Of a stretch of 64,000 nucleotides of DNA, positions 1 through 64,000 are shown one piece after another. Each line of letters opens with the position of its first letter. Position 1 is the first letter of the stretch. A program made the translations under genes and the position numbers. The notes under the pieces are model-generated. The model saw only the letters and a program-made list of their open reading frames with translations, made no database searches and had not been told where the DNA came from. Origin of the DNA: Candidatus Falkowbacteria bacterium (GTDB lineage: Bacteria; Patescibacteriota; Patescibacteriia; CAIXNZ01); NCBI GenBank assembly GCA_963774955.1, contig CAVZGV010000006.1:223224-287223 (forward strand). The letters run 5' to 3'.

Positions 1-1023
1 TCTTATTTTAATAACCAAATCTTCTTGATTCAAAACCTCAAAACTTAAACCCGACATATTATTAATGAAGACACTGCGTACACCCGCTAAATCAGCGGCG
101 ATTACCGGCTTAGCGCAGGCCATGGCTTCAATTAAAACTATGCCGAAAGCTTCAGATTGGTCAATTGATGGCAAAATAACCGCGTCAGCCAGATTATAAT
201 ATCTGGGTAAATCTGCATCTGAAACAGGGCCGGTAAAAAGAATCTGATCTAATAAAGCCAGATCCAGGACCTGCTTTTGATATTTGGCTTTCAAGTCGCC
301 GTCACCGACAATCAAAATTTTAATCTTATCTGAATCTAAATTTTTATAACTACTGATCAAAAATTCCAAACCTTTGAAATAATGCGCGCGGTCTAAACCG
401 CCAATAAAAAGCAAAATTTTATCATCCGGTTTAATTTTAAATTTACTCAATAAGTCCGGGTCCTTCGCGGTTGGGGAAAATTTATTCAAATCCACACCGG
501 GTGGAATAACCTCAAATTTTTGGGAATGGGTGTCAAATAAAGCCTTGATATCTGAATTTTGAGCATAATCCAGACTGGAAACAATTATTTTATCGGCACT
601 GGAAATTATCTTGGGCATTAAAAATCTGTTATATAGCCTGAAAACTATTTTTTTTAATCCCGTACCCAAAACATCCATCTGATAATTTATTACTAATTTC
701 AGCCGTTCTTTTTCCTGCCTTTTTAAACCCCAAATAACTTCCGCGCCGCCAAAAAAAGGATAATGCAAATTAACAATATCAAAATCCTTAATTAACTTAC
801 CTAATTGGGGTAAAAATCCCGCATTCCCGAATTTAAACCAAGGCTTTAGGCGTACGACCTCAAACTCATCAAAACGCACATCATTATCTGATTTGTGATA
901 TAAAGGTGTAAAAACAGTCACCTGATGACCTAATTTTGACAAACCCAAGGCATAGTCATAAGCAACATTGCTGATACCGCCTTTATAGGGTTTAAATCTG
1001 CAGACGACCTGGGCTATCTTCAT
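1..1023 (-). CDS. Glycosyltransferase family 4 (GT1 group), 3'-truncated by window edge
   Basis: Own translation from ATG at 1023 going leftward: MKIAQVVCRFKPYKGGISNVAYDYALGLSKLGHQVTVF...LFTGPVSDADLPRYYNLADAVILPSIDQSEAFGIVLIEAMACAKPVIAADLAGVR, typical GT4 N-terminal glycine-rich and C-terminal E-x7-E region. ORF continues past position 1. Confidence 0.7.
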   Translation of the reverse strand, partial: MKIAQVVCRFKPYKGGISNVAYDYALGLSKLGHQVTVFTPLYHKSDNDVRFDEFEVVRLKPWFKFGNAGFLPQLGKLIKDFDIVNLHYPFFGGAEVIWGLKRQEKERLKLVINYQMDVLGTGLKKIVFRLYNRFLMPKIISSADKIIVSSLDYAQNSDIKALFDTHSQKFEVIPPGVDLNKFSPTAKDPDLLSKFKIKPDDKILLFIGGLDRAHYFKGLEFLISSYKNLDSDKIKILIVGDGDLKAKYQKQVLDLALLDQILFTGPVSDADLPRYYNLADAVILPSIDQSEAFGIVLIEAMACAKPVIAADLAGVRSVFINNMSGLSFEVLNQEDLVIKIR

Positions 1024-1165
1024 AAAATATTAAATACGAATTAATTACGAATATACTAATAAAATAAAAATTCGTATATTTGTAACGGATTCGTAATTTC
1101 GTAATATTATCAGATTATCAAATGCTTAATTATTTGCCAATAGGCTTTAAATTTAGCCTGATATC

Positions 1166-1194
1166 TTGCCAATTTAAATCAGCTCTGCTATAAT
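1166..1194 (+). promoter_or_regulatory. Sigma-70-like promoter (-35 TTGCCA, 17-bp spacer, -10 TATAAT) for ORF 1230..1439
   Basis: ttgccaatttaaatcagctctgctataat read directly. AAGGAGGG RBS at 1215-1222, 7 nt before ATG 1230. Confidence 0.4.
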
Positions 1195-1229
1195 TTGAAA
1201 TAAATTCGAAATTAAGGAGGGTAATAAAA

Positions 1230-1439
1230 ATGGGTAAAGTTCATGAGGCGGTACAGGCAATCCTTCAAATTCCTGGAGTCAATGAAAAGTTACAAGATCC
1301 CAAATGGACTTTTGAAGATTTATTGCTGGTACCTGGCGTTGCCGAAGAGCTGGAGAAACGCAAAACAAGAAAATTCTCCTTGGAAGTGCCGTCTCAGTTA
1401 ATTCTCAGACGAACAAATCAAAAAGCGCTGCCAAGATAG
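1230..1439 (+). CDS. Small hypothetical protein (69 aa)
   Basis: ORF with strong RBS and upstream promoter-like hexamers. No recognisable family. Confidence 0.4.
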   Translation: MGKVHEAVQAILQIPGVNEKLQDPKWTFEDLLLVPGVAEELEKRKTRKFSLEVPSQLILRRTNQKALPR

Positions 1440-1449
1440 TGGGAAATTA

Positions 1450-2496
1450 CTACCAAAAAATCAGTCGTCTGATTAATCGCCAATACAGGTCAAAAACCGG
1501 ATTGGCGATTTTTTTTAAGAGCCAGTTATCAATTTCCTGATTTTCAATTTTCCCGGAAAACATCTTGACCACTTCTTTATCCTTTTTTAGCCTGACGCTG
1601 TCCTTTCTCCGTCTGCCCAGTCTGATTCTTTTCCAATTAAACATATTCAAAAACCAAAAATATACTTTTAATTTTTCTTTCCAAAATCCCGATTTAATGG
1701 CGAATAAAAATAAGCCCAGTTCCATAACAATTAAAGCCGGTAAAATCAAAAGCAAAGTAACCAATTTGTAATTTTCCAATAAACAGATAAAACGGTTACG
1801 TTCCATCCAAAAATATTGTTTAATGCTTTTGGCAAACTGATATTTGTGATAAACCACGGCTTCGGGCACAACCAAGATTTTATAGCCGGCCAAGCGAGCT
1901 CGCCAGCCAAAATCCAAATCCTCGTGATACATAAAAAAATCCGGCGCAAATAAGCCGAGTTTAACAATCACTTCTTTTTTAATCAGCAAAGCCGCGCCCG
2001 AACCATAAGTTATTTCCGCAGGTGTTAAAACACCGTTAAACTCTTTGTTAGCGCCCAGAGAATAGCCAAAGCCCAGATAATGGATCTGATTGCCTAAGGA
2101 ATTAATCTTTGTTTTATCGCTCCAAAGCATAAGCCGCGCCTGCACTGCGCCTATTTGCGGATCAGCTTCGGCTACGGCAACCAGTTTTGACAAAAAATCC
2201 GGCTGACTAACAGTATCATCATTGATTAAAAGCAAATATTCATAGCCTAATTTAAAAACATAATCAGCGGCTTTGTTATTGCCGGCGGCAAAACCCAGAT
2301 TCTGATTATTAACAATGACCTTAACTTGAGGAAATTTATTTTTGACATAATTGACTGAATCATCCGCAGAAGCATTATCAAAGAAAAAAATCTGATAGTC
2401 AGCCCTAGGATAATCAAGAGATAATAAACTGCCCAGGCAATCATCCAGATGTCTGGTGCTGTTATACCCGAGAATTATAATAGCGACCTTTGGCAT
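1450..2496 (-). CDS. Glycosyltransferase family 2 with C-terminal transmembrane region
   Basis: N-terminus MPKVAIIILGYNSTRHLDDCLGSLL...FFFDNASADDS (GT2 DxD-type fold signature). C-terminal hydrophobic helices. Confidence 0.8.
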   Translation of the reverse strand: MPKVAIIILGYNSTRHLDDCLGSLLSLDYPRADYQIFFFDNASADDSVNYVKNKFPQVKVIVNNQNLGFAAGNNKAADYVFKLGYEYLLLINDDTVSQPDFLSKLVAVAEADPQIGAVQARLMLWSDKTKINSLGNQIHYLGFGYSLGANKEFNGVLTPAEITYGSGAALLIKKEVIVKLGLFAPDFFMYHEDLDFGWRARLAGYKILVVPEAVVYHKYQFAKSIKQYFWMERNRFICLLENYKLVTLLLILPALIVMELGLFLFAIKSGFWKEKLKVYFWFLNMFNWKRIRLGRRRKDSVRLKKDKEVVKMFSGKIENQEIDNWLLKKIANPVFDLYWRLIRRLIFW

Positions 2497-2552
2497 ATTA
2501 ATTATTTTTAAATCTCCTCCCCGCGATCTGTGGGGAGGAGAAAAGAAATGTC

Positions 2553-3584
2553 TTAATCTTTTATATTTCCGACATTATTCCAATTGACCATCACCCGATG
2601 AGCTTTGCCGTAAAGCACTGTTTCTTCCAGACCTTTTTGCAGAGTCATGATTGGAAACCATAACAGTCTATCCTTGGCCTGGGTAATATCCGGAATGCCT
2701 AATTTGGTCATGAACAAGAGTGAATCAGCATAATGTATTTCCGACTTGGAATTGGTCATTTTAATTATTTTCTGAGCAATTTCTGAAACTTTATGTTCCT
2801 CGGGACTGCCGACATTGTAAGGCCCTGCTTCAGCCGAAGCCATCATTTTAATGCTAGCATCAATAACATCGCTAATATAACATAACGTGGTGGTAAAATT
2901 TTCATCTCCGTAAATAATCAAAGGCTGACTATCTAAAGCCGCCACAATAAAATCAGGAATCATATGTCCGACAAAAAGAGGCATCCGCGGACCATAAGTG
3001 GTAAATATTCTTAAAATTTTGGCGTCCAGATTATAATATTGGCGATAAGTATAAACTAAAGTCTCGGCAAATCTTTTACCTTCATCATAACAAGCCCGGG
3101 GAGTCAGCGGTGATAACGGATAATACTTGCCTTCTGTCATGGTCGGCTCCTGATCATTACGCGGGCCATAAACAACCGAAGATGAATAATGCAGAATTTT
3201 TGCCTTATATTTTAAAGCCAGCTCTAAGGCTCTAATTGTGCCGATTGAATTTGTCTGGGCTGACAGAATGACATTTTTATTAAAATCTTTGGGCGCGGTG
3301 GGACAGGCTAAATTATAAATTTCCTGAATGCCCTGAAATTTTACCTGGAATCTTTCCAATTCATTATATTTCTCTAAATCAACAAGATTATTTACATCAT
3401 CATTAATAAAGATAAAATTTTCGTTTTGCAATAAATGATCAATATTTTCCCGCCTGCCTGAAATAAAGTTATCAATGCAGATAACCTGATTGTCCTTAAC
3501 TAATTTATCGCAAAGATGTGAACCAATAAATCCGGCCCCACCCAAGATTAAAATGTTTTTCTTTTCAAATGCGCTTTTAGCCAT
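2553..3584 (-). CDS. NAD-dependent epimerase/dehydratase, UDP-glucuronate decarboxylase (UXS)-like
   Basis: GGAGFIGSHLCDKL Rossmann motif. YDEGKRFAETL matches the UXS/ArnA-type catalytic YxxxK context. Confidence 0.7.
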   Translation of the reverse strand: MAKSAFEKKNILILGGAGFIGSHLCDKLVKDNQVICIDNFISGRRENIDHLLQNENFIFINDDVNNLVDLEKYNELERFQVKFQGIQEIYNLACPTAPKDFNKNVILSAQTNSIGTIRALELALKYKAKILHYSSSVVYGPRNDQEPTMTEGKYYPLSPLTPRACYDEGKRFAETLVYTYRQYYNLDAKILRIFTTYGPRMPLFVGHMIPDFIVAALDSQPLIIYGDENFTTTLCYISDVIDASIKMMASAEAGPYNVGSPEEHKVSEIAQKIIKMTNSKSEIHYADSLLFMTKLGIPDITQAKDRLLWFPIMTLQKGLEETVLYGKAHRVMVNWNNVGNIKD

Positions 3585-3723
3585 ATTAATATAATTTATT
3601 TGTAAAAATAGCGAAAATAATACTAATCGCTTAATGTAATTTTATCAAAATGTTACACAAAAAGAAAGCCCTATTTATTTGGCTAACTTTAAACAAAACA
3701 AGACTATGAATAATGTCCAATAC

Positions 3724-4128
3724 TCATGGCTGACGGAAAGTCCAGAACTTATTAGCGCCAAAGTTCCAAAACATCCCGACTGCCACGGCTACAACCTTGG
3801 CCGGCAAATCATCTACCTTGGCAAGATGAACCAGGCCAAAAACAATGCCATTATTCAGGAAAAAATAGACGAAATTGACCAGGGTAAATTTTACGAGCTG
3901 AACTTTATGGTTGGTGTCCTTATTTTTAAAGGTCCAGTATTTATTAAAAATATAACTGCTGGACATGGCCGTAAAAACAGAAATAACATTGGCCGCTAAA
4001 TAGTATAAGCCGATTATTCTGGTAAAAAACAGATAGATCAAAAAATCAATCAAAGTATTGGCCACGCCGACCAGACAGAATTTCACAAACTGCCGCGTTG
4101 TTTGATGTTTATAAATTTTATTTAACAT
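3724..4128 (-). CDS. GtrA-family polysaccharide synthesis membrane protein
   Basis: 134 aa, 4 predicted TM helices, FVKFCLVGVANTLIDFLIY...NFGANKFWTF pattern typical of GtrA. Confidence 0.6.
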   Translation of the reverse strand: MLNKIYKHQTTRQFVKFCLVGVANTLIDFLIYLFFTRIIGLYYLAANVISVFTAMSSSYIFNKYWTFKNKDTNHKVQLVKFTLVNFVYFFLNNGIVFGLVHLAKVDDLPAKVVAVAVGMFWNFGANKFWTFRQP

Positions 4129-4193
4129 ATTTTTACTACTTACAGTTCCCCCTTTTCAAAGGGTAATTATTGAAAAGGTTACTTAGAGGAAAA

Positions 4194-5765
4194 TCAAATT
4201 CCCTTGTCAAAATCGATTGAAGTTACCGCGTTTTTTTCTGCCAGAGGATCGTAAGTTCCCAAAGCTAAAATAGGATCACCGAATTTATAATTAGCCAGCA
4301 AGCTGTCACTGATATCAATAATCTCTGTTTGCCAGTTTACGCCATAAATGGCCAGCGCCAGGTCCTGGGTACTTAACCAACGTAAAGTACCGCCTCTGGA
4401 GACGGCATAGACCTTGGGATCAGTGGTAATTTTCACCAAACTCCCGGGACGATAAGTAACAATTCCGCCTAAAACATATGAGGCCAAGACACTATCTGAA
4501 ACTGGTTTAACACTGCTAAAATTGCCATACCAACTCAAAAAAGTGGCGGTATCCATAAAAGCATAACGTTTGTTATTAGCACCCAGGTAATAAATTGTGG
4601 TAGACGAGCCTTTGACCAGCTTATTAGCCGCCAGACTCATATTCTGAAAAATTTTAGTAGGATCAATAAGGCCGCTGCCTAATTTACCGACAAAACCAGG
4701 ATTTATAGAATCAATATTATCAGCATTATTTAAAATAATATCTTTAATCTGCGTATTAGTCAGGCTGCTATTGGCTGATTTTATCAAAGCGGCTATGCCC
4801 GAAACTACAGGGGTAGATAAAGAAGTTCCGGAAAAACCACCATCATAATATAAATCGAATTCTGACACATTTTCGCTTTTAACTATAGTACCGAAAAACT
4901 CCTTGCCCGGAGCAATAATATCCACACAATCTGACCCGTAATTGGAAAAAGGCGCCAATTTATTTAGTTGATCGCTGGCGCCGACACCGATTATTATATC
5001 AGTACCATCTTCAGCCCGATGACAAACCGGATACATCGGCGTCAGGTCAAGATTAGTAGAATGTCCTTCAAAATCTTCGTTACCGGCGGCAGCCACCAAA
5101 ACTAAACCGGCTTTATAAGCTCTTTCCAAGGCTAATTCCAAATCAGAATCATAGGTATCGCCCACAAAACTGAAATTTATAATATCAGCTCCGTTATCTA
5201 CGGCATAATCGATGGCCCGGATAACATCAATCGTATTACCGCTGCCATTTTCATTCAGAACTCGTAACGGCATTATTTTACTGCGCCAGGAAATGCCTGT
5301 AATCCCCAAATTATTATTGCCGACAGCCGCGGCTACGCCGCTGATCATGGTCCCATGAAAAACCGCTTCAGCCACACAGGTTTTACGTTCAACGCAATTT
5401 TTGTCAAATTTTGGTGAGGGATCATTGTTATTTTCCACAAAATCCCAGCCACTGATATCATCAATATAGCCGTTTTTATCATTATCTATGCCGTCGCCCA
5501 GAATTTCAGCCTGATTAACCCAAATATTATCATGTAAATCTGGATGGGAAACGTCAATGCCCGAATCAATTATAGCAATCACTGTTTCTGATTTACCGCT
5601 TTCCAAAACCCAGATATTGGGCATTTGTAAATCATCTAAATACCACTGTCTACTGAAAAACGGATCATTAGGCACTAAGCCGGCGGCCAAACAAAAATTA
5701 GCCGTCACCAAAAGGCCGGCCATGATAAATACAGTTAATATTTTGCTAAAAAAACTTCTCGTCAT
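4194..5765 (-). CDS. Secreted subtilisin-like serine protease (peptidase S8) with C-terminal shared surface domain
   Basis: Signal/TM N-terminus. Catalytic triad contexts DSGIDVSHPDL (Asp), HGTMISGVAAA (His), GTSLSTPVVSGIAALI (Ser). C-terminal ~110 aa (YYLGANNKRYAF...LVKITTDPKVYAV...GTLRWL) shared with four other ORFs. Confidence 0.85.
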   Translation of the reverse strand: MTRSFFSKILTVFIMAGLLVTANFCLAAGLVPNDPFFSRQWYLDDLQMPNIWVLESGKSETVIAIIDSGIDVSHPDLHDNIWVNQAEILGDGIDNDKNGYIDDISGWDFVENNNDPSPKFDKNCVERKTCVAEAVFHGTMISGVAAAVGNNNLGITGISWRSKIMPLRVLNENGSGNTIDVIRAIDYAVDNGADIINFSFVGDTYDSDLELALERAYKAGLVLVAAAGNEDFEGHSTNLDLTPMYPVCHRAEDGTDIIIGVGASDQLNKLAPFSNYGSDCVDIIAPGKEFFGTIVKSENVSEFDLYYDGGFSGTSLSTPVVSGIAALIKSANSSLTNTQIKDIILNNADNIDSINPGFVGKLGSGLIDPTKIFQNMSLAANKLVKGSSTTIYYLGANNKRYAFMDTATFLSWYGNFSSVKPVSDSVLASYVLGGIVTYRPGSLVKITTDPKVYAVSRGGTLRWLSTQDLALAIYGVNWQTEIIDISDSLLANYKFGDPILALGTYDPLAEKNAVTSIDFDKGI

Positions 5766-5816
5766 ATTCTATCCCCCTCCTAGAATTAGGAGGGGTCTAA
5801 GAGGTAAAATTTTCAT

Positions 5817-7472
5817 TTAGTGATTGACACAAATCCCTTTATCCACATCAATTCTTGTGGCCGCAGCAGATACAGTCTGAACATTATAATCGCTTAAAGA
5901 ATTTATCGGACTGCCCATTTTGTAATTGACGAAAAAAGAATCAGCTACGTCATTGATCTTTGTTGTCCAATTGCTGCCGTATAAGCTAACCGCTAAACTT
6001 TCAGTTGAAATCCATCTTAAAGTACCGCTGTTATCAACGGCATAAACCTTGGGATCTGTGGTGATTTTCACCAGTTTGACGCCGGGCTTAAAAGTAACAT
6101 TGCCGCCGATCATAATGGAGGCCAAATCAGCATCAGTAATGATCTTGACGTCTTTAAAATCACTGTACCAGCTTAAATAAACATCCTGATTGGGAAAAAC
6201 ATAACGTTTACCGTTACAGGCATAAAAATAAATCGCCGGAGTGGAGGCTTTGATCAGATCGCCGGCATTAATGCCTAAATTTTTTGACTCCGCAGTAACC
6301 GCGCTAATGAGCAAAGTTTGGATTATTTGGTCATCAACCTTAATCGCAATTGTATTGGAACCGATTGATGTTGCTCTGGCTTCAAAAGTAATTTTACCGG
6401 TACTATCAGATTTATCATTAGGCAAGGAAATAATCATATCTTTCGTATCAATTTTTTCAACTGTAATCTGACGATTTACAATCGGCTCATTGCTAGTGTC
6501 CTTTAATATGACAGTAATCGTCGCTTTATCAAGGCCGTCATTTATAATACTGGTTTTATCGCTACTGACCGTAGAATTGGTCAGGGACAACATCTGCAGG
6601 CTGACAGATACTGTAATATTCTCTGTCTGACCATAATTACCATTACCATCCCGACTTTGGATGTTGACAGTATGCTCCCCTTCGGTAATATCCGGCCAGT
6701 TATAATTCCAGGAATAATTAGTAGTATCCAAATTATCTATTATGTTTACGGGTTGATTATCAATATATATATTCAATTCTTTGATATAGGTATTACCCTG
6801 GTCGCGGGTCATGCCTTCAATTGTAAAATGACTGTTATTAATAACTGCGCCGTCAGCCAAATTAGTAATTACCGATTTTGGAGCTAAAGCATCAACGCTA
6901 TAAGTGGAAATCACCTGGGAATTAGTATTAACGATATTTGCATCGGTTGGACCGTTATTACCTGAATCCATAAAAATGCCCAGATCGCCGATGTCAAAGC
7001 TGCCATTACTGTTATTATCGGTCAAATAAGGAATCTGCATCTGAATTGTCGCACCAAGAGTGAGCGTGCTGTAAGTTTCAACTGAAATAAAAAACTCCTC
7101 GTGATCAGTAATCTTTTCCGATAAATTTTCAATATACCAACTCTGAGAACCTGTGGCATAAAGTAATTTGCCGATTTTACGGTCAACGCCCATACCTTGA
7201 AATCCCACCGGACCAGCATCTGACCATAAAATCATATTGCTGATCTGTTTAATATAATCAGCCGTACCCATATTTTTTAAACCCAAAGCTTTGAGCGTAT
7301 CAGTATTGGTGGTCAGAATACTAAAATCCAGGACCAGATTATCAAAAGTTCCCCGGTAAAAAGTGGTATAAGGCGCTTCAGAATTAACCACTGATTTAGA
7401 ATCAAAGGCAGAAACACTTGAACCTAAAAACAGGGTCATTAAAATTAAACTCAAAATAAAAATCTTACGCAT
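5817..7472 (-). CDS. Secreted Ig-like (Big) domain protein with C-terminal shared surface domain
   Basis: Signal peptide MRKIFILSLILMTLFLGSSVSA. Central beta-rich Big-like segments. C-terminus AIYFYACNGKRYVFPNQDVYLSWYSDF...LVKITTDPKVYAVDNSGTLRWIS = shared domain. Confidence 0.6.
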   Translation of the reverse strand: MRKIFILSLILMTLFLGSSVSAFDSKSVVNSEAPYTTFYRGTFDNLVLDFSILTTNTDTLKALGLKNMGTADYIKQISNMILWSDAGPVGFQGMGVDRKIGKLLYATGSQSWYIENLSEKITDHEEFFISVETYSTLTLGATIQMQIPYLTDNNSNGSFDIGDLGIFMDSGNNGPTDANIVNTNSQVISTYSVDALAPKSVITNLADGAVINNSHFTIEGMTRDQGNTYIKELNIYIDNQPVNIIDNLDTTNYSWNYNWPDITEGEHTVNIQSRDGNGNYGQTENITVSVSLQMLSLTNSTVSSDKTSIINDGLDKATITVILKDTSNEPIVNRQITVEKIDTKDMIISLPNDKSDSTGKITFEARATSIGSNTIAIKVDDQIIQTLLISAVTAESKNLGINAGDLIKASTPAIYFYACNGKRYVFPNQDVYLSWYSDFKDVKIITDADLASIMIGGNVTFKPGVKLVKITTDPKVYAVDNSGTLRWISTESLAVSLYGSNWTTKINDVADSFFVNYKMGSPINSLSDYNVQTVSAAATRIDVDKGICVNH

Positions 7473-7503
7473 AGTTTTTTTGTTATGTTATAAATTTATA
7501 TAA

Positions 7504-7827
7504 TTAAACTTGATATTTAAGATTGATCGGATTATTCCTGTCTTCAGCCCATTTACCAGGGTTACAAAATATATATTCACGCTTGATAGATAATTCATTT
7601 TCGTCCCGGATGACTCGGTCGTGGAACGATTTTTGCCAAGAAAAATGAAAATTATTTTGTATCTTATTTATACCTCGCGACGAAAACGTCTTTAAGGCTC
7701 TTACAATCTCGGACAACCCATGCGTCGTAGGGAACGGTTTTAAACCGTTCCCTACGTCGGTCGGGTCAAAATAATTTTCATTCTCGAATATTTCAATAAT
7801 ACCATGGAAATGATTGGGCATTACCAC
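7504..7827 (-). pseudogene. 5'-truncated IS200/IS605-family (RAYT-like) HUH tyrosine transposase remnant
   Basis: Begins at the HUH motif (MPNHFHGII) and keeps the C-terminal SFHDRVIRDENEL...YIFCNPGKW. Lacks the ~75 N-terminal residues present in paralog 10494..11126. Contains an in-frame GTAG...CTAC palindrome. Confidence 0.6.
7727..7755. repeat. Palindrome GTAGGGAACGGTTTTAAACCGTTCCCTAC embedded in the RAYT remnant coding sequence
   Basis: Read directly. Arms GTAGGGAACGG / CCGTTCCCTAC are reverse complements. The same arms occur in the intact RAYT gene at 10727..10754. Confidence 0.8.
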
Positions 7828-7853
7828 CCATAAATCGGCAATCCCCGCAATCT

Positions 7854-7874
7854 CCCCTCCTTACAAAGGAGGGG
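7854..7874. repeat. REP-like hairpin CCCCTCC-TTACAAA-GGAGGGG
   Basis: Perfect 7-bp stem. One of at least five similar C/G-run hairpins with TTNNNCAA loops in this window. Confidence 0.5.
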
Positions 7875-8067
7875 TTCGGGGGAGGTTCTCGGAGACGTGT
7901 TCAACTCCCTCTCTTTATCCCTCTTATCTAAAAGGGAGATTATAGAAAACAAACATTTAAAATTTTTATCCCTGCCAACGGTTTAATTTACGGTCTATTT
8001 CTCTCCCCATTTTATATATTTTGCTTATCTATATTTTACCACAAAATCCCACTTTTCGCACTAATAT

Positions 8068-8100
8068 CCTCGGGACAAAAAAAGAACCCCATTTCTGGGA
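8068..8100 (-). terminator. Rho-independent terminator for ORF 8130..8387
   Basis: Minus strand reads gaaTCCCAgaaaTGGGgttc followed by TTTTTTT. Confidence 0.4.
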
Positions 8101-8129
8101 TTCTTTTATATTCTAATCGGTAAAATTTA

Positions 8130-8387
8130 TTATGACTGCACAGTCTGCAGTCGCTTTACTTTTATCTGAATAATCCTACTCAAAGTAATCTTTATCCCGA
8201 TTAAGTCATCTTCAATTTTGCCTAATCTCTCCTCAATACTAACCAAACTCCGATCATTTGGATCTAATTTTTGATGCAATTTCGAATCTAAGACCTTATT
8301 AAATATTATTTTAATTTGTTTTAAATCCTCTTTTTCCAACATATTATAAGGTTTAATTATTGTGTTCACATTATACCCAATTCTCAA
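8130..8387 (-). CDS. Hypothetical protein (85 aa)
   Basis: ORF with a terminator downstream. No recognisable family. Confidence 0.3.
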   Translation of the reverse strand: MRIGYNVNTIIKPYNMLEKEDLKQIKIIFNKVLDSKLHQKLDPNDRSLVSIEERLGKIEDDLIGIKITLSRIIQIKVKRLQTVQS

Positions 8388-8419
8388 ATATGATTCAAGG
8401 TCCTACTTGAAAGCAGTTT

Positions 8420-10390
8420 TTAGCGTGCCAAGACATTGGCATAAATTCCTGGCTGAAAAACATACTGAGCAAAAGCATAATTACCGCTGCCGTCAATACT
8501 AAAATCCAAATTGGCCGCATTGGAATTGTCCAAAGACAGCTGAATTGAATTACCGTTGGTATTGGCGCCGGTTGTATCCGCGTATATATATAATTTCTTA
8601 GTCGCGCCCGGACCGATTTGCAGACTGCCGGGGTTACCAAAGGTAAAAGTTACACTGTTGGCGGCGCAGACATCAACTGCCTGGGTGTCTAAGACCGTAC
8701 CATTTTCATCCTGAAGCACCAGACTATTGCCTAGACCTGCAGTACAACTGCTGCCAATATTTACAGTTAATTTATTGGCAATAGCCGTAGTATTATTGAT
8801 GGCGCTTAGGAAATCAACTTCTTTAGCCGTATCAGCAGTTACGTCAAAAATTGCCAGTAAGGTTTTAGTACCTGGCACTAAAACCTGCTTTGGAGAAGAG
8901 TCATCCAGGCTGAAATAAGGATATGAAGCTAAAACATAATAGGTTTTGGAATCAGTAACTGCGCTACCCGTGATTTTCTGGCCTGAAGCTTTGCCCGTGG
9001 CTTCAATATCGGTTCCTGCGGCAACAACGGCTTTCAAGGCATCACCGTTTTGGACTGTAACTCCGTCAACTCCCACAGCATCAACGGCCACGGTCACGGT
9101 CACGCTCTGGCTATAGGTAATAATTACTGTACCTGCAGTTATCTGAAATCTGACTTTTTTAGTTACCGGATCCATAATCCCGCTGGCCACCGGTTCATTC
9201 AGTGATTTCCCATCGCTTCTTTTGGCAGAATATAAATACCAGGTAGTCGCTACTTTGCCAGTGCCTGTATCTGTTATAGTCACGCTATTTAACTCCATAT
9301 CTTCAGCCTGGCCGGCTGTAATTTTAAATGAAGCCACGCCTTGTTTGGCGCGACCGCCGATTAAAACCCCTTCCGGCGGTATCATAAGATTAGTATCTAA
9401 ACCGGAATAAGTCCCGCCCATATAATTCCCCACCAATGGGAAATTACCGTTAACTGTTCCGGCTGCCAGGACCAGATCATTGACCGACTCAATACCCAGG
9501 GCAATGGTCCGACCGCTAGAAGCGGTCGGATTGAGACTGGCTTCAATCGTTAAGACTGTGGGATTACTGGGGACCACAATCAAACTGGGGCTGAAATTAA
9601 TCACCGCTTTATTATTAGCGCCCAAACCCGCAGAATTGCCCAGCTGAGTGCCTGTCGAGGTCACGATTTTAATATTATTAACATCACTATTGGAGCTTAA
9701 GCCGTAACGCATAACCTGAATTGATTTAACCTCCGTGGTTTCAGTCGCCTGTAAAACTATTTTGGTAAAATCAGCGATTACTCCGGTCGCCAGATTAGCG
9801 GCAGCCGGTGTATCAGAGGCTAAAGACACGTTCAAAGTACCGCCCGTAGGTACAGCAATCAGTCTGTCAGCTGAAATTGAGGTGGCCGTGCTGGTAGAGG
9901 TAGTTGGATTATAATCTAAATTATTATTTATCGGTGCACCCACAGTGTAATTGATAAAAAAGGCGTCAGAGACGTCTGTAACCAGGCTCCCCCAATTACT
10001 GCCATACAATGTTTCAGCAACAATTGAAGTTGTCAGCCAGCGCAAAGTCCCGCCCTTATCAACCGCATAAACCTTCGGATCCGTGGTAATTTTGACCAAT
10101 TTAACACCCGGCCGAAAAGTCACATTACCGCCGATGGTAATGGCCGCCAATTCCCCGTCGGTTATTTTTTTAACATTGGAAAAATCAGAATACCAGGTTT
10201 TATAGGTATCTTCATTGGGAAAAACATAGCGTTTGCCGTCAGCGCCATAATAATAAACCGAAGGGTTGCTGGCTTTAATCAGATTACCGGAAACCAAAGT
10301 GGCCGCCTGCGCTGTCTGAACCATCGAACCCAGTCCGATTGACCAAATTACGGTCAGGATTAAAACGAAAAAATTTAATTTTTTGGGCAT
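8420..10390 (-). CDS. Secreted surface protein (656 aa) with N-terminal shared domain, paralog of 11495..14995
   Basis: Signal peptide MPKKLNFFVLILTVIWSIGLGSMVQTAQA. Residues ~30-145 = shared domain. About 300 aa N-terminal similarity to the 1166-aa protein. Thr/Ser/Gly/Asn-rich beta-type repeats. Confidence 0.7.
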   Translation of the reverse strand: MPKKLNFFVLILTVIWSIGLGSMVQTAQAATLVSGNLIKASNPSVYYYGADGKRYVFPNEDTYKTWYSDFSNVKKITDGELAAITIGGNVTFRPGVKLVKITTDPKVYAVDKGGTLRWLTTSIVAETLYGSNWGSLVTDVSDAFFINYTVGAPINNNLDYNPTTSTSTATSISADRLIAVPTGGTLNVSLASDTPAAANLATGVIADFTKIVLQATETTEVKSIQVMRYGLSSNSDVNNIKIVTSTGTQLGNSAGLGANNKAVINFSPSLIVVPSNPTVLTIEASLNPTASSGRTIALGIESVNDLVLAAGTVNGNFPLVGNYMGGTYSGLDTNLMIPPEGVLIGGRAKQGVASFKITAGQAEDMELNSVTITDTGTGKVATTWYLYSAKRSDGKSLNEPVASGIMDPVTKKVRFQITAGTVIITYSQSVTVTVAVDAVGVDGVTVQNGDALKAVVAAGTDIEATGKASGQKITGSAVTDSKTYYVLASYPYFSLDDSSPKQVLVPGTKTLLAIFDVTADTAKEVDFLSAINNTTAIANKLTVNIGSSCTAGLGNSLVLQDENGTVLDTQAVDVCAANSVTFTFGNPGSLQIGPGATKKLYIYADTTGANTNGNSIQLSLDNSNAANLDFSIDGSGNYAFAQYVFQPGIYANVLAR

Positions 10391-10418
10391 AGAATTGTTT
10401 ATTTATTTAAATTTTGCC

Positions 10419-10448
10419 TGCCCGCCGTAGCCTTGGCGTAGGCGGGTT
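10419..10448. repeat. Hairpin GCCCGCC-GTAGCCTTGGCGTA-GGCGGGT (GTAG-loop hairpin family)
   Basis: Read directly. 14-nt loop related to loops at 17255, 32277, 32396 and 45961 (consensus RTAGCYTYRGCGWA), with different but complementary stems. Confidence 0.6.
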
Positions 10449-10493
10449 ATTTGGTATTTTAATATTTGTTATTCTTTTGATATTTGAGATTTG

Positions 10494-11126
10494 TTATTTG
10501 TCATTATTTACAGGGTTATTCCTATCCTCCGCCCATTTGCCGGGATTGCAGAAAATGTATTCCCGGATACGAGATAATTCATTTTCGTCCCGGATGACAC
10601 GGTCATGGAATGATTTTTGCCATTTGAATTCATCATGCCCAATCCGGTGGATTAATTTTGACGATGTGGTTTTGAACGCGCCAATGATATCAAATAAAGG
10701 TTTAATTTTTACGACTCCCGTTGTTGGTAGGGAACGGTCGCGACCGTTCCCTACGGTGACAATATTTTCAAAAATTAAACCTTTATTTGCGTTCCCTACG
10801 AGATGAATATCCTTACCCAAAATTTTACCATTATCGGCATATCCCGTTTTATCATCATTAAAATTATAATTTATTTCAATAATTACATGGACATGATTGG
10901 GCATAACCACCCATTCATCCACCCGCACATACGCAAAATTATCCTGCAACCATAATAATTGCTGTGTCACAATTCCCCCCAATTCATTCAATCTCATTTC
11001 ATTATCCACAATCTCGCCAAACATGGATTGCCGGCCTTGGGTACAAATAGTAATAAAATAATATCCTGATTGATTATAATCATATCCCGGCCATCTATTT
11101 AATTTTCGATCCGGTCCTTTGTACAT
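10494..11126 (-). CDS. IS200/IS605-family Y1 HUH transposase, REP-associated (RAYT)-like, apparently intact
   Basis: MPNHVHVII HUH motif. C-terminal FKWQKSFHDRVIRDENELSRIREYIFCNPGKW with the catalytic Tyr region. An extra ~30-aa insertion after the HUH motif is encoded by a palindrome-containing segment. Confidence 0.75.
   Translation of the reverse strand: MYKGPDRKLNRWPGYDYNQSGYYFITICTQGRQSMFGEIVDNEMRLNELGGIVTQQLLWLQDNFAYVRVDEWVVMPNHVHVIIEINYNFNDDKTGYADNGKILGKDIHLVGNANKGLIFENIVTVGNGRDRSLPTTGVVKIKPLFDIIGAFKTTSSKLIHRIGHDEFKWQKSFHDRVIRDENELSRIREYIFCNPGKWAEDRNNPVNNDK
10693..10802. repeat. Inverted-repeat-bounded palindromic insert inside the RAYT coding sequence
   Basis: aaataaaggtttaattttt (10693-10711) and aaaaattaaacctttattt (10768-10786) are inverted repeats flanking the perfect palindrome GTAGGGAACGGTCGCGACCGTTCCCTAC (10727-10754). 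A partial extra right arm gcgttccctacg lies at 10789-10802. The ORF stays open through it. Confidence 0.75.
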
Positions 11127-11248
11127 GTCTTTTTTATTTTTATATTTTCCCTACCTCCATTTTACCACAAAAACCCATATATATAAATACAAAAAATATC
11201 AGATTTTTCTGTCATTTTTCCAATAATAAAACCTGTAACATCCACACT

Positions 11249-11284
11249 CTCCCCCTTAGACAAGGGGGAGACACAGAGGGGGTT
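11249..11284. repeat. REP-like hairpin CTCCCCC-TTAGACAA-GGGGGAG plus tail ACACAGAGGGGGTT
   Basis: Same hairpin plus tail recurs at 17976-18010. Related copies at 7854, 11369 and 17224. Confidence 0.6.
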
Positions 11285-11368
11285 GAAAAACGTCCCCCAA
11301 ACACAAACCCGCCCCGACTTGCGTCGGGGCGGGTCGCCATTCTATTTCCGCAGCACGCCACCTCACTT

Positions 11369-11392
11369 CCCCCTCCTTAGACAAGGAGGGGG
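11369..11392. repeat. REP-like hairpin CCCCCTCC-TTAGACAA-GGAGGGGG
   Basis: Read directly. Lies between the RAYT gene and the 1166-aa surface protein gene. Confidence 0.55.
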
Positions 11393-11424
11393 CTAGGGGG
11401 AGGTTGACCGAATCGCCCCCTCCC

Positions 11425-11470
11425 CCCGCCCCAAAACAAAACGACCCCGCGAGCGCGGGGCCGTTTTTAG
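11425..11470 (-). terminator. Rho-independent terminator downstream of 11495..14995
   Basis: Minus strand: GGCCCCGCGCTCGCGGGGTCGTTTTGTTTTG (GC stem, T-rich tail). A second GC hairpin CCCGCCCCGAC-TTGC-GTCGGGGCGGG lies at ~11306-11334. Confidence 0.5.
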
Positions 11471-11494
11471 AACTGTATTTCAGTGAATCAACGA

Positions 11495-14400
11495 TTAACC
11501 TTTGACTAAAGCATTACCATACAGGTTGCCTCTGAAAATGATAGCACCTGCATCGTATCCGCCTCCATCATAGTTAATGCTCCAGTTCTGGGTATCAGTT
11601 TCATCAAAGTAGACCTGAAGTGTATCACCAGAAGTTGTACATCCAGTGGCATCGCCATAAACATACAATTTCTTGGTTGTGCCCTTAGAAACAACTAGGT
11701 CGTTGGTAGCAAATACAAAGGTATTTACACCATCCGCACCACCAATAACATCTAAGGTAGTACCGCCTTCATCTTTAAGGGTCAGATTGCCAATGCAGGC
11801 TGAACCATCAGATAATTCAATATCCATGGTATCAGTACCAACAATTGGAGCAGCTGTACCATCCCAAGTAATATCATCAGTAGCATCAGCCTGGACATTA
11901 AACACAGCCAACAAAGTAACTAAGCTTGGTACCAAAGCTCCAGATGGAGAAGCAGCATTCAAGCTAAAGTATGGCCTGGAAGCATATGCATCATGAGTAG
12001 CACCAGCTACAACTGCAAGTGCAGGAATAATAGCGCCAGATGATTTACCTGTTGCCTGAATATCACCAGCCAAAGCAGTAGTGACTTGTAATGTATCGGT
12101 GTTAACGACAGTTACGCCGTCAACAGGTGCTACATCAGCCTTAACAGTCAAGGCTACACTACCATTGGCAGGAACAATAACAGTATTGTCAGCCAGTTGG
12201 AAGTTGGCAGTTGCAGCGCCAGCAGCAATAGCAACCGGATCAGCAATTGATCCGCCGTCATCACGCTTGCTTGCATACAAGTACCAGTTTCTAGCAACAA
12301 CGCCAGTACCACCGTCAGTAACAATTACCTGATCAAGATCCTGATTTTCAATATTGTTAGCTGCTAATTTAATAACAGCAACAGTTTGTTTGTCAGAACC
12401 GCTGACCAGAATCTGAGTTACAGGAGATGACGCATCAATGGTGGCAGTTAAAACACCAGCACCAGAGATGGTCATTAATTGACCTGCGCCAGCAATGACT
12501 GATGGAGGCCATGTAACTAAGTTACCAGTAGTTTTACCAGTAGCGTTGGTAGCAGTGAAATTCAAAGTGTGATCATCAACTGGATCAGCCAATGAAGACA
12601 AATCAGCAATAGCTGCAATGTTTACATAAGTACCCTTAGCTACAGTAATGGTTTGGCTTAAAGTAACAGCTGTGGCCTGAACATCAGCAGCACCTAAAGC
12701 AGCTGGGTTGTTTGCAGGCTGAACAGTATTAGAAACCTTAGTTTCATAAGCATCACCACGGCTGGAAGCAGCTGAAGTCAAGTCAGCCCAGATTTCCAAA
12801 TTAGTCAAATCATTTGAGTTGGCTAATTTATCCAAAGCCACGCCATCATCATTAAAGTTATCAGTAAGAGTTACAGCAGAAACTCTGACATCTTCACCTG
12901 AATTGGTAGCGCTTAAAGAAGCAGCTGCCCAGACAAAATCCTGAGAACCTGCAGCTACGTTTCTAGAAGCAGGAATAGTCAAAGTTGTAACATCCAAAGC
13001 GACAGCCAAGACAGTCTGAACATTGCCATTGGCAGCAGCAGTAGAAATAGTTACATTATCTCTGGTTGTTAAACCAGTAGCAACGATATCAGTATTTGGA
13101 GCAGTAATATCAGCTCTTAATGTACCTGCTGCAATAGCAGAACTCAAAACATCAATCTTGAAGGTGTATTTGTTAGTACCGGTTGGCACAATATTGGTTT
13201 CAGTAAAGACTGCGCAAACGCCAATAAAGCCGCAACCACCGGCAGCAACAGTAACACCAACAGTATCATTTCTTAATGCTCTTGGACCGCCAATAACATT
13301 GCCAGCTTCATCAACCAATTTAGCATTGGTCAAATTACCTACAAGCAAACCACCGCCCAAGGTCACAGTAACTAAAACCTGAGTAACCTTAGCTGATTCA
13401 CCGCGGACTTCAAAATCCCAAGTTGTTAAAGCCTGGTCAGAAGCCTGAGTGATATTGCCGGTTGCCGGAGAAGTTGATGATTTGGAAACATTCAAGATAC
13501 CAGCACCAACAGTCTGACCTAATGCGCCAGCCATACCTTGGCCATCCCAACCTGCAAAAATTGCAGGAGTCAGATAAAAGCCATAAGTATTGCCTTTGAC
13601 AACAACTAAAGCGTCAGAACCGTCGGTTGCATCAACGTCAATGACATTGCCTGAACCGCCTAAGACATCAACATAAACCTGGAAAATGTGTTTGCCGCCC
13701 TTAGGAATAACAATGCCTAAACTGCCCCAAGTAGCTCTGGAATTTGCATCCCATGCAGACACAGTACCCAATGTTCTGCTTTCTGTTAAACTATATAATT
13801 CAATATTAGCTGAATCAGAAGTATTAGCAGAACCAGATTCAATCACGCTTAATGATTCAACAGTCAGGTTATCGCTTGAACCGCCGACTGAGATACTGGA
13901 AACATAGAATTCAGAAACTAAAACTCTCTTGTCACCTGCATCTGGTTGGCTATCAACGCCAGCACCCTGAGGGCCGACTTCAGCGCCGCCTAAATCAGCC
14001 AAGACAACTATACTCATATAATTGCCCATGACTGGGAAAGCGCCGGTAACAGTTCCAGCTTCCAAGACAACATCAGTAGCAGCAGAAACGCCCAAAGCAA
14101 CAGTATTGCCTGCAGGAGCACCTGCGCCGATGCTACCTCTTAAGAAATAAGTTACAGAGGTGTTAGCAGGAATTTCTAATGTTGGGATGAAAGTGATCAA
14201 AGCTTTGCTATTTGCGCCTAAACTGCCGACATCGCCGACTGTAGCGCCAATAGAATTGATAACTTTGATATTATTGATATCATCATTTGAGCTTAAACCA
14301 GAACGGGTAATATACATCTGTTTGACTTTAACAGCTGCTGAGCCTGCAGCCAACATGATTTTAGCCATGTTAGCAGAAGCGCCTGCAGCAACTGAAGCAG

Positions 14401-14995
14401 ATGCTGGAGTATCAGATGCTAAAGACACATTCAAAGCACCGCCGGTTGTTGCGCCTGCCAAGCCTTTGTCAACGTTAATTGACTGAGCAGCAGCAGTTGC
14501 AGCAGCTGGATCATAATCAGCAACAGCATTGATTGGAGCGCCGATGGTGTAGTTTACAAAGAAAGCGTCAGAAACGTCAACGATCATTGCTCCCCAGTTT
14601 GCGCCGTATAAAGAAGCAGCAATTGAAGCGGTTGATAACCATCTCAAAGTGCCGTTTGCAGCTACTGCGTAAACTTTTGGATCAGTAGTGATCTTGACTA
14701 ATTTAACGCCCGGTCTGTCGGTTACATTGCCGCCAATTGTAATAGCAGCTAATTCGCCGTCAGTAATGGTTTTAACCATTGAAAAATCAGCATACCAAGT
14801 CTTGTATGTGGTCTCATTTGGGAACACATATCTTTTGCCGTCAGCACCATAGTAATATACTGCCGGTAAAGATGCTTTGATCAAATCGCCAGAGCTGATT
14901 GTAGCAGCTTGTGCGGTTGGAACAAATGCAGCCAAACCTACAGCCCAGAAAATGGTCATCACTACAACACTAACAGTAAAAATTTTCTTAATCAT
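11495..14995 (-). CDS. Giant secreted surface/adhesin-like protein (1166 aa) with N-terminal shared domain
   Basis: Signal peptide MIKKIFTVSVVVMTIFWAVGLAAFVPTAQA. Shared domain at residues ~30-145. Long Ala/Gly/Thr/Ser/Val-rich beta-repeat body. Intact 3.5-kb ORF. Confidence 0.75.
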   Translation of the reverse strand: MIKKIFTVSVVVMTIFWAVGLAAFVPTAQAATISSGDLIKASLPAVYYYGADGKRYVFPNETTYKTWYADFSMVKTITDGELAAITIGGNVTDRPGVKLVKITTDPKVYAVAANGTLRWLSTASIAASLYGANWGAMIVDVSDAFFVNYTIGAPINAVADYDPAAATAAAQSINVDKGLAGATTGGALNVSLASDTPASASVAAGASANMAKIMLAAGSAAVKVKQMYITRSGLSSNDDINNIKVINSIGATVGDVGSLGANSKALITFIPTLEIPANTSVTYFLRGSIGAGAPAGNTVALGVSAATDVVLEAGTVTGAFPVMGNYMSIVVLADLGGAEVGPQGAGVDSQPDAGDKRVLVSEFYVSSISVGGSSDNLTVESLSVIESGSANTSDSANIELYSLTESRTLGTVSAWDANSRATWGSLGIVIPKGGKHIFQVYVDVLGGSGNVIDVDATDGSDALVVVKGNTYGFYLTPAIFAGWDGQGMAGALGQTVGAGILNVSKSSTSPATGNITQASDQALTTWDFEVRGESAKVTQVLVTVTLGGGLLVGNLTNAKLVDEAGNVIGGPRALRNDTVGVTVAAGGCGFIGVCAVFTETNIVPTGTNKYTFKIDVLSSAIAAGTLRADITAPNTDIVATGLTTRDNVTISTAAANGNVQTVLAVALDVTTLTIPASRNVAAGSQDFVWAAASLSATNSGEDVRVSAVTLTDNFNDDGVALDKLANSNDLTNLEIWADLTSAASSRGDAYETKVSNTVQPANNPAALGAADVQATAVTLSQTITVAKGTYVNIAAIADLSSLADPVDDHTLNFTATNATGKTTGNLVTWPPSVIAGAGQLMTISGAGVLTATIDASSPVTQILVSGSDKQTVAVIKLAANNIENQDLDQVIVTDGGTGVVARNWYLYASKRDDGGSIADPVAIAAGAATANFQLADNTVIVPANGSVALTVKADVAPVDGVTVVNTDTLQVTTALAGDIQATGKSSGAIIPALAVVAGATHDAYASRPYFSLNAASPSGALVPSLVTLLAVFNVQADATDDITWDGTAAPIVGTDTMDIELSDGSACIGNLTLKDEGGTTLDVIGGADGVNTFVFATNDLVVSKGTTKKLYVYGDATGCTTSGDTLQVYFDETDTQNWSINYDGGGYDAGAIIFRGNLYGNALVKG

Positions 14996-15407
14996 ATTAA
15001 ACTTTTCCTTTCTTAAACTCTTTAACCAATCGCCGGATAAGAAGCTAAGCTGGCCTCACGAGCCCTTAATTTCTATCCCTTTTTAAAAGGAAGATACAAA
15101 GGGGGTTGTGAGGGGGTCGGTTGACCCTTCCTGTTCCCTCAAAAGTCGACTGGGATTTGACCCAAGAAGTCGACCTTTACTTTTGAAAATACAGGTACTT
15201 TATCTCCTTATTTTGCCCGGTTAATCAATCAAAGAGCATTAATTAGCTTGCCATGAACAATAAAGTCCATGTCAACCACATACCCCAAGGCATATGGAAT
15301 GTACCGTAAGGTACAAACTTTGGACTTCGAAGGATTCGAAGATTATGTTTAGACCCTAATGGTAAGTTATAAGTTAGAAGGCAAAAGTTAGAAATTAGGA
15401 AGAAATA

Positions 15408-15797
15408 TTATAATTTACTTTTTAACCTTAGAACTCCGGCGGCTAACATTTTGGTTAATTCCTCATTTTCTATTAATAACTTAGAAATTGCCTCTTTTTC
15501 AGCCAATCCTGTATCTCTCAAAAGATTTAGCCAATATATAGATTCATTACCGCTCTTTAATGCTATTTCAAAAAACTTTTTAAATTCCAGCCTCGAACTT
15601 GCCGCTCTCCCCTCTACTAAATTTGCACCAACTGAAGTAGCGGAACGAATTAATTGATCAGTTATTATCCAAGCGCTTTTCTTATTGGGCAATGTGTCAG
15701 TAAGAGCTATTATAGCCAAACTGAATTTATAACATCTATCAATTAAATCACTTTTAAATTTCGGATTGTAATTTTGCATTTTTATTTTTGATTTCAA
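15408..15797 (-). CDS. Four-helix-bundle protein (23S rRNA intervening-sequence protein family, TIGR02436-like)
   Basis: SVGANLVEGRAASSRLEFKKFFEIALKSGNESIYWLNL matches the conserved EG..R.S..DF..FL.IA.GS..E core of this family. Confidence 0.7.
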   Translation of the reverse strand: MKSKIKMQNYNPKFKSDLIDRCYKFSLAIIALTDTLPNKKSAWIITDQLIRSATSVGANLVEGRAASSRLEFKKFFEIALKSGNESIYWLNLLRDTGLAEKEAISKLLIENEELTKMLAAGVLRLKSKL

Positions 15798-15871
15798 TTT
15801 TTGCCTTTATACTTTAATTTTTGACTTTTAACTTTTGACTTTTGACTTATTCCCATTTGTCATTCAAACCA

Positions 15872-17212
15872 TTATTCCTTCACCGCCGGAACATCAGCAG
15901 GCTGAACTTCAGCCGGAGCAACCAGGAATTCTTCATTCGCCTTAATCACCTTATCAACCAAGGTCATAATGTCATCTGCTTGTTTGATCATATCAAAAGC
16001 CTGACTAATGGAATTACTGGCCAAAAACTCTCTGGCCTTGGCTAACAGTTTTTCAGCCGCTGCCGGTTTATCTTTTATTTCTTCAATAGTCGGTAAGACT
16101 TCTGCAGGTACAGTTTCCACCGGTTTTACTTCTGGTATAGGCTGTTCGATAACAATATTAGTATTGGTATTAAGATTAGTGTTGGTATTAGCTGGCTTAT
16201 TTTCTTCGGTGGTAACAGTATTAGTCTCAGTCTCAGATTCATTAGCAGCAGCAGCTTCAGCCGCAACAGTTTCCTTGGCCTCCAAAGCTTTAGCGGCGGA
16301 GGCCTCGGCAGCAGCCTTGTCAGCAGCTTCTTTGGCTGCCAAAGCTTTAGCGGCGGCAGCCTTATTGGTAATTACTTTTTCAATATTAGCCTTATCAGTT
16401 TCAATCTTGGTGACTAATTCATCGATCCTGCTGTTCATTTTTTGTTTCAAATCTTGCAGAGCAATTTCTTTATTACCGCCTTCAAATTCCTTGACAATCA
16501 CATCCAAAGCCTTGTCTGCAGTTGATTTGGACGCGGTAATGGCCTTGGCAGTTGCTGTGGCAGTTTCATCATTAGCAGCTACTTCAGGAGTTTTTGTCTG
16601 CTGATCTTTAAGTATATCCACATATTCTTTGGTTTTCTCATCTACTTTATTAGCCAGCTTGGCAGCAGTCTTGCTGTCCGCTTTTTCCAGTTTAGCCAGA
16701 CCGGTTTTGACATTATCCATGCTTTCCTGAAATTTTTTCAAAGAAACCTGAAGATTTTCATTTTTATCAGATTTATCGTTTTCGGTAAGCTTCTGCATTT
16801 CAGTCAGACGTCTGTCAGCAAAGACTATTTCCAAATCAACCTTTTTCTCATCGCTATTGGCCAAACCGACTTGCACTCTTTCAGTGGTCAATTTAAAACC
16901 GTATAAAAGATCACCCGGCAAACTATTTCTGGTGGCGCCTACTGTGGTAATATACGCGCCCAAACCAATGCCGATAATCAAAATCATGGCACCCAAAGGT
17001 TTATAGGCGGAAACCATAAATTGTTTAGCCAGCAAAGCATGCCAGCTGATTTTCTGATTTTTCAAATCAGAAGTCTGGGCTTTTATCTGGCTACACAAAA
17101 TCTCCCGATTGGTCTTTTTCCAGACCAAGTCAGGTTTAATTTCATGCTGTAAATTATTTAATTGTTTTAAGAGATCTTTTTTTTGCATGTATATATATGA
17201 AGATATAAACAT
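15872..17212 (-). CDS. Membrane-anchored coiled-coil protein, DUF5667-like, putative anti-sigma factor partner of the upstream ECF sigma
   Basis: Directly downstream (28-nt gap to a REP hairpin) of the sigma gene. One TM helix. LPGDLLYGFK motif as recalled for DUF5667. Ala/Lys/Glu-rich coiled-coil C-terminal half. Confidence 0.5.
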   Translation of the reverse strand: MFISSYIYMQKKDLLKQLNNLQHEIKPDLVWKKTNREILCSQIKAQTSDLKNQKISWHALLAKQFMVSAYKPLGAMILIIGIGLGAYITTVGATRNSLPGDLLYGFKLTTERVQVGLANSDEKKVDLEIVFADRRLTEMQKLTENDKSDKNENLQVSLKKFQESMDNVKTGLAKLEKADSKTAAKLANKVDEKTKEYVDILKDQQTKTPEVAANDETATATAKAITASKSTADKALDVIVKEFEGGNKEIALQDLKQKMNSRIDELVTKIETDKANIEKVITNKAAAAKALAAKEAADKAAAEASAAKALEAKETVAAEAAAANESETETNTVTTEENKPANTNTNLNTNTNIVIEQPIPEVKPVETVPAEVLPTIEEIKDKPAAAEKLLAKAREFLASNSISQAFDMIKQADDIMTLVDKVIKANEEFLVAPAEVQPADVPAVKE

Positions 17213-17223
17213 CGTACGTATTT

Positions 17224-17280
17224 CTCCCCCTTACCAAGGGGGAGACCAAGCCTGCCCTCCGAAGCTTCAGCGTAGGAGGG
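17224..17280. repeat. Two adjacent hairpins: CTCCCCC-TTACCAA-GGGGGAG and CCCTCC-GAAGCTTCAGCGTA-GGAGGG
   Basis: Read directly. The second belongs to the conserved-loop hairpin family (loop AGCTT.AGCG core). Confidence 0.6.
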
Positions 17281-17288
17281 AGGGGGTT

Positions 17289-17852
17289 CTATTCTCCCAT
17301 CAATTCCCTCAAAGCATTCAAAGCTCGAAAAAGTATAACTCTGACTGCTCCGTTTTTCTTCTCTACGATTTCCGCAATCTCATTAATTGATAAACCTTCT
17401 ACAAAGCGCAGGATAATAACTTCTCGATATTCTTCTTTCAGACCCAGAAGTTTGTCCTGGATCTTTTCCAGTTGTATTTTATTGTCCAGATTATCCAGAC
17501 TATTTTGAACCGGTTCTTTATCGAGTAGCAAACTATCACCTCCATTAACCAGATCTTCCAAAGAAACATCTTTCTGGCTGGCCTTGCGATAATAATCAAT
17601 TACCAGGTTGCGGGCGATTTTATAGAACAATGCGTTTAAATTTCTTATCTCTTTACCGTCAATAATATAATGCCAGGTTTTCAAAAACACTTCAGAAGTA
17701 ATATCTTGTGCTTCTTCCTGATTATTTATCTTAAAAAAAACAAAGCGATAAATCCTGTCTATATACAAATCATAAACTTGGCTGTAAGCCTCCGGATCCT
17801 TATTTCTCGCTTTGAATATTAAATATTTTGCTTGGATTGAATTTGGTTTCAT
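17289..17852 (-). CDS. ECF-type RNA polymerase sigma-70 family factor
   Basis: Region 2 (YDLYIDRIYRFVFFKINNQEEAQDITSEVFLKTW) and region 4 HTH (LSINEIAEIVEKKNGAVRVILFRALNALRE). Confidence 0.8.
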   Translation of the reverse strand: MKPNSIQAKYLIFKARNKDPEAYSQVYDLYIDRIYRFVFFKINNQEEAQDITSEVFLKTWHYIIDGKEIRNLNALFYKIARNLVIDYYRKASQKDVSLEDLVNGGDSLLLDKEPVQNSLDNLDNKIQLEKIQDKLLGLKEEYREVIILRFVEGLSINEIAEIVEKKNGAVRVILFRALNALRELMGE

Positions 17853-17975
17853 TTTATATGACGTCTGAATTAAAAAAATGTTACACCTCGGATAACATTT
17901 TTCACTTCAAACCTATTATAGCATGACGACAATTATTGTTCAATATCACTGTTTATCACTATTTACTAAACCAAT

Positions 17976-18010
17976 CTCCCCCTTTTCAAGGGGGAGACAC
18001 AGAGGGGGTT
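17976..18010. repeat. REP-like hairpin CTCCCCC-TTTTCAA-GGGGGAG plus ACACAGAGGGGGTT
   Basis: Near-identical to the element at 11249-11284. Confidence 0.6.
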
Positions 18011-18102
18011 ATGCCCGTGCCTTGCGTTATTTAATATTCTGTTGTACACTATTTTTGTCCACACTATCGTAGACAAATGACAACATAGTGATTAGTGAAC
18101 GG

Positions 18103-18557
18103 GTAAAGATGCTGGTTTGGTGAATGGTGATATGTGCATGGTGTTTTTAAACCTTACACCTAACACTTAACACCATACTAACCTCTTTACCTATTCACTA
18201 TTCACCAGTGCATGGTGAATGGGTTAGGATTCTGGTTTAGTGAATGGTGATTTGTGTATAGTGTTTAAATCTTAACACTTAGCACTTAGCTCCTTACTAG
18301 CTTCTTTACCGATTCACTATTCACCAGTGCATGGTGAATGGGTTAGGATGCTGGTTTGGTATATGGTGATTTGTGTAAGGTGTTTTCACCTTATCACCTG
18401 TCACTTAACACCATACTAGCATCTTTACCTATTCACCAGTACATGGTGAATAGGTTTGGATGCTGGTTTTGTGCAAGGTGTATAGTGTATTGTGATCAAA
18501 CCTTAGCACCCAACACTTAACACCATACTAGCCTCTTTACCTTTTCACCTTTCACCT
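18103..18557. repeat. Tandem array of four ~115-120-bp imperfect direct repeats, each junction carrying the 19-bp palindrome TTCACCAGTGCATGGTGAA
   Basis: Palindrome copies at 18211-18229, 18320-18338 and 18432-18450 (variant ...AGTACATGG...). Units about 80% identical. Ends 12 bp before the ATG of the HTH gene 18570. Confidence 0.8.
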
Positions 18558-18569
18558 TAATTTAAACAT

Positions 18570-18869
18570 ATGGAACAACCAAACCCCATAAGAATCTCCA
18601 TCTCCGAAGCTGCCCGCCTTTTTGGCGTTGACGCCAAGACTATCCGCCGAGCCATCAAAGCCCAGGATGTGCGCTATATTGTGGTCAGAGGCCGATACCG
18701 GCTCAACCTGGAAAGTCTGATCAAGTGGTCCCAGAAGAAAGTCACGGTCCGCAATAAAAGCGAAAAATACGGTCTGGGCCAGTATGTAGAAAAATGGAAA
18801 ATTAATAATAAACTCTTTTCCCCGAATCCAGGCTCTATCCCAACCAAGTCGGATCCTAACCAGAAGTAA
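18570..18869 (+). CDS. Small helix-turn-helix DNA-binding protein (excisionase/MerR-like HTH)
   Basis: ISISEAARLFGVDAKTIRRAIK is a canonical HTH (hydrophobic-turn-recognition helix) pattern. Basic C-terminus. Confidence 0.5.
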   Translation: MEQPNPIRISISEAARLFGVDAKTIRRAIKAQDVRYIVVRGRYRLNLESLIKWSQKKVTVRNKSEKYGLGQYVEKWKINNKLFSPNPGSIPTKSDPNQK

Positions 18870-18877
18870 TACACGAA

Positions 18878-18913
18878 CGGAGCTAAGCTCCGAAGCGTCG
18901 GAGCTTAGCTCCG
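18878..18913. repeat. Hairpin element CGGAGCTAAGCTCCG-AAGCGT-CGGAGCTTAGCTCCG
   Basis: Second copy in the opposite internal arrangement at 40714-40749. Confidence 0.6.
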
Positions 18914-18945
18914 TCTTTCCCCCACATGACTGTTTAACCCAAACA

Positions 18946-18980
18946 AAAAGTTCCGTACCAAATGGTGCGGAACTTTTTGT
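18946..18980. terminator. Bidirectional rho-independent terminator between convergent genes 18570(+) and 19000(-)
   Basis: AAAAAGTTCCG-taccaaatggtg-CGGAACTTTTTG. Confidence 0.55.
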
Positions 18981-18999
18981 TATCTTATTGAGTTCGAAT

Positions 19000-20736
19000 T
19001 TAGAACATTATGCTAACCAAGGTATCCTTAATTTTTAAGACCTTATGAGCTAATTTAGAATTGTAATAGTTTCTAAAAATAGCAAAGGGAGTATAGAGTA
19101 CAATCATTGAATCAAAGAATAAAGATCTCTTTTTCAAATACTGCATATCATATTCCATATGTTCATATATCTGATCAGCTTTAAACGGAGAAATTTGCCA
19201 CAAGCCTGATAAACCCGGAATGAGTCTGAATCTTTCCAGGGCATTGCCCATATATTTATCTTTTAAAATCCATTGCTCCGGTCTGGGGCCGACAATACTC
19301 ATTTCACCAATAATGATGTTCAATAATTGAGGCAATTCATCCAAACAAGATTTGCGTAAAATTTTGCCCAAACGAGTCACTCTTTTGTCAGAGGTATCGT
19401 CTTTCGGGGCAAAATCATCACGGCACTGATCATAATACATGGTTCTGAATTTATAGATATAAAACGGCTTAAAATCCTTACCAACCCTTTTTTGGATGTA
19501 GAAAATCGGGCCTCTGGAATCAAGTTTAATCAGACCGGCAATAATCAGCCATAAGGGCAAAGTCACAATAAAGCCGGCAATACCCAAAAAGAAATCCAAG
19601 GCTCTTTTGATCTTTTCATATACAATTTTATTAGTGTATTTCATTTGGTATAAATTAATAAATTTATTGGTAATTGTCTCCCAATTATAAGTTTCAACTA
19701 CATATTTCTGAGCAGCCAGACCTCTTTCATTGACCAAATCGTGATTGGCCAGCATGTATTTCAATTTAGATTCCAAATCTGCAACATCAGTACTTTTAAA
19801 GGTAAAACCATGATTTTGCACCATAACTAAATTTTCCGCAATATCACTGACCAAAACAGCCTTTTGGAAACTCATGGCCTCCAAGATTGAAAAAGAAGCC
19901 GCTTCAATTTCTGAAGGTTGCACAAATAAATATGCGCCAGACATTACTTTGGCCCAGATTTTGCCGGTAATATTGCCGGTAAATACCACCCGGCTGTCTT
20001 TAGCCGCTAATTGTTCTAATGATTTAACATACTGATCAGTATTGCTGGAAGCTCCGGCAATAACCAGTTTGAAATCCGTATTAATATTTTTAAAAGCTTC
20101 GATCAGATAATGGGCGCCTTTTTCCGGCACTAAGCGAGCCATAAATAAAATATATTTACCGGCCTGCAGATTAAATTCCTCAATTTTATCACCGGTCCAA
20201 ATTTCTGGTTGATTGACGCCGTTAGCGATATATTCAGCCTCAACATCATATTTTTCCTTATAATATTCTTTGGTCTGTTCCGAAACGCAAACAATCTTAT
20301 CAGCGGTATAAACAGAAACCCACTCAGCCAGTTTTAAGAATAACTTAGCTACAGGTCCCCATTTGGCTCTTTGCCAGTCAAGACCGTGGTTAGTGACTAT
20401 AATTTTAATATTAGGTCTGAAAATTTTCGGTATAATTGAAAAAATTGCCGGACCGATTGCCTGATAATTGACCACGTTAACCTTCTGAAACAGTAAATGC
20501 ATAGTCGCCAAAAAAGTATGGAGAGTGGCATCCAGATGCTTGGTTTTTATGGTTGGCAATGAAATCAGCTTAATGCCCTGATACTCCTTTAAACCCTTAT
20601 CAGAATAAAAAGGACGGGTATACGCAAAAACATCATGGCCTTGAGCCACTAATCTTTTGGCCAGTTCTTCGACGTGCCTTTCAGGGCCACCGCCTACAGC
20701 TGGAAGACCTTTTTGTCCGATAAAATAGATGTTCAT
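19000..20736 (-). CDS. Fusion protein: N-terminal GT4 glycosyltransferase plus C-terminal polyprenyl-phosphate sugar phosphotransferase (WbaP/WcaJ 'bacterial sugar transferase' domain)
   Basis: N-terminus MNIYFIGQKGLPAVGGGPERHVEELAKRL and EAASFSILEAMSFQKAVLVSD (GT4). C-terminus IVTLPLWLIIAGLIKLDSRGPIFYIQKRVGKDFKPFYIYKFRTM...LDELPQLLNIIIGEMSIVGPRP (PGPT core). Confidence 0.7.
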   Translation of the reverse strand: MNIYFIGQKGLPAVGGGPERHVEELAKRLVAQGHDVFAYTRPFYSDKGLKEYQGIKLISLPTIKTKHLDATLHTFLATMHLLFQKVNVVNYQAIGPAIFSIIPKIFRPNIKIIVTNHGLDWQRAKWGPVAKLFLKLAEWVSVYTADKIVCVSEQTKEYYKEKYDVEAEYIANGVNQPEIWTGDKIEEFNLQAGKYILFMARLVPEKGAHYLIEAFKNINTDFKLVIAGASSNTDQYVKSLEQLAAKDSRVVFTGNITGKIWAKVMSGAYLFVQPSEIEAASFSILEAMSFQKAVLVSDIAENLVMVQNHGFTFKSTDVADLESKLKYMLANHDLVNERGLAAQKYVVETYNWETITNKFINLYQMKYTNKIVYEKIKRALDFFLGIAGFIVTLPLWLIIAGLIKLDSRGPIFYIQKRVGKDFKPFYIYKFRTMYYDQCRDDFAPKDDTSDKRVTRLGKILRKSCLDELPQLLNIIIGEMSIVGPRPEQWILKDKYMGNALERFRLIPGLSGLWQISPFKADQIYEHMEYDMQYLKKRSLFFDSMIVLYTPFAIFRNYYNSKLAHKVLKIKDTLVSIMF

Positions 20737-20918
20737 ATTATTAATACTATATTTAGAGTTAATATAGTATCATAGCATAAATTTGCTAATCTGTCAATAA
20801 TATGACCGATTTGGCTTGCTATTTGGCTAAAATTAGACACTAAATCAATAAAAAAAGGCCTATTCCCCTTAGATAGACCTCTTACGTTAGTATATAATGC
20901 AAGATATGTCAAATTTTT

Positions 20919-22142
20919 TTAGCTCTCAATTATTTGCTGATAAGTAGCCTCAATTTTACTTAAATGGTCACTTGATTCACAGTACTTGCCAACAAAATCC
21001 CGGCCCTTCAACCCCATAGCTTTGACCTGATCAAGATTAGAATATAAAGCTTTAATTTTCAGTACCAAATCTTCGGCCTGGCCGACTTTAAATAAAGACC
21101 CGTTTTGCCCGTCTCTGACCAATTCAGGCAACCCGCCTAAATCTGAAGCAATAATCGGCTTGGCCATGGCCATAGCTTCCAAAACTGACAAAGGATTATT
21201 TTCATACCAAATAGAAGGTACAATCATAATCCTGGCCTGACTTAACAGTTTTTTAATCTCCTGGCAGTTTTTATAGCCCAGCAAAGTAACATTATTCAGA
21301 TTATAAGCCTGAATTAATTGCTCAATATTGTCCTTTTCCGGCCCCTGCCCAATAATCTGCAGCCTAATATCAGGCAAAGCTTTCATCGCCTCAATCAACG
21401 TCAAAATCCCCTTTTCTTTGGTTAGACGGCCGACATAGATCAAGCCTTCGCCTGAATTTTCCGATATTGGCCAGGCCTGTAAATCAATAAAATTATAAAG
21501 CTGCTTTACTTTTTTAGCCGGGACACCCCAGGCCGTAACTTTTTCTGCCAAAAATTTACTCGGTGCTATATATAAATCAACGACTCGATAACTATGCAGA
21601 ATCAACTTATGGACATACATTTCCAGCATGGCCAGAAAACTTGTGGCAGAAGACTCCTTTAAACAGCGGAATTTAAAGCAATTATAATATTTATGGACTT
21701 TACAGCGTTCACAAACCGCCCCCTGAGTAAATAAGCGGTAATTAGGACAAATCAGTTTATAATCATGCAAAGTCCAGACTACCGGTATTTTATATTTTTT
21801 TAAAACGCCTAAAATTGAAGGGCTGATCTGAAAACTAAAATTATGCAAATGGGCAATATCCGGCTTTTCTTTTTTTAATAAGGCTTCCAGCTTATGCCTG
21901 GCTTCACAGGAATAAATCAGATGAATGGCTTTTTTCAAATCCTTAAAAAGACCTTCGCGCTTATTAAAATTTATATTGTTCACAAAATACCCGCTATATT
22001 TCGAGGGCTGATTCTTTTCAGCCTGCATGGAAAATTCCAAAAGTTCATGGCCATTGGCTTTCAGCAATTTTGCCAATTCCAACATATAGATCTCCGATCC
22101 GCCATTGCGATAATAAAACTTGTTGATCATTAATATTTTCAT
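20919..22142 (-). CDS. Glycosyltransferase family 4
   Basis: MKILMINKFYYRNGGSEIY... and C-terminal GLPELVRDGQNGSLF motif region. Confidence 0.8.
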   Translation of the reverse strand: MKILMINKFYYRNGGSEIYMLELAKLLKANGHELLEFSMQAEKNQPSKYSGYFVNNINFNKREGLFKDLKKAIHLIYSCEARHKLEALLKKEKPDIAHLHNFSFQISPSILGVLKKYKIPVVWTLHDYKLICPNYRLFTQGAVCERCKVHKYYNCFKFRCLKESSATSFLAMLEMYVHKLILHSYRVVDLYIAPSKFLAEKVTAWGVPAKKVKQLYNFIDLQAWPISENSGEGLIYVGRLTKEKGILTLIEAMKALPDIRLQIIGQGPEKDNIEQLIQAYNLNNVTLLGYKNCQEIKKLLSQARIMIVPSIWYENNPLSVLEAMAMAKPIIASDLGGLPELVRDGQNGSLFKVGQAEDLVLKIKALYSNLDQVKAMGLKGRDFVGKYCESSDHLSKIEATYQQIIES

Positions 22143-22354
22143 AAAAAAACTACCTTTTTAAAAACACAATTAAACATTTATCAATGGTACCTGGGGGTTT
22201 GGGGGTGGCAACTAAGCGTCGCCATCAAAGCCACGAACGAACCATTAGCACTAGCGCATTTGCCACCCCCAAAACTTTTTTGCTTACTTTTTTAGTTATA
22301 AAAAAGTAAGAAGCCGACGGGCATGGCTATTTTTAAATTTATTACTCTAGTAAA

Positions 22355-23446
22355 TTATTTAGCCAATCTTTCATACACCGCCTCATATTTTTTCACCATC
22401 GTTTCCAGGCTGAACTTGGTCTGAACCTGAGTTAAGGCATTGGTAATTATCAGATTCCTTAATACAGAATCAGCCAAAATCTTATCAACTGCCTGGAAAA
22501 TAGCTTCTGGATCCTTGGGCTCAAATAAGAGCCCATTTTGCCCTGATTTGATGATTTCCTTAATACCCCCGACATTTGACGCCAAAACCGCTAAACCCAC
22601 GGCCTGGGCCTCTAAAATGACAATGCCAAGGCCTTCCCAGACTGACGGCAGAATAAACAGATCCATTTGCGGCAATATCTTGTCGATATCTTCTCTGGCG
22701 CCCCAAAAAGCAACTTTATCAGCAATGCCTAATTTTTGGGCCAGAACTTTTAAACTGGGAGCCATACTTCCGGTTCCGATTATATTCAGGCTAAAACCTG
22801 GATGTTTTTGTAAAATTTCAGGCACGGCTTGGAGCAAATAACGATGGCCCTTTTGTTCTTCAAGTCTGGCCACAACAATAGCCTTAAAACAATCCTGGTC
22901 AATTTCCTGTGCACCGCGATATTTAAACTTGTCTAAATCAACACCATTATAAATCACTTCAATTTTTTCCGCTTTAAGCCATTCGACTTTGATAGAATAA
23001 TCTTTTACTCCTGCAGAAACCGCAATTATCTTGACCGTAAACCAGGATAGAACCAGTTTAATAAATTTCATCAAACGGTTTTCCGCTAAACCGATATTAT
23101 GTTCAGTTGAGATAATAACCGGCACTCCGGCTAAAATAGCGGCCAGTCTGCCCCAGGTATCGCCCCCGAATAAATGAGTATGCACAATTTGGGGCTTAAT
23201 TTGTCTAAGTAATTTACACAGCTGCCAGATCAAACCCAGCCCCAGCTTTGATTTTTTTTGAAATACTTTAATCTGTATGGCTAACTTTTCAAACTCAGGC
23301 AAAAGCGGACCGTTACCAAGAATAGTAATGACTGTAATTTCAAATTTATTTTTATCCAGCCGGCGACAAATATCTAAAAGCAGCCTTTCAGCTCCGCCCA
23401 GGACAAAGTTATTAATAACGTAGACTATTTTAATTTTTTGATTCAT
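22355..23446 (-). CDS. Glycosyltransferase family 4. Start reassigned to internal Met (MNQKIKIVYVINNF)
   Basis: GT4 motifs (VLGGAERLLLDI, EGLGIVILEAQAVGLAVLASNVGG). ORF-track start 23623 overlaps the upstream gene by 180 nt. ATG 23446 gives an ATGA overlap with the stop of 23443..24843. Confidence 0.7.
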   Translation of the reverse strand: MNQKIKIVYVINNFVLGGAERLLLDICRRLDKNKFEITVITILGNGPLLPEFEKLAIQIKVFQKKSKLGLGLIWQLCKLLRQIKPQIVHTHLFGGDTWGRLAAILAGVPVIISTEHNIGLAENRLMKFIKLVLSWFTVKIIAVSAGVKDYSIKVEWLKAEKIEVIYNGVDLDKFKYRGAQEIDQDCFKAIVVARLEEQKGHRYLLQAVPEILQKHPGFSLNIIGTGSMAPSLKVLAQKLGIADKVAFWGAREDIDKILPQMDLFILPSVWEGLGIVILEAQAVGLAVLASNVGGIKEIIKSGQNGLLFEPKDPEAIFQAVDKILADSVLRNLIITNALTQVQTKFSLETMVKKYEAVYERLAK

Positions 23447-24843
23447 ATAGTTAATTCGTGTTTCGTTTTTCGGTTTCCTGCCTTTAAATTCTCCCGGCTT
23501 ATTTTTAAAGTTGCCATGGCCACGCCGATGGGAAACCAAACAGTCGCCAAATAATAGCTTGTGCCAAAAACCTGAAAAGTTAAAGAGCCGATAACTAAAG
23601 TCAGACTGCCTAATACCAGCCAAGAATACTGGGTATACGCGGCCGCTCGAAATCCTTGATATAAAGAATACACCAAGTAAAACAACAAAAAACCAAAGGC
23701 CAGCGTACCAATTAAACCAGTTTCCGCCAAGGTTTTAAAAACAAAGCCGTGGGCATCTAAGACCTCGCCATATTCGATTAAATACCATTTGACCTGAGAC
23801 ATGATTTTGGTAAAAACTCCGATACCGCTACCCAAAAATGGATGTTGTTTGAACAACATCAGGGAAACATCAATAAGTTTCAGCCGATTTAAAGTCGAGC
23901 TCAGAGTCAAGCCGGTAACAGTCAATTTGTACATAAAATACACAGCCGGAATGATCAAAAGCGCGGATAAATAAATAACCAAGGGACTGATTAATTTTTT
24001 AAATTCTCGGCGATAGCGAAAAACAAAAAGCACTAAAAATTCCACAGCCAAAGCAATCCAGCCAGCACGTGATAAGGTCAGCAGCTGAATCGCGATCATC
24101 AAAAACAAGCCGCTTAAATATAAGTTCTTCATAAAGATATCTTTTTCTTTCCAGTATAAAATAAAACCTATGGGAATAATGGAGATTAAAATCTCTGCCA
24201 GCTGGTTATGATTGCTACCAAGGGGATAAATTCCGGCCAGACTAATGGGCATCGCCTGACGAAAACCGACAACTGGCGGAAAAACCAAGGCCCAGGCACC
24301 CATAGCCACTAAACCAAGGCCCAACACGTACATAATCTTATAGATAATATCCAATTGTTTTAAATTCTTAATCAAATTGTAAGGCAATACCAAATACATC
24401 AAGTAGAAAAAAATTATTGGCCGGGCAATATATTTAAGGGAAAAATCCAGAATATCCCGGTCAACATTCAATAACGACAAGACACAAATAACCACGAATA
24501 ATAGCATCCATTGCCAGCCGGGAAAATCAGCAGAGCTTAAAAACTTATTTTTCGTTATGGCCAGATAAATTGTCTTGATGACCCAGGCGCTGAATAAAAC
24601 TAAAGCCAGCAGATCGACATAGGGTACATTTATATCCTGATAAATAAATTGCAGGTAAGTAAAAGGAAATAAAAAAGCCATGATATAAATGGCAATCATG
24701 GGGTAATAACTAAAAAGCCAAACCAAAATCAAAAAAATCAGCCCGATCAAGGCATACCAGCTATTATTCAAAGTAAAACCTGAGCAAATAAAACAAGCAA
24801 CCAGCAAAACAGTGAGCCAAATTTTATTATTAAACATTGGCAT
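23443..24843 (-). CDS. O-antigen ligase / Wzy-like polytopic membrane protein
   Basis: About 12 TM helices. LSRAGWIALAVEFLVLF region typical of the O-antigen ligase (Wzy_C) family. Sits inside the glycan locus. Confidence 0.55.
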   Translation of the reverse strand: MPMFNNKIWLTVLLVACFICSGFTLNNSWYALIGLIFLILVWLFSYYPMIAIYIMAFLFPFTYLQFIYQDINVPYVDLLALVLFSAWVIKTIYLAITKNKFLSSADFPGWQWMLLFVVICVLSLLNVDRDILDFSLKYIARPIIFFYLMYLVLPYNLIKNLKQLDIIYKIMYVLGLGLVAMGAWALVFPPVVGFRQAMPISLAGIYPLGSNHNQLAEILISIIPIGFILYWKEKDIFMKNLYLSGLFLMIAIQLLTLSRAGWIALAVEFLVLFVFRYRREFKKLISPLVIYLSALLIIPAVYFMYKLTVTGLTLSSTLNRLKLIDVSLMLFKQHPFLGSGIGVFTKIMSQVKWYLIEYGEVLDAHGFVFKTLAETGLIGTLAFGFLLFYLVYSLYQGFRAAAYTQYSWLVLGSLTLVIGSLTFQVFGTSYYLATVWFPIGVAMATLKISRENLKAGNRKTKHELTI

Positions 24844-24870
24844 AATTAGGCATAATTAGGCATAATTATA
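24838..24870. repeat. Three tandem copies of 10-bp unit GGCATAATTA (minus strand TAATTATGCC) spanning the start codon region
   Basis: Read directly. The last unit supplies the ATG of the Wzy-like gene. The array fills the 20-bp gap to the stop of the radical SAM gene. Confidence 0.8.
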
Positions 24871-25903
24871 ATTTAACACCGAAAATTTTACTCTTAAGCA
24901 TCCAGAAAATCACCTGAAAAACATGCCTTTTCATCGCACTGCGCGCAGTACACATCATCCAATTATGCATATTTTTCTCTAAACTAATTGCTTCCTGGGC
25001 CTTAGGGCTTTGATATAACTCGGCGAAACTTTCAAAATCCTTAAGATTACCCATTTGATGGCCGGAAACATCAGAAGGATAGACTTGGCCAAGCGGATCA
25101 ATAAAGACATTATCCCGGCCGGAATAATTGGGTAAAAGTCGCTTATGGCTGACCAAAAAACGATATAAGGCAAAAACAAAATACGCCCGAGACCAATTCT
25201 TGGGCTGCCAACCGGCTAGTTCCCTGCTGATTAAACTGGCAAATTCTTTTTTAAACTCCGGCAATTTAGTTATTTTATTATCCGAGATATTAAAATAATT
25301 TTCCGCGTTATGCACCGCTGCCATAGTAAATTCTGCGCCTAATTCTTGAGACAGGTTATAGACCAGGGTCATTTGATCAATATTATAATCTCCAGCCGTA
25401 TAAGCAAGGCGCAAGTCTTTAACTCCGAGGGCTTTAACAGCCTTAATAGACGCCATTACTTTGTCAAAACCGCCGGGTATACCCCTTATCTGGTCATGTA
25501 GCTCGCCAAGACCGTCAAGGGAAAACCCTAAAATTATATCAGGCTTAATTTTTATAATTTCTTTAACTTTGGCCGTGATTAATTCAGTCGCAAAACCATT
25601 GGAATTAATAATGATTCTAACCTGAGGATTTTGTTTGACCAGTAACGCGACCAAAGCCACCAAATCTGACCTTAAAAACGGTTCGCCGCCGCTTAGATTT
25701 ACCTCCTTCATGTTGGCTGGTAATTTTTGATATTCTGACAACGCTAAAACAGACTGAACTTCGCTTTTCCAGATATTGCACATGCGACAACGTGAGTTAC
25801 AACTATAAGTCACAGCTAAAACAAAATCATTCGGCAACTCATTACGTGCCGTCAAATAGGACCAGGCCCATTTTAAATCTTGAAACAACTTACTTTTTGA
25901 CAT
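24866..25903 (-). CDS. Radical SAM domain protein
   Basis: VTYSCNSRCRMCNIW (CxxxCxxC), SGGEPFL glycine-rich SAM motif. Located within the polysaccharide gene cluster. Confidence 0.7.
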   Translation of the reverse strand: MSKSKLFQDLKWAWSYLTARNELPNDFVLAVTYSCNSRCRMCNIWKSEVQSVLALSEYQKLPANMKEVNLSGGEPFLRSDLVALVALLVKQNPQVRIIINSNGFATELITAKVKEIIKIKPDIILGFSLDGLGELHDQIRGIPGGFDKVMASIKAVKALGVKDLRLAYTAGDYNIDQMTLVYNLSQELGAEFTMAAVHNAENYFNISDNKITKLPEFKKEFASLISRELAGWQPKNWSRAYFVFALYRFLVSHKRLLPNYSGRDNVFIDPLGQVYPSDVSGHQMGNLKDFESFAELYQSPKAQEAISLEKNMHNWMMCTARSAMKRHVFQVIFWMLKSKIFGVKL

Positions 25904-26059
25904 TATTTTTCAAGTGAATATTTATTGTTTGTTATTAAAAATTTTGGGAATTATTTAAAATCTGATTGCCAAGCAACAAAGTCCCGATTTTCTATCACTT
26001 ACTATTATTTTATCATATTTAAGCCGATTTTCACACTAAAATACTATCTAAACAAATCA

Positions 26060-26100
26060 ACCCCATACCATGCGCTTGCGCTTAGGTACGGGGTCGATTT
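26060..26100 (-). terminator. Putative terminator downstream of 26183..26977
   Basis: CCCCATACC / GGTACGGGG imperfect stem followed by a T-rich tract on the minus strand. Confidence 0.3.
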
Positions 26101-26182
26101 TATCTTGAGTTACTTATATATAATAAATATCACGTTTGACGATAACCGAAACGGGCATCGAAACCGGACAACGCCTAATGAT

Positions 26183-26977
26183 TTACTTCAAATGATCATG
26201 CATCGTAATTATGCGGGTCTTTCTGGATTCATTATCTGGCAAATCAGTAGAGAAACCAAAACCTTCCGCATTGGGACTATATTCTGCTTCATACTTAATA
26301 AAATCATTGTCAATATCATTATTTAGTCTTTGGCCGGAAAAATAACGGTTTGACTGAAAAGTTTTTACTTTTTTAGCTTCTTTTAAAATCACATAGTAAC
26401 CGCCGATAATTAAACCGCAGATTAAAGCAATAACCAAATTAATGGCGATATTCGGTCTCATCGGATATTTACTGATAAAAACATCGTCAACTACTTTAAT
26501 TTCCACATCAGTACCGCCGCCATGATATTCAGAGCCCTTATTTACCAAAACATAAGCAATGCTTCTGACTAATTGAGCCGCAAAAGTCCTATCTACATCA
26601 TAGACCGCAATTTCTAAAATACCTGATTCCGGCAGGACATTGGCTTCAATATTTTTTTGCCAAGCCTTTCTCCTTTCAGTCGCATCCGGAGAAAACTTAG
26701 TGCTAATCCCATTATTGGATTCAATTACTTCGTTATAAAAAGATGAAGTAAAAATAATACTGGCCAAATTTTTACCGATTTTTTCCGCTGATTTAGTGGC
26801 TGTATACGCATCTAAATTTTGAGCTTGCTTTTGAATAATCAGGATTTTGGTGGCAGCAGAATACTGAAACGGTGTAACCAAACTGATAATTAAAGCCAAA
26901 ATCACGGCTAACCCGGTAATCAACGCGATAAGCTCCCAATTTTTTCTTAAAATTTTTGAGTATTGTAAATTTTCCAT
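26183..26977 (-). CDS. Wzz-like polysaccharide chain-length determinant family protein
   Basis: Two TM helices (N-terminal LIALITGLAVILALIISLV and C-terminal INLVIALICGLIIGGYYVIL) flanking a soluble domain, as in the Wzz/PCP topology. Confidence 0.45.
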   Translation of the reverse strand: MENLQYSKILRKNWELIALITGLAVILALIISLVTPFQYSAATKILIIQKQAQNLDAYTATKSAEKIGKNLASIIFTSSFYNEVIESNNGISTKFSPDATERRKAWQKNIEANVLPESGILEIAVYDVDRTFAAQLVRSIAYVLVNKGSEYHGGGTDVEIKVVDDVFISKYPMRPNIAINLVIALICGLIIGGYYVILKEAKKVKTFQSNRYFSGQRLNNDIDNDFIKYEAEYSPNAEGFGFSTDLPDNESRKTRIITMHDHLK

Positions 26978-27110
26978 ATGATTTTATTTAAATAAGGTTA
27001 ACTTAATAATATCTAGATAATATCACAAATATATGTATTTGTCAAGGCTAAAACCAAAAACTCCGCTTCCACGGAGTTTTTTCTCTAATCTTGGCCTATT
27101 TATAACGAAA

Positions 27111-28268
27111 TTATTTAATGATTATACTAATTTCCGTCTCCTGATTGTCTCTTAAGTATTTAATGCGTATTTCTTGTCCGGTTTTATAACCCAAAAGTAA
27201 TAATGATAAATCATTTTCCGCATCGATCTGCTGATTTTCCAGACTTAAAATAATATCACCTTTGACCAATTGCCCAACTAGAGGGCTATCCTCAGCAATT
27301 GCTACCCCGTTAATATTTGACCAAACCAAGGCGCCTTTAGGTGTGTCCTGAGCTTGAGATTCCTTTAAATTGAAAGTTTTGCTTAAATTAATATAATTAA
27401 TTCCCAAATATGGCCGGCTGATTTTTTCTTCTTTTAATACCTGGCTAAATATCGGGGTAATATAATTTATGGGAATTATCTGATTATAACCCAGATTGTC
27501 AGCCATCAAAAAACCCAAAGCCTCTCCCTGCAAATTAAAGACCGGAGCACCCTTCAAATCGCTGGAAAAATTTTTATTAATTAGCACTCTGGAAATCAAA
27601 CTTTCGCTGGAATTTACAAAGTCATATTTATCAGAAATCTGCTGATAATTTTTACTGACAATATTCGCCAAATAAAGCTGACCGCTGTAAATCTGAAGAC
27701 TGAAAAGTTGTTCCCCCAAAGTAGCTTTTTGCACGTCAGCCAATTTAACAACCGGCAAATTCTGGACATTTATTTTCAAAAAAACCATACCGGTTCGGTC
27801 ATCCCTGATAATTTTTTCCAAATCATAAGCCTTATTTTTATAATAAACAACCAAATCTTCCTTGGCTCTCGTGATTGCTTCTTGAGTGGCTAAAAGCCAG
27901 CCATCAGTAGTCAAGGCTAATGCCTGACCCTGAAAATCACTGGGCGCGAAAAAATTATCCAGATAGCTCTGGCTGATTTTCCTTTTCTTAAAAATACCCA
28001 AAACTGCAGGCTGAAGCTCATTTTTTAGCTGAGCCACACGCAAATTCTGTTCGACTACGACTTTACGAGGTTCTTGGATAATCAGATTATTTTGGCCTAA
28101 ATTGCTAGAATCGGTAAAATACAGATCACTGAAGAATTGAGTATTGGCTAAATAAGTCCTGGTGAATACTTCCCCGAAAATACCGGCAGCAAAGCCAATC
28201 AGTATTATTAGGGCTAAAGCACCGACATATTTTAAATTGTTTTTAGGCTTTTTAACAGTTTGTTCCAT
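27111..28268 (-). CDS. Membrane-anchored HtrA-like trypsin-fold plus PDZ protein, probably catalytically inactive
   Basis: N-terminal TM. PDZ-like GQLVKGDIILSLENQQI. The position of the S1C GNSGGP serine motif reads DLKGAPVFNLQGEALGF (Ser absent). Confidence 0.4.
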   Translation of the reverse strand: MEQTVKKPKNNLKYVGALALIILIGFAAGIFGEVFTRTYLANTQFFSDLYFTDSSNLGQNNLIIQEPRKVVVEQNLRVAQLKNELQPAVLGIFKKRKISQSYLDNFFAPSDFQGQALALTTDGWLLATQEAITRAKEDLVVYYKNKAYDLEKIIRDDRTGMVFLKINVQNLPVVKLADVQKATLGEQLFSLQIYSGQLYLANIVSKNYQQISDKYDFVNSSESLISRVLINKNFSSDLKGAPVFNLQGEALGFLMADNLGYNQIIPINYITPIFSQVLKEEKISRPYLGINYINLSKTFNLKESQAQDTPKGALVWSNINGVAIAEDSPLVGQLVKGDIILSLENQQIDAENDLSLLLLGYKTGQEIRIKYLRDNQETEISIIIK

Positions 28269-28283
28269 AAAAATTAAATATAA

Positions 28284-29054
28284 TTAACCCCAGGGCGAGG
28301 TAATTATTATGATTAATAATAAAACCGTACTAATAACTAAATAACGCCAAAACCATTTTTTGTCAAATGTCTCAGTCAGGCGCATTTTTAAAACAGTATA
28401 AATAAAATAATAAATTATAGTTAAAATAATACTATGGGCGTATAAAGTTGACGGCAGAAACGAAAGGGCCAGAAAAAATTCCAGAATTATAAGCGAGATA
28501 ATCAGAATATAAACAATTTTCAAACGATTCCGTTGTTTGGTGACCCAGAAAAATTGGCCTAAAATCAAAATCACGACCATAACTAAAATCAGGCTCAAGA
28601 TCCAAAAAGGCGGATTAAGAAAAATATTGATGGCGTTAAGATCCACAACCAATAAAAAGAAAATTAAAATATTAAGAAAAATTGAGGAATTGCCCAAAGA
28701 ATCTTTGTGATAGCCTTGCTGATAATAATAATACAAAAAAATACTTTCCAAGTATGCGGCCAAAATTAAAGCCAGCATAATTATAACGATATGTTGTAAA
28801 AATCCCCAGCCTAAGATCAGCAGAAAGCAAGTAGTCAATAAATATAGAAGCAACGGCAGGATAGCCAGCCCCCAGAAATTAAGGCTGAAAAATCTTTCCT
28901 TGATTAAATATTTCAAAATCCCGAGCAAAATGATGAACAAAAAAATCAAAATCAAGGCAATCAGCTGGAGATTTTGCATAAAATAAAATATAGATTCCAA
29001 GCCCAACAGAATCAAAACAGGACCGATTATAACGGAAAAACGTTTAAATAGCAT
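28284..29054 (-). CDS. Polytopic integral membrane protein, hypothetical
   Basis: At least 8 hydrophobic helices. No recognisable family. Confidence 0.4.
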   Translation of the reverse strand: MLFKRFSVIIGPVLILLGLESIFYFMQNLQLIALILIFLFIILLGILKYLIKERFFSLNFWGLAILPLLLYLLTTCFLLILGWGFLQHIVIIMLALILAAYLESIFLYYYYQQGYHKDSLGNSSIFLNILIFFLLVVDLNAINIFLNPPFWILSLILVMVVILILGQFFWVTKQRNRLKIVYILIISLIILEFFLALSFLPSTLYAHSIILTIIYYFIYTVLKMRLTETFDKKWFWRYLVISTVLLLIIIITSPWG

Positions 29055-29811
29055 CTTTAAAATTAATTAAATTCTTTATTAATAACTTTATTATCACCTT
29101 ACCCTGGGCTAAATTAATTTCCTGAATTTGCCCAAGCAGGCTGACTGAATTTAAAAGACTGTTAAGCGCATTTGTGCCCAGATTTTCAATCAAAATAGAC
29201 CCGATAAAGCCCGGCAGTCTCAAGTCGCCTAACTTAAAATCAATTACCTTGAATTTTAATTTACCGTCATCAACTTCGGGTTTAGCATGAAGGGTTATAA
29301 TTACGTTCTTAGGGTTTTTACTTTTCATAAAAAATTCAACCAGATCAGACTTCACCGCAATTTGCCAAAATTCTATATCAGACTTAAACTGATCATTTTT
29401 GACCAGTTGATTATTCAATAAGCCCGTGAGCTCAGCTTCGCTAAGATCAAAATCGACCGCAATATTATCAGTCTTTTTCTGTTTTAATGCTTCGTTGGAA
29501 ACCAAAGAGGCCAGCCGTTTAATTATACTATTTTCATCGGCTTTCTGCGCAGTAACAAGATACAAGGGCTTGGGCTCATGATAAAAATAAGCGGTGAAAA
29601 CCGGAACTTGTCTCAAACCGCTTTTGGCCAGGACATATGAACCAAAACCTAAAAGAACTAAAAGTAAAAACAAAATAATCAGCAGACAGGTTCCGCAATT
29701 AAAAATCTTCTTGCTTTGCTTATGTTTAAGATCTTTTTTCAAACGGGAAATTTCAGCCTGCATCTGGTTCAAACTGCTATCGCCCACATTTCCTGGGTCT
29801 AATCTTGTCAT
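29044..29811 (-). CDS. Membrane-anchored hypothetical protein
   Basis: N-terminal coiled coil, single TM (LLIILFLLLVLLGFGSYVLA), extracytoplasmic domain. Confidence 0.4.
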   Translation of the reverse strand: MTRLDPGNVGDSSLNQMQAEISRLKKDLKHKQSKKIFNCGTCLLIILFLLLVLLGFGSYVLAKSGLRQVPVFTAYFYHEPKPLYLVTAQKADENSIIKRLASLVSNEALKQKKTDNIAVDFDLSEAELTGLLNNQLVKNDQFKSDIEFWQIAVKSDLVEFFMKSKNPKNVIITLHAKPEVDDGKLKFKVIDFKLGDLRLPGFIGSILIENLGTNALNSLLNSVSLLGQIQEINLAQGKVIIKLLIKNLINFKDAI

Positions 29812-29884
29812 AATTAAAAATAAAGACTAATTTTAAATATTATATACGGACCGACAAATTATATTTCTTCTAAAATCAACAACC

Positions 29885-30964
29885 TTATTCGAGTCTGACC
29901 TCATCGGAATGTTTCTTTTCCAAAAAATCTTCAAAAAAGACAGACAACGCGGTCGCTAAAGGAATAGCCAAGATAACACCGGCAAAACCACCGAGCCTGA
30001 CACCGATCAAAAGAGCGCAAATACTAATTACCGGATTTAAACCCACAGCTTTGCGCATGACATTTGGCACTAAAATATTATTTTCAAAAATTTGAATAAG
30101 GATATAACAAATTAAAACCAGCAAAGCCTGAATTGGTGAATGCAGCAAAGTTAAAGACACGGCAATAAAGCCTGAAAATGCAGGGCCTAAATAAGGGATG
30201 AATTCCAAGAGTCCAGCGATAATTGCCAAAATCAAGGCGTATTTTACGCCCAAAGCCAATAAGACCAGGTACACGAGAATAAAAATACTAAAACATAAAA
30301 TTAATTGACCGCGCAGCCAAAGTCCTAATTGCTTTTCAATGCGATTGAAAAGCTGATAAGCATAAGGCAAGGAATCCGCCGGCAGGACAGAGCGCAAAAT
30401 CTTTTTCGGAGCGTTTTCTTCAACCAACAAATAAAAGGTAATGACTAAAATGACAAAAAACGCAAAAATATTGCCGATAAAATTTCCGATTCTGGAAAAG
30501 ATATCCGAGGTCGCCACAGGCAAGGTGGTCGTTAATGTATCCAGGTATGATTTGATTTGCTGAGAAACGCCGTAATTATTAAGAATCTGGCTAAAACTAG
30601 AAAATCTGGTGGCGATGGTTTCCCAGTATTGAGGGAAACTAATCCGCAACTGATCTGTCTGGTCAATTATAGGCGAAACCAGCAAGCTGACAATAACCGC
30701 CAAGAATGCCAGCATGCCCAGATAAATCATGAGTACCGCCACAATTTTGGGGATTTTCTTCTGTTTCAGCCAGGCAACCATTGGCTCCAAAATTGAAACC
30801 AAAATAAAGGCAAAAAATAAAATAGCGATCACTTCCCTGATCAGATAGGCCAGCCAAATTAAAAGCCCGGCAAACAATATTTTAATAATTGTTCCCGGAG
30901 TAATTTCAAAAAATATTTTCCTATTTATGCTGTCCATAAATAACAGAAACCGCTTCTCGATCAA
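29885..30964 (-). CDS. AI-2E family transporter (PerM/UPF0118-like)
   Basis: 8-TM protein with the characteristic architecture and sequence pattern (LIREVIAILFFAFILVSILEP...). Confidence 0.65.
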   Translation of the reverse strand: MIEKRFLLFMDSINRKIFFEITPGTIIKILFAGLLIWLAYLIREVIAILFFAFILVSILEPMVAWLKQKKIPKIVAVLMIYLGMLAFLAVIVSLLVSPIIDQTDQLRISFPQYWETIATRFSSFSQILNNYGVSQQIKSYLDTLTTTLPVATSDIFSRIGNFIGNIFAFFVILVITFYLLVEENAPKKILRSVLPADSLPYAYQLFNRIEKQLGLWLRGQLILCFSIFILVYLVLLALGVKYALILAIIAGLLEFIPYLGPAFSGFIAVSLTLLHSPIQALLVLICYILIQIFENNILVPNVMRKAVGLNPVISICALLIGVRLGGFAGVILAIPLATALSVFFEDFLEKKHSDEVRLE

Positions 30965-31110
30965 ACTTGGAAAGTTTATTAGAAAGCGGTATTTTTTAGC
31001 CTTAAATTAGCATAAGTAATTATAATACTACTTATATTATAAGAAACTTGGGCTAATCGGTCAACCCTTGACAATCCAGGACTAATTATGCTAATTTAAC
31101 ATATTGGGCA

Positions 31111-31201
31111 GCAGATTAATACCCACAGGACCTGAAGTTAATAAAAAAATCTATTACCCCTTTCTTTCTTAATTTTCACGGTTCTGTGGGTATTAATCTG
31201 C
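31111..31201. repeat. Long inverted repeat GCAGATTAATACCCACAG ... CTGTGGGTATTAATCTGC (18-bp arms, ~55-bp spacer)
   Basis: Read directly. Followed by hairpin GAAGAAGGC-TGGC-GCCTTCTTTC. Upstream of smpB. Confidence 0.7.
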
Positions 31202-31354
31202 GATTCAATTGAAGAAGGCTGGCGCCTTCTTTCTTTATTTCCATAAATACAAATGATATAGTGTAAAGTGAATAGTGAATAATTTTCAACCCCCTATACA
31301 TAACACCATTCACCAAACCAACCTCCTAGCCCTTACACATTACCCTAATAGACT

Positions 31355-31807
31355 ATGCCAACATTAGCCACCAATAAAAAAGCCAGATTTGACTATGAGA
31401 TACTGGAAACCTTTGAAGCCGGCATTGTTTTGTCTGGCCAAGAAGTCAAATCAGCCAAGGCCGGCCACATCAACCTAAACGGCGCCTATGTGTTTATAGA
31501 CAAAAAACGCAACGTGTTTTTAATCAATGCCAGCATAACCCTTTACAAGCCAGCCGGCCCCCAGCCAAATTACGATCCCAATCACTCCAGAAAGCTACTT
31601 TTACATCAGCAAGAAATTGATAATTTGGCGGGAAAAATCCAACAAGCAGGATTGACTTTAACCCCTCTTTCATTGTATACTAAACATAACAAAATTAAGG
31701 TAGAAATAGGCTTGGCCCGCGGCAAAAAAAAGTATGATAAACGCGAAACCATACGTAAAAGAGACGACCAACGCCAAATACAGCGCCTTTTAAAAACAAA
31801 AAGATAA
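31355..31807 (+). CDS. smpB: SsrA-binding protein SmpB
   Basis: KKARFDYEILETFEAGIVLSGQEVKS...GAYVFIDKKRNVFLINASIT, near-canonical SmpB. Immediately followed by tmRNA. Confidence 0.9.
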   Translation: MPTLATNKKARFDYEILETFEAGIVLSGQEVKSAKAGHINLNGAYVFIDKKRNVFLINASITLYKPAGPQPNYDPNHSRKLLLHQQEIDNLAGKIQQAGLTLTPLSLYTKHNKIKVEIGLARGKKKYDKRETIRKRDDQRQIQRLLKTKR

Positions 31808-31856
31808 AATAATTCCTAAGTTCTTAGTTATAAGTTCTTAGTTCTGATTTATTAAA

Positions 31857-32243
31857 GGGGATGACCGGTTTCGATAGATTGATCTTTGAACAAAACGGCA
31901 AGCCGAGCTGCTACCATGCTCGTTAAACTGATAGCCACTTTATAAGTGCAAACACATTTTTAAGCAGGGTTAACGCAGCTTTTGCGTTCAACTTTGCTCC
32001 TGTTGCCGCGTAATTGCCGCAACCATTCGGATCTTTGACGCCTAATAGAAGACTCCGGGTGTCAAACTTATTAGGCTCTGTTAAGCAAGGCTCGCCTCTG
32101 CCAACTTAGCAAGAAAACTGGGGCAAGGTATAAGAATTTGGTTAGGATTACTATCTTATATTTTCAACCTAATCCTAAACAAGCTTGTAGATGTTTTGCC
32201 GAAGGCTTTCTAGACGCGGGTTCAATTCCCGCCATCTCCACCC
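31857..32243 (+). ncRNA. ssrA: tmRNA (ssrA)
   Basis: 5' GGGGATGACCGGTTTCGA... and 3' ...GGACGCGGGTTCAATTCCCGCCATCTCCACC form a tRNA-Ala-like acceptor/T-arm with a G3:U70 pair. Directly downstream of smpB. A candidate tag ORF ends ...FAPVAA-TAA at 32011-32013. Confidence 0.8.
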
Positions 32244-32245
32244 CT

Positions 32246-32422
32246 ACACTCCTGTCGTTACAAGGGGTGGTACTCCGTAGCTTTAGCGAAGGAGTACCCG
32301 ATCGCTACTATTTCTTAAACCCGCTTCAGAATATATTCGCTCCTCCGGAGCTTCGGGGTGTAAACACTCCTGTCGTTACAAGGGGTGGTACTCCGTAGCT
32401 TTAGCGAAGGAGTACCCGATCT
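32246..32422. repeat. Two identical 58-bp direct repeats (32246-32303 and 32365-32422), 3 bp after the tmRNA 3' end
   Basis: ACACTCCTGTCGTTACAAGGGGTGGTACTCCGTAGCTTTAGCGAAGGAGTACCCGATC occurs twice. Each contains hairpin GGTACTCC-GTAGCTTTAGCGAA-GGAGTACC. Confidence 0.85.
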
Positions 32423-32471
32423 TTACTACCGCGTCTTAGGGTGTATACACTTATAAAACCAAAACAAAAAA

Positions 32472-32738
32472 ATGGAATACATTGTTTACATTTTACAAAG
32501 TGAAAAAGACGGAAGTCATTATACAGGGCTCACTACTGACTTAAGGCTAAGAATCAAAAGTCATAATGAAGGAACTTCAATATATTCTTCGTCCAAAAAG
32601 CCTTTTATCCTTGTATGGCACTGCTCATTCCCTGATAAAAAATTAGCCGCTAAGTTTGAACATTATTTAAAAACAGGCTCCGGCATAGCCTTTCGCAACA
32701 AAAGATTAATAAATTACCATAAAAATATAAAACATTAA
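32472..32738 (+). CDS. GIY-YIG nuclease family small protein
   Basis: YIVYILQSEKDGSHYTGLTTDLRLRIKSHNEG matches the GIY...YIG motif with conserved R and N. Confidence 0.7.
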   Translation: MEYIVYILQSEKDGSHYTGLTTDLRLRIKSHNEGTSIYSSSKKPFILVWHCSFPDKKLAAKFEHYLKTGSGIAFRNKRLINYHKNIKH

Positions 32739-32771
32739 TTAGTAAAAATTTCGTGATAATTCGTTCAACTT

Positions 32772-33335
32772 ATGAAACGTATCAAATTCGGCCGCAGGCC
32801 GTTAATAAAACTTCTTCCCCAGGAAATTTATCCGGTTAATGAAAAAATCCGCGAACCAGAACTTCGGGTCATTGATGAAAACAACCAGATGGTCGGTGTT
32901 ATTCCAACAGCTCAGGCCTTGCAAATGGCTAAAGAACGAGAATTAGACCTGGTTGTAGTTTCCCCTAAAGCCCAGCCACCTGTAGCTAAATTTTTAAGTT
33001 ATAGCAGTTATAAATACCAAAAAGAGAAAGAAGCACGCAAACAAAAAGCTTTGCAAAAATCAGCGGAAATGAAAGAAATCAGACTTTCTCCAAGAATTGG
33101 GCGACATGACTTGGATATTAGACTAAAACAAGCCGAAAAATTCATCCAACGCGGAGATAAAGTAGTTATCATTGTCATGATGAAAGGTCGCGAGAAGCAG
33201 CATGCTGATTTGGGCCGACAAATACTGGAAACCTTTATTAAGGACCTGAGTTTGATTATTAAAATAAAATTAGAACAAGAAATTAAGCGCCAAGGCGGTA
33301 ACTTCTCAGCCATTATTCTGGCAGACAAGGCCTAA
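32772..33335 (+). CDS. infC: Translation initiation factor IF-3
   Basis: INEKIREPELRVIDENNQMVGV N-domain. C-domain IRLSPRIGRHDLDIRLKQAEKFIQRGDKVVIIVMMKGRE. Operon with rpmI-rplT. Confidence 0.9.
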   Translation: MKRIKFGRRPLIKLLPQEIYPVNEKIREPELRVIDENNQMVGVIPTAQALQMAKERELDLVVVSPKAQPPVAKFLSYSSYKYQKEKEARKQKALQKSAEMKEIRLSPRIGRHDLDIRLKQAEKFIQRGDKVVIIVMMKGREKQHADLGRQILETFIKDLSLIIKIKLEQEIKRQGGNFSAIILADKA

Positions 33336-33487
33336 ACTTGACTAATTTTAATTAAAAAGCTACAATATGCTTAAATTAGCTTAAAGAGCTAATTTTATAT
33401 TTACAGAATAAACAGTTACTAAAAGCTGTGCCGCAAAGCGGCATCCCGCTGCGCGGGGTAATCTTAAATCTTAAAATAGTTACAAAT

Positions 33488-33688
33488 ATGCCAAAAATGA
33501 AAACCCACAAAAGTATTGCCAAACGCTTCAAAATATCCAAGACCGGCAAATTGATTAAAAGAAAAGCTGGCCAGGGACATTTTAATGCTCGTGAAAAAGG
33601 CAGTGTTACCCGGGCCAAAAGACTCAATAAAAGCACGGCTGAAGCAGTAGCCAAACCATTAAAACAGTTAATTCCCTATTCAAATTAA
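33488..33688 (+). CDS. rpmI: 50S ribosomal protein L35. Start moved to MPKMKTHK
   Basis: MPKMKTHKSIAKRFKISKTGKLIKRKAGQGH is the canonical L35 N-terminus. The ORF-track N-terminal extension (from 33428) is not supported. Confidence 0.85.
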   Translation: MPKMKTHKSIAKRFKISKTGKLIKRKAGQGHFNAREKGSVTRAKRLNKSTAEAVAKPLKQLIPYSN

Positions 33689-33737
33689 AACTAACCCAAT
33701 TTTATTTTTTATATTTAATTTTTGATTTTCTAAAGAT

Positions 33738-34082
33738 ATGCCAAGAGTAAAACGAGCCGTTATCCATTTGAAAAAAAGACGCACCATCAGAAAAGCCACC
33801 AAAGGCTATATGTGGGGCCGTAAAAAAACTATCAGACTGGGCCACACAGCTATGCTTAAGGCCGGTGTTTATGCGTTTGCCCATCGTCGCGATAAAAAAG
33901 GCGATTTTCGCAAGCTCTGGAATACCAGAATCAATGCAGCTGTGAGAGAACATGGTCTGAGCTATTCCAAATTTATTAATTTGCTGGCTAAGAAAAAAAT
34001 CGAACTTGATCGCAAAGTCCTGGCTGACCTGGCCATGAATTACCCGGAAGTATTTATAAAAATCATTGACGCAGTAAAATAA
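33738..34082 (+). CDS. rplT: 50S ribosomal protein L20
   Basis: MPRVKRAVIHLKKRRTIRKATKGYMWGRKK...GVYAFAHRRDKKGDFRKLW, canonical L20. Confidence 0.9.
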   Translation: MPRVKRAVIHLKKRRTIRKATKGYMWGRKKTIRLGHTAMLKAGVYAFAHRRDKKGDFRKLWNTRINAAVREHGLSYSKFINLLAKKKIELDRKVLADLAMNYPEVFIKIIDAVK

Positions 34083-34085
34083 GAA

Positions 34086-34118
34086 AAACCCCCGATAAAC
34101 CGGGGTTTTTCTATTTTT
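34086..34118 (+). terminator. Rho-independent terminator after rplT
   Basis: AAAAACCCCCGATAAACCGGGGTTTTTCTATTTTT. Confidence 0.6.
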
Positions 34119-34230
34119 CCCAGGAGGTTAAAGTCAACGGACCTTGACAACTTAATAAAATCATGTTATGATGATTTGTTGTGTTTTTTTTAATGTGAAA
34201 ATTGTTTTAATCAAGGTAACTACAAAAACT

Positions 34231-34761
34231 ATGGAACAGACAGAAAGAGAACGAGTGTTTCTGGTGAAAAAATTGCCTGCTGATCTAAATCAGTATCAGC
34301 CCATCACGATTCAAGTCGGCGATTTTTTCGACTCCAATTCCCCTGACGCCTTAAAAATCAGACGCAAAGGCGATCATTGTCATCTGATCAAAAAGCTTAC
34401 CAACTCTGCCCTGGAAAGAATCGAACACGTAATCGACATCAAACCGGGAGAATTCGATGCGCTGATCAAAGCCACAGTCCAATCACACAAAAAGTTAAGA
34501 TACTTCTACCCGTACGGCCAATACACCTGTGAACTGGACTGTTATCAAGACAGCTTAAACGGCTATGTCCGGGTGGAAGTGGAATTTGAAACCGAACAGG
34601 AAGCAAAGGACTTTGTACCGCCGGAGTGGTTTGGCGACGAAATCACGGAAATCAACCATGAAATTCATGAAGATCTGGGTCTAGTGACCTTTGATGAGAT
34701 GAAAGAACGCTACGCCAAAAAAGGAATCAACTTATTTCCAGTCTTTTTATCAGCTAATTAA
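34231..34761 (+). CDS. CYTH-like (triphosphate tunnel metalloenzyme) domain protein. Start at MEQTERE
   Basis: ERVFLVKKLP resembles the CYTH N-terminal E.E.KFLV signature. Later YVRVEVEFETEQE resembles the acidic beta-strand. Weak assignment. First of four co-oriented genes. Confidence 0.4.
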   Translation: MEQTERERVFLVKKLPADLNQYQPITIQVGDFFDSNSPDALKIRRKGDHCHLIKKLTNSALERIEHVIDIKPGEFDALIKATVQSHKKLRYFYPYGQYTCELDCYQDSLNGYVRVEVEFETEQEAKDFVPPEWFGDEITEINHEIHEDLGLVTFDEMKERYAKKGINLFPVFLSAN

Positions 34762-34871
34762 CAGCTGCCCTTATCGGGGCCGCTGTTTTTTTTACATATT
34801 GGTTAGCATTTTGACAACTTACAAACAACTTTTTAAAACAAACATCAACTAATAAAACACGGGGGTGTGCG

Positions 34872-36653
34872 ATGAAACCGAAAGTCGTTCTTGTCAATTT
34901 GATTTCTATGGATTATCTGACCCGCTATCAGGCGCCGCTAGCTGTGAATGTCCTGGCCGGATATTTGCATGCCAAAATTCCGAACATTCCGATCGAAATT
35001 CTCGATATGCAGAAAATTTTCAAAACGCATAATAACGACGGGCAAACCGTGGCTGAAAATTTTCAACGCACCATTGACCAGGTCATTACTGAAATCCTGG
35101 ACAATTGCCAAAAAGGCCCGACACTTGTCGGCCTTTCAATCAAATGGACGACCCAAAAAATCGCCCAGGAGATTATTGAACGGGTTCACGAGCAGTCTCC
35201 CCTTGCCAAGCCGCTTTTTATCATCGGCAACATCGGAGCCACCCATGGCTACCACGAACTTCTGCTGCAGCCGTCATTTCAGGATGTGCTGGCAGTCGTT
35301 GGCGAAGGCGAAGAAGCTCTGACCCAAATCGGACATCAGGCCAGGACGCACCTGACTTCTTTCTGCACCAAGCAGCATTATCAAGACATTGCCGGTGTCG
35401 CTGTGAACCTTGACGGCAATATTCACCTCTGTCCTCCGCAACAAATCGATTTGGCCAATTATCCTCGGCTTGAGATTGTTAACCCTGCCGATATCTACGA
35501 TGAAGAATGGGACGTGCATGCGCTGGAGACCAGTCGCGGCTGTCCCTGGGGCAGATGCAAATTCTGTTCCATCAGAAAACAGTTTGACAACGGGCAGCCA
35601 AATAACCGGGACAACAACAATTGGCGCTGGCGCGGCTTTGCCGTGGACAAGGTCCTCGACGATATTAGAAAATACGCGGCCTTGGGTGTCAGAAAATTCG
35701 ATTTCAAAGATTCTGAATTTTTTGGCCCCATGAAAACCAAGGCCGATTTTGAGACGTCGATTATCAGAGCCGAAATGATTGCCAAAGGTATTTTAACCAT
35801 CAACGAGGAACTTAAGGAAAACAACGACAACGTGCCTGACAAAACTATTTCCATTACCCATGTCTCTGCCCGCGTGGACACTATTTATAGTTCCCGCACG
35901 GGTGAAGAAGAAAGAAATGTCAGGCGTAAAAACGTCTATGCCCTGCTCAAATCCTGCGGTCTGCGCCGAGTTTATCTGGGCATTGAATCGGGCAGTCCGA
36001 CTCAGCTCAAACGCTTCTGCAAAGGAGTGCCGGTCTCGGACAACCTGAAAGCGATCACTATTTTGCGTGAACTCGGTCTGGAAATCGAAGTTGGCTTTAT
36101 CTTCTTCGACTATCTGGCTACTCTCGATGACTTGCACGCCAATATCGCCTTCATCGAGAAAAGCCGGATTCACCAGACTGATTCCCGCATCTTGGGCAGC
36201 CTGCGCATCCAAAAAGGCTCACCCTATGTTGATCTGGCCAGAAAGGAAAATATTCTCGGACAGGAAGATCCCGGTCAGCTCAGCTATCAAGCCAAGTTTT
36301 TGGATTCTAACGTTGAGTCCATTGAGAAAATCTTCACTACCTGGGAAAAAGCCACCCGAGCGCTGGTCAAAATCCTGCCCCGCTATCTGCGCATTGCCAG
36401 CTATCAACTTGATTTCTACTTTCTCAAAGCGCTGATCGCCTGCTTCCGCCACAAAAAAACCGCCAAACTGGCTGACTTGATTGACGACTTTGTCAGCCAG
36501 CGTGAAGAGCTGCTGCTGCTAATCGGCCAGGAAGCCGAAAACGGACGCTTTGGCAAACACAACCAGAAACTGCTGCGCGAATACCTGGCCTTGGCGCAAG
36601 ATAAAAATAATAGGCTGATCAGTCAAACCAAAAACCAAAACTTGGCCGCTTAA
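34872..36653 (+). CDS. B12-binding-domain radical SAM protein with atypical Cx4Cx2C cluster motif
   Basis: N-terminal Rossmann-like B12-binding-type region (KVVLVNLISMDY...LFIIGNIGATHGYHELL) followed by ETSRGCPWGRCKFCS and a glycine-rich GIESGSPTQLKRF segment. Confidence 0.5.
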   Translation: MKPKVVLVNLISMDYLTRYQAPLAVNVLAGYLHAKIPNIPIEILDMQKIFKTHNNDGQTVAENFQRTIDQVITEILDNCQKGPTLVGLSIKWTTQKIAQEIIERVHEQSPLAKPLFIIGNIGATHGYHELLLQPSFQDVLAVVGEGEEALTQIGHQARTHLTSFCTKQHYQDIAGVAVNLDGNIHLCPPQQIDLANYPRLEIVNPADIYDEEWDVHALETSRGCPWGRCKFCSIRKQFDNGQPNNRDNNNWRWRGFAVDKVLDDIRKYAALGVRKFDFKDSEFFGPMKTKADFETSIIRAEMIAKGILTINEELKENNDNVPDKTISITHVSARVDTIYSSRTGEEERNVRRKNVYALLKSCGLRRVYLGIESGSPTQLKRFCKGVPVSDNLKAITILRELGLEIEVGFIFFDYLATLDDLHANIAFIEKSRIHQTDSRILGSLRIQKGSPYVDLARKENILGQEDPGQLSYQAKFLDSNVESIEKIFTTWEKATRALVKILPRYLRIASYQLDFYFLKALIACFRHKKTAKLADLIDDFVSQREELLLLIGQEAENGRFGKHNQKLLREYLALAQDKNNRLISQTKNQNLAA

Positions 36654-36667
36654 CCCGGGGGTGTGTC

Positions 36668-37255
36668 ATGTCTGGAAAACTGGCAGTCTTTGAGGGCTTG
36701 GACGTTTCTGGCAAATCGACAATTGCCAAGACGATCGGCAAACAGGAAGGCTGGGTTTATTACAAGACTCCACCGCCTGCCTTTTTCGACCGCTGCCTGC
36801 AAATGAACACTGACGGCAAACCGTCTTATTCGGAACAGCGGATGCAGCTATTCATGGAATCACTGCAGTTCGCTTCCCGAAAAATTAAAGCCCTGCTGGC
36901 CAAAGACATTTCCGTGGCCTGCGACCGCTGGGTCTGGACCACCCTGTCTTACCATCTGGCTTTCAATGACAATCTGCGCTCTCAGGCTCTGAATAACTGG
37001 CAGAGCTATATCCCCCAAAATATGGTCCGACCTGATTTCAGCTTTCTGATTACGGTCAAAGACCAGGCGGAATGGCAAAAACGTGTCTGCGCCAGACCCA
37101 TACTGACTGCTCATGACCGGATGATAACCAACAACCGGAAAAAACGAGAGCTGGTCATGCATTTGTACCAGCGCTTTAATCCCGGGTTTATTGTTCTGGA
37201 CAATTCCGGAACACTTGCCGACACTCTGAATCTGGTGTCGAATTCTCTCAACTAA
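36668..37255 (+). CDS. P-loop kinase of the thymidylate (dNMP) kinase fold
   Basis: LAVFEGLDVSGKSTIAKTI (Walker A in dTMP-kinase context) and ACDRWVWTTLSYHLA (DRY..S..AYQ-like region). 14-nt gap from the preceding radical SAM gene. Confidence 0.45.
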   Translation: MSGKLAVFEGLDVSGKSTIAKTIGKQEGWVYYKTPPPAFFDRCLQMNTDGKPSYSEQRMQLFMESLQFASRKIKALLAKDISVACDRWVWTTLSYHLAFNDNLRSQALNNWQSYIPQNMVRPDFSFLITVKDQAEWQKRVCARPILTAHDRMITNNRKKRELVMHLYQRFNPGFIVLDNSGTLADTLNLVSNSLN

Positions 37256-37363
37256 TTTTATATTAAAGCCCTTCCTGCAACTCAGGAAGGGCTTTTTAGT
37301 ATTGATATTGACATTTTGCCATAATTAAGCTAAGTTAAATTATCAGAAACAAGGAGGATCAAA

Positions 37364-38137
37364 ATGAACAAGAACGTTCCTTTCATTAGTATCACTGACT
37401 TTATGAATCGAGTCCAGGCATATCAGATGTTAACTATTGCCAAAGAATACAACAGACAGGACAAACCAGTCAGGAAACTAGGCGTGGGTGTTATGATGAG
37501 CTATAAGACACTCCACGAGATACCGTCCAAATGGTCCCAAGCTTTTCCTCGAAATCAGGAAATATCCTCTATCTTTATTGATGATCCGCTGGCTTTCAAT
37601 GTTTTGCACTATGCAGACTATGAGGAAACTGATTTTTTTGCCAGCCTGCAATTTGCCCGCTACTGGGCCGGCTATAATCTGCACGCCATTCAGATGGACA
37701 TGATCTGGCCTGATCCCCGGGTAATTAAGGATTTTCGGGCTAAAAATCCGCATATCCAAATCATCCTGCAAGTCGGCGCCAAGGCCATTGAGCAAATCGG
37801 CACTAATCCCGAAAAACTCATTCAAAAGCTAAAAACTTATGGCCCCTGCCTGGATTATGTGCTTCTGGACAAAAGCATGGGCCAAGGCCATCCCATGGAT
37901 GCTCAAGGTCTAATTCCCTTTCTGGAAATTCTCGCTAACGAGCGACCGGATCTGGGATTAGTTGTTGCCGGTGGCTTAGGTCCGAATACATTGGACCTGG
38001 TCCAGCCCATCATTGCCAAATTTCCGCAAGTCAGTCTGGATGCCCAAGGCAAACTGCGTCCCAGCGGCAGTGCCCTGGATCCGGTTGACTGGGACATGGC
38101 AGGTACTTATTTGGAAAAAGCTTTCCAACTGTTTTAA
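37364..38137 (+). CDS. TIM-barrel protein resembling phosphoribosylanthranilate isomerase (TrpF-like)
   Basis: VLLDKSMGQGHPMDAQGL ... LVVAGGLGPNTL ... VSLDAQGKLRPSGSALDPV follows the order of TrpF motifs (LLD..GGTG..FDW / ILAGGL.P.NV / GVDVSSGVE...G.KD). No other trp genes in the window. Confidence 0.35.
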   Translation: MNKNVPFISITDFMNRVQAYQMLTIAKEYNRQDKPVRKLGVGVMMSYKTLHEIPSKWSQAFPRNQEISSIFIDDPLAFNVLHYADYEETDFFASLQFARYWAGYNLHAIQMDMIWPDPRVIKDFRAKNPHIQIILQVGAKAIEQIGTNPEKLIQKLKTYGPCLDYVLLDKSMGQGHPMDAQGLIPFLEILANERPDLGLVVAGGLGPNTLDLVQPIIAKFPQVSLDAQGKLRPSGSALDPVDWDMAGTYLEKAFQLF

Positions 38138-38139
38138 AC

Positions 38140-38178
38140 TCAAAGACCCTCGCAATGCGGGGGTCTTTTTTATTATTT
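38140..38178 (+). terminator. Rho-independent terminator ending the 34231-38137 operon
   Basis: AAAGACCCTCGCAATGCGGGGGTCTTTTTTATT. Confidence 0.6.
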
Positions 38179-38192
38179 TCAACTTTATATTT

Positions 38193-39787
38193 TTAGGCTT
38201 CCTTTAACTTTTCCAGTCTGGCCAGCGCTTCGGCTGTATTTTTTGAGCCCGAAATGACCTCGATAATTTTCTCCTGAGTATATTCATGGTCATCGCGCAA
38301 ATCATTGGCCAAATGTATAATTTTACCGAAAACAGGTCCGGGTTCAAGACCTAAAAACAAAAGATCACGACCCAGCAACAAATCAGCCGGCTTGCTTTGT
38401 TCTACATTTAAATCCTGCGCCCGTTGTAATAACCACTCGCCGGCTGGAAATTCAGAGGGGAAAATCTTTTGACTCCGAATCTTGCTCGCCAGGGAAAGGA
38501 CCACGGCCCAAATGATCAGCTTCAGCTACCAAAACCAATTCTTTAATGGTTGCCGGAGAGATCTTCTTGGCTAAACGACGGATAGCGCCGTCAGAAACTT
38601 TTGCTCCTTTTTTGACTTCCTCTTCATATAAAAAAGTCGGAAATAAATGATTGGCTACACAGGCAATTACTTTATCAGTTGTGGCCGTATCCATTTTTAT
38701 TTCTTTTAAAAATTTCTTGGTCGGATTTTTACCCTCAGGTTCATGGCCATGGGAAATAACCCTAATATTGCCCTCTTCGTCAGCCCTAAATTTAGTAGTC
38801 GTAGCTTTGCCCAGATCATGGCACAATGAAGCTAATAATATCACCAATGCTTCATCAGACGATAAATTCTCCCGCTTGGCGATTATTGCCGCCTGATCGA
38901 CTGACATCAAAGTATGATTCCAAACATTACCTTCAGGATGCCATTCCCGATCCTGAGGCATTTTAGCCAAGGGCGGAAAACTCGGATGGATTTCTTTCAA
39001 TATACCCAAGGCCATGCCTGCTGATAAACCAACAGAGGGCTTTTCCGATTTCAAAAGTAACTTTTTCCATTCCTCTAAAATTCTTTCTTCAGGCAATTCT
39101 TTTAATTGCGGGATCATATCAACAATCACCTTGGCGCTTTTACGATCCAAGTGATAAACCAAAACGGCCAATAAACTGCAAAGCCCGCATCATTCTCAAA
39201 GGATCATCACGAAAACGTTCAGCGTCGGTTATTCTTAAAACTCTGTTTTCAATATCTTCCAGTCCGTTATAAGGATCATGTAATTGTCCGGTCAGCGGAT
39301 CAGCAGCCATGGAATTTATGGTAAAATCACGTCTTTTAGCCGCTTCAGCCACACTCATGGTCGGATCAGCTTTAACTTCAAAGCCCTTATGCCCGCTGCT
39401 GACTTTAGAATCCTTGCGCGGCAAGGAAACATCAATATCAATGCCCTGGCCAAAGGAAATTTTTAAAATGCCAAAAGCCTTGCCCACATCCGAGACTTTA
39501 CCCAAGTCGCTGACCTGGTCTTCTATTTGTTTGGGTGTTAAACCATAAATTTCAATATCAAAATCCTTGGAAATTTTATTAAAGAATATATCCCGGACAC
39601 AGCCACCCACCAATAAAGCCTGGCCCCCGGCTGCTTTGATTTTTTCAGCAATTAAAATAACCTTTTCATACGTCTGAGCCAAATCCTCGTGACCCAAGTC
39701 GCGTAATTTCCTTAAATAGTCCTCGGGAGTCGGAATTTTGGCTTCAGGCTTCTTTTTGCCTTCATAAATAGCTAATTCATTTTTCAT
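38193..39787 (-). pseudogene. cca: CCA-adding tRNA nucleotidyltransferase / HD-domain polymerase split by two frameshifts
   Basis: 39140..39787 = nucleotidyltransferase head (GGCVRDIFF, RRDFTINSMA). 38452..39171 = HD domain (LCHDLGKATT). 38193..38504 = tail. Consecutive ORFs overlap by 32 and 53 nt in different frames. Confidence 0.6.
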
Positions 39788-39887
39788 ATAAATTTATTAG
39801 GAATTATTATTTTAAGTATAGCAAAAACCGAGCAAAAATGTCACTAAAATAAAAACACCCCTCATCGAGGGGCGTTTTATACTATAG

Positions 39888-40560
39888 TTAATCAATTTTT
39901 ATCAGTTCAATACTCTTGATCCTTATATCGGTTAGCGGATGATCATTCTGATCGATTTTAGCTGCTTCAATTTTACTGACAACATCCATACCTGCAACAA
40001 CCTCGCCGAAATTTGTATGTTTGCCGTCTAACCAAGGTGGTCGCCTCAACGGTTACAATGAAAAATTGCGAACCATTGGTATTGGGACCGGAATTAGCCA
40101 TGGCCAGACTGCCCTTGACTAATTTATGCGAGTTAAACTCATCAGCAAATTTATAAGCCGGACCGCCCATGCCGTCATTGGACCGGTCATCATCTTTACT
40201 ATTGGGATCACCGCCCTGAATCATGAAATCAGCAATGACACGGTGAAAAGTAGTTTTGTCATAAAAACCCTTTTTAGCCAGATTCATAAAGTTATTCACG
40301 GTCAGCGGAGAATCCTGGCCATAAAACTTAACTTTAATATCGCCCAAAGAAGTTTTTAAAATTGCACCATTATACTGGTCTAATAAATCTTCCAAGCCCA
40401 ATTTGGCATAAGCCTGCTGTAATTTATCAGCCTGGTTGTTGACGTTGGCGTTTGCGTTGGTGTTGGTGTTCATATTGGTGTTTGTTACGGTTGTTGTTGG
40501 CTTGGCCTGACAGCCGGATAAAAGGGCTGCGAGTGCCAGAATGATTAATGTTTTTTTCAT
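39888..40560 (-). pseudogene. Cyclophilin-type peptidyl-prolyl isomerase lipoprotein with one frameshift near 40045
   Basis: Lipobox LLSGC. HRVIADFMIQGGDP and SQFFIVT in frame A. The conserved C-terminus PWLDGKHTNFGEVVAGMDVVSKIEAA...IELIKID* continues in another frame to TAA at 39888-39890. Confidence 0.6.
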
Positions 40561-40648
40561 GGGTTTTTAGGTTATATAAAGTTTTATGAAGTTGTATTAA
40601 GTTATATTAGGTTGCTTTTGATTGTAAGGTAAAAAACAGTTGCGGTAA

Positions 40649-40668
40649 CCTGCCTGCCGGCAGGCAGG
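40649..40668. repeat. Perfect 20-bp palindrome CCTGCCTGCCGGCAGGCAGG
   Basis: Read directly, in the intergenic region. Second copy of the GGAGCTTAGCTCC hairpin element follows at 40714-40749. Confidence 0.8.
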
Positions 40669-40790
40669 CGAAGCCCGAATGGTTTGGCATTGAAAAGGGA
40701 CGAGAGTCGTTAACGGAGCTTAGCTCCGAAGCGTCGGAGCTAAGCTCCGCACGTTCAGTCCTCTCCGCCCGTACGTTTAACAGTTAACGA

Positions 40791-41765
40791 TTATTCAACA
40801 TCTGCCTCCAGCTTAAAAGTATCCAACCACTCGGCAGTTACCACATTAACAGCAGCCCAGGTCCAGCCTTTGGCCTTAAAAACTGATTCACTGGGTATAT
40901 ATTGGATAATACTGTCATGGATGTAAAAAACTTTCGGACTTTCCGTCAATTTCACCAGTTTAGGATAGGTGAAAATAGCTCTGGCCGGCCCATCGGCCTG
41001 TTTAGTAACGAAGCTATAATCATGAATGGCATTCATAAATAAATCATAGCCATAGCGGTGGGCTGGACCAGCTTTGGTATCGCCGGTATCATTGGTAATA
41101 AATTCCTTAGTCGAATCATCATAACCGATCACAACCAACATATGATAAGATGTGCCTCTAGGCGCCGGCACAAACGGAATATTAGGATTATGCAGGTCAA
41201 AACCATACAAAGGTGTAATTACCGGGCGTTTGCCCTGTAATTCTTTTTTTATCTGCTCAATAGTGGGCTGCTCAATAATTATGGCGTTAGCAACCGTATT
41301 CTCATTAATTAACCTGGCTGTCCTGGCAGCGTCAGAATTGGCATTACCGCCCCAAAGTTTATTCTGAACATCAAAAAGCATGGACATTTCTTTTTTTGCC
41401 GCCTCAATGGAAACAGAACTTAGGCCGGAAAAATACTTATCCACCATAGTTATACTCGCCTCTTCACAGGCATTTTTCCAGGGACCGGTCCAGGAATTAT
41501 CAGGTGATTCGTTAATGTAGGGAACGGATAAAACAACTTTAACTAAATTTTCTGTTGCTACTGCCGGCTTATTAATATTTGCAGGAGAAACCACTAAGGC
41601 CACCTGGTTACTATCATTAATATTTGATTGGGGCACAGGCAGGACCACTGAATTTGTCTCGGAATTTACAACCATTTGAAAACCGGCAAAAATCATAGCC
41701 ACTGAAAAACAACCTGCTGCTAAAACAGCCGCCAAGACCAAGCCATATTTAATTATTTTAATCAT
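40791..41765 (-). CDS. Membrane-anchored papain-like (peptidase C39-like) family protein
   Basis: N-terminal TM. Candidate catalytic Cys in GPWKNACEEASITMV and His in GTSYHMLVVIGYDD. Tandem paralog of 41805..42794. Confidence 0.45.
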   Translation of the reverse strand: MIKIIKYGLVLAAVLAAGCFSVAMIFAGFQMVVNSETNSVVLPVPQSNINDSNQVALVVSPANINKPAVATENLVKVVLSVPYINESPDNSWTGPWKNACEEASITMVDKYFSGLSSVSIEAAKKEMSMLFDVQNKLWGGNANSDAARTARLINENTVANAIIIEQPTIEQIKKELQGKRPVITPLYGFDLHNPNIPFVPAPRGTSYHMLVVIGYDDSTKEFITNDTGDTKAGPAHRYGYDLFMNAIHDYSFVTKQADGPARAIFTYPKLVKLTESPKVFYIHDSIIQYIPSESVFKAKGWTWAAVNVVTAEWLDTFKLEADVE

Positions 41766-41804
41766 ATTTTAAATTTTAACCAATATTAAACAGAGGGCAA
41801 AAGT

Positions 41805-42794
41805 TTATTTAATATCATCACCATTTACAAACGTATCCAGCCACTCCAAAGTCACCAAATTTACAGCATCCCAGCGCCATTTCTTTCTGGTAAAAACCGC
41901 TGGCTGAGTTACATATTGTTTAATATTGTCATGCAAATAATAAATACGGGGGGAATCAATGGTTTTAACCAGTTTAGGATATGTAAAAATCACCCGCGCC
42001 GGACCATTGGCCTTATACGAGCCGAAATCAAAATCATGCAAAGAATTCATAAATAAATCATATTTATACCTATAACCGTCACCGTCCTTACGATCACCCG
42101 TATCATTAACAATAAATTCCTGATTTTCGTCATTATAACCGGTTATAACCACCATATGGTATGAAGTACCGCCCCTGGATGCAGGTACAAAAGGTATATT
42201 AGGATTTTTTAAATCAAAACCATAATGCATGGAAATCACCGGGCGCTTCTGCTGCAGCTCTTTTTTAATGTCTTCAACAGCTGGATTATCAATTATTTGG
42301 GCATTGGCAACGGTATAATCGTTAATCAAACGAACTGTGCGTTTGGCATCAGAATCAGCATTTGAGCCCCAAATGGCATTTTGATTGATAAACATAGCGT
42401 ACATAAAATTTTTAGCCTGAGCAATGGAAACGTTTAAATTGCCCAGATAATAATTCTCCACCATAGCCATGCTCGCCTCTTCACAGGCATTTTTCCAGGG
42501 ACCGATCCATTTATTATCAGGGGCTTCATATATATAGGGGACTTCCAAATTAAGCCGGGTCAGCTTGACATTCGGGCCAGCCACAGGAGAATATCCGTGA
42601 AAAACTTCTAATGCATCCTGATAAGAGTCCCTATCCGTATCGGGATTTTTGGGATCAGTCCCAAAAACTGTTTGTTCTTCATAATCAAAAAGTCCGTCTT
42701 TATCAGTATCATTATCTATTTTGGCAAAGACAAAACCAGCGGCAGAAATTAAGCCGATAGTAACTATTAAAAATAGAATAAATTTTCTACTCAT
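41805..42794 (-). CDS. Peptidase C39-like paralog with N-terminal thrombospondin-type-3-like Asp-rich calcium-binding repeats
   Basis: DNDTDKDGLFDYEE...DPKNPDTDRDSYQD repeats. Same Cys/His contexts (GPWKNACEEASMAMV, GTSYHMVVITGYND). Confidence 0.45.
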   Translation of the reverse strand: MSRKFILFLIVTIGLISAAGFVFAKIDNDTDKDGLFDYEEQTVFGTDPKNPDTDRDSYQDALEVFHGYSPVAGPNVKLTRLNLEVPYIYEAPDNKWIGPWKNACEEASMAMVENYYLGNLNVSIAQAKNFMYAMFINQNAIWGSNADSDAKRTVRLINDYTVANAQIIDNPAVEDIKKELQQKRPVISMHYGFDLKNPNIPFVPASRGGTSYHMVVITGYNDENQEFIVNDTGDRKDGDGYRYKYDLFMNSLHDFDFGSYKANGPARVIFTYPKLVKTIDSPRIYYLHDNIKQYVTQPAVFTRKKWRWDAVNLVTLEWLDTFVNGDDIK

Positions 42795-42928
42795 GTTAAT
42801 ATTTTAGCAAAAATGGACAAAGATGACAACCGCAATCTTGACATAATTTTAATATACTGATAAGCTAATATGTCGTACATTTAATCTCAAATTCAAAAAA
42901 TCAACAAGCCCAAAAAAAGGAGCTTAAA

Positions 42929-43330
42929 ATGAAATGTGAAGTCTGCGGTTATGAAAAAGATACCAAAGCGGCTGAATATCGTTACCTTTTCAATATAGAA
43001 CCTTTAACCGCCCAAACTTTTGGCGTAGTCCTGTTTGAACAAGGTAAACCGACCAAATTTGTCATCCAGTTCATTTGGCATGAAAAACCAGTGACCTTTG
43101 TTCTGCCCGCAGATATTACCCACCTCATTTATGCCGGCTGGGGTAGCAATTTTGACCTCAACTTTATTTTGCTGACCCAAGCCCAGGCGCAAATATTGCC
43201 GGTTACCTGCTGTGAACCATGTTTTAAAAAAATTCTGGCCCAGCAAACCGTCAGTCTTGCTCCCTACATGAACACTAATGAAGACGGCTACGATGACCCG
43301 GAAATTAAACAAATCACCCTCGGTAAGTAG
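42929..43330 (+). CDS. Hypothetical protein (133 aa)
   Basis: ORF with RBS AAAGGAG. N-terminal CxxC (MKCEVCG). No family assignment. Confidence 0.35.
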   Translation: MKCEVCGYEKDTKAAEYRYLFNIEPLTAQTFGVVLFEQGKPTKFVIQFIWHEKPVTFVLPADITHLIYAGWGSNFDLNFILLTQAQAQILPVTCCEPCFKKILAQQTVSLAPYMNTNEDGYDDPEIKQITLGK

Positions 43331-43495
43331 CCGAATTCAAGCGATTAACCGTAGGCCCCGGAAAACTTTCCGGAGCCTTTTTTTAAAAAAATTACCACTC
43401 GGTACCTCCCCTCTTTCTGCGTCGGCTTCCATTTGACTAAATAATAAATTACTGCTAAATTTATTTAAACCAAACCAAACAGGAGGGTCTTTAAA

Positions 43496-44077
43496 ATGGT
43501 AAAAATTCTGGGCATGCGTCACGGACAAAAAGACGGTGATAAAATCACTGTCTTGGGAGCCAAGCAGGTCTTTGCCGCCGGACTAAATTTGTCCGAGCGG
43601 GGCTTTCGCTTTGAACGGATTATTCATTCCGGAGCCATCAGGACCAAACAATCTTTATACGTTATGGCAGCAGCTCTCAAACTCTTTAAGCTGCCACTGG
43701 AAGAAAACAAGAGTTTTTCGTATACAACGGTCATTAAATACCATAAAGATTATGCTGAGTTTAAAGCTGAAATGATGAAGATCAAAAAAGCTGGCGGTAC
43801 CCTGGATGTAGCCCTTGAACTTAGTAACTATGCCCGGGCAATCCGAGAGTTTATGACCAAGTCATTGCTTGATCTTGCTGAGGACATGGAAAGACGCAAA
43901 CAAATCTACGCGCTAGCAATCAGCCATTCGCCCTTGATTATCAGTGCCTCACCAGAACCATGGCAAACGCCATATGGACTTTTTGAATGCGACGGCATTC
44001 TCTACACCATTAAAAAAGGCCAGATCACGGACTTTGATATCATCAGAGCCCCTATACAAGGCAAGACTACCTGGTAA
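43496..44077 (+). CDS. Histidine phosphatase superfamily (phosphoglycerate-mutase-like/SixA-like) protein
   Basis: ILGMRHGQKDG contains the RHG catalytic motif at the expected N-terminal position. A later H in LAISHSPLI. RBS GGAGGG upstream. Confidence 0.45.
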   Translation: MVKILGMRHGQKDGDKITVLGAKQVFAAGLNLSERGFRFERIIHSGAIRTKQSLYVMAAALKLFKLPLEENKSFSYTTVIKYHKDYAEFKAEMMKIKKAGGTLDVALELSNYARAIREFMTKSLLDLAEDMERRKQIYALAISHSPLIISASPEPWQTPYGLFECDGILYTIKKGQITDFDIIRAPIQGKTTW

Positions 44078-44131
44078 AACTCAAAAGGCCTACCCTATTC
44101 GGGCAGGCCTTTTTTTATTTAAGAGGAAGAT

Positions 44132-44827
44132 TTATTTTAAAATTTTCGCGACCAGATTATCAATATCCTTATTTTTATCCCAAATTTTTTTCATCTTTAG
44201 ATATAACTTTTTACAATCAGGATAAGGGTCGGGATATATTCCCCTGCTAAATTCTTGCCAAAAATTACTATTCTCAATTAAAACATTGAGGTTCTCGGTA
44301 AATTGCCAAAACTTATTATCAGGAGAATTACATTCACTGGGCAACAGCCCAAATTTTTTTGACAAATAGTCATATTCTATAAAATGCAACATTTCATGGG
44401 CTACAACACGTAAATCCATATTTTCCCGGCCCGGTTTATATGTCCGCAGCGGGAAGGCAAAGGTTTTTTCCTTGATAAAGCGTGGAAATGAACGGCCAAT
44501 AGAAACATAGGCACGGTAGTTACCTTTGGGCCAGGGCCAATCATGAAACAACCGGTCAACTTTTTTAAAAAATATTTTTTCCACTTTTTGCCATTTGGTT
44601 TGAGTGTTTCTGACACTATCGGCCAAATAGTCCTTTTGGGCCAAATAGTATTCATCCAAGTATGCATTCAAAATTTCATTTTTATTTTTTATAAATTCCT
44701 GGCGCAAAACAAAACCAATACCCACAGGCAAAAATCGCTCAGCATTTCTTTCTCTGGCCAGAAAAACCTTTTTTTCCCGATTCAAATCAACACAAAATTT
44801 AATTTTAGGATAATATTTTTTAGACAT
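44132..44827 (-). CDS. Hypothetical protein with HExxH motif (possible zinc-dependent hydrolase)
   Basis: VVAHEMLHFIEY. Otherwise unassigned. Confidence 0.35.
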   Translation of the reverse strand: MSKKYYPKIKFCVDLNREKKVFLARERNAERFLPVGIGFVLRQEFIKNKNEILNAYLDEYYLAQKDYLADSVRNTQTKWQKVEKIFFKKVDRLFHDWPWPKGNYRAYVSIGRSFPRFIKEKTFAFPLRTYKPGRENMDLRVVAHEMLHFIEYDYLSKKFGLLPSECNSPDNKFWQFTENLNVLIENSNFWQEFSRGIYPDPYPDCKKLYLKMKKIWDKNKDIDNLVAKILK

Positions 44828-44866
44828 ATATTTATTATCTCTAAGTATAACAAAAAATCGCCTCTA

Positions 44867-44915
44867 ATAAAAACAACACCCACTACATCGGATGTTGTTT
44901 TGTTCTGGTTCGGGG
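44867..44915. repeat. 48-bp direct repeat copy 1 (AAAAACAACACCCACTACATCGGATGTTGTTTTGTTCTGGTTCGGGGG)
   Basis: About 85% identical to 45801-45846, same orientation. Internal hairpin AACAACACCC...GGATGTTGTT. Confidence 0.75.
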
Positions 44916-44984
44916 GCTAGTTGACTATGTTGGAACTATTTGTTAAGGTAAAAAAAACAATTCCTATAGAAAAAGGAGGAAATA

Positions 44985-45359
44985 ATGAAAGTGTTGTTTT
45001 TTAAGGAGGATTATGACATTGATTTACATTATGGTCAAGGTCATACTGGTTATGGTGTTATTGTGGAGGGAAGTAATTTAGTAATATTTTTCAACAAAAG
45101 TACCTCCAAAATAACTGTTACTGAAAGCCCTGATTTTATTAAAAAAATTAATCCATTGTTTACACAGGAACAAATAAAAGAAGAAGAAGATCTGCTTGAG
45201 CAATCGATAACTCATACGAGAATAAAAATCACTAATACAGATGATGACACTTCAATAGAAGAATTGATTGCAGAAACAAAAAAATTCGCAGAACAAGAAA
45301 AAGCAATACTTGAAAAACTCCTATCACACTTTCCCGAAGAAGAGGAAAAGGAAGATTAG
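44985..45359 (+). CDS. Acidic hypothetical protein (124 aa)
   Basis: RBS AAGGAGGA. Glu-rich C-terminus. No family. Confidence 0.35.
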   Translation: MKVLFFKEDYDIDLHYGQGHTGYGVIVEGSNLVIFFNKSTSKITVTESPDFIKKINPLFTQEQIKEEEDLLEQSITHTRIKITNTDDDTSIEELIAETKKFAEQEKAILEKLLSHFPEEEEKED

Positions 45360-45407
45360 GGAAAAAAGTAATAAAGCTTGCCCCCTGAGGAAACTCTTGG
45401 GGCATTT

Positions 45408-45722
45408 TTATTTTACAATTGAAAATCTTAACATTAACTTTAATCCTTTGCGCCCCTTTGTTGTTTTAAGATACTTTTCGCGCCTTTTGGCGTCTCTTTT
45501 ATCTTTATAGGCTTCATAAAAAATTAAATCCCAAGGCAGGTAGGGTTTTGTTGCTGCCGATAGACCATTATTATGCTCATTTAATCGTCTATCAAGATGT
45601 ATAGTATAGCCGACGTAAAATTGAGTAGGTTTGATTTTACTTTGTAAATAATAAACGAAGTACATAAATTTATAAATTATTATATCAATATTATAGCAAG
45701 TGGCCGCGAGAAATGTAACCAC
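45408..45722 (-). CDS. GIY-YIG nuclease family small protein (likely true start at internal Met 45665, MYFVYYLQS)
   Basis: FYVGYTIHLDRRLNEHNNG matches the YIG plus R/N core. Second GIY-YIG gene in the window, again beside a stable RNA gene. Confidence 0.65.
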   Translation of the reverse strand: MVTFLAATCYNIDIIIYKFMYFVYYLQSKIKPTQFYVGYTIHLDRRLNEHNNGLSAATKPYLPWDLIFYEAYKDKRDAKRREKYLKTTKGRKGLKLMLRFSIVK

Positions 45723-45800
45723 CGAGAGCGGCCAGAACCAGAACTCGCTCTGCTTGTTCGGTACTGGCCAGCCCCGAACCGAACAAAATCGTCGGTAACT

Positions 45801-45846
45801 AAAACAACACCCATTTTATCGGGTGCTGTTTTGTTCTGGTTCGGGG
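45801..45846. repeat. 48-bp direct repeat copy 2, abutting the tRNA-Asp 3' end
   Basis: AAAACAACACCCATTTTATCGGGTGCTGTTTTGTTCTGGTTCGGGG. Ends 1 nt before the tRNA. Confidence 0.75.
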
Positions 45847-45847
45847 C

Positions 45848-45920
45848 GGAGCGGACGAGACTCGGACTCGCGACCTCTGCCGTGACAGGGCAGCGCTCTA
45901 ACCAACTGAGCTACCGCTCC
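45848..45920 (-). tRNA. tRNA-Asp (anticodon GTC)
   Basis: Reverse complement GGAGCGGTAGCTCAGTTGGTTAGAGCGCTGCCCTGTCACGGCAGAGGTCGCGAGTCCGAGTCTCGTCCGCTCC folds as a cloverleaf with anticodon loop CUGUCAC. CCA not encoded. Confidence 0.85.
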
Positions 45921-45954
45921 AATTTTGAAGTTCTTTTTACCAACTGCTTGCCCG

Positions 45955-45986
45955 CCATAGCTTTAGCGAAGGCGGGAGCTACCGCT
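45955..45986. repeat. Hairpin CCCGCC-ATAGCTTTAGCGAA-GGCGGG followed by a 13-nt duplicate of the tRNA-Asp 5' end (GAGCTACCGCTCC)
   Basis: Read directly. Loop nearly identical to the loops in the tmRNA-adjacent direct repeats. Confidence 0.7.
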
Positions 45987-46185
45987 CCAAAATAAAAATA
46001 AGGTTTTCAAGCCTTGTGAAGCTATTATAGCATTTAATTTTTACCTTGGCAAGAGTTAATCCCCTGAAATTTACCCCTTCTTCAATCGCCTAAAATAATC
46101 TTATATATCCGCATTTTGAGTGTCTGGACAAATTTTACAAAATAGCATAAGGTTGTAATGTATTATAATTAATAACCTTAAAAAA

Positions 46186-47505
46186 ATGCTGACCACAATT
46201 TCCATTACTTTCGTGATTATAGCCCTGCTTTTCCTGTTTATTCTCTTTTTCATGGCTACATATAAGGTCGTCGACCCCAATGTCGCCCATGTCGTAGTCT
46301 TTATGAGCCGGGGCAGAAAAATATACGCGCCTCAATTATCAGGCGAAGGCAAAGCCAAAACAGCGTACTTTTATATCCCCCTTTTAATGAAACGCTTTAT
46401 CCTGCCGTTGACTAATGTAAAAATGGACATTCCTGATATTCATTTAAACGATATCCAGGTTGCTCCTTTTGTCTGTGATGTGATTACCTGGATACATATC
46501 CAGGATCCGATTAAAGCGGCTGAAAGATTATCATTAAATGAAAAAGATACTTTCAGCTCATTACGGGAAGACTTAGTAAATATTGTACAGGCAGTTGCCC
46601 GTGCCGTGGCCATGAAACAGGAAGTTTTGGATATTATGCGCGACCGCAAAACATTTTCCCAATCAGTCAGCGCTGAAGTTGACGGGGTCTTGGGTTCCTG
46701 GGGCATTGAATTGATAAATCTGGAAGTTAATGATATCCGTGATGATGCGACTAAAGAATCAAATGTCATTTCCGACTATGAAAGCATCCGAAAAGCCCAG
46801 ATCAATTCCAAAGCCAGACAAGAAGTCTCTATTCGCGATCGAGAAGCCGTGGAAATTGAGCAGGAAAACAGGCAAAAGGCGGAAATCGCCACTGCCATTG
46901 CTGAAGAAAATTTTACCAAAAGACAAATTGAAAAAGATAAAAATATCGGTATTATGGGACAGGATAAAGAAAGAGAAATTGCCCAAAAATCCGAAGAAGC
47001 CAATAAACAAAAAGTTGAAGCCTTGCGGACTAAAGATGTTGGTGAAGCCAATGTCATCAAACAGGCGACAATTGAAAGAGCGACCGGTGAAGCCGAAGCG
47101 ATCAGAGTTACCGGAGAAAAAGAAGCCAATGTTATCCAGCTTAAAGGTGAAGCCGAAGGCCGGGCCATTCAGGCCAAAGGTGAAGCTGAAGCTATTGCCA
47201 AGGAGAAAATGGCCGAAGCCATGCAAAAATTTAATGATGCCGCCACTAATATTGAAAAAATCAGAGCCTGGATAGACGTACAAAAAGCCATGTGGGAAGC
47301 TTATGGCAAAGTCGCCAGCAACGCTGATATTAAAATTGTCAGTTCAGGCAAAGGCGCCAGTTTATTGGGTGTGCCTTTAAATGCGGAAACCGGTGCTGAT
47401 TTTTCACAGATGATTGAAAGTATCGGCGATATTGATAAATTAAAACAAGTCATCAAAGTTGCTTCTGATAAACTTAACAAAAAAAGTAATTCTCAAGAAT
47501 CATAA
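46186..47505 (+). CDS. SPFH/band-7 (flotillin-like) membrane scaffold protein
   Basis: N-terminal TM plus PHB-like domain (VVDPNVAHVVVF...). Long EA-rich coiled-coil repeats (GEAEAIRVTGEKEANVIQLKGEAEGRAIQAKGEAEAIA) typical of flotillin/YqiK. Confidence 0.65.
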   Translation: MLTTISITFVIIALLFLFILFFMATYKVVDPNVAHVVVFMSRGRKIYAPQLSGEGKAKTAYFYIPLLMKRFILPLTNVKMDIPDIHLNDIQVAPFVCDVITWIHIQDPIKAAERLSLNEKDTFSSLREDLVNIVQAVARAVAMKQEVLDIMRDRKTFSQSVSAEVDGVLGSWGIELINLEVNDIRDDATKESNVISDYESIRKAQINSKARQEVSIRDREAVEIEQENRQKAEIATAIAEENFTKRQIEKDKNIGIMGQDKEREIAQKSEEANKQKVEALRTKDVGEANVIKQATIERATGEAEAIRVTGEKEANVIQLKGEAEGRAIQAKGEAEAIAKEKMAEAMQKFNDAATNIEKIRAWIDVQKAMWEAYGKVASNADIKIVSSGKGASLLGVPLNAETGADFSQMIESIGDIDKLKQVIKVASDKLNKKSNSQES

Positions 47506-47615
47506 GAAATAAATTCCATATCGATATAGTCCCCCAAAAACCGCTGTCCTGGCGGTTTTTTGGCGGAAAATAAAAAAGACCCGCAAGTTTCCTTGGGGTC
47601 TTAAACTTCAAATTA

Positions 47616-48062
47616 TTACAGGCGATTTTTTCGGACTGACAGCTTTCCATCAGCTTCCGCCTGATGATCCTGATAAGAATCAGACGATTTCGGGATGGCA
47701 TGAAAAAATCCATACACCGAAATAAAAAATGCCAGAATAAAACCAAATTTCATCCAGTCTGATTCGACAAAAGGAATGGCCAAAAAGGAACCAACTACCA
47801 GCAAAATATAAGCCAGCGTCAGAAGCATATTCACTCCCGAATACGTATGCTCTGATTGTTCCACCGACTTGTCCCAGCATTTTTCCGAGCAAACCCAACG
47901 GCCGTCAGAAAGTTCACAGCCGTCAGCATGGACAGGACAAGTGAAATCACATCCGTCAGGTCCGTCAACAGGCTCATCACTGCTGCAGGTTTTGACCATG
48001 TTGCCGCAAATGCAGCAAGGAACTTCGGGTGCCGAAGGATCAACGCATACTTTTTCAGACAT
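47616..48062 (-). CDS. Cys-rich N-terminal domain plus 2-TM hypothetical protein
   Basis: Multiple CxxC/CC pairs (PCCICGNMVKTC, CDFTCPVHADGC), then two hydrophobic helices. Confidence 0.35.
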   Translation of the reverse strand: MSEKVCVDPSAPEVPCCICGNMVKTCSSDEPVDGPDGCDFTCPVHADGCELSDGRWVCSEKCWDKSVEQSEHTYSGVNMLLTLAYILLVVGSFLAIPFVESDWMKFGFILAFFISVYGFFHAIPKSSDSYQDHQAEADGKLSVRKNRL

Positions 48063-48074
48063 AAATTCCTCCTC

Positions 48075-48320
48075 TTAGTTGGCGGACACGGTTTTGGTGA
48101 TGTCAAAATCAGGATCATTTTTCAGTTCAACCCACCGTTTGTCAGAGGTCATTTCCTGCCCCTGCCGAAAGGTTTTACCTGAACTTTCCAGACAAACCGC
48201 AGGTTTACCTTTCCAGGTGCCGATTTTGACAACCCGCCAAGTTGAACCATGCTGATGCAAGCGGTCCTTGCCGTGCTTGGACTTGGCTCGCAAAGTGACC
48301 ATATCGTTAGGATTAATCAT
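48075..48320 (-). CDS. Hypothetical protein (81 aa), co-transcribed with 47616..48062
   Basis: ORF with RBS GGAGG. No family. Confidence 0.3.
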   Translation of the reverse strand: MINPNDMVTLRAKSKHGKDRLHQHGSTWRVVKIGTWKGKPAVCLESSGKTFRQGQEMTSDKRWVELKNDPDFDITKTVSAN

Positions 48321-48455
48321 GACAACCTCCTATTTAATTAATTTTCAAGGAATATACTATATTAACAAAATATTAAGATTTTGTCAATACAAAAAAGCCC
48401 CCAATCCCTCAGGCGCTTCTGATATAATTCTTAGTTCTTAGCTCTTAGTTTTGAG

Positions 48456-49755
48456 TTATTTTAGCATCTTCATCATTTGTTTTTTCGAATCCTCTACCCC
48501 GGGCTGGTTGAAAACATCCACGCCCAAAAGTTCGCCCAGATAAGCGACAGTCATTTCAAAGAAATATAGTAATTGACCCAAATAATATTCGCTAAGCTCC
48601 GGCAAAATAATCGTAGCATTGGCGCGCTGATTTTTCATCAAAGACCAGGCCACAGCCTGCTGTTCAATATTTAAAATTTGAGTCAGGCTTTTACCGGCCA
48701 AAAATTCCAAACCTGAATTTTTATATAAGGGCAATTTAAAATCAACACTCAGTTTTTCCACCCTTATAAATGTGAAAATTTTATCATTAGCCCCTTCATT
48801 ATAAAGCTGCAACTGTGAATGCTGATCCTTGGGCCCGCTGGCGGCAATCGGAGTCAAGCCCAATACTGACTACCTTGCCCTGATTATCATATTTTTTACC
48901 CAGACTTTCAGCCCAGAGCTGGCGATACCAAAATGAAAAATAGTTCAGAGCTTCCAAATAAGGCATTAAAACCGCAATATTTTGATGACTTTTTTTATAA
49001 CCTAAATAATGGTAAGCCGCCATGATAAAAGGCAAATTTTGCGGCCAAGCAGCTTGCTTACATAATTTATCAATTGCCTGTGCGCCCTTGAGTAACTGTT
49101 TGATGTCTAAACCGGCCCAGGCAGCCGGTAAAAGACCGTTAACAGACAAAACTGAGAACCTGCCGCCGCCCGGATAATGGGCTAAAATAGGATAGCCTTC
49201 ATTTTGAGCAATTTGCAGCATTTTACCTTTCTGTGGGTTGGTAGTAATTAAAAAGTGCTCTCTATGCTTTTTAGGCCCCACAGCTTTAATTACCCGGTCA
49301 CGCCAGAATAAAAAATTTGCCGCCGTTTCCAGTGTTTCCCCTGACTTAGAGACAACATAGAACAATGTTTTTTTAATATTAATTTTATCAAGTAAGCCTT
49401 GCAAAGCCTGAGGATCAGTGGTGTCACCCGTAAAAAAAATATTTTTTGCGTTTTTATGCAAAATATTTACCAAGGCCTTGGCCCCCAAATCTGAACCGCC
49501 AATGCCGACTACAACCAGAGTGTCAAATTTTCTCTTTACTTGTCTGACCACACTTTGAATTATATCAGCCCCAGCCAAATCATACGGCAACTTTCTAAAA
49601 CTCATCTCCGGCATATCTGATTTCTTTTCTAAAACGTTATTAATTCTTGGCAGTTTCTTGCCGAGATTGGCTAATTCTGAATTTTTAAACCCAAAACTGC
49701 CCACCTTAGCTGCGGACATATTTCGACAATCGTATTGTAGAAGCTTAGCTTTCAT
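48456..49755 (-). pseudogene. pgi: Glucose-6-phosphate isomerase split by one frameshift near 48800-48863
   Basis: 49755..48799: TLVVVGIGGSDLGAKAL, VVSKSGETLET (SIS/PGI motifs). 48863..48456 carries the C-terminal DQHSQLQLYNEGAND. The two ORFs overlap by 65 nt in different frames. Confidence 0.6.
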
Positions 49756-49922
49756 ATATCTAATTATATCACAATTTTCCTGCTAACTAAACCTTTAACC
49801 CCAAAAATGCTATAATTAAAGAGGATAGAAAGGATTGAAAGGAAGTATAGGAATATAGGATCCTATTCTCCTTCTCTCCGCTACTCCTTATCTTCATATT
49901 CATCCTCTAATTCCTTTATTTT

Positions 49923-50651
49923 ATGCGCAATTTCACTTTAATTTTATTCAGCTTTTTTATTGTAATTCTCCTGGTCAGTTTTAATTATACCGAACCGATG
50001 TATGGTTTCATCGCTATCTTTCTGGCCTTCATCCTGTCCTTAATCTGCTTACTTGCCTATTTGGGCTTTTCCAGAGGCGTAATCACAGCTTTAACTTTTT
50101 CACTCTTACCCTTTCTTTTGGAATATCTATTTTTTAAATACAATTTTCTAAAATTACCATTTTTCAAAACAACAATTTTTACGTCATTAACCAAGGCTGA
50201 CCTGACAAACACGCTTAATCTAAAAAATCTTATTACGATTTTTCTGATTCCGACTTTCTTAACCTGTTGTCTGATCTTTGCCCAAAAAATCAGGCTTTAC
50301 AGCCTGATAAAAAATTACTATAAGACCTTTATAGTAATTGCCGCTTCCCTGCTCTTTGCCTTAAATCTCCTGGTTATTTCTCCCAGTGAATTCAGCTACC
50401 TTGAAGGTATAAAATGGCTGGTTATTAGCCTGATCATTAATCTGTTACTGCTCAAATTATATAAATTCAAAGTTAAGGCCAATGATATATATAAGGAATT
50501 ACCGATTATTATGTTCCTGCTTCTTTACGGTTTTAACTTAATGAAAAATAATAACAGCTATTCTATTTTAATTGCTATTTGCCTGACGATTTACTATTTA
50601 ATCATGCTCCTTAATGAGCATAAATTAAAAAAACTCAACCCCCAGATTTAG
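49923..50651 (+). CDS. Polytopic membrane protein, hypothetical
   Basis: At least 7 hydrophobic helices. No family. Confidence 0.35.
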   Translation: MRNFTLILFSFFIVILLVSFNYTEPMYGFIAIFLAFILSLICLLAYLGFSRGVITALTFSLLPFLLEYLFFKYNFLKLPFFKTTIFTSLTKADLTNTLNLKNLITIFLIPTFLTCCLIFAQKIRLYSLIKNYYKTFIVIAASLLFALNLLVISPSEFSYLEGIKWLVISLIINLLLLKLYKFKVKANDIYKELPIIMFLLLYGFNLMKNNNSYSILIAICLTIYYLIMLLNEHKLKKLNPQI

Positions 50652-51504
50652 AGCCTAATTTTAGTTTCCGCACAATTTTATAGCCGATTAGGCCTAAACA
50701 AATAAAAATGATAACCAGGCTGGTAAATTGGGCCCAACGTAAACCCAAGAAATATGGGCTGTAATCCAAACGCAGAAACTCAGAACCTACTCGGCCGAGA
50801 GAATATAAGATAAAATAAACTAAAGCAATATTACCGATTCCCCGAATTTGTTCGGGGATTTTGTTTTTAGCCAGGCGGATAAGATGCCAGCCAAAAAGGC
50901 TAAAGAAAATAATCAGATTCCAAAGGCTTTCATATAAAAAAGTCGGGTGAAAATATTGGGAGTACTCAAAGCCGACAGGACGATTGGCCGGTAAAATAGG
51001 TATGCCCCAGGCCAAATCAGTCGGCCGGCCAAAAAGCTCCATATTGAAATAATTACCCCAACGGCCAAAAGCCATAGCCAAAGCTAAAGCCACAACTCCT
51101 AAATCCAAAAGCAACCAGGGATTAATCTTATGTCGCCGGCCAAAAAAATAAATCACCGCTAAACCGGCAATCATGGCGCCATGAATAGCCAGACCGCCCT
51201 CCCAGACTTTAAAAACATCCAGCAAATTTTTAGAATAATAAGGCCAGGCATAAATTACATAATATAACCGGTCGCCGATTAATCCGAAAATAACAACGTA
51301 AAAAGTCAGGTCATAAACATCATCTTTTTTCAGACCATACCGTTTGGCCAGATATAAAAATACCAAAAAGCCAAGCAACGCGCCTAAAGCAATTAAAAAA
51401 CCGTACCAGTGGATTTTTAGCCAGGCCAATTGCCACAAGATCGGATTGGGATAGAAAGTGTGTAAAAAATTAAACATAGTTTTATTTGAATTGATAAATT
51501 TCAA
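50635..51504 (-). CDS. lgt: Prolipoprotein diacylglyceryl transferase
   Basis: IHWYGFLIALGALLG, GDRLYYVIY, FGRWGNYFNMELFG match the Lgt signature (G..GR.GN..N.E). Confidence 0.85.
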   Translation of the reverse strand: MKFINSNKTMFNFLHTFYPNPILWQLAWLKIHWYGFLIALGALLGFLVFLYLAKRYGLKKDDVYDLTFYVVIFGLIGDRLYYVIYAWPYYSKNLLDVFKVWEGGLAIHGAMIAGLAVIYFFGRRHKINPWLLLDLGVVALALAMAFGRWGNYFNMELFGRPTDLAWGIPILPANRPVGFEYSQYFHPTFLYESLWNLIIFFSLFGWHLIRLAKNKIPEQIRGIGNIALVYFILYSLGRVGSEFLRLDYSPYFLGLRWAQFTSLVIIFICLGLIGYKIVRKLKLGSKSGG

Positions 51505-52027
51505 TCTGTCCCTGCTGCCAGACCTTTTCCAGATAATCTTTGCCTACCGGTGAATACGGATAATAATTGCGTTCGATATCAGCATAAAACAAGTAAGTCA
51601 GATTATTATCCTTAAAAAATTTAGCAGCTTCTTCATCGCTTAAACTGTCAGCAAAAAAAGCCTCGACTTTCCGGCCTTTATCCTTGGCATAGATTGTTTC
51701 ATGTTCATGACCCATGTAAATAGTCAGGTTGGCTAAACCCGGGAGCAACCAGCTATTAAAACTTTGACCGAAGATCACTCCGGGCCTGGCCGTACTTAAC
51801 CAGGCGGCGGCCTCTTTGTATTCATTGGGCAAATAGAATTTATAATACCGATTTTTAAAATAATCGACATCCCGAACCAGATTAAATATCGTTGAAAAAC
51901 CGAAAAATATTAAAAACATCAGGGTCAGAAAATAGTAATTTCCGTCTAACAGCCGGTAAATACGGGCGGATTTTCGCTTTAAATACTCGGCTAAACGCAA
52001 TAAGGCAATAACTGTAAAAATTATCAT
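51482..52027 (-). CDS. Hypothetical protein (181 aa). Possibly the soluble C-terminal domain of the upstream membrane gene
   Basis: Lies 97 nt downstream of 52125..53132 in a different frame. N-terminal TM then soluble domain. Unassigned. Confidence 0.3.
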   Translation of the reverse strand: MIIFTVIALLRLAEYLKRKSARIYRLLDGNYYFLTLMFLIFFGFSTIFNLVRDVDYFKNRYYKFYLPNEYKEAAAWLSTARPGVIFGQSFNSWLLPGLANLTIYMGHEHETIYAKDKGRKVEAFFADSLSDEEAAKFFKDNNLTYLFYADIERNYYPYSPVGKDYLEKVWQQGQIEIYQFK

Positions 52028-52124
52028 CGGTATTTGCAGCCCCTCGAGAAATCTCCGCTGAAAAGCAATCGGCGCATAAATTAAAATTCCGCCGCAAATC
52101 AGCCAGGTGACTAAAAATAAATAT

Positions 52125-53132
52125 TTATCGTTGTAAAGCTCTTTGCTTTTTTGTCAAATAATAAATACCAACCGCGGCAAATATAAGCAAACAGCCAAAA
52201 CCCCAAAAATTAAAAATGAAGGGCGAAGTCATGGTAACATTTTGGGACGCTCTGACGCCAATAACTAAGTCAGTTTTAATTTTATAATAATGATATAAAA
52301 CCGAGGGCAGGCATAAAGCCAATGCGACCAAATAATGATAAACATAAAAAATCTGTCTTTGTTTAACTAACCTGATCAAGCCATAAACAAATAAAATGGC
52401 GAAAACGTAAGGAAAATAATAGGGATGGAAATTAAACCAAAATAGACCGACTAGGCCCGCGCCCAGACTATATTTGTACTTATTATTTTGCCAGGCCAAA
52501 AGCATGAGTAAAAAAAAGGCCAGCATGCATATCCAGGAAAATATAAAATGGGCATTATGATATAAAGTCAAAAAAACATTGGTTTCGGGCATCCAGAGAT
52601 CTATTGGCCACAGATACAAATCCCCTTGCAAACTGTTTAAAAAAACTTTTTCATAATAAAGGGCGAAATATGCGCCAACTCCCGAAGAAAAACACAAAAA
52701 TATCATGGCTAATTTTCTTTGGATTTTTTCAGCCAAAAAATAAGCCAGAAAAATGTAAGCTAGTGATAAAAGTATCGGAATTGATAAAACCCTGGCTAAT
52801 TGAAAGGCAATCAGGGGTGAAAGATTAAAAATTCTGGCCATTAAACCGACACTTAGCCAAAAAACATTCAAGATGCCATTAGCCTGAGGCTCGGAAGTAA
52901 AATAATCTTTAAGCAGCCAATTCCCTGCTTTGACCTGATTAATGTAAGAAAAATAAACCAGAGTATCACCAGGAGTTAACGAATGCAACCCATCATAAAA
53001 ATAACCTGGTGGCGCGTTAAAATATGCATACACATAGGGGACTGTAGTTATGATAATAACCACAATAATCAATAGAATAACCAGGCGCCATTCTTTTTTT
53101 GTAATTGTCTGTAATAACTGCTTAAAAGTCAT
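52125..53132 (-). CDS. Polytopic membrane protein (glycosyltransferase-39/ArnT-like topology, unassigned)
   Basis: About 10 TM helices with aromatic-rich loops. No confident motif. Confidence 0.35.
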   Translation of the reverse strand: MTFKQLLQTITKKEWRLVILLIIVVIIITTVPYVYAYFNAPPGYFYDGLHSLTPGDTLVYFSYINQVKAGNWLLKDYFTSEPQANGILNVFWLSVGLMARIFNLSPLIAFQLARVLSIPILLSLAYIFLAYFLAEKIQRKLAMIFLCFSSGVGAYFALYYEKVFLNSLQGDLYLWPIDLWMPETNVFLTLYHNAHFIFSWICMLAFFLLMLLAWQNNKYKYSLGAGLVGLFWFNFHPYYFPYVFAILFVYGLIRLVKQRQIFYVYHYLVALALCLPSVLYHYYKIKTDLVIGVRASQNVTMTSPFIFNFWGFGCLLIFAAVGIYYLTKKQRALQR

Positions 53133-53335
53133 AGTATGCTACATATACAAATAAATATAAATGATTACAAATTTGTAATAATTTGTAGCTGATTTGTATA
53201 TTTGTATCTTAACACCATAATCGGTGCACAAAACTTAGATATTATGTGAACATAATTATATAACAATTATACTTGTTTTTAATCGCAAAAAGAAGAGGGC
53301 CCGCATGGAGCCCTCTGGTTGAGATGAACGGTTCT

Positions 53336-53611
53336 TTAGAAGAATATCCGTCCTTGTTTGTTTTTAATTGTCTGGAGCGTGCTAGCTCCGCGATTCGCTT
53401 GGCGTGAATGCCTGAATGAGTTGAAGACCGAAAGAATTGTCAGTCCCGTAAAGAGACCGAGTACCCAACAGGGTAAAATGGTCGGGATCAACTCATCAAC
53501 AGCTGGTGGTACCAGCTGATTGAAGAACAAAAACACGCAAATCACGAATAAAACGAACGAAATCGAACTCCAAAGTTCCGCTTTGGCCGCATGATCCAGC
53601 ATCCGCATCAT
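53336..53611 (-). CDS. Small membrane protein, hypothetical
   Basis: Two hydrophobic helices. Unassigned. Confidence 0.3.
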   Translation of the reverse strand: MMRMLDHAAKAELWSSISFVLFVICVFLFFNQLVPPAVDELIPTILPCWVLGLFTGLTILSVFNSFRHSRQANRGASTLQTIKNKQGRIFF

Positions 53612-53784
53612 AATCCCCCTTTTCAGCTATCAGCTTCTGGTAAACCAACTTTCCCACTTTGGATATACATCCATTATAGCATATATTTTATAAAAAGTCA
53701 AGCTTTTTTTACTCAAATATTAGCTAAATTTTATCATGTATCAAGTAAAAAAGCCTGCCTTTGAGGGGCAGACTTTATATAAAG

Positions 53785-54048
53785 TCAGGTTTGTGCCTGT
53801 GGTGGCAGTAACTGGGTTTTGAGAGGCAATTTGGTAAAAGTAGGACTCAAATCCCCGTCTTGTGAATCATTATTCCAAACCACTTCGGATTCCTGATGGC
53901 AATTGGTGCAGGTTACCCGATAAGGGACATTGGTCCCGGTTATTTGAACCATGGCAGTATGCGAAAAAGGCTGATCACAATGAGGACAATGCTTCTTCAA
54001 TTCAACCTTAAGCGCAATCGGCTCTTCAGCTTCCCACCAGTTGGACAT
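53785..54048 (-). CDS. Zinc-ribbon hypothetical protein
   Basis: CPHCDQ...CTNCHQ four-Cys ribbon. Confidence 0.35.
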   Translation of the reverse strand: MSNWWEAEEPIALKVELKKHCPHCDQPFSHTAMVQITGTNVPYRVTCTNCHQESEVVWNNDSQDGDLSPTFTKLPLKTQLLPPQAQT

Positions 54049-54092
54049 GGTTGCTTCCCTCCTTTGGCTACGATATCTTCGTTTGACCTTAT

Positions 54093-56452
54093 CATTTTGC
54101 TTGATTTAAGTCAAGCATGGTTTTAATGACTGTATCAGGATTTAAAGACATACTGTCAATGCCCTCCTTTTGTAAAAATCTGGCATAAATCCGGAAAATC
54201 ACTGGGTGCCTGACCGCAAATGCCGATTTTAATTTTCTTTTGTTTGGCTATTTTAATGGCTTGTTTAATTAATTTGATTACTGCCTCATTTCTTTCATCG
54301 GCAATATTGGAAATTAATTCTGAATCACGATCCAAACCCAAAGTTAACTGAGTTAAATCATTGGAACCGATGGAAAAACCGTCAAAAATTTCGGCAAATT
54401 TATCAGCCAAAATAACATTGGCCGGTATTTCCACCATGATATAAACTTCCAAACCGTTTTTACCCTGGACTAAGGCAGTTTTGCTTTAAAATTTGAATAA
54501 CCTTTGTAGCCTTCTTCAAGGGTACGGCAAAACGGTATCATGACTTTGACATTGGTCAACCCCATTTCATCTCTGACTTTTTTAATGGCCTGACATTCCA
54601 GCTCAAAAGCCGGCCTGAATTTGGGATCATAATAACGGGAAGCTCCGCGCCAGCCAATCATGGGATTTGATTCTTGGGGTTCATACAATTCTCCGCCGAT
54701 TAAGATTGGCATATTCATTGGTTTTAAAATCAGAAAAACGGACAATTACATCCTTGGGATAAAAAGCAGCGGCAATCTGAGCAATGCCATAAGCCAGCTG
54801 ATCAACATAAAAATCTGTCTTATTTTTATAAGCCGAAGTTAAGATCCTCAATTCTGCTTTTTTAAATTAGGCGGTAATTTTTGATAATTCGTAAGCGCCA
54901 AGGGATGAATTTTTATATAGTGAAGTAATAATAAATTCCAAACGCGCCAAACCAACACCCTGATTGGGTAAAAAAGAATATTTAAAAGCCTGAGTCGGAT
55001 CGCCTAAATTCATCATAATATCCACTTTGGTCTTTTTGATGCTTTGTAAATTTGTTTTTTTAATTTTATAAGGCAAAATCCCCTGATAAACTTTACCGAT
55101 TTTCACCTTCAGCGCAACTGACTGTGACTGACTGCCCTGTTTTAAGTATTTGGCTGGCGTTTTTAGTGCCGACAATGGCCGGAACACCCAATTCCCGGGA
55201 AACAATGGCTGCATGGCAGGTTCGACCGCCAGAATCAGTAATAATAGCCGCGGCTTTTTTCATAACCGGTTCCCAGTCAGGATCAGTCATTTCCGTAACC
55301 AAAACTTCACCGGGCTTAAATTTACTTAATTCTTTTACATTTTTAATGACTTGAACTTTGCCGGCGGAAATTTTCTGACCAATACTTTCACCGCTGATTA
55401 AAAGTTTGCCTTTTCTTCTTAAGTAAATATTGCTCCAAAATATTAGCATCATCGCCTGATTTAACGGTTTCCGGCCGCGCCTGAACAATATAAAGCTTGC
55501 CTGTCCGGCCATCTTTAGCCCATTCAATATCCATGGGCCGCTTATAATGCTTTTCAATTATCAGCGCCCATTTGGCCAATTGTAAAATTTCCTTGTCAGC
55601 TAAAGAAAATTGTTGCTGATCCTTATGACTAACCGAAATATTTTTAGTCGGACTGGCTAAATTACTGGTATAAATCAATTTTTGCTTTTTAGAGCCCAGC
55701 TCTTTTTTAATAATCGCCATTTTTGGCTTATAGACAAAAAATTCATCGGGAGTTACCCTGCCTTTAACCACATTTTCACCCAAGCCATAAGAAGAATTGA
55801 TAATAACTAAATCTTTAAATCCGGATTCTGTATCAATGGTAAACATTACTCCGGCCGTGGCCAAATCAGACCGAATCATTTTTTGAATGCCGGCTGAAAG
55901 ATAGACTTTATCATGTTTTATCTTTTTATCAAGGCGATAAGAAATCGACCGGTCAGTATATAATGAAGCCATACAGCGCTTAATCGCCAAAAGTAATTCT
56001 TTAGAACTCTTGATATTTAAATATGATTCCTGCTGGCCGGCAAATGAGGCTGTCGGCATATCTTCAGCCGTGGCACTGGACCTCACGGCCACATCGACAC
56101 CAGCTGAACGATATTGCCTGGACAATTCTTGATAGGCCTTAACAATCTGAGTTTCTAAATCGGCCGGGAATTTGCCATGTAAAACCATTTGCCTGATTTT
56201 TTGCCCGGCTACTTCCAATTCTCGTCCTTTATTTTTACCTAATTTTCGCAAAATTTTACTGATTTCCTTATTAAGCTGATTATACCTTAAAAAGTACTTA
56301 AAGGCTTCGGCCGTAGTACAAAAACCATCAGGAATACTAATTCCTTTGGAAGTCAATTTCCGAATCATCTCGCCAAGAGAGGCATTTTTACCGCCGACTT
56401 TGGCAACGTCTTTAATGGAAACTTGGGGAAATTTTAAAATGTATTGGTTCAT
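54093..56452 (-). pseudogene. ppsA: Phosphoenolpyruvate synthase / PEP-utilizing dikinase broken by at least 5 frameshifts
   Basis: Domain order is preserved across 5 ORFs in different frames: N-terminal nucleotide-binding (55388..56452, GGKNASLGEM), phospho-His domain (GGRTCHAAIVSRELGVPAIVG), PEP-utilizing TIM barrel ([29 protein letters not shown]). The true C-terminus [15 protein letters not shown]...* is only found by a further frame switch to the stop at 54093. Confidence 0.7.
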
Positions 56453-56641
56453 AAACTTAGATTTTAGATTTTAGATTTTGGATTATGGATTCTAAAACAA
56501 AATATTTCATTAATTAAACTAAAATCTATAATCTAAAATCCATAATCTAATACCATTATACCAAAAAACCCCGCTTCTGACGAAGCAGGGTCTTTTATCT
56601 CAGCTATCAAATTTTTTCTATTTTCTATTTACTCTTTAATA

Positions 56642-57322
56642 TTATTTGATATCCCGTTTTACATCTTCAATCATTTCCTTAGCAGCTTCACGACCGCCCA
56701 AGCCAAAGGCTAGGCCAAAAGCCAAAGCCAACATAAAAATAAGTCCTGTAAACAACATCTGGATCAAAGAAACAGCGACTTTAAGCTGAATCAAAGCAGC
56801 TAAAACAGCAAAAACAATTATTGACCATTTAGCCACTGCGCCGACCAGATTGCCTAATTTTTCTCTGGTGCTCCTCATAACTCTGACAATCAAATCATCT
56901 ACAAAATACCCCAGGACAAAACCAACGACTAAAATTAAAACAGCGATGATGACATTTGGTAAATACCAAGCAATGTCTTTCAAAAAAGTGGTGAATTGAC
57001 CGAGTTTTAAAATGTCAGAGACTGCAATCAATAAAACGACATACAAAAACCATTTGACCAACCAGCCAAAAATCTGTGAAAAAACTACTTTAGTACCGCC
57101 TTCTTCGATTTTTTTAACTACATTGATCTTGCTGATTAAATCATCAATTTTGGCAGCGGCAATAATTTTCTCCACCAGCTTTTCAATGGCTTTGGCTAGA
57201 AAAATACCGACAATTAAAATGATAATGCCGGCGATCAAACTTGGCAAATACATTACCAAACCCTGCCACAGCGAGGTCAAGGCCTCTAAAATCGCTTCTC
57301 CGATTGAGTTGATAAACTCCAT
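56642..57322 (-). CDS. Membrane protein with repeated conserved TM-helix units (MscS-associated TM_helix-like)
   Basis: Three similar about 60-aa units, each TM plus amphipathic segment. Unassigned beyond topology. Confidence 0.4.
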   Translation of the reverse strand: MEFINSIGEAILEALTSLWQGLVMYLPSLIAGIIILIVGIFLAKAIEKLVEKIIAAAKIDDLISKINVVKKIEEGGTKVVFSQIFGWLVKWFLYVVLLIAVSDILKLGQFTTFLKDIAWYLPNVIIAVLILVVGFVLGYFVDDLIVRVMRSTREKLGNLVGAVAKWSIIVFAVLAALIQLKVAVSLIQMLFTGLIFMLALAFGLAFGLGGREAAKEMIEDVKRDIK

Positions 57323-57356
57323 AGGATTTTAAGTTAATTTTTAAGTTATTTTAAAT

Positions 57357-58064
57357 CTATTGTTTTCCGATTATTACCAATACCGCCACACCCTCGGGCT
57401 TTTTTTCACCAATCGGCAGACCGCTTAATTTAGCGCCCAAGGCATCGGCAATTTTCTGCATATCAGGGGTATTACCTGCAATATCGACCACCAGAGTATT
57501 TGGATAATCGATCTTTGTAGAATTTGCCTTGACTGTAACCACGGCATTGTTGAAAGCTGTTTTTATTTTAGCTTCCATTTCAGCTGTTTTAGTATTACTT
57601 GGGTCGCTGGTCAGACTGTTATATACAGCAAAATTAACAGGAGTTGCCGCCGGAGTATTGCTAATATTAACCGGTCCGACTTTCATGATTTTATTGGCAT
57701 TTTCATCAAATAAAATGGCCATATCCGGATAAATAATTAGACGATCACCATTTTTCGCATTAGACAAAAATGGCTGGGCTTCTTTAAGTTTATCAGCATC
57801 AGTAACTACAGCCATAGTCGGGGTAACATCTTTTGGCAAATCTAAGATTTTACCTAATTTTTGCAGGACTTTTTCATCAGCCATTTGCTGACTTTGCATC
57901 TGCCAGGCCAATTGCACTGTCTTAATAACTCCATACTGATTCAGCAAATAATAAATCCCCACGCCCAAGGTCACAATAATGACCACGATAATCATGATTT
58001 TTAAAAGTTTAGGCATTTTTTTACCACCCATTTTGTCTTTTGGTTTCATGGTTTTGATTTCCAT
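57357..58064 (-). CDS. Membrane-anchored extracytoplasmic protein (LytR_C-like C-terminal domain, tentative)
   Basis: Single N-terminal TM. C-terminal VDIAGNTPDMQKIADALGAKLSGLP resembles LytR C-terminal domains. Confidence 0.3.
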   Translation of the reverse strand: MEIKTMKPKDKMGGKKMPKLLKIMIIVVIIVTLGVGIYYLLNQYGVIKTVQLAWQMQSQQMADEKVLQKLGKILDLPKDVTPTMAVVTDADKLKEAQPFLSNAKNGDRLIIYPDMAILFDENANKIMKVGPVNISNTPAATPVNFAVYNSLTSDPSNTKTAEMEAKIKTAFNNAVVTVKANSTKIDYPNTLVVDIAGNTPDMQKIADALGAKLSGLPIGEKKPEGVAVLVIIGKQ

Positions 58065-58093
58065 AGTTTTTTTATATTTAAATTATTAGAAAC

Positions 58094-61000
58094 TTAATAT
58101 TTATTTAGAAGCGCCCGAGTGCGTGGCCCTACGGAACCGATCGAGTCAAGGTTATTGTCCGTCTGAAACTTTATTACCGCTACTTCTGTTGCGGAATCGT
58201 AATGACCATTAGACAGCATATCAGCTGGTAAATAATCCAAACATTGCAATAACTCCTGCAAATCTTTTACTTCAAGACTATTATTGCCAACCTTGAGCAA
58301 TGAAGTAAAGGTCAGGGTCTTATGGCAGGCTGCTACGGAGTCCCCTGTCGGCTGGGTTGCCGGCGCAGGAGTTTGGAAATTTGTTACCAGAGCCGCGCTT
58401 AAGGCAACTGCTGTCAAATTCAAATCATAATTAATACTGCTGGCGGCAATTATAACCCGAACCGGATTGAAGTCCGCAGTACTATTAATGGGGTCGCCGA
58501 CTTTATAATCCACGAAGAAAGCATCTGACAAATCATCGATCAAAACTTCCCAGCTAGACCCGTATACAGCCTGGGCAATTTCTTCATTGGCAATCCATCT
58601 CAAAGTCCCGTGCAAATCAACAGCATAAACCTTGGGATCAGTAAGCAATTTAATCAGCCTGACACCCGGTTTGGAAGTGACATTTTTACCCAGGGGAATC
58701 TGGGATAATTGCTCATTGGACATAAATTTAACCGCGCCAAAGTCATTATACCAACTATTATATATATTTTCATTCGGGAAGGTATGGCGCTTACCGTCAA
58801 TGCCATAATAATAGACGGTGTCTTCAGAATTCTTTAATAAATCACCTGGTCTTACAATTATTTGCTCACTGCTAGAAATTCTAATTGAAGAAACTATATT
58901 ACTGCCGATAAAATTATCAGCTAAATCGCCGTCATCTGCGGTAAAAACCTCTGAACGACCCTGATAATTTATATGCTGGAATAAAGTCGCAATCGCACCG
59001 CCAACGACTCTGATTGAAGAAGCAAAATCTTGACCCAAAGTATTATTTCTTAAGTCCGGGTCATCAGCCGTAAAAGATTCTGATCTGCCCTGATAATCAG
59101 TGAGCTCATATAGAATTACCATCGGGTTTATACCGAAAGTAAGATCACCTGACTGAACCGGTGGTGTCGGTGGTTCTGTTGGTGTTACTGGCGGTTCTAC
59201 TGGCGGTTCAACAGGAGGAGGAAAGATTGCCGTATAAAATTCTATAGAATCATTTATTATTGGGGAATTCGTGCCATCACTGCTCTTGTAAATCACATAA
59301 ACTGTTTTAATGCCATCACCTGATTCCAGAGTCCAATTCATGGTAGTCGGCGTGGTAAATGGCTGCCAAATGGCCCCGATAAAATTAGGATCATTGCTGA
59401 CAACTACTTGGGCTGCATTTTGCGATTGCAAGTTTAAAGTAACGCCGGTTGAATTAGTAGTGGTTGCGCCATTATTTATTGAGACAGAGTAAGCAGACGG
59501 GTAAATAAAGGTATGACCTCCGCCGCCGACAGGTGCGGTATAAGTAATTGAATTATCGGTTGAGGTTGAGACATTATTGGTATTTCCAGCCAGGTCTGAA
59601 ACATTACTTGCTCCAATATCAGCGATGACAGTTCCGTCAGCGGTAACTACGACTAAAATTTCAAACGTAGTACCGTCATTTGGTGCAACTTCGGTAACCG
59701 TAACCAAACCTGTTGTTGCAGTACCTGTAATAGCCACATCGACGCTGGTAAATGTTGTAATATCAATCGACTCATCAAATACAACCGTAAACCTTACCGG
59801 TGAACTGCTTGCTGGATCTGGCTGGCCGGCCTTTTGCTCAACAGTTACATTAGGGGCAATACTATCGATGGTGTAATTCAAGGTAAATGAAGACGGAGAT
59901 TTATTTCCGGTTGTATCAATGCAGCGCAAATAAACTGTTTTGGATCCTTCACCTGCCAGATTCAAAGTACAGCTGGTAGCGCTACCGCAGCTATTAGCCA
60001 TTAAATCATAAGTTGTATCAACAATATCCCATTTACAATTTACCGTATCACCGCTTGAAGTAAAGACAATGGCTGTTGAATTGTCATTAGTGGTGTCATA
60101 ATATGGCGCGGTTATATCCCCGGCTACGCTGGTGATACTGCCAACTGACGGTGGTAAAGAATCAGTAGTAATTGTGTTATCCGTTGAAGTTGAAACATTA
60201 TTAGTATTTCCGGCCAAGTCAGAAACTCCGCCAGCTGGAATATCTGCGATCACTGTTCCATCCATAGTAACTATAACCGATACATTAAAGGTTGTACCAT
60301 CATTTGGCGCTACTTCGGTTATTGTTACCAAACCGGTTGTGGCTGTGCCGCTTATGGATACATCAACACTGGTAAATGTGCCTGTATTTATCGGCTCGTC
60401 AAATACTGCTGTAAATTCTACTGGCGAAACATTAGTTGGATCTGTCTGTCCTAATTTCTGATCTATGGTAACTGATGGTGAGACTGTATCTTTAGTAAAA
60501 CTGCGGCTGTCAGAGCCGATATTCCCAGCGGCATCAGTATCCCTGACATTCAATGTAAAGGCTACCTGGCCCAGGCCGGCAAAATCTGTAAGCGTTGAAA
60601 ATGCATCGCCGCTGGCACAGCTTTCCCAGCTGCCGCCGTCAATATTGCATTCCTGTGTGCCTGGTTCTGAACTTGTAAAGGTAAATGTGGCTGAGCCGTT
60701 AACTGTACTGGTTGCTGACGGTGCTGTGATAGCCACGGTTGAAGCCACTGTATCAATTACAATCGCATGGACTGCCGCAAAGGTCCCTACTGCCGGCAAA
60801 GTATTATCCGCATCATTTAAACCCGCATCTTTTATTGTTGCGCCATTCAACGATAAATCACTGGTATTGGAGTAATCCAAATCAACGCTGTTTTCCCCGC
60901 CTCCGACTGTGTATCTAAACGTTAATGTATTTGAACCAGTACCGCTATTGTATGTTGCTGTTCCTCCGGAATTTAAAGCCAAGCTCGGCGTACCGCCAGC

Positions 61001-63991
61001 CACATCTACAACGGCTGAATAAGTTACAGTTATATCTATTACTTCGCTGATTGTATAGCTGCCGTCGCCCTTAGCAGTATTTACGGCAGTTATGCTCGGC
61101 GAAGATGTATTAATAACAATAGCATGCGCTGTCGCAAAGGTCCCTACTGCCAGCAAAGTATTATCCGCATTATTTCCTGCCGCATCCTGAATAGTACCTC
61201 CGTTTAAGGTTAAGTCGCCGGTAGTGGAATAGTCCAAGTCTGCGCTGCTATCACCGCCTCCGACTGTATATCTGAACGTCAGAGCATTTGAACCTGTGCC
61301 GCTATTGTATGCTGCTGTTCCTCCTGAATTTAAAGCCAAACTCGGTGTACCGCCGCCAGTATTCACTGTAATCACTTCATCATAAGTCACTGTAATATCT
61401 ATTATTACTCCTGTACTATATGTGCCGTCTGATTTAGCGGTTGTAACTGTTGTGACTGTTGGCGCGGTGGCATCAATTGTGTAATTCAATGTATATGAAG
61501 TTACTGCTTTGTTACCGGCTGTATCTACGCATCTTAAGTAAACTGTCTTAGCTGCTTCACCTGATTCTGTTAATGTACAGTTGGTTGTGCTGGTACAAGT
61601 ATTTGCCATTAAATCATAGGTTGTATCTGAAGTATCCCATTTACAGGTTGCTGCATCGGCATCTGTTGTATAGACAACCAAAGTTGAACTATCATCTGTT
61701 AAATCATAATATGGCGCAGATGTATCTCCGGCTACGCTGGTGATGGCGGTAATTGATGGCGGAGTTGTATCTAAGATAAAATTACCCATACTGGTCCAGG
61801 AAGAAGTTAAGACCCCATCATCATTTTGCGCGCACCAATAATAGGTAGCATCACTGCCGATTGATGAACCGGGTGTCCAGGTTGTACTTTCGTTATTAGT
61901 TGCTGTTGCCGCAGATGTGCCAGAATCAACTATATTACTATTATTATTACAGTCAACTAACGACGTAGATGAAATCCGATAATTCGTTGTGCCGGTATCT
62001 CCGCTGTCAGGATCTGAATAATTGGCTGATAATGTCGGAGTATCATCGTTTGTTGTTGAGCCATTTGAGGGTGATACTAATGTCGGTGCATTCGGTGCCG
62101 TATTACCGGCAGCCGTGGTAATAGCTATTTCTGTGGCATTAGCTTTTTGGCCGGCAAGATCATAAGCCCAGATATTAAAAACATACTGCGTGCTGGCTGA
62201 AAGGCTGCCGACTGTTGTGCTTGTTGTACTATTGTAATCAATAAATCCCAAATCAGAATCAGTGTGCGGTGTATCAGCTTCTGTTACCCCGGACGCTGCC
62301 TGTTTGTAAAATATTTTGTAAGTATCGAAGTTTGTTTCTGTTGTGGCTGCTCCGAAATTTAAGGTTATTGAGTTTATTGTTGTTCCCCCATTAGTTAAAT
62401 TGCCGGGTGCTGTCGGCGCGGTGGCATCAATTGTATAGTCTAACTGCCATGAACTGGTGGCTTTGTTACCGGCTGTATCTACGCATCTTAAGTAAACTGT
62501 CTTAGCAGCTTCACCTGATTCAGTTAATGTACAGTTGGTTGTGCTGGTACAGGTATTTGCCATTAAATCATAGGTTGTATCTGAAGTATCCCATTTACAG
62601 GTTGCTGCGTCTGCATCTGTTGTATAGACAACCAAAGTTGAACTGTCATCTGTTAAATCATAATATGGCGCAGATGTATCTCCGGCTACGCTGGTTATTG
62701 CTGTCACGCTCGGCGCGGTGGCATCAATAGTGTAATCCAATTGATATGAAGTTAAGGCTTTGTTACCGGCTGTATCTACGCATCTTAAGTAAACTGTCTT
62801 AGCAGCTTCGCCTGATTCAGTTAATGTACAGTTGGTTGTGCTGGTACAGGTATTTGCCATTAAATCATAGGTTGTATCTGAAGTATCCCATTTACAGGTT
62901 GCTGCATCGGCATCTGTTGTATAGACAACCAAAGTTGAACTATCATCTGTTAAATCATAATATGGCGCAGATGTATCTCCGGCTACGCTGGTGATGGCGG
63001 TAATTGATGGCGGAGTTGTATCTAAAATAAAATTACCCATACTGGTCCAGGAAGAAGTTAAGACCCCATCATCATTTTGCGCGCACCAATAATAGGTAGC
63101 ATCACTGCCGATTGATGAACCGGGTGTCCAGGTTGTACTTTCGTTATTAGTTGCTGTTGCCGCAGATGTGCCAGAATCAACTATATTACTATTATTATTA
63201 CAGTCAACTAACGACGTAGATGAAATCCGATAATTCGTTGTGCCGGTATCTCCGCTGTCAGGATCTGAATAATTGGCTGATAATGTCGGAGTATCATCGT
63301 TTGTTGTTGAGCCATTTGAGGGTGATACTAATGTCGGTGCATTCGGTGCCGTATTACCGGCAGCCGTGGTAATAGCTATTTCTGTGGCATTAGCTTTTTG
63401 GCCGGCAAGATCATAAGCCCAGATATTAAAAACATACTGCGTGCTGGCTGAAAGGCTGCCGACTGTTGTGCTTGTTGTACTATTGTAATCAATAAATCCC
63501 AAATCAGAATCAGTGTGCGGTGTATCAGCTTCTGTTACCCCGGACGCTGCCTGTTTGTAAAATATTTTGTAAGTATCGAAGTTTGTTTCTGTTGTGGCTG
63601 CTCCGAAATTTAAGGTTATTGAGTTTATTGTTGTTCCCCCATTAGTTAAATTGCCGGGTGCTGTCGGCGCGGTGGCATCAATTGTATAGTCTAACTGCCA
63701 TGAACTGGTGGCTTTGTTACCGGCTGTATCTACGCATCTTAAGTAAACTGTCTTAGCAGCTTCGCCTGATTCTGTTAATGTACAGTTGGTTGTGCTGGTA
63801 CAGGTATTTGCCATTAAATCATAGGTTGTATCTGAAGTATCCCATTTACAGGTTGCTGCATCGGCATCTGTTGTATAGACAACCAAGGTTGAACTGTCAT
63901 CTGTTAAATCATAATATGGCGCAGATGTATCTCCGGCTACGCTGGTTATTGCTGTCACGCTCGGCGCGGTGGCATCAATTGTGTAATCCAA
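58094..63991 (-). CDS. Giant cell-surface protein (more than 1965 aa, N-terminus beyond window): Ig-like/FN3 repeats, beta/gamma-crystallin pair, shared domain, C-terminal PG_binding_1 peptidoglycan-binding domain
   Basis: FN3-like (TYKIFYKQAA...STQYVFNIWAYDLAGQ). Pro-rich linker PPVEPPVEPPVTPTEPPTPP. Crystallin-type YELTDYQGRSESFTADDPDL...SSIRV twice. Shared domain YYYGIDGKRHTFPNE...LIKLLTDPKVYAVDLHGTLRWI. C-terminus LQELLQCLDYL...GPRTRALLNKY. Uninterrupted 5.9-kb ORF. Confidence 0.8.
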   Translation of the reverse strand: MDYTIDATAPSVTAITSVAGDTSAPYYDLTDDSSTLVVYTTDADAATCKWDTSDTTYDLMANTCTSTTNCTLTESGEAAKTVYLRCVDTAGNKATSSWQLDYTIDATAPTAPGNLTNGGTTINSITLNFGAATTETNFDTYKIFYKQAASGVTEADTPHTDSDLGFIDYNSTTSTTVGSLSASTQYVFNIWAYDLAGQKANATEIAITTAAGNTAPNAPTLVSPSNGSTTNDDTPTLSANYSDPDSGDTGTTNYRISSTSLVDCNNNSNIVDSGTSAATATNNESTTWTPGSSIGSDATYYWCAQNDDGVLTSSWTSMGNFILDTTPPSITAITSVAGDTSAPYYDLTDDSSTLVVYTTDADAATCKWDTSDTTYDLMANTCTSTTNCTLTESGEAAKTVYLRCVDTAGNKALTSYQLDYTIDATAPSVTAITSVAGDTSAPYYDLTDDSSTLVVYTTDADAATCKWDTSDTTYDLMANTCTSTTNCTLTESGEAAKTVYLRCVDTAGNKATSSWQLDYTIDATAPTAPGNLTNGGTTINSITLNFGAATTETNFDTYKIFYKQAASGVTEADTPHTDSDLGFIDYNSTTSTTVGSLSASTQYVFNIWAYDLAGQKANATEIAITTAAGNTAPNAPTLVSPSNGSTTNDDTPTLSANYSDPDSGDTGTTNYRISSTSLVDCNNNSNIVDSGTSAATATNNESTTWTPGSSIGSDATYYWCAQNDDGVLTSSWTSMGNFILDTTPPSITAITSVAGDTSAPYYDLTDDSSTLVVYTTDADAATCKWDTSDTTYDLMANTCTSTTNCTLTESGEAAKTVYLRCVDTAGNKAVTSYTLNYTIDATAPTVTTVTTAKSDGTYSTGVIIDITVTYDEVITVNTGGGTPSLALNSGGTAAYNSGTGSNALTFRYTVGGGDSSADLDYSTTGDLTLNGGTIQDAAGNNADNTLLAVGTFATAHAIVINTSSPSITAVNTAKGDGSYTISEVIDITVTYSAVVDVAGGTPSLALNSGGTATYNSGTGSNTLTFRYTVGGGENSVDLDYSNTSDLSLNGATIKDAGLNDADNTLPAVGTFAAVHAIVIDTVASTVAITAPSATSTVNGSATFTFTSSEPGTQECNIDGGSWESCASGDAFSTLTDFAGLGQVAFTLNVRDTDAAGNIGSDSRSFTKDTVSPSVTIDQKLGQTDPTNVSPVEFTAVFDEPINTGTFTSVDVSISGTATTGLVTITEVAPNDGTTFNVSVIVTMDGTVIADIPAGGVSDLAGNTNNVSTSTDNTITTDSLPPSVGSITSVAGDITAPYYDTTNDNSTAIVFTSSGDTVNCKWDIVDTTYDLMANSCGSATSCTLNLAGEGSKTVYLRCIDTTGNKSPSSFTLNYTIDSIAPNVTVEQKAGQPDPASSSPVRFTVVFDESIDITTFTSVDVAITGTATTGLVTVTEVAPNDGTTFEILVVVTADGTVIADIGASNVSDLAGNTNNVSTSTDNSITYTAPVGGGGHTFIYPSAYSVSINNGATTTNSTGVTLNLQSQNAAQVVVSNDPNFIGAIWQPFTTPTTMNWTLESGDGIKTVYVIYKSSDGTNSPIINDSIEFYTAIFPPPVEPPVEPPVTPTEPPTPPVQSGDLTFGINPMVILYELTDYQGRSESFTADDPDLRNNTLGQDFASSIRVVGGAIATLFQHINYQGRSEVFTADDGDLADNFIGSNIVSSIRISSSEQIIVRPGDLLKNSEDTVYYYGIDGKRHTFPNENIYNSWYNDFGAVKFMSNEQLSQIPLGKNVTSKPGVRLIKLLTDPKVYAVDLHGTLRWIANEEIAQAVYGSSWEVLIDDLSDAFFVDYKVGDPINSTADFNPVRVIIAASSINYDLNLTAVALSAALVTNFQTPAPATQPTGDSVAACHKTLTFTSLLKVGNNSLEVKDLQELLQCLDYLPADMLSNGHYDSATEVAVIKFQTDNNLDSIGSVGPRTRALLNKY
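61470..63991. repeat. Near-identical ~1.25-kb tandem DNA repeats inside the giant gene (at least 2 copies, continuing past window end)
   Basis: For example tcggcgcggtggcatcaat at 62710 and 63961 (period 1251 bp). Blocks 61780-62740 and 63040-63991 are almost base-identical. Protein repeats DATAPSVTAITSVAGDTS... five times. Confidence 0.85.
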
Positions 63992-64000
63992 TTGATATGA

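Follow-up and report, generated by a model that had tools for sequence, protein, structure and literature searches.

A small Slx1-like GIY-YIG nuclease gene joined by two palindromes to the 3' end of tRNA-Asp in a Candidatus Falkowbacteria contig: a composite segment with a possibly selfish core

Stand-alone Slx1-like GIY-YIG proteins (UPF0213), to which Escherichia coli YhbQ belongs, are very common in bacteria and have been without an assigned function for about 20 years. They constitute a minimal GIY-YIG form of unknown function (PMC1564403), and a link to tRNA or tmRNA 3' ends or to palindromes is not described for the family in the literature searched. A GIY-YIG nuclease gene is encountered among tRNA genes in phage T4, where SegB is encoded in a tRNA gene cluster (PMC2330249), and the SegB-type enzymes, which belong to the I-TevI/UvrC branch, have DNA-binding domains. 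Moreover, rRNA genes of CPR bacteria contain GIY-YIG-encoding insertions that are neither group I nor group II introns (PMC11270868). REPIN/RAYT systems combine imperfect palindromes, arranged as inverted doublets, with a single nuclease gene; their palindromes are specific to a genome or subfamily, are homogenised within the genome and also occur as solo copies, and the pairing is long-lived, vertical and under purifying selection. Their enzyme is an HUH (Y1) tyrosine transposase, and their copies are dispersed in hundreds. Finally, the 3' ends of tRNA and tmRNA genes are classic integration sites, and tyrosine-integrase islands insert at such 3' ends or in the anticodon loop, keep the RNA gene intact and are bounded by direct repeats of RNA-gene sequence.

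The locus described here lies in a 64-kb stretch of DNA (the window), on the minus strand of which a small GIY-YIG gene follows tRNA-Asp in the order tRNA 3' end, palindrome H1, palindrome H2, short copy of the tRNA end, promoter, and GIY-YIG gene. A tiny GIY-YIG gene located just after a tRNA or tmRNA gene and joined to it by two near-perfect palindromes is a widespread and apparently undescribed arrangement; it is not described in the literature on GIY-YIG proteins in connection with tRNA, tmRNA, CPR, Parcubacteria, UPF0213 or YhbQ, of which subscription journals were incompletely covered. The components of the unit are as follows.

45847 to 45920, minus strand: tRNA-Asp(GTC) (Rfam RF00005, 68 bits; 45844 to 45921 according to ARAGORN)
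45833 to 45847, minus strand: 5' arm of H1, G-CCCC-GAACC-A-GAAC, beginning at the tRNA discriminator base
45771 to 45784, minus strand: 3' arm of H1, GTTCGGTTCGGGGC, of which the final C pairs with G73
45730 to 45769, minus strand: palindrome H2, GGCCAGTACCGAAC-loop-GTTCTGGTTCTGGCC, approximately the reverse complement of H1
45726 to 45731, minus strand: CCGCTC, which repeats the 3' strand of the tRNA-Asp acceptor, immediately after H2, of which it shares the last 2 nt
45690 to 45719, minus strand: promoter-like site of the GIY-YIG gene (GTTACA, 18-nt spacer, TG-TATAAT; 10 of 12 positions matching)
45408 to 45665, minus strand: gene for an 85-aa GIY-YIG nuclease of stand-alone Slx1/UPF0213 type

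The ATG at 45665 is supported as the start codon by homologues, and TGCTATAAT of the promoter-like site also occurs in three related loci (L002, L003 and L086). The product scored 62.6 bits against PF01541 (cut-off 22.6; E=4e-17), and a tmRNA-linked copy elsewhere in the window scored 55.8 bits; an HMM scan of all six frames detected exactly two GIY-YIG ORFs in the window, which lie beside its only two tRNA-like genes. Among 42 homologues Y5, G19, R27, H31 and E63 were invariant and Y17 was conserved in at least 90%, and these residues are predicted to be catalytic. The best PDB matches were the UPF0213 proteins BH0048 (1zg2, E=1.5e-12) and EF2693 (1ywl, E=2.4e-9), which likewise comprise no more than a minimal catalytic domain (about 85-100 aa) that contains the GIY, YIG, Arg, His and Glu elements, followed by SLX1 (E=7e-6), whereas I-TevI, of the branch to which SegB belongs, was matched only at E=7e-3. 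To judge from these matches, the protein is Slx1/UPF0213-like, nearer to that branch than to I-TevI/UvrC, and has no extra domain; a sequence-specific DNA-binding domain was not found in its 85 aa, which comprise the catalytic domain only. NCBIfam, PADLOC and PHROGs gave no matches for four local proteins, and tblastn with the GIY-YIG protein against 50,697 phage records gave none either.

The palindromic module of the window was matched by a covariance model at 45724-45847 (63.4 bits, E=1.4e-13), and the DNA fold of H1 had a z-score of -7.3. Across the aligned modules, the two-hairpin structure had 98.9% of its cells paired and compensatory double changes in 10 of 27 pairs, and was reached by none of 500 shuffles. 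Summed over the stems, the pairs comprised 573 Watson-Crick, 7 G-T and 1 A-C. The resemblance of H2 to the reverse complement of H1 is thus supported by covariation, as in the inverted doublets of REPIN/RAYT. A nested single long hairpin (H1 5' arm with H2 3' arm, and H1 3' arm with H2 5' arm), which is possible because the four arms are alike, was weaker, with 90.5% of cells paired and 4 compensatory pairs, and was rejected. In 395 kb, matches of the covariance model were located only beside GIY-YIG genes or tRNA fragments, and neither further matches nor dispersed H1/H2 copies were present elsewhere in the 64-kb window. No Rfam 15 covariance model matched the modules, at E up to 5 for the window and up to 0.5 for 18 related loci; Rfam recognized only tRNA, tmRNA and one SRP RNA in the window and related loci, and tRNA and tmRNA only at the gathering threshold.

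The module is anchored to the end of the RNA gene with great regularity. H1 pairs with the discriminator and the CCA/CCC in all 24 modules, N73 pairs with the H1-closing base in each of them (6 A-T and 18 G-C), and the base following H2 equals N73 in 20 of the 21 end-anchored modules. In the window the bases after G73 (45847) are CCC instead of CCA; in L002, where this CCC is missing, H1 pairs with the acceptor strand. The acceptor copies after H2 match the relative's own tRNA in each case (CCACTCCG in L002, GCGCCC in L005 and CCGCCC in L007), and tRNAs without a GIY-YIG gene downstream are mostly without a module.

These patterns bear on the possibility that the nuclease is a host housekeeping enzyme at stable-RNA genes, acting in the processing of 3' trailers or the turnover of precursors for tRNA and tmRNA, or, like Slx1 at rDNA, clearing stalled forks, R-loops or hairpins from highly transcribed RNA genes. 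In that case the palindromes would serve as signals for RNA processing or regulation, for instance as a minihelix plus NCCA at which the co-transcribed mRNA is released, and the repeats would be by-products of local duplication. The sequence of H2 followed by N73-CC(A/C) does resemble an acceptor minihelix, and a TrmH fusion of Slx1-like proteins has been read as a hint of RNA metabolism (PMC1564403). Moreover, the compact units (L005-L008) have neither a promoter nor a Shine-Dalgarno sequence between H2 and the ATG, and must therefore be co-transcribed with the tRNA; since they leave no room for a promoter, their hairpins are certainly transcribed, and the hairpins may have a role at the RNA level. 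However, 97% of the stem pairs are Watson-Crick and G-U is nearly absent, an unusual composition for a conserved RNA, and the base after H2 tracks the discriminator of the upstream tRNA, which mimicry of RNase P or RNase Z substrates would not need. Besides, most tRNAs of the same loci have no module. On balance we regard a housekeeping role of this kind as unlikely, and its further predictions are taken up below.

The GIY-YIG unit forms part of a larger segment bounded by direct repeats, with the following features.

44854 to 44915, unstranded: direct repeat copy 1, without H1 3' arm or H2 downstream
45785 to 45846, unstranded: direct repeat copy 2, comprising the H1 5' arm, the terminator hairpin and a further 16 nt
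45801 to 45832, unstranded: terminator-like hairpin (AAAACAACACCC/GGGTGCTGTTTT) in the H1 loop
44985 to 45359, plus strand: acidic ORF, 124 aa, with a GGAGG ribosome-binding site, lineage-restricted
45380 to 45402, unstranded: terminator-like hairpin, bidirectional, where the GIY-YIG and acidic ORFs converge, conserved in L085

An earlier note on this DNA had described the segment as a single cassette of about 930 bp, carrying an acidic 124-aa ORF and a GIY-YIG ORF between 48-bp repeats (44867-44915 and 45801-45846, about 85% identical) of which the second ended 1 nt from the tRNA-Asp 3' end. Both ORFs are indeed bracketed by a repeat pair in the same orientation, but the repeats extend over 62 nt (44854-44915 and 45785-45846, 84% identity), and copy 2, which ends at 45846, directly abuts the discriminator base. 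A search of the 64 kb with the 46-nt core pattern gave exactly two matches, as compared to none in 100 shuffles. The repeat begins after the discriminator and does not appear to be a tRNA-derived att site; it consists of the H1 5' arm and a terminator hairpin seated in the H1 loop, where compact relatives have only AAA. The bases preceding copy 1, read from the sequence, match the tRNA end at 9 of 17 positions, and copy 1 is located 26 nt upstream of the start of a 231-aa ORF. Beyond the 62 nt, no significant homology was detected between the surroundings of copy 1 and the GIY-YIG unit. A remnant of a second unit after copy 1 (H1 3' arm, H2 and GIY-YIG 3' end, as in L002) was considered and discarded, as nothing exceeded the level of shuffled sequence.

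The hairpin in the repeat is a predicted intrinsic terminator on both strands, with the stem at 45808-45825 followed by TTTTGTT on the plus strand and the identical 12-bp stem followed by TTTT on the minus strand. This hairpin with its T-runs in either direction, together with the occurrence of other hairpin families in the window, could suggest that the repeat is nothing more than an intrinsic terminator that was duplicated, or a REP-like element of a generic kind, and that the adjacency of the GIY-YIG gene is coincidental. This explanation appears hardly credible. The earlier note had considered that its cassette would be refuted by a ubiquitous terminator-like repeat occurring irrespective of GIY-YIG genes; just two copies are present in the 64 kb, and every occurrence of the motif in the 395 kb of related loci was next to a GIY-YIG gene or a tRNA fragment. 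Outside its hairpin, the repeat (CCCCGAACCAGAAC) equals the GIY-YIG-linked H1 arm, which other genomes have downstream of tRNAs for Asp, Trp, Leu and Ser, the layout of a repeated terminator around a GIY-YIG gene returns in L002, L091 and L092, and the adjacency of tRNA and GIY-YIG genes is far beyond chance (P ~1e-31; see below).

The acidic ORF has no Pfam, NCBIfam, PADLOC or PHROG match and only 2 matches among 5.8 billion proteins, and its dN/dS of 0.23 derives from 10 substitutions; one record of it, P0060, is 100% identical. It is missing from the closest GIY-YIG relatives (L086, L002 and L003), and in L085, which like other short metagenomic contigs is possibly chimeric, it stands beside a GIY-YIG gene of a different subfamily. 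This distribution contradicts the notion of one cassette, and indicates that the acidic ORF is a passenger outside the GIY-YIG unit.

The leader of tRNA-Asp contains two further features.

46024 to 46052, minus strand: promoter-like site of tRNA-Asp (TTGCCA, 17-nt spacer, TG-TATAAT; 11 of 12 positions matching), conserved in L001 and L002
45936 to 45990, minus strand: 22-nt copy of the tRNA 5' part (45976-45990 plus 45939-45946), split by a family-B hairpin

A duplicate of the tRNA 5' end beside a family-B hairpin had previously been placed at 45974-45986 with a length of 13 nt and assigned to the cassette. The duplicate is real, but it is an exact copy of 15 nt (45908-45922 equals 45976-45990), positioned 2 nt further, and continues across the hairpin with another 8 nt, ACCAACTG (45939-45946, matching 45901-45908). 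The interrupting hairpin measures 30 nt (stem 45951-45956 with 45971-45976, loop ATAGCTTTAGCGAA). Neither the tRNA copy nor the hairpin is present in the corresponding leaders of L001 and L002, and instead of belonging to a cassette they represent a separate hairpin insertion in the tRNA leader. The family-B hairpin has 3 copies; family-B-like matches at 16285 and 16342 fall within an ORF of 446 aa and were discounted as coding. Other hairpin families are present in the window as well.

The second GIY-YIG gene that had been noticed beside a stable RNA and a hairpin in the window was found again, next to tmRNA.

31857 to 32738, plus strand: tmRNA-GIY-YIG sister locus (tmRNA 31857-32243; GIY-YIG gene 32472-32738)

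Downstream of the tmRNA lie two repeat units of 65 nt (32246-32310 and 32364-32428), and in each of them an H1 beginning at the terminal ACC of the tmRNA is accompanied by a family-B hairpin; the hairpins at the tmRNA and tRNA-Asp loci have the loop GTAGCTTTAGCGAA in common. The synteny of tmRNA and GIY-YIG genes recurs in L088, L089 and L090, and a SmpB-tmRNA-GIY-YIG-IF3 linkage is conserved among related genomes between which synonymous divergence is saturated. Bacteroidota homologues are likewise located downstream of tmRNA, with repeats of the RNA end plus terminator flanking the gene. Conservation of this synteny in both CPR and Bacteroidota favours a host enzyme.

In a census of 80 metagenomic GIY-YIG loci, 26 had a co-oriented tRNA, representing 12 tRNA identities, that ended 65-210 nt upstream of the GIY-YIG start, where about 1% was expected (P ~1e-31). 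The same adjacency is present in L002 and L086 (both tRNA-Asp) and in L004 (tRNA-Ser). The units are minimal throughout (~0.35-0.5 kb), and several are surrounded by scars that resemble those of insertion. Repeats of the RNA end plus terminator enclose the gene in L002 (124 nt, three copies), L091 (70 nt, 91% identical) and L092; the window also has an RNA-gene-adjacent repeat with terminator around the gene, in which clear tRNA sequence is absent. Copies of the tRNA 3' end of 13-17 nt lie downstream of the gene in L034, L050, L059 and L078, and direct repeats that include the 3' part of the RNA gene are found in L002, L034, L050, L078 and L091, and in L081 the unit lies between 35-nt repeats of the 5' half of tRNA-Gln. 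Modules are located within tRNA-Gln fragments in L050, and in L068 and L071 the truncated 5' end of a GIY-YIG gene is joined to a 3' fragment of a tRNA. The 477-bp unit of L087 is either circular or tandem, with a terminal overlap equal to the assembler's k of 141, and L006 contains two tandem units of which the modules are ~97% and the proteins ~65% identical. Among loci of uncertain orthology, tRNA-Met abuts tRNA-Asp in L005 and a unit is situated between these two in L006. Flanking repeats occur in only ~7-8 of the 34 stable-RNA-linked loci, and are absent from the closest relative, L086. As to an empty tRNA-Asp site, which the earlier note had proposed as a check, none was recovered: the sole genome match, L001 (a Buchananbacteria contig), ends inside the tRNA, and an exact look-up with the SPFH protein of the window gave no match.

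Direct repeats that contain the RNA 3' end, as in L002, L034 and L091, at a classic type of integration site, are what would be expected of an eroded integrase-mediated island, of which the repeats would be attL and attR, the integrase would have been lost, and the GIY-YIG and acidic ORFs would be leftover cargo. The units do share with tyrosine-integrase islands their position at the 3' end or anticodon loop of a tRNA or tmRNA gene that is kept intact and the direct repeats of RNA-gene sequence (L002, L034, L081 and L091). They differ in being only ~0.4 kb, always minimal, with repeats that range from 4 nt to 124 nt and a variable content, and in more than 35 units and their surroundings neither an integrase nor a recombinase was found. 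In the window, moreover, the repeat comprises trailer and terminator only: it begins after the tRNA, is 84% identical over 62 nt and has the terminator inside. Att sites do not feature a conserved palindromic module that covaries with N73, and an eroded island therefore seems very unlikely.

The linkage of tRNA-Asp and the GIY-YIG gene is common to the window, L086 and L002, between which synonymous sites are saturated, and is thus too old to be explained by recent integration. The GIY-YIG protein is under strong purifying selection (dN/dS 0.04-0.075 at dS >1.2). As far as these comparisons allow, the unit is long-lived and largely vertically inherited rather than a recent invader. The small mobile or selfish cassette that had been proposed survives in part, as a recurrent tRNA-3'-end unit with insertion-like signatures, and not as one cassette or a recent integration. 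The strong purifying selection would equally suit a host enzyme. Evidence against a selfish unit includes the linkage itself, as conservation at saturated synonymous divergence is expected of a useful host gene as well, and the protein, in which 85 aa of catalytic domain leave no evident DNA-binding module to direct cleavage to a specific site. The failure to recover an empty site, the scarcity of flanking repeats and the transcribed hairpins of the compact units count against it too. Against the host enzyme stand the many paralogues per genome, each at a different tRNA, and the tRNA fragments, target-like duplications and tandem or circular units that surround the genes.

We give an even chance to the reading that the segment is a composite, the core of which is a tRNA-3'-anchored GIY-YIG unit that behaves at the DNA level as a REPIN/RAYT-like or homing-like selfish unit. 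Its insertion-like signatures are the direct repeats, the tRNA fragments, the tandem or circular copies and the many tRNA hosts, with a similar unit at tmRNA. Under this selfish-unit reading, the 62-nt repeat would be a second copy of the left end of the unit (H1 5' arm plus terminator), most likely generated by tandem duplication, or by Campbell-type re-integration of a circularised unit, and the acidic ORF an unrelated passenger trapped between the copies. The palindromes would act as cis sites in DNA, able to form a hairpin or cruciform that the structure-specific nuclease nicks at the stem base beside position 73, after which host repair, replication or recombination could lead to duplications, changes in copy number and, from time to time, transfer to the end of another tRNA, with the RNA gene left intact at every step.

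With REPIN/RAYT the unit shares the palindrome doublet next to a single nuclease gene, homogenisation within a genome (L006), solo copies (L013, L068, L029 and hairpin B at 45951-45976) and the long-lived vertical pairing under purifying selection; in contrast, its only gene encodes a GIY-YIG hydrolase, and its copies are anchored at tRNA and tmRNA ends. The tRNA fragments that accompany the units would be understandable if spread were of the homing type, through cleavage, recombinational repair and co-conversion. Unlike SegB-type genes, the units are cellular, old and under purifying selection, have a double palindrome, and lack phage homologues. The insertions in CPR rRNA genes agree in host group, protein superfamily and association with stable RNA, but lie inside the rRNA genes, and tRNA, a palindromic module and anchoring at position 73 are absent from that report (PMC11270868).

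More tentatively, and with clearly less than even confidence, we propose an as yet unrecognised class of minimal elements in CPR bacteria and Bacteroidota, in which a Slx1-like GIY-YIG nuclease would be combined with its own double palindrome on position 73/CCA of tRNA and tmRNA genes, and sometimes on anticodon loops. Such elements would be kept by hairpin or cruciform cleavage and host repair, as a GIY-YIG analogue of REPIN/RAYT, with the ends of stable-RNA genes as a safe harbour. If true, this would amount to a nuclease-only, recombinase-free occupation of tRNA gene ends, and would account for part of the small genes annotated as 'GIY-YIG nuclease family protein' and of the tRNA fragments in CPR and Bacteroidota annotations. 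For annotation, the module and the surrounding tRNA fragments matter for the calling of tRNA 3' ends and pseudo-tRNAs in these genomes. For the UPF0213 family, the arrangement provides a concrete candidate substrate, the palindrome, as DNA or RNA, and a biological context, that of a selfish or symbiotic element at stable-RNA genes.

The tRNA-Asp and tmRNA loci of the window comprise the following features.

Features of the two loci (window positions; the last seven lines are in order downstream of tRNA-Asp, on the tRNA strand)
31857-32243, + strand: tmRNA, followed by two 65-nt units within 32246-32428 and then the second GIY-YIG gene
44854-44915 and 45785-45846, same orientation: direct repeat, two copies of 62 nt, 84% identical
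44985-45359, + strand: acidic ORF of 124 aa, between the repeat copies
45408-45665, - strand: GIY-YIG ORF of 85 aa (PF01541, E=4e-17; start supported by homologues), between the repeat copies
45844-45921 (ARAGORN) or 45847-45920 (Rfam, 68 bits), - strand: tRNA-Asp(GTC), discriminator G73 at 45847
45908-45922 and 45976-45990: 15-nt exact duplicate of the tRNA 5' end
First item 3' of the tRNA: 5' arm of palindrome H1, G73 then CCCC-GAACC-A-GAAC
Between the H1 arms: 48-nt insert with a terminator-like hairpin
After the insert: H1 3' arm, GTTCGGTTCGGGGC
Between the H1 3' arm and H2: a single T
After this T: second palindrome H2, GGCCAGTACCGAAC, loop, GTTCTGGTTCTGGCC
After H2: GCTC, which the two final bases of the arm before it extend to CCGCTC
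Downstream of CCGCTC: promoter-like site TG-TATAAT, then the GIY-YIG ATG

The 46-nt core of the direct repeat has exactly two matches in the 64 kb and none in 100 shuffles, and the second copy ends (45846) against the discriminator base G73 (45847). An earlier note had rightly recognized these repeats, albeit as 48 bp instead of the 62 nt (84% identical) found here; the repeat is not tRNA sequence but is composed of the 5' arm of H1, the terminator hairpin, and another 16 nt. CCGCTC repeats the tRNA acceptor 3' strand, and the region downstream of tRNA-Asp folds as single-stranded DNA at -36.5 kcal/mol (z=-7.3). A six-frame profile scan detected exactly two GIY-YIG ORFs in the window, both immediately downstream of, and co-oriented with, tRNA-Asp or tmRNA, its only two tRNA-like genes; the other such gene beside a stable RNA and hairpin to which the same note alluded is the one at tmRNA, with its family-B hairpins. 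Other repeats in the window include a 38-nt palindromic element, AACGGAGCTAAGCTCCGAAGCGTCGGAGCTTAGCTCCG, present in two 95% identical copies (18876-18913 and 40712-40770), which belongs to a separate hairpin family and has no GIY-YIG gene nearby; a tandem array repeating every ~119 nt (18087-18556); and several families of large, diverged ~300-nt repeats in the last 4.5 kb (59500-64000), which are probably repetitive coding sequence.

The order of tRNA, two palindromes, and a short copy of the tRNA end was found in all tRNA-linked loci compared. In seven compact H1/H2 modules, 98.9% of the cells were paired in the two-hairpin structure and 10 of the 27 pairs displayed changes on both sides, with 0 of 500 shuffles performing as well; sliding the pairing partners abolished the pairing. 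A nested single hairpin was also considered and was weaker than two separate hairpins. The covariance model made from the modules, searched across 395 kb, recovered the window module (45724-45847, - strand; 63 bits, E=1.4e-13) with no second match elsewhere in the window, and its remaining matches were all beside GIY-YIG genes or tRNA fragments. The H1 stem starts at the tRNA discriminator base (N73), which is complementary to the H1-closing base in 24/24 sense-strand modules (6 A-T, 18 G-C), and the next pairs are formed by CCA or CCC, except in locus L002, which is without CCC and where H1 instead pairs with the acceptor strand. Of 21 end-anchored modules, 20 have a base identical to N73 directly 3' of H2. 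With 573 Watson-Crick, 7 G-T, 1 A-C, and 10 other pairs, the stems approach perfect palindromes and resemble DNA repeats more than typical conserved RNA; no Rfam family matched the modules, and the non-coding palindrome arms are better conserved than synonymous sites. Most control tRNAs, taken from these loci but with no GIY-YIG gene after them, are without a module, and the exceptions resemble solo modules (L013 160-233, L068 2817-2909, L029 1-59).

Close homologues of the protein (80-89% identity) occur in other Parcubacteria. The closest locus (L086, 89%) has a tRNA-Asp with an identical acceptor end, H1 with the terminator in its loop, H2, promoter, and GIY-YIG gene, followed by an ordinary terminator and a methyltransferase-like gene, without acidic ORF or right-hand repeat. 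L002 (85%) contains three copies of a 124-nt repeat that begins within the tRNA acceptor end. The gene is flanked by the second and third copies, and the third is followed by a 29-nt piece of the gene's 3' end, apparently left over from a second tandem unit. L003 (80%) has H2 5' of the gene and an H1 arm with terminator 3' of it. The ends of contig L087 (1-618; 84%) overlap by exactly 141 nt, the assembler's k, which indicates either a circle of 477 bp or tandem copies of such a unit, composed of GIY-YIG, H1 arm, terminator, H1 arm, H2, and promoter. In L004 (73%), H1 and H2 lie as in the window, immediately 3' of tRNA-Ser.

A metagenome census with a profile from 42 homologues yielded 80 loci, in 26 of which a co-oriented tRNA (Asp, Met, Trp, Leu, Ala, Arg, Glu, Gly, Ser, Asn, Gln, or Tyr) ends 65-210 nt upstream of the GIY-YIG gene, while ~1% is expected from the density of other tRNAs in these loci (P ~1e-31); several others (L011, L032, L044, L079, L081) open with a tRNA fragment or with a tRNA 3' end that the contig edge truncates. 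Approximately 45 of the 80 loci (L012, L016, L018-L025, L027, L028, L030, L031, L033, L035, L036, and others) have another conserved leader, ~CC(A/G)GGTAGTGAAAATTCGACTGCGATT-ATG, 10-35 nt upstream of the GIY-YIG start, which is typical of most loci without a tRNA. This leader is conserved at the nucleotide level across different reading frames, has TAG-TGA or TAG-TAG, in some cases starts at the stop codon that ends a dockerin-like ORF lying upstream (L033, L057, L066), forms long hairpins with inverted copies in L039, L051, and L058, and has no Rfam match; it may represent another type of junction element in this GIY-YIG family. In L029 (780-878), an SRP RNA gene lies directly 3' of a tRNA-Ser-linked GIY-YIG gene, as another stable-RNA neighbour.

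At the window's tmRNA, each 65-nt unit consists of an H1 starting at the tmRNA terminal ACC and a family-B hairpin with loop GTAGCTTTAGCGAA. Orthologues that are 81-89% identical (L088, L089, L090) retain the order SmpB, tmRNA, GIY-YIG, IF3, L35, L20, and the number of hairpin units differs among these close relatives: one in L088 (2363-2500), one in L089, two in the window, and ~3 in L090 (2181-2500). Bacteroidota homologues (~50% identical) lie just 3' of tmRNA in Winogradskyella (L091 1974-2900) and four Bacteroidia MAGs (L092-L095), in the order AlaDh, tmRNA, GIY-YIG, with copies of the tmRNA trailer and terminator on either side of the gene and a conserved hairpin, CTTCGGTGGACTC(C)GTCCAC, upstream of it; L092 and L093 differ by a 223-nt duplication.

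Traces of rearrangement and spread were seen at several loci. L006 carries two units in a single operon, the first behind tRNA-Met and the second behind tRNA-Asp, each consisting of a module and a GIY-YIG gene. Their modules are ~97% identical versus ~65% for the proteins, and each module bears its own tRNA's discriminator (ACCC and GCCC). In L005, tRNA-Met abuts tRNA-Asp and the only unit follows the latter. Two loci are associated with anticodon-loop positions of tRNA-Gln instead of its 3' end: L081 (72-533), with a 35-nt repeat of the tRNA 5' half, up to the anticodon, on both sides of module and gene, and L050 (2213-2893), with modules within tRNA-Gln pseudogene fragments on either side of an intact tRNA-Gln and its GIY-YIG gene. 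L068 and L071 each contain a fusion of the first ~12 codons of a GIY-YIG ORF with a 3' piece of a tRNA, after which come a further module and a complete gene. Of 34 stable-RNA-linked loci, 7-8 have the RNA 3' end or trailer copied again 3' of the gene; L034, for instance, has an exact 13-nt tRNA-Gly end there, and L091 repeats the tmRNA end with its terminator over 70 nt at 91% identity.

In the main rival explanation, the nuclease would serve the host at stable-RNA genes and the hairpins would act as signals in RNA; this reading is in line with the long vertical persistence and with the necessary co-transcription of compact units, but gives a poor account of the scars, the paralogy, and the Watson-Crick purity of the stems.

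Upstream of tRNA-Asp in the window, the tRNA 5'-end duplicate that had been described as 13 nt is indeed present, measures 15 nt, and resumes for 8 nt across a hairpin, so that the leader (45936-45990) contains 22 nt copied from the tRNA 5' part (TTGGAGCGGTAGCT...CAGTTGGT) and split by a 30-nt hairpin. This hairpin (45951-45976) is the window's third of family B, with a loop identical to those at tmRNA, and has no counterpart in the leaders of L001 and L002; the element looks like a solo hairpin inserted into a duplicated tRNA fragment. An orthologous ORF of 193 aa (window 43496-44077, L002 4784-5365; 56% identity), with an N-terminal RHG motif and no Pfam match, directly precedes the tRNA-Asp promoter in L002. 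Relative to this ORF the window's tRNA-Asp-to-GIY-YIG block is inverted, and a 231-aa ORF is additional, which points to rearrangement local to the unit.

The acidic ORF had no family match, and among 5.8 billion proteins matched only itself and P0061, encoded on L085, a 1.2-kb metagenomic contig that is ~97% identical to the window over about 45044-45413 only; 10 of 294 coding positions differ, five synonymously and five not. Past the common terminator, L085 has a different, tmRNA-type GIY-YIG subfamily with its own module, including a family-B-like hairpin as H2, and a tRNA present only as a 3' fragment from a different tRNA. GIY-YIG units thus appear to turn over beside the acidic ORF, although L085 could be chimeric. 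The absence of this ORF from L086, L002, and L003 argues that it is a passenger outside the unit, and against the single cassette including it that had been proposed.

The catalytic residues of the GIY-YIG protein are conserved in the 42-homologue profile. Among solved structures it matches best the UPF0213 proteins BH0048 (E=1.5e-12) and EF2693, followed by eukaryotic SLX1, with a marginal match to I-TevI (E=7e-3), which by sequence places it in the stand-alone Slx1-like branch, of unknown function (PMC1564403). Among five orthologues dN/dS was 0.04-0.075 with synonymous sites saturated; the gene is, judged from its sequence, old and functional.

Together, the loci show one recurring unit that is anchored with precision to the ends of stable-RNA genes and has covarying near-perfect palindromes; the duplications flanking it vary, tRNA fragments and tandem or circular forms occur, and its copy number differs between loci. 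We infer that the palindromes function as DNA, and that the Slx1-like nuclease would cleave the hairpin or cruciform at the stem base beside position 73, after which host repair or recombination would generate the duplications and occasional moves of the unit; the 62-nt repeat in the window is probably what remains of the left end of a second unit, tandem or re-integrated. GIY-YIG homing endonucleases are well known, as are tRNA and tmRNA genes as integration sites. Also known are T4 SegB within a tRNA cluster (PMC2330249) and GIY-YIG insertions in CPR rRNA genes (PMC11270868). Our literature search found no account of a stand-alone GIY-YIG gene arranged in this way with palindromes at a tRNA end. 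The arrangement supplies a specific candidate substrate and context for an orphan, very common protein family.
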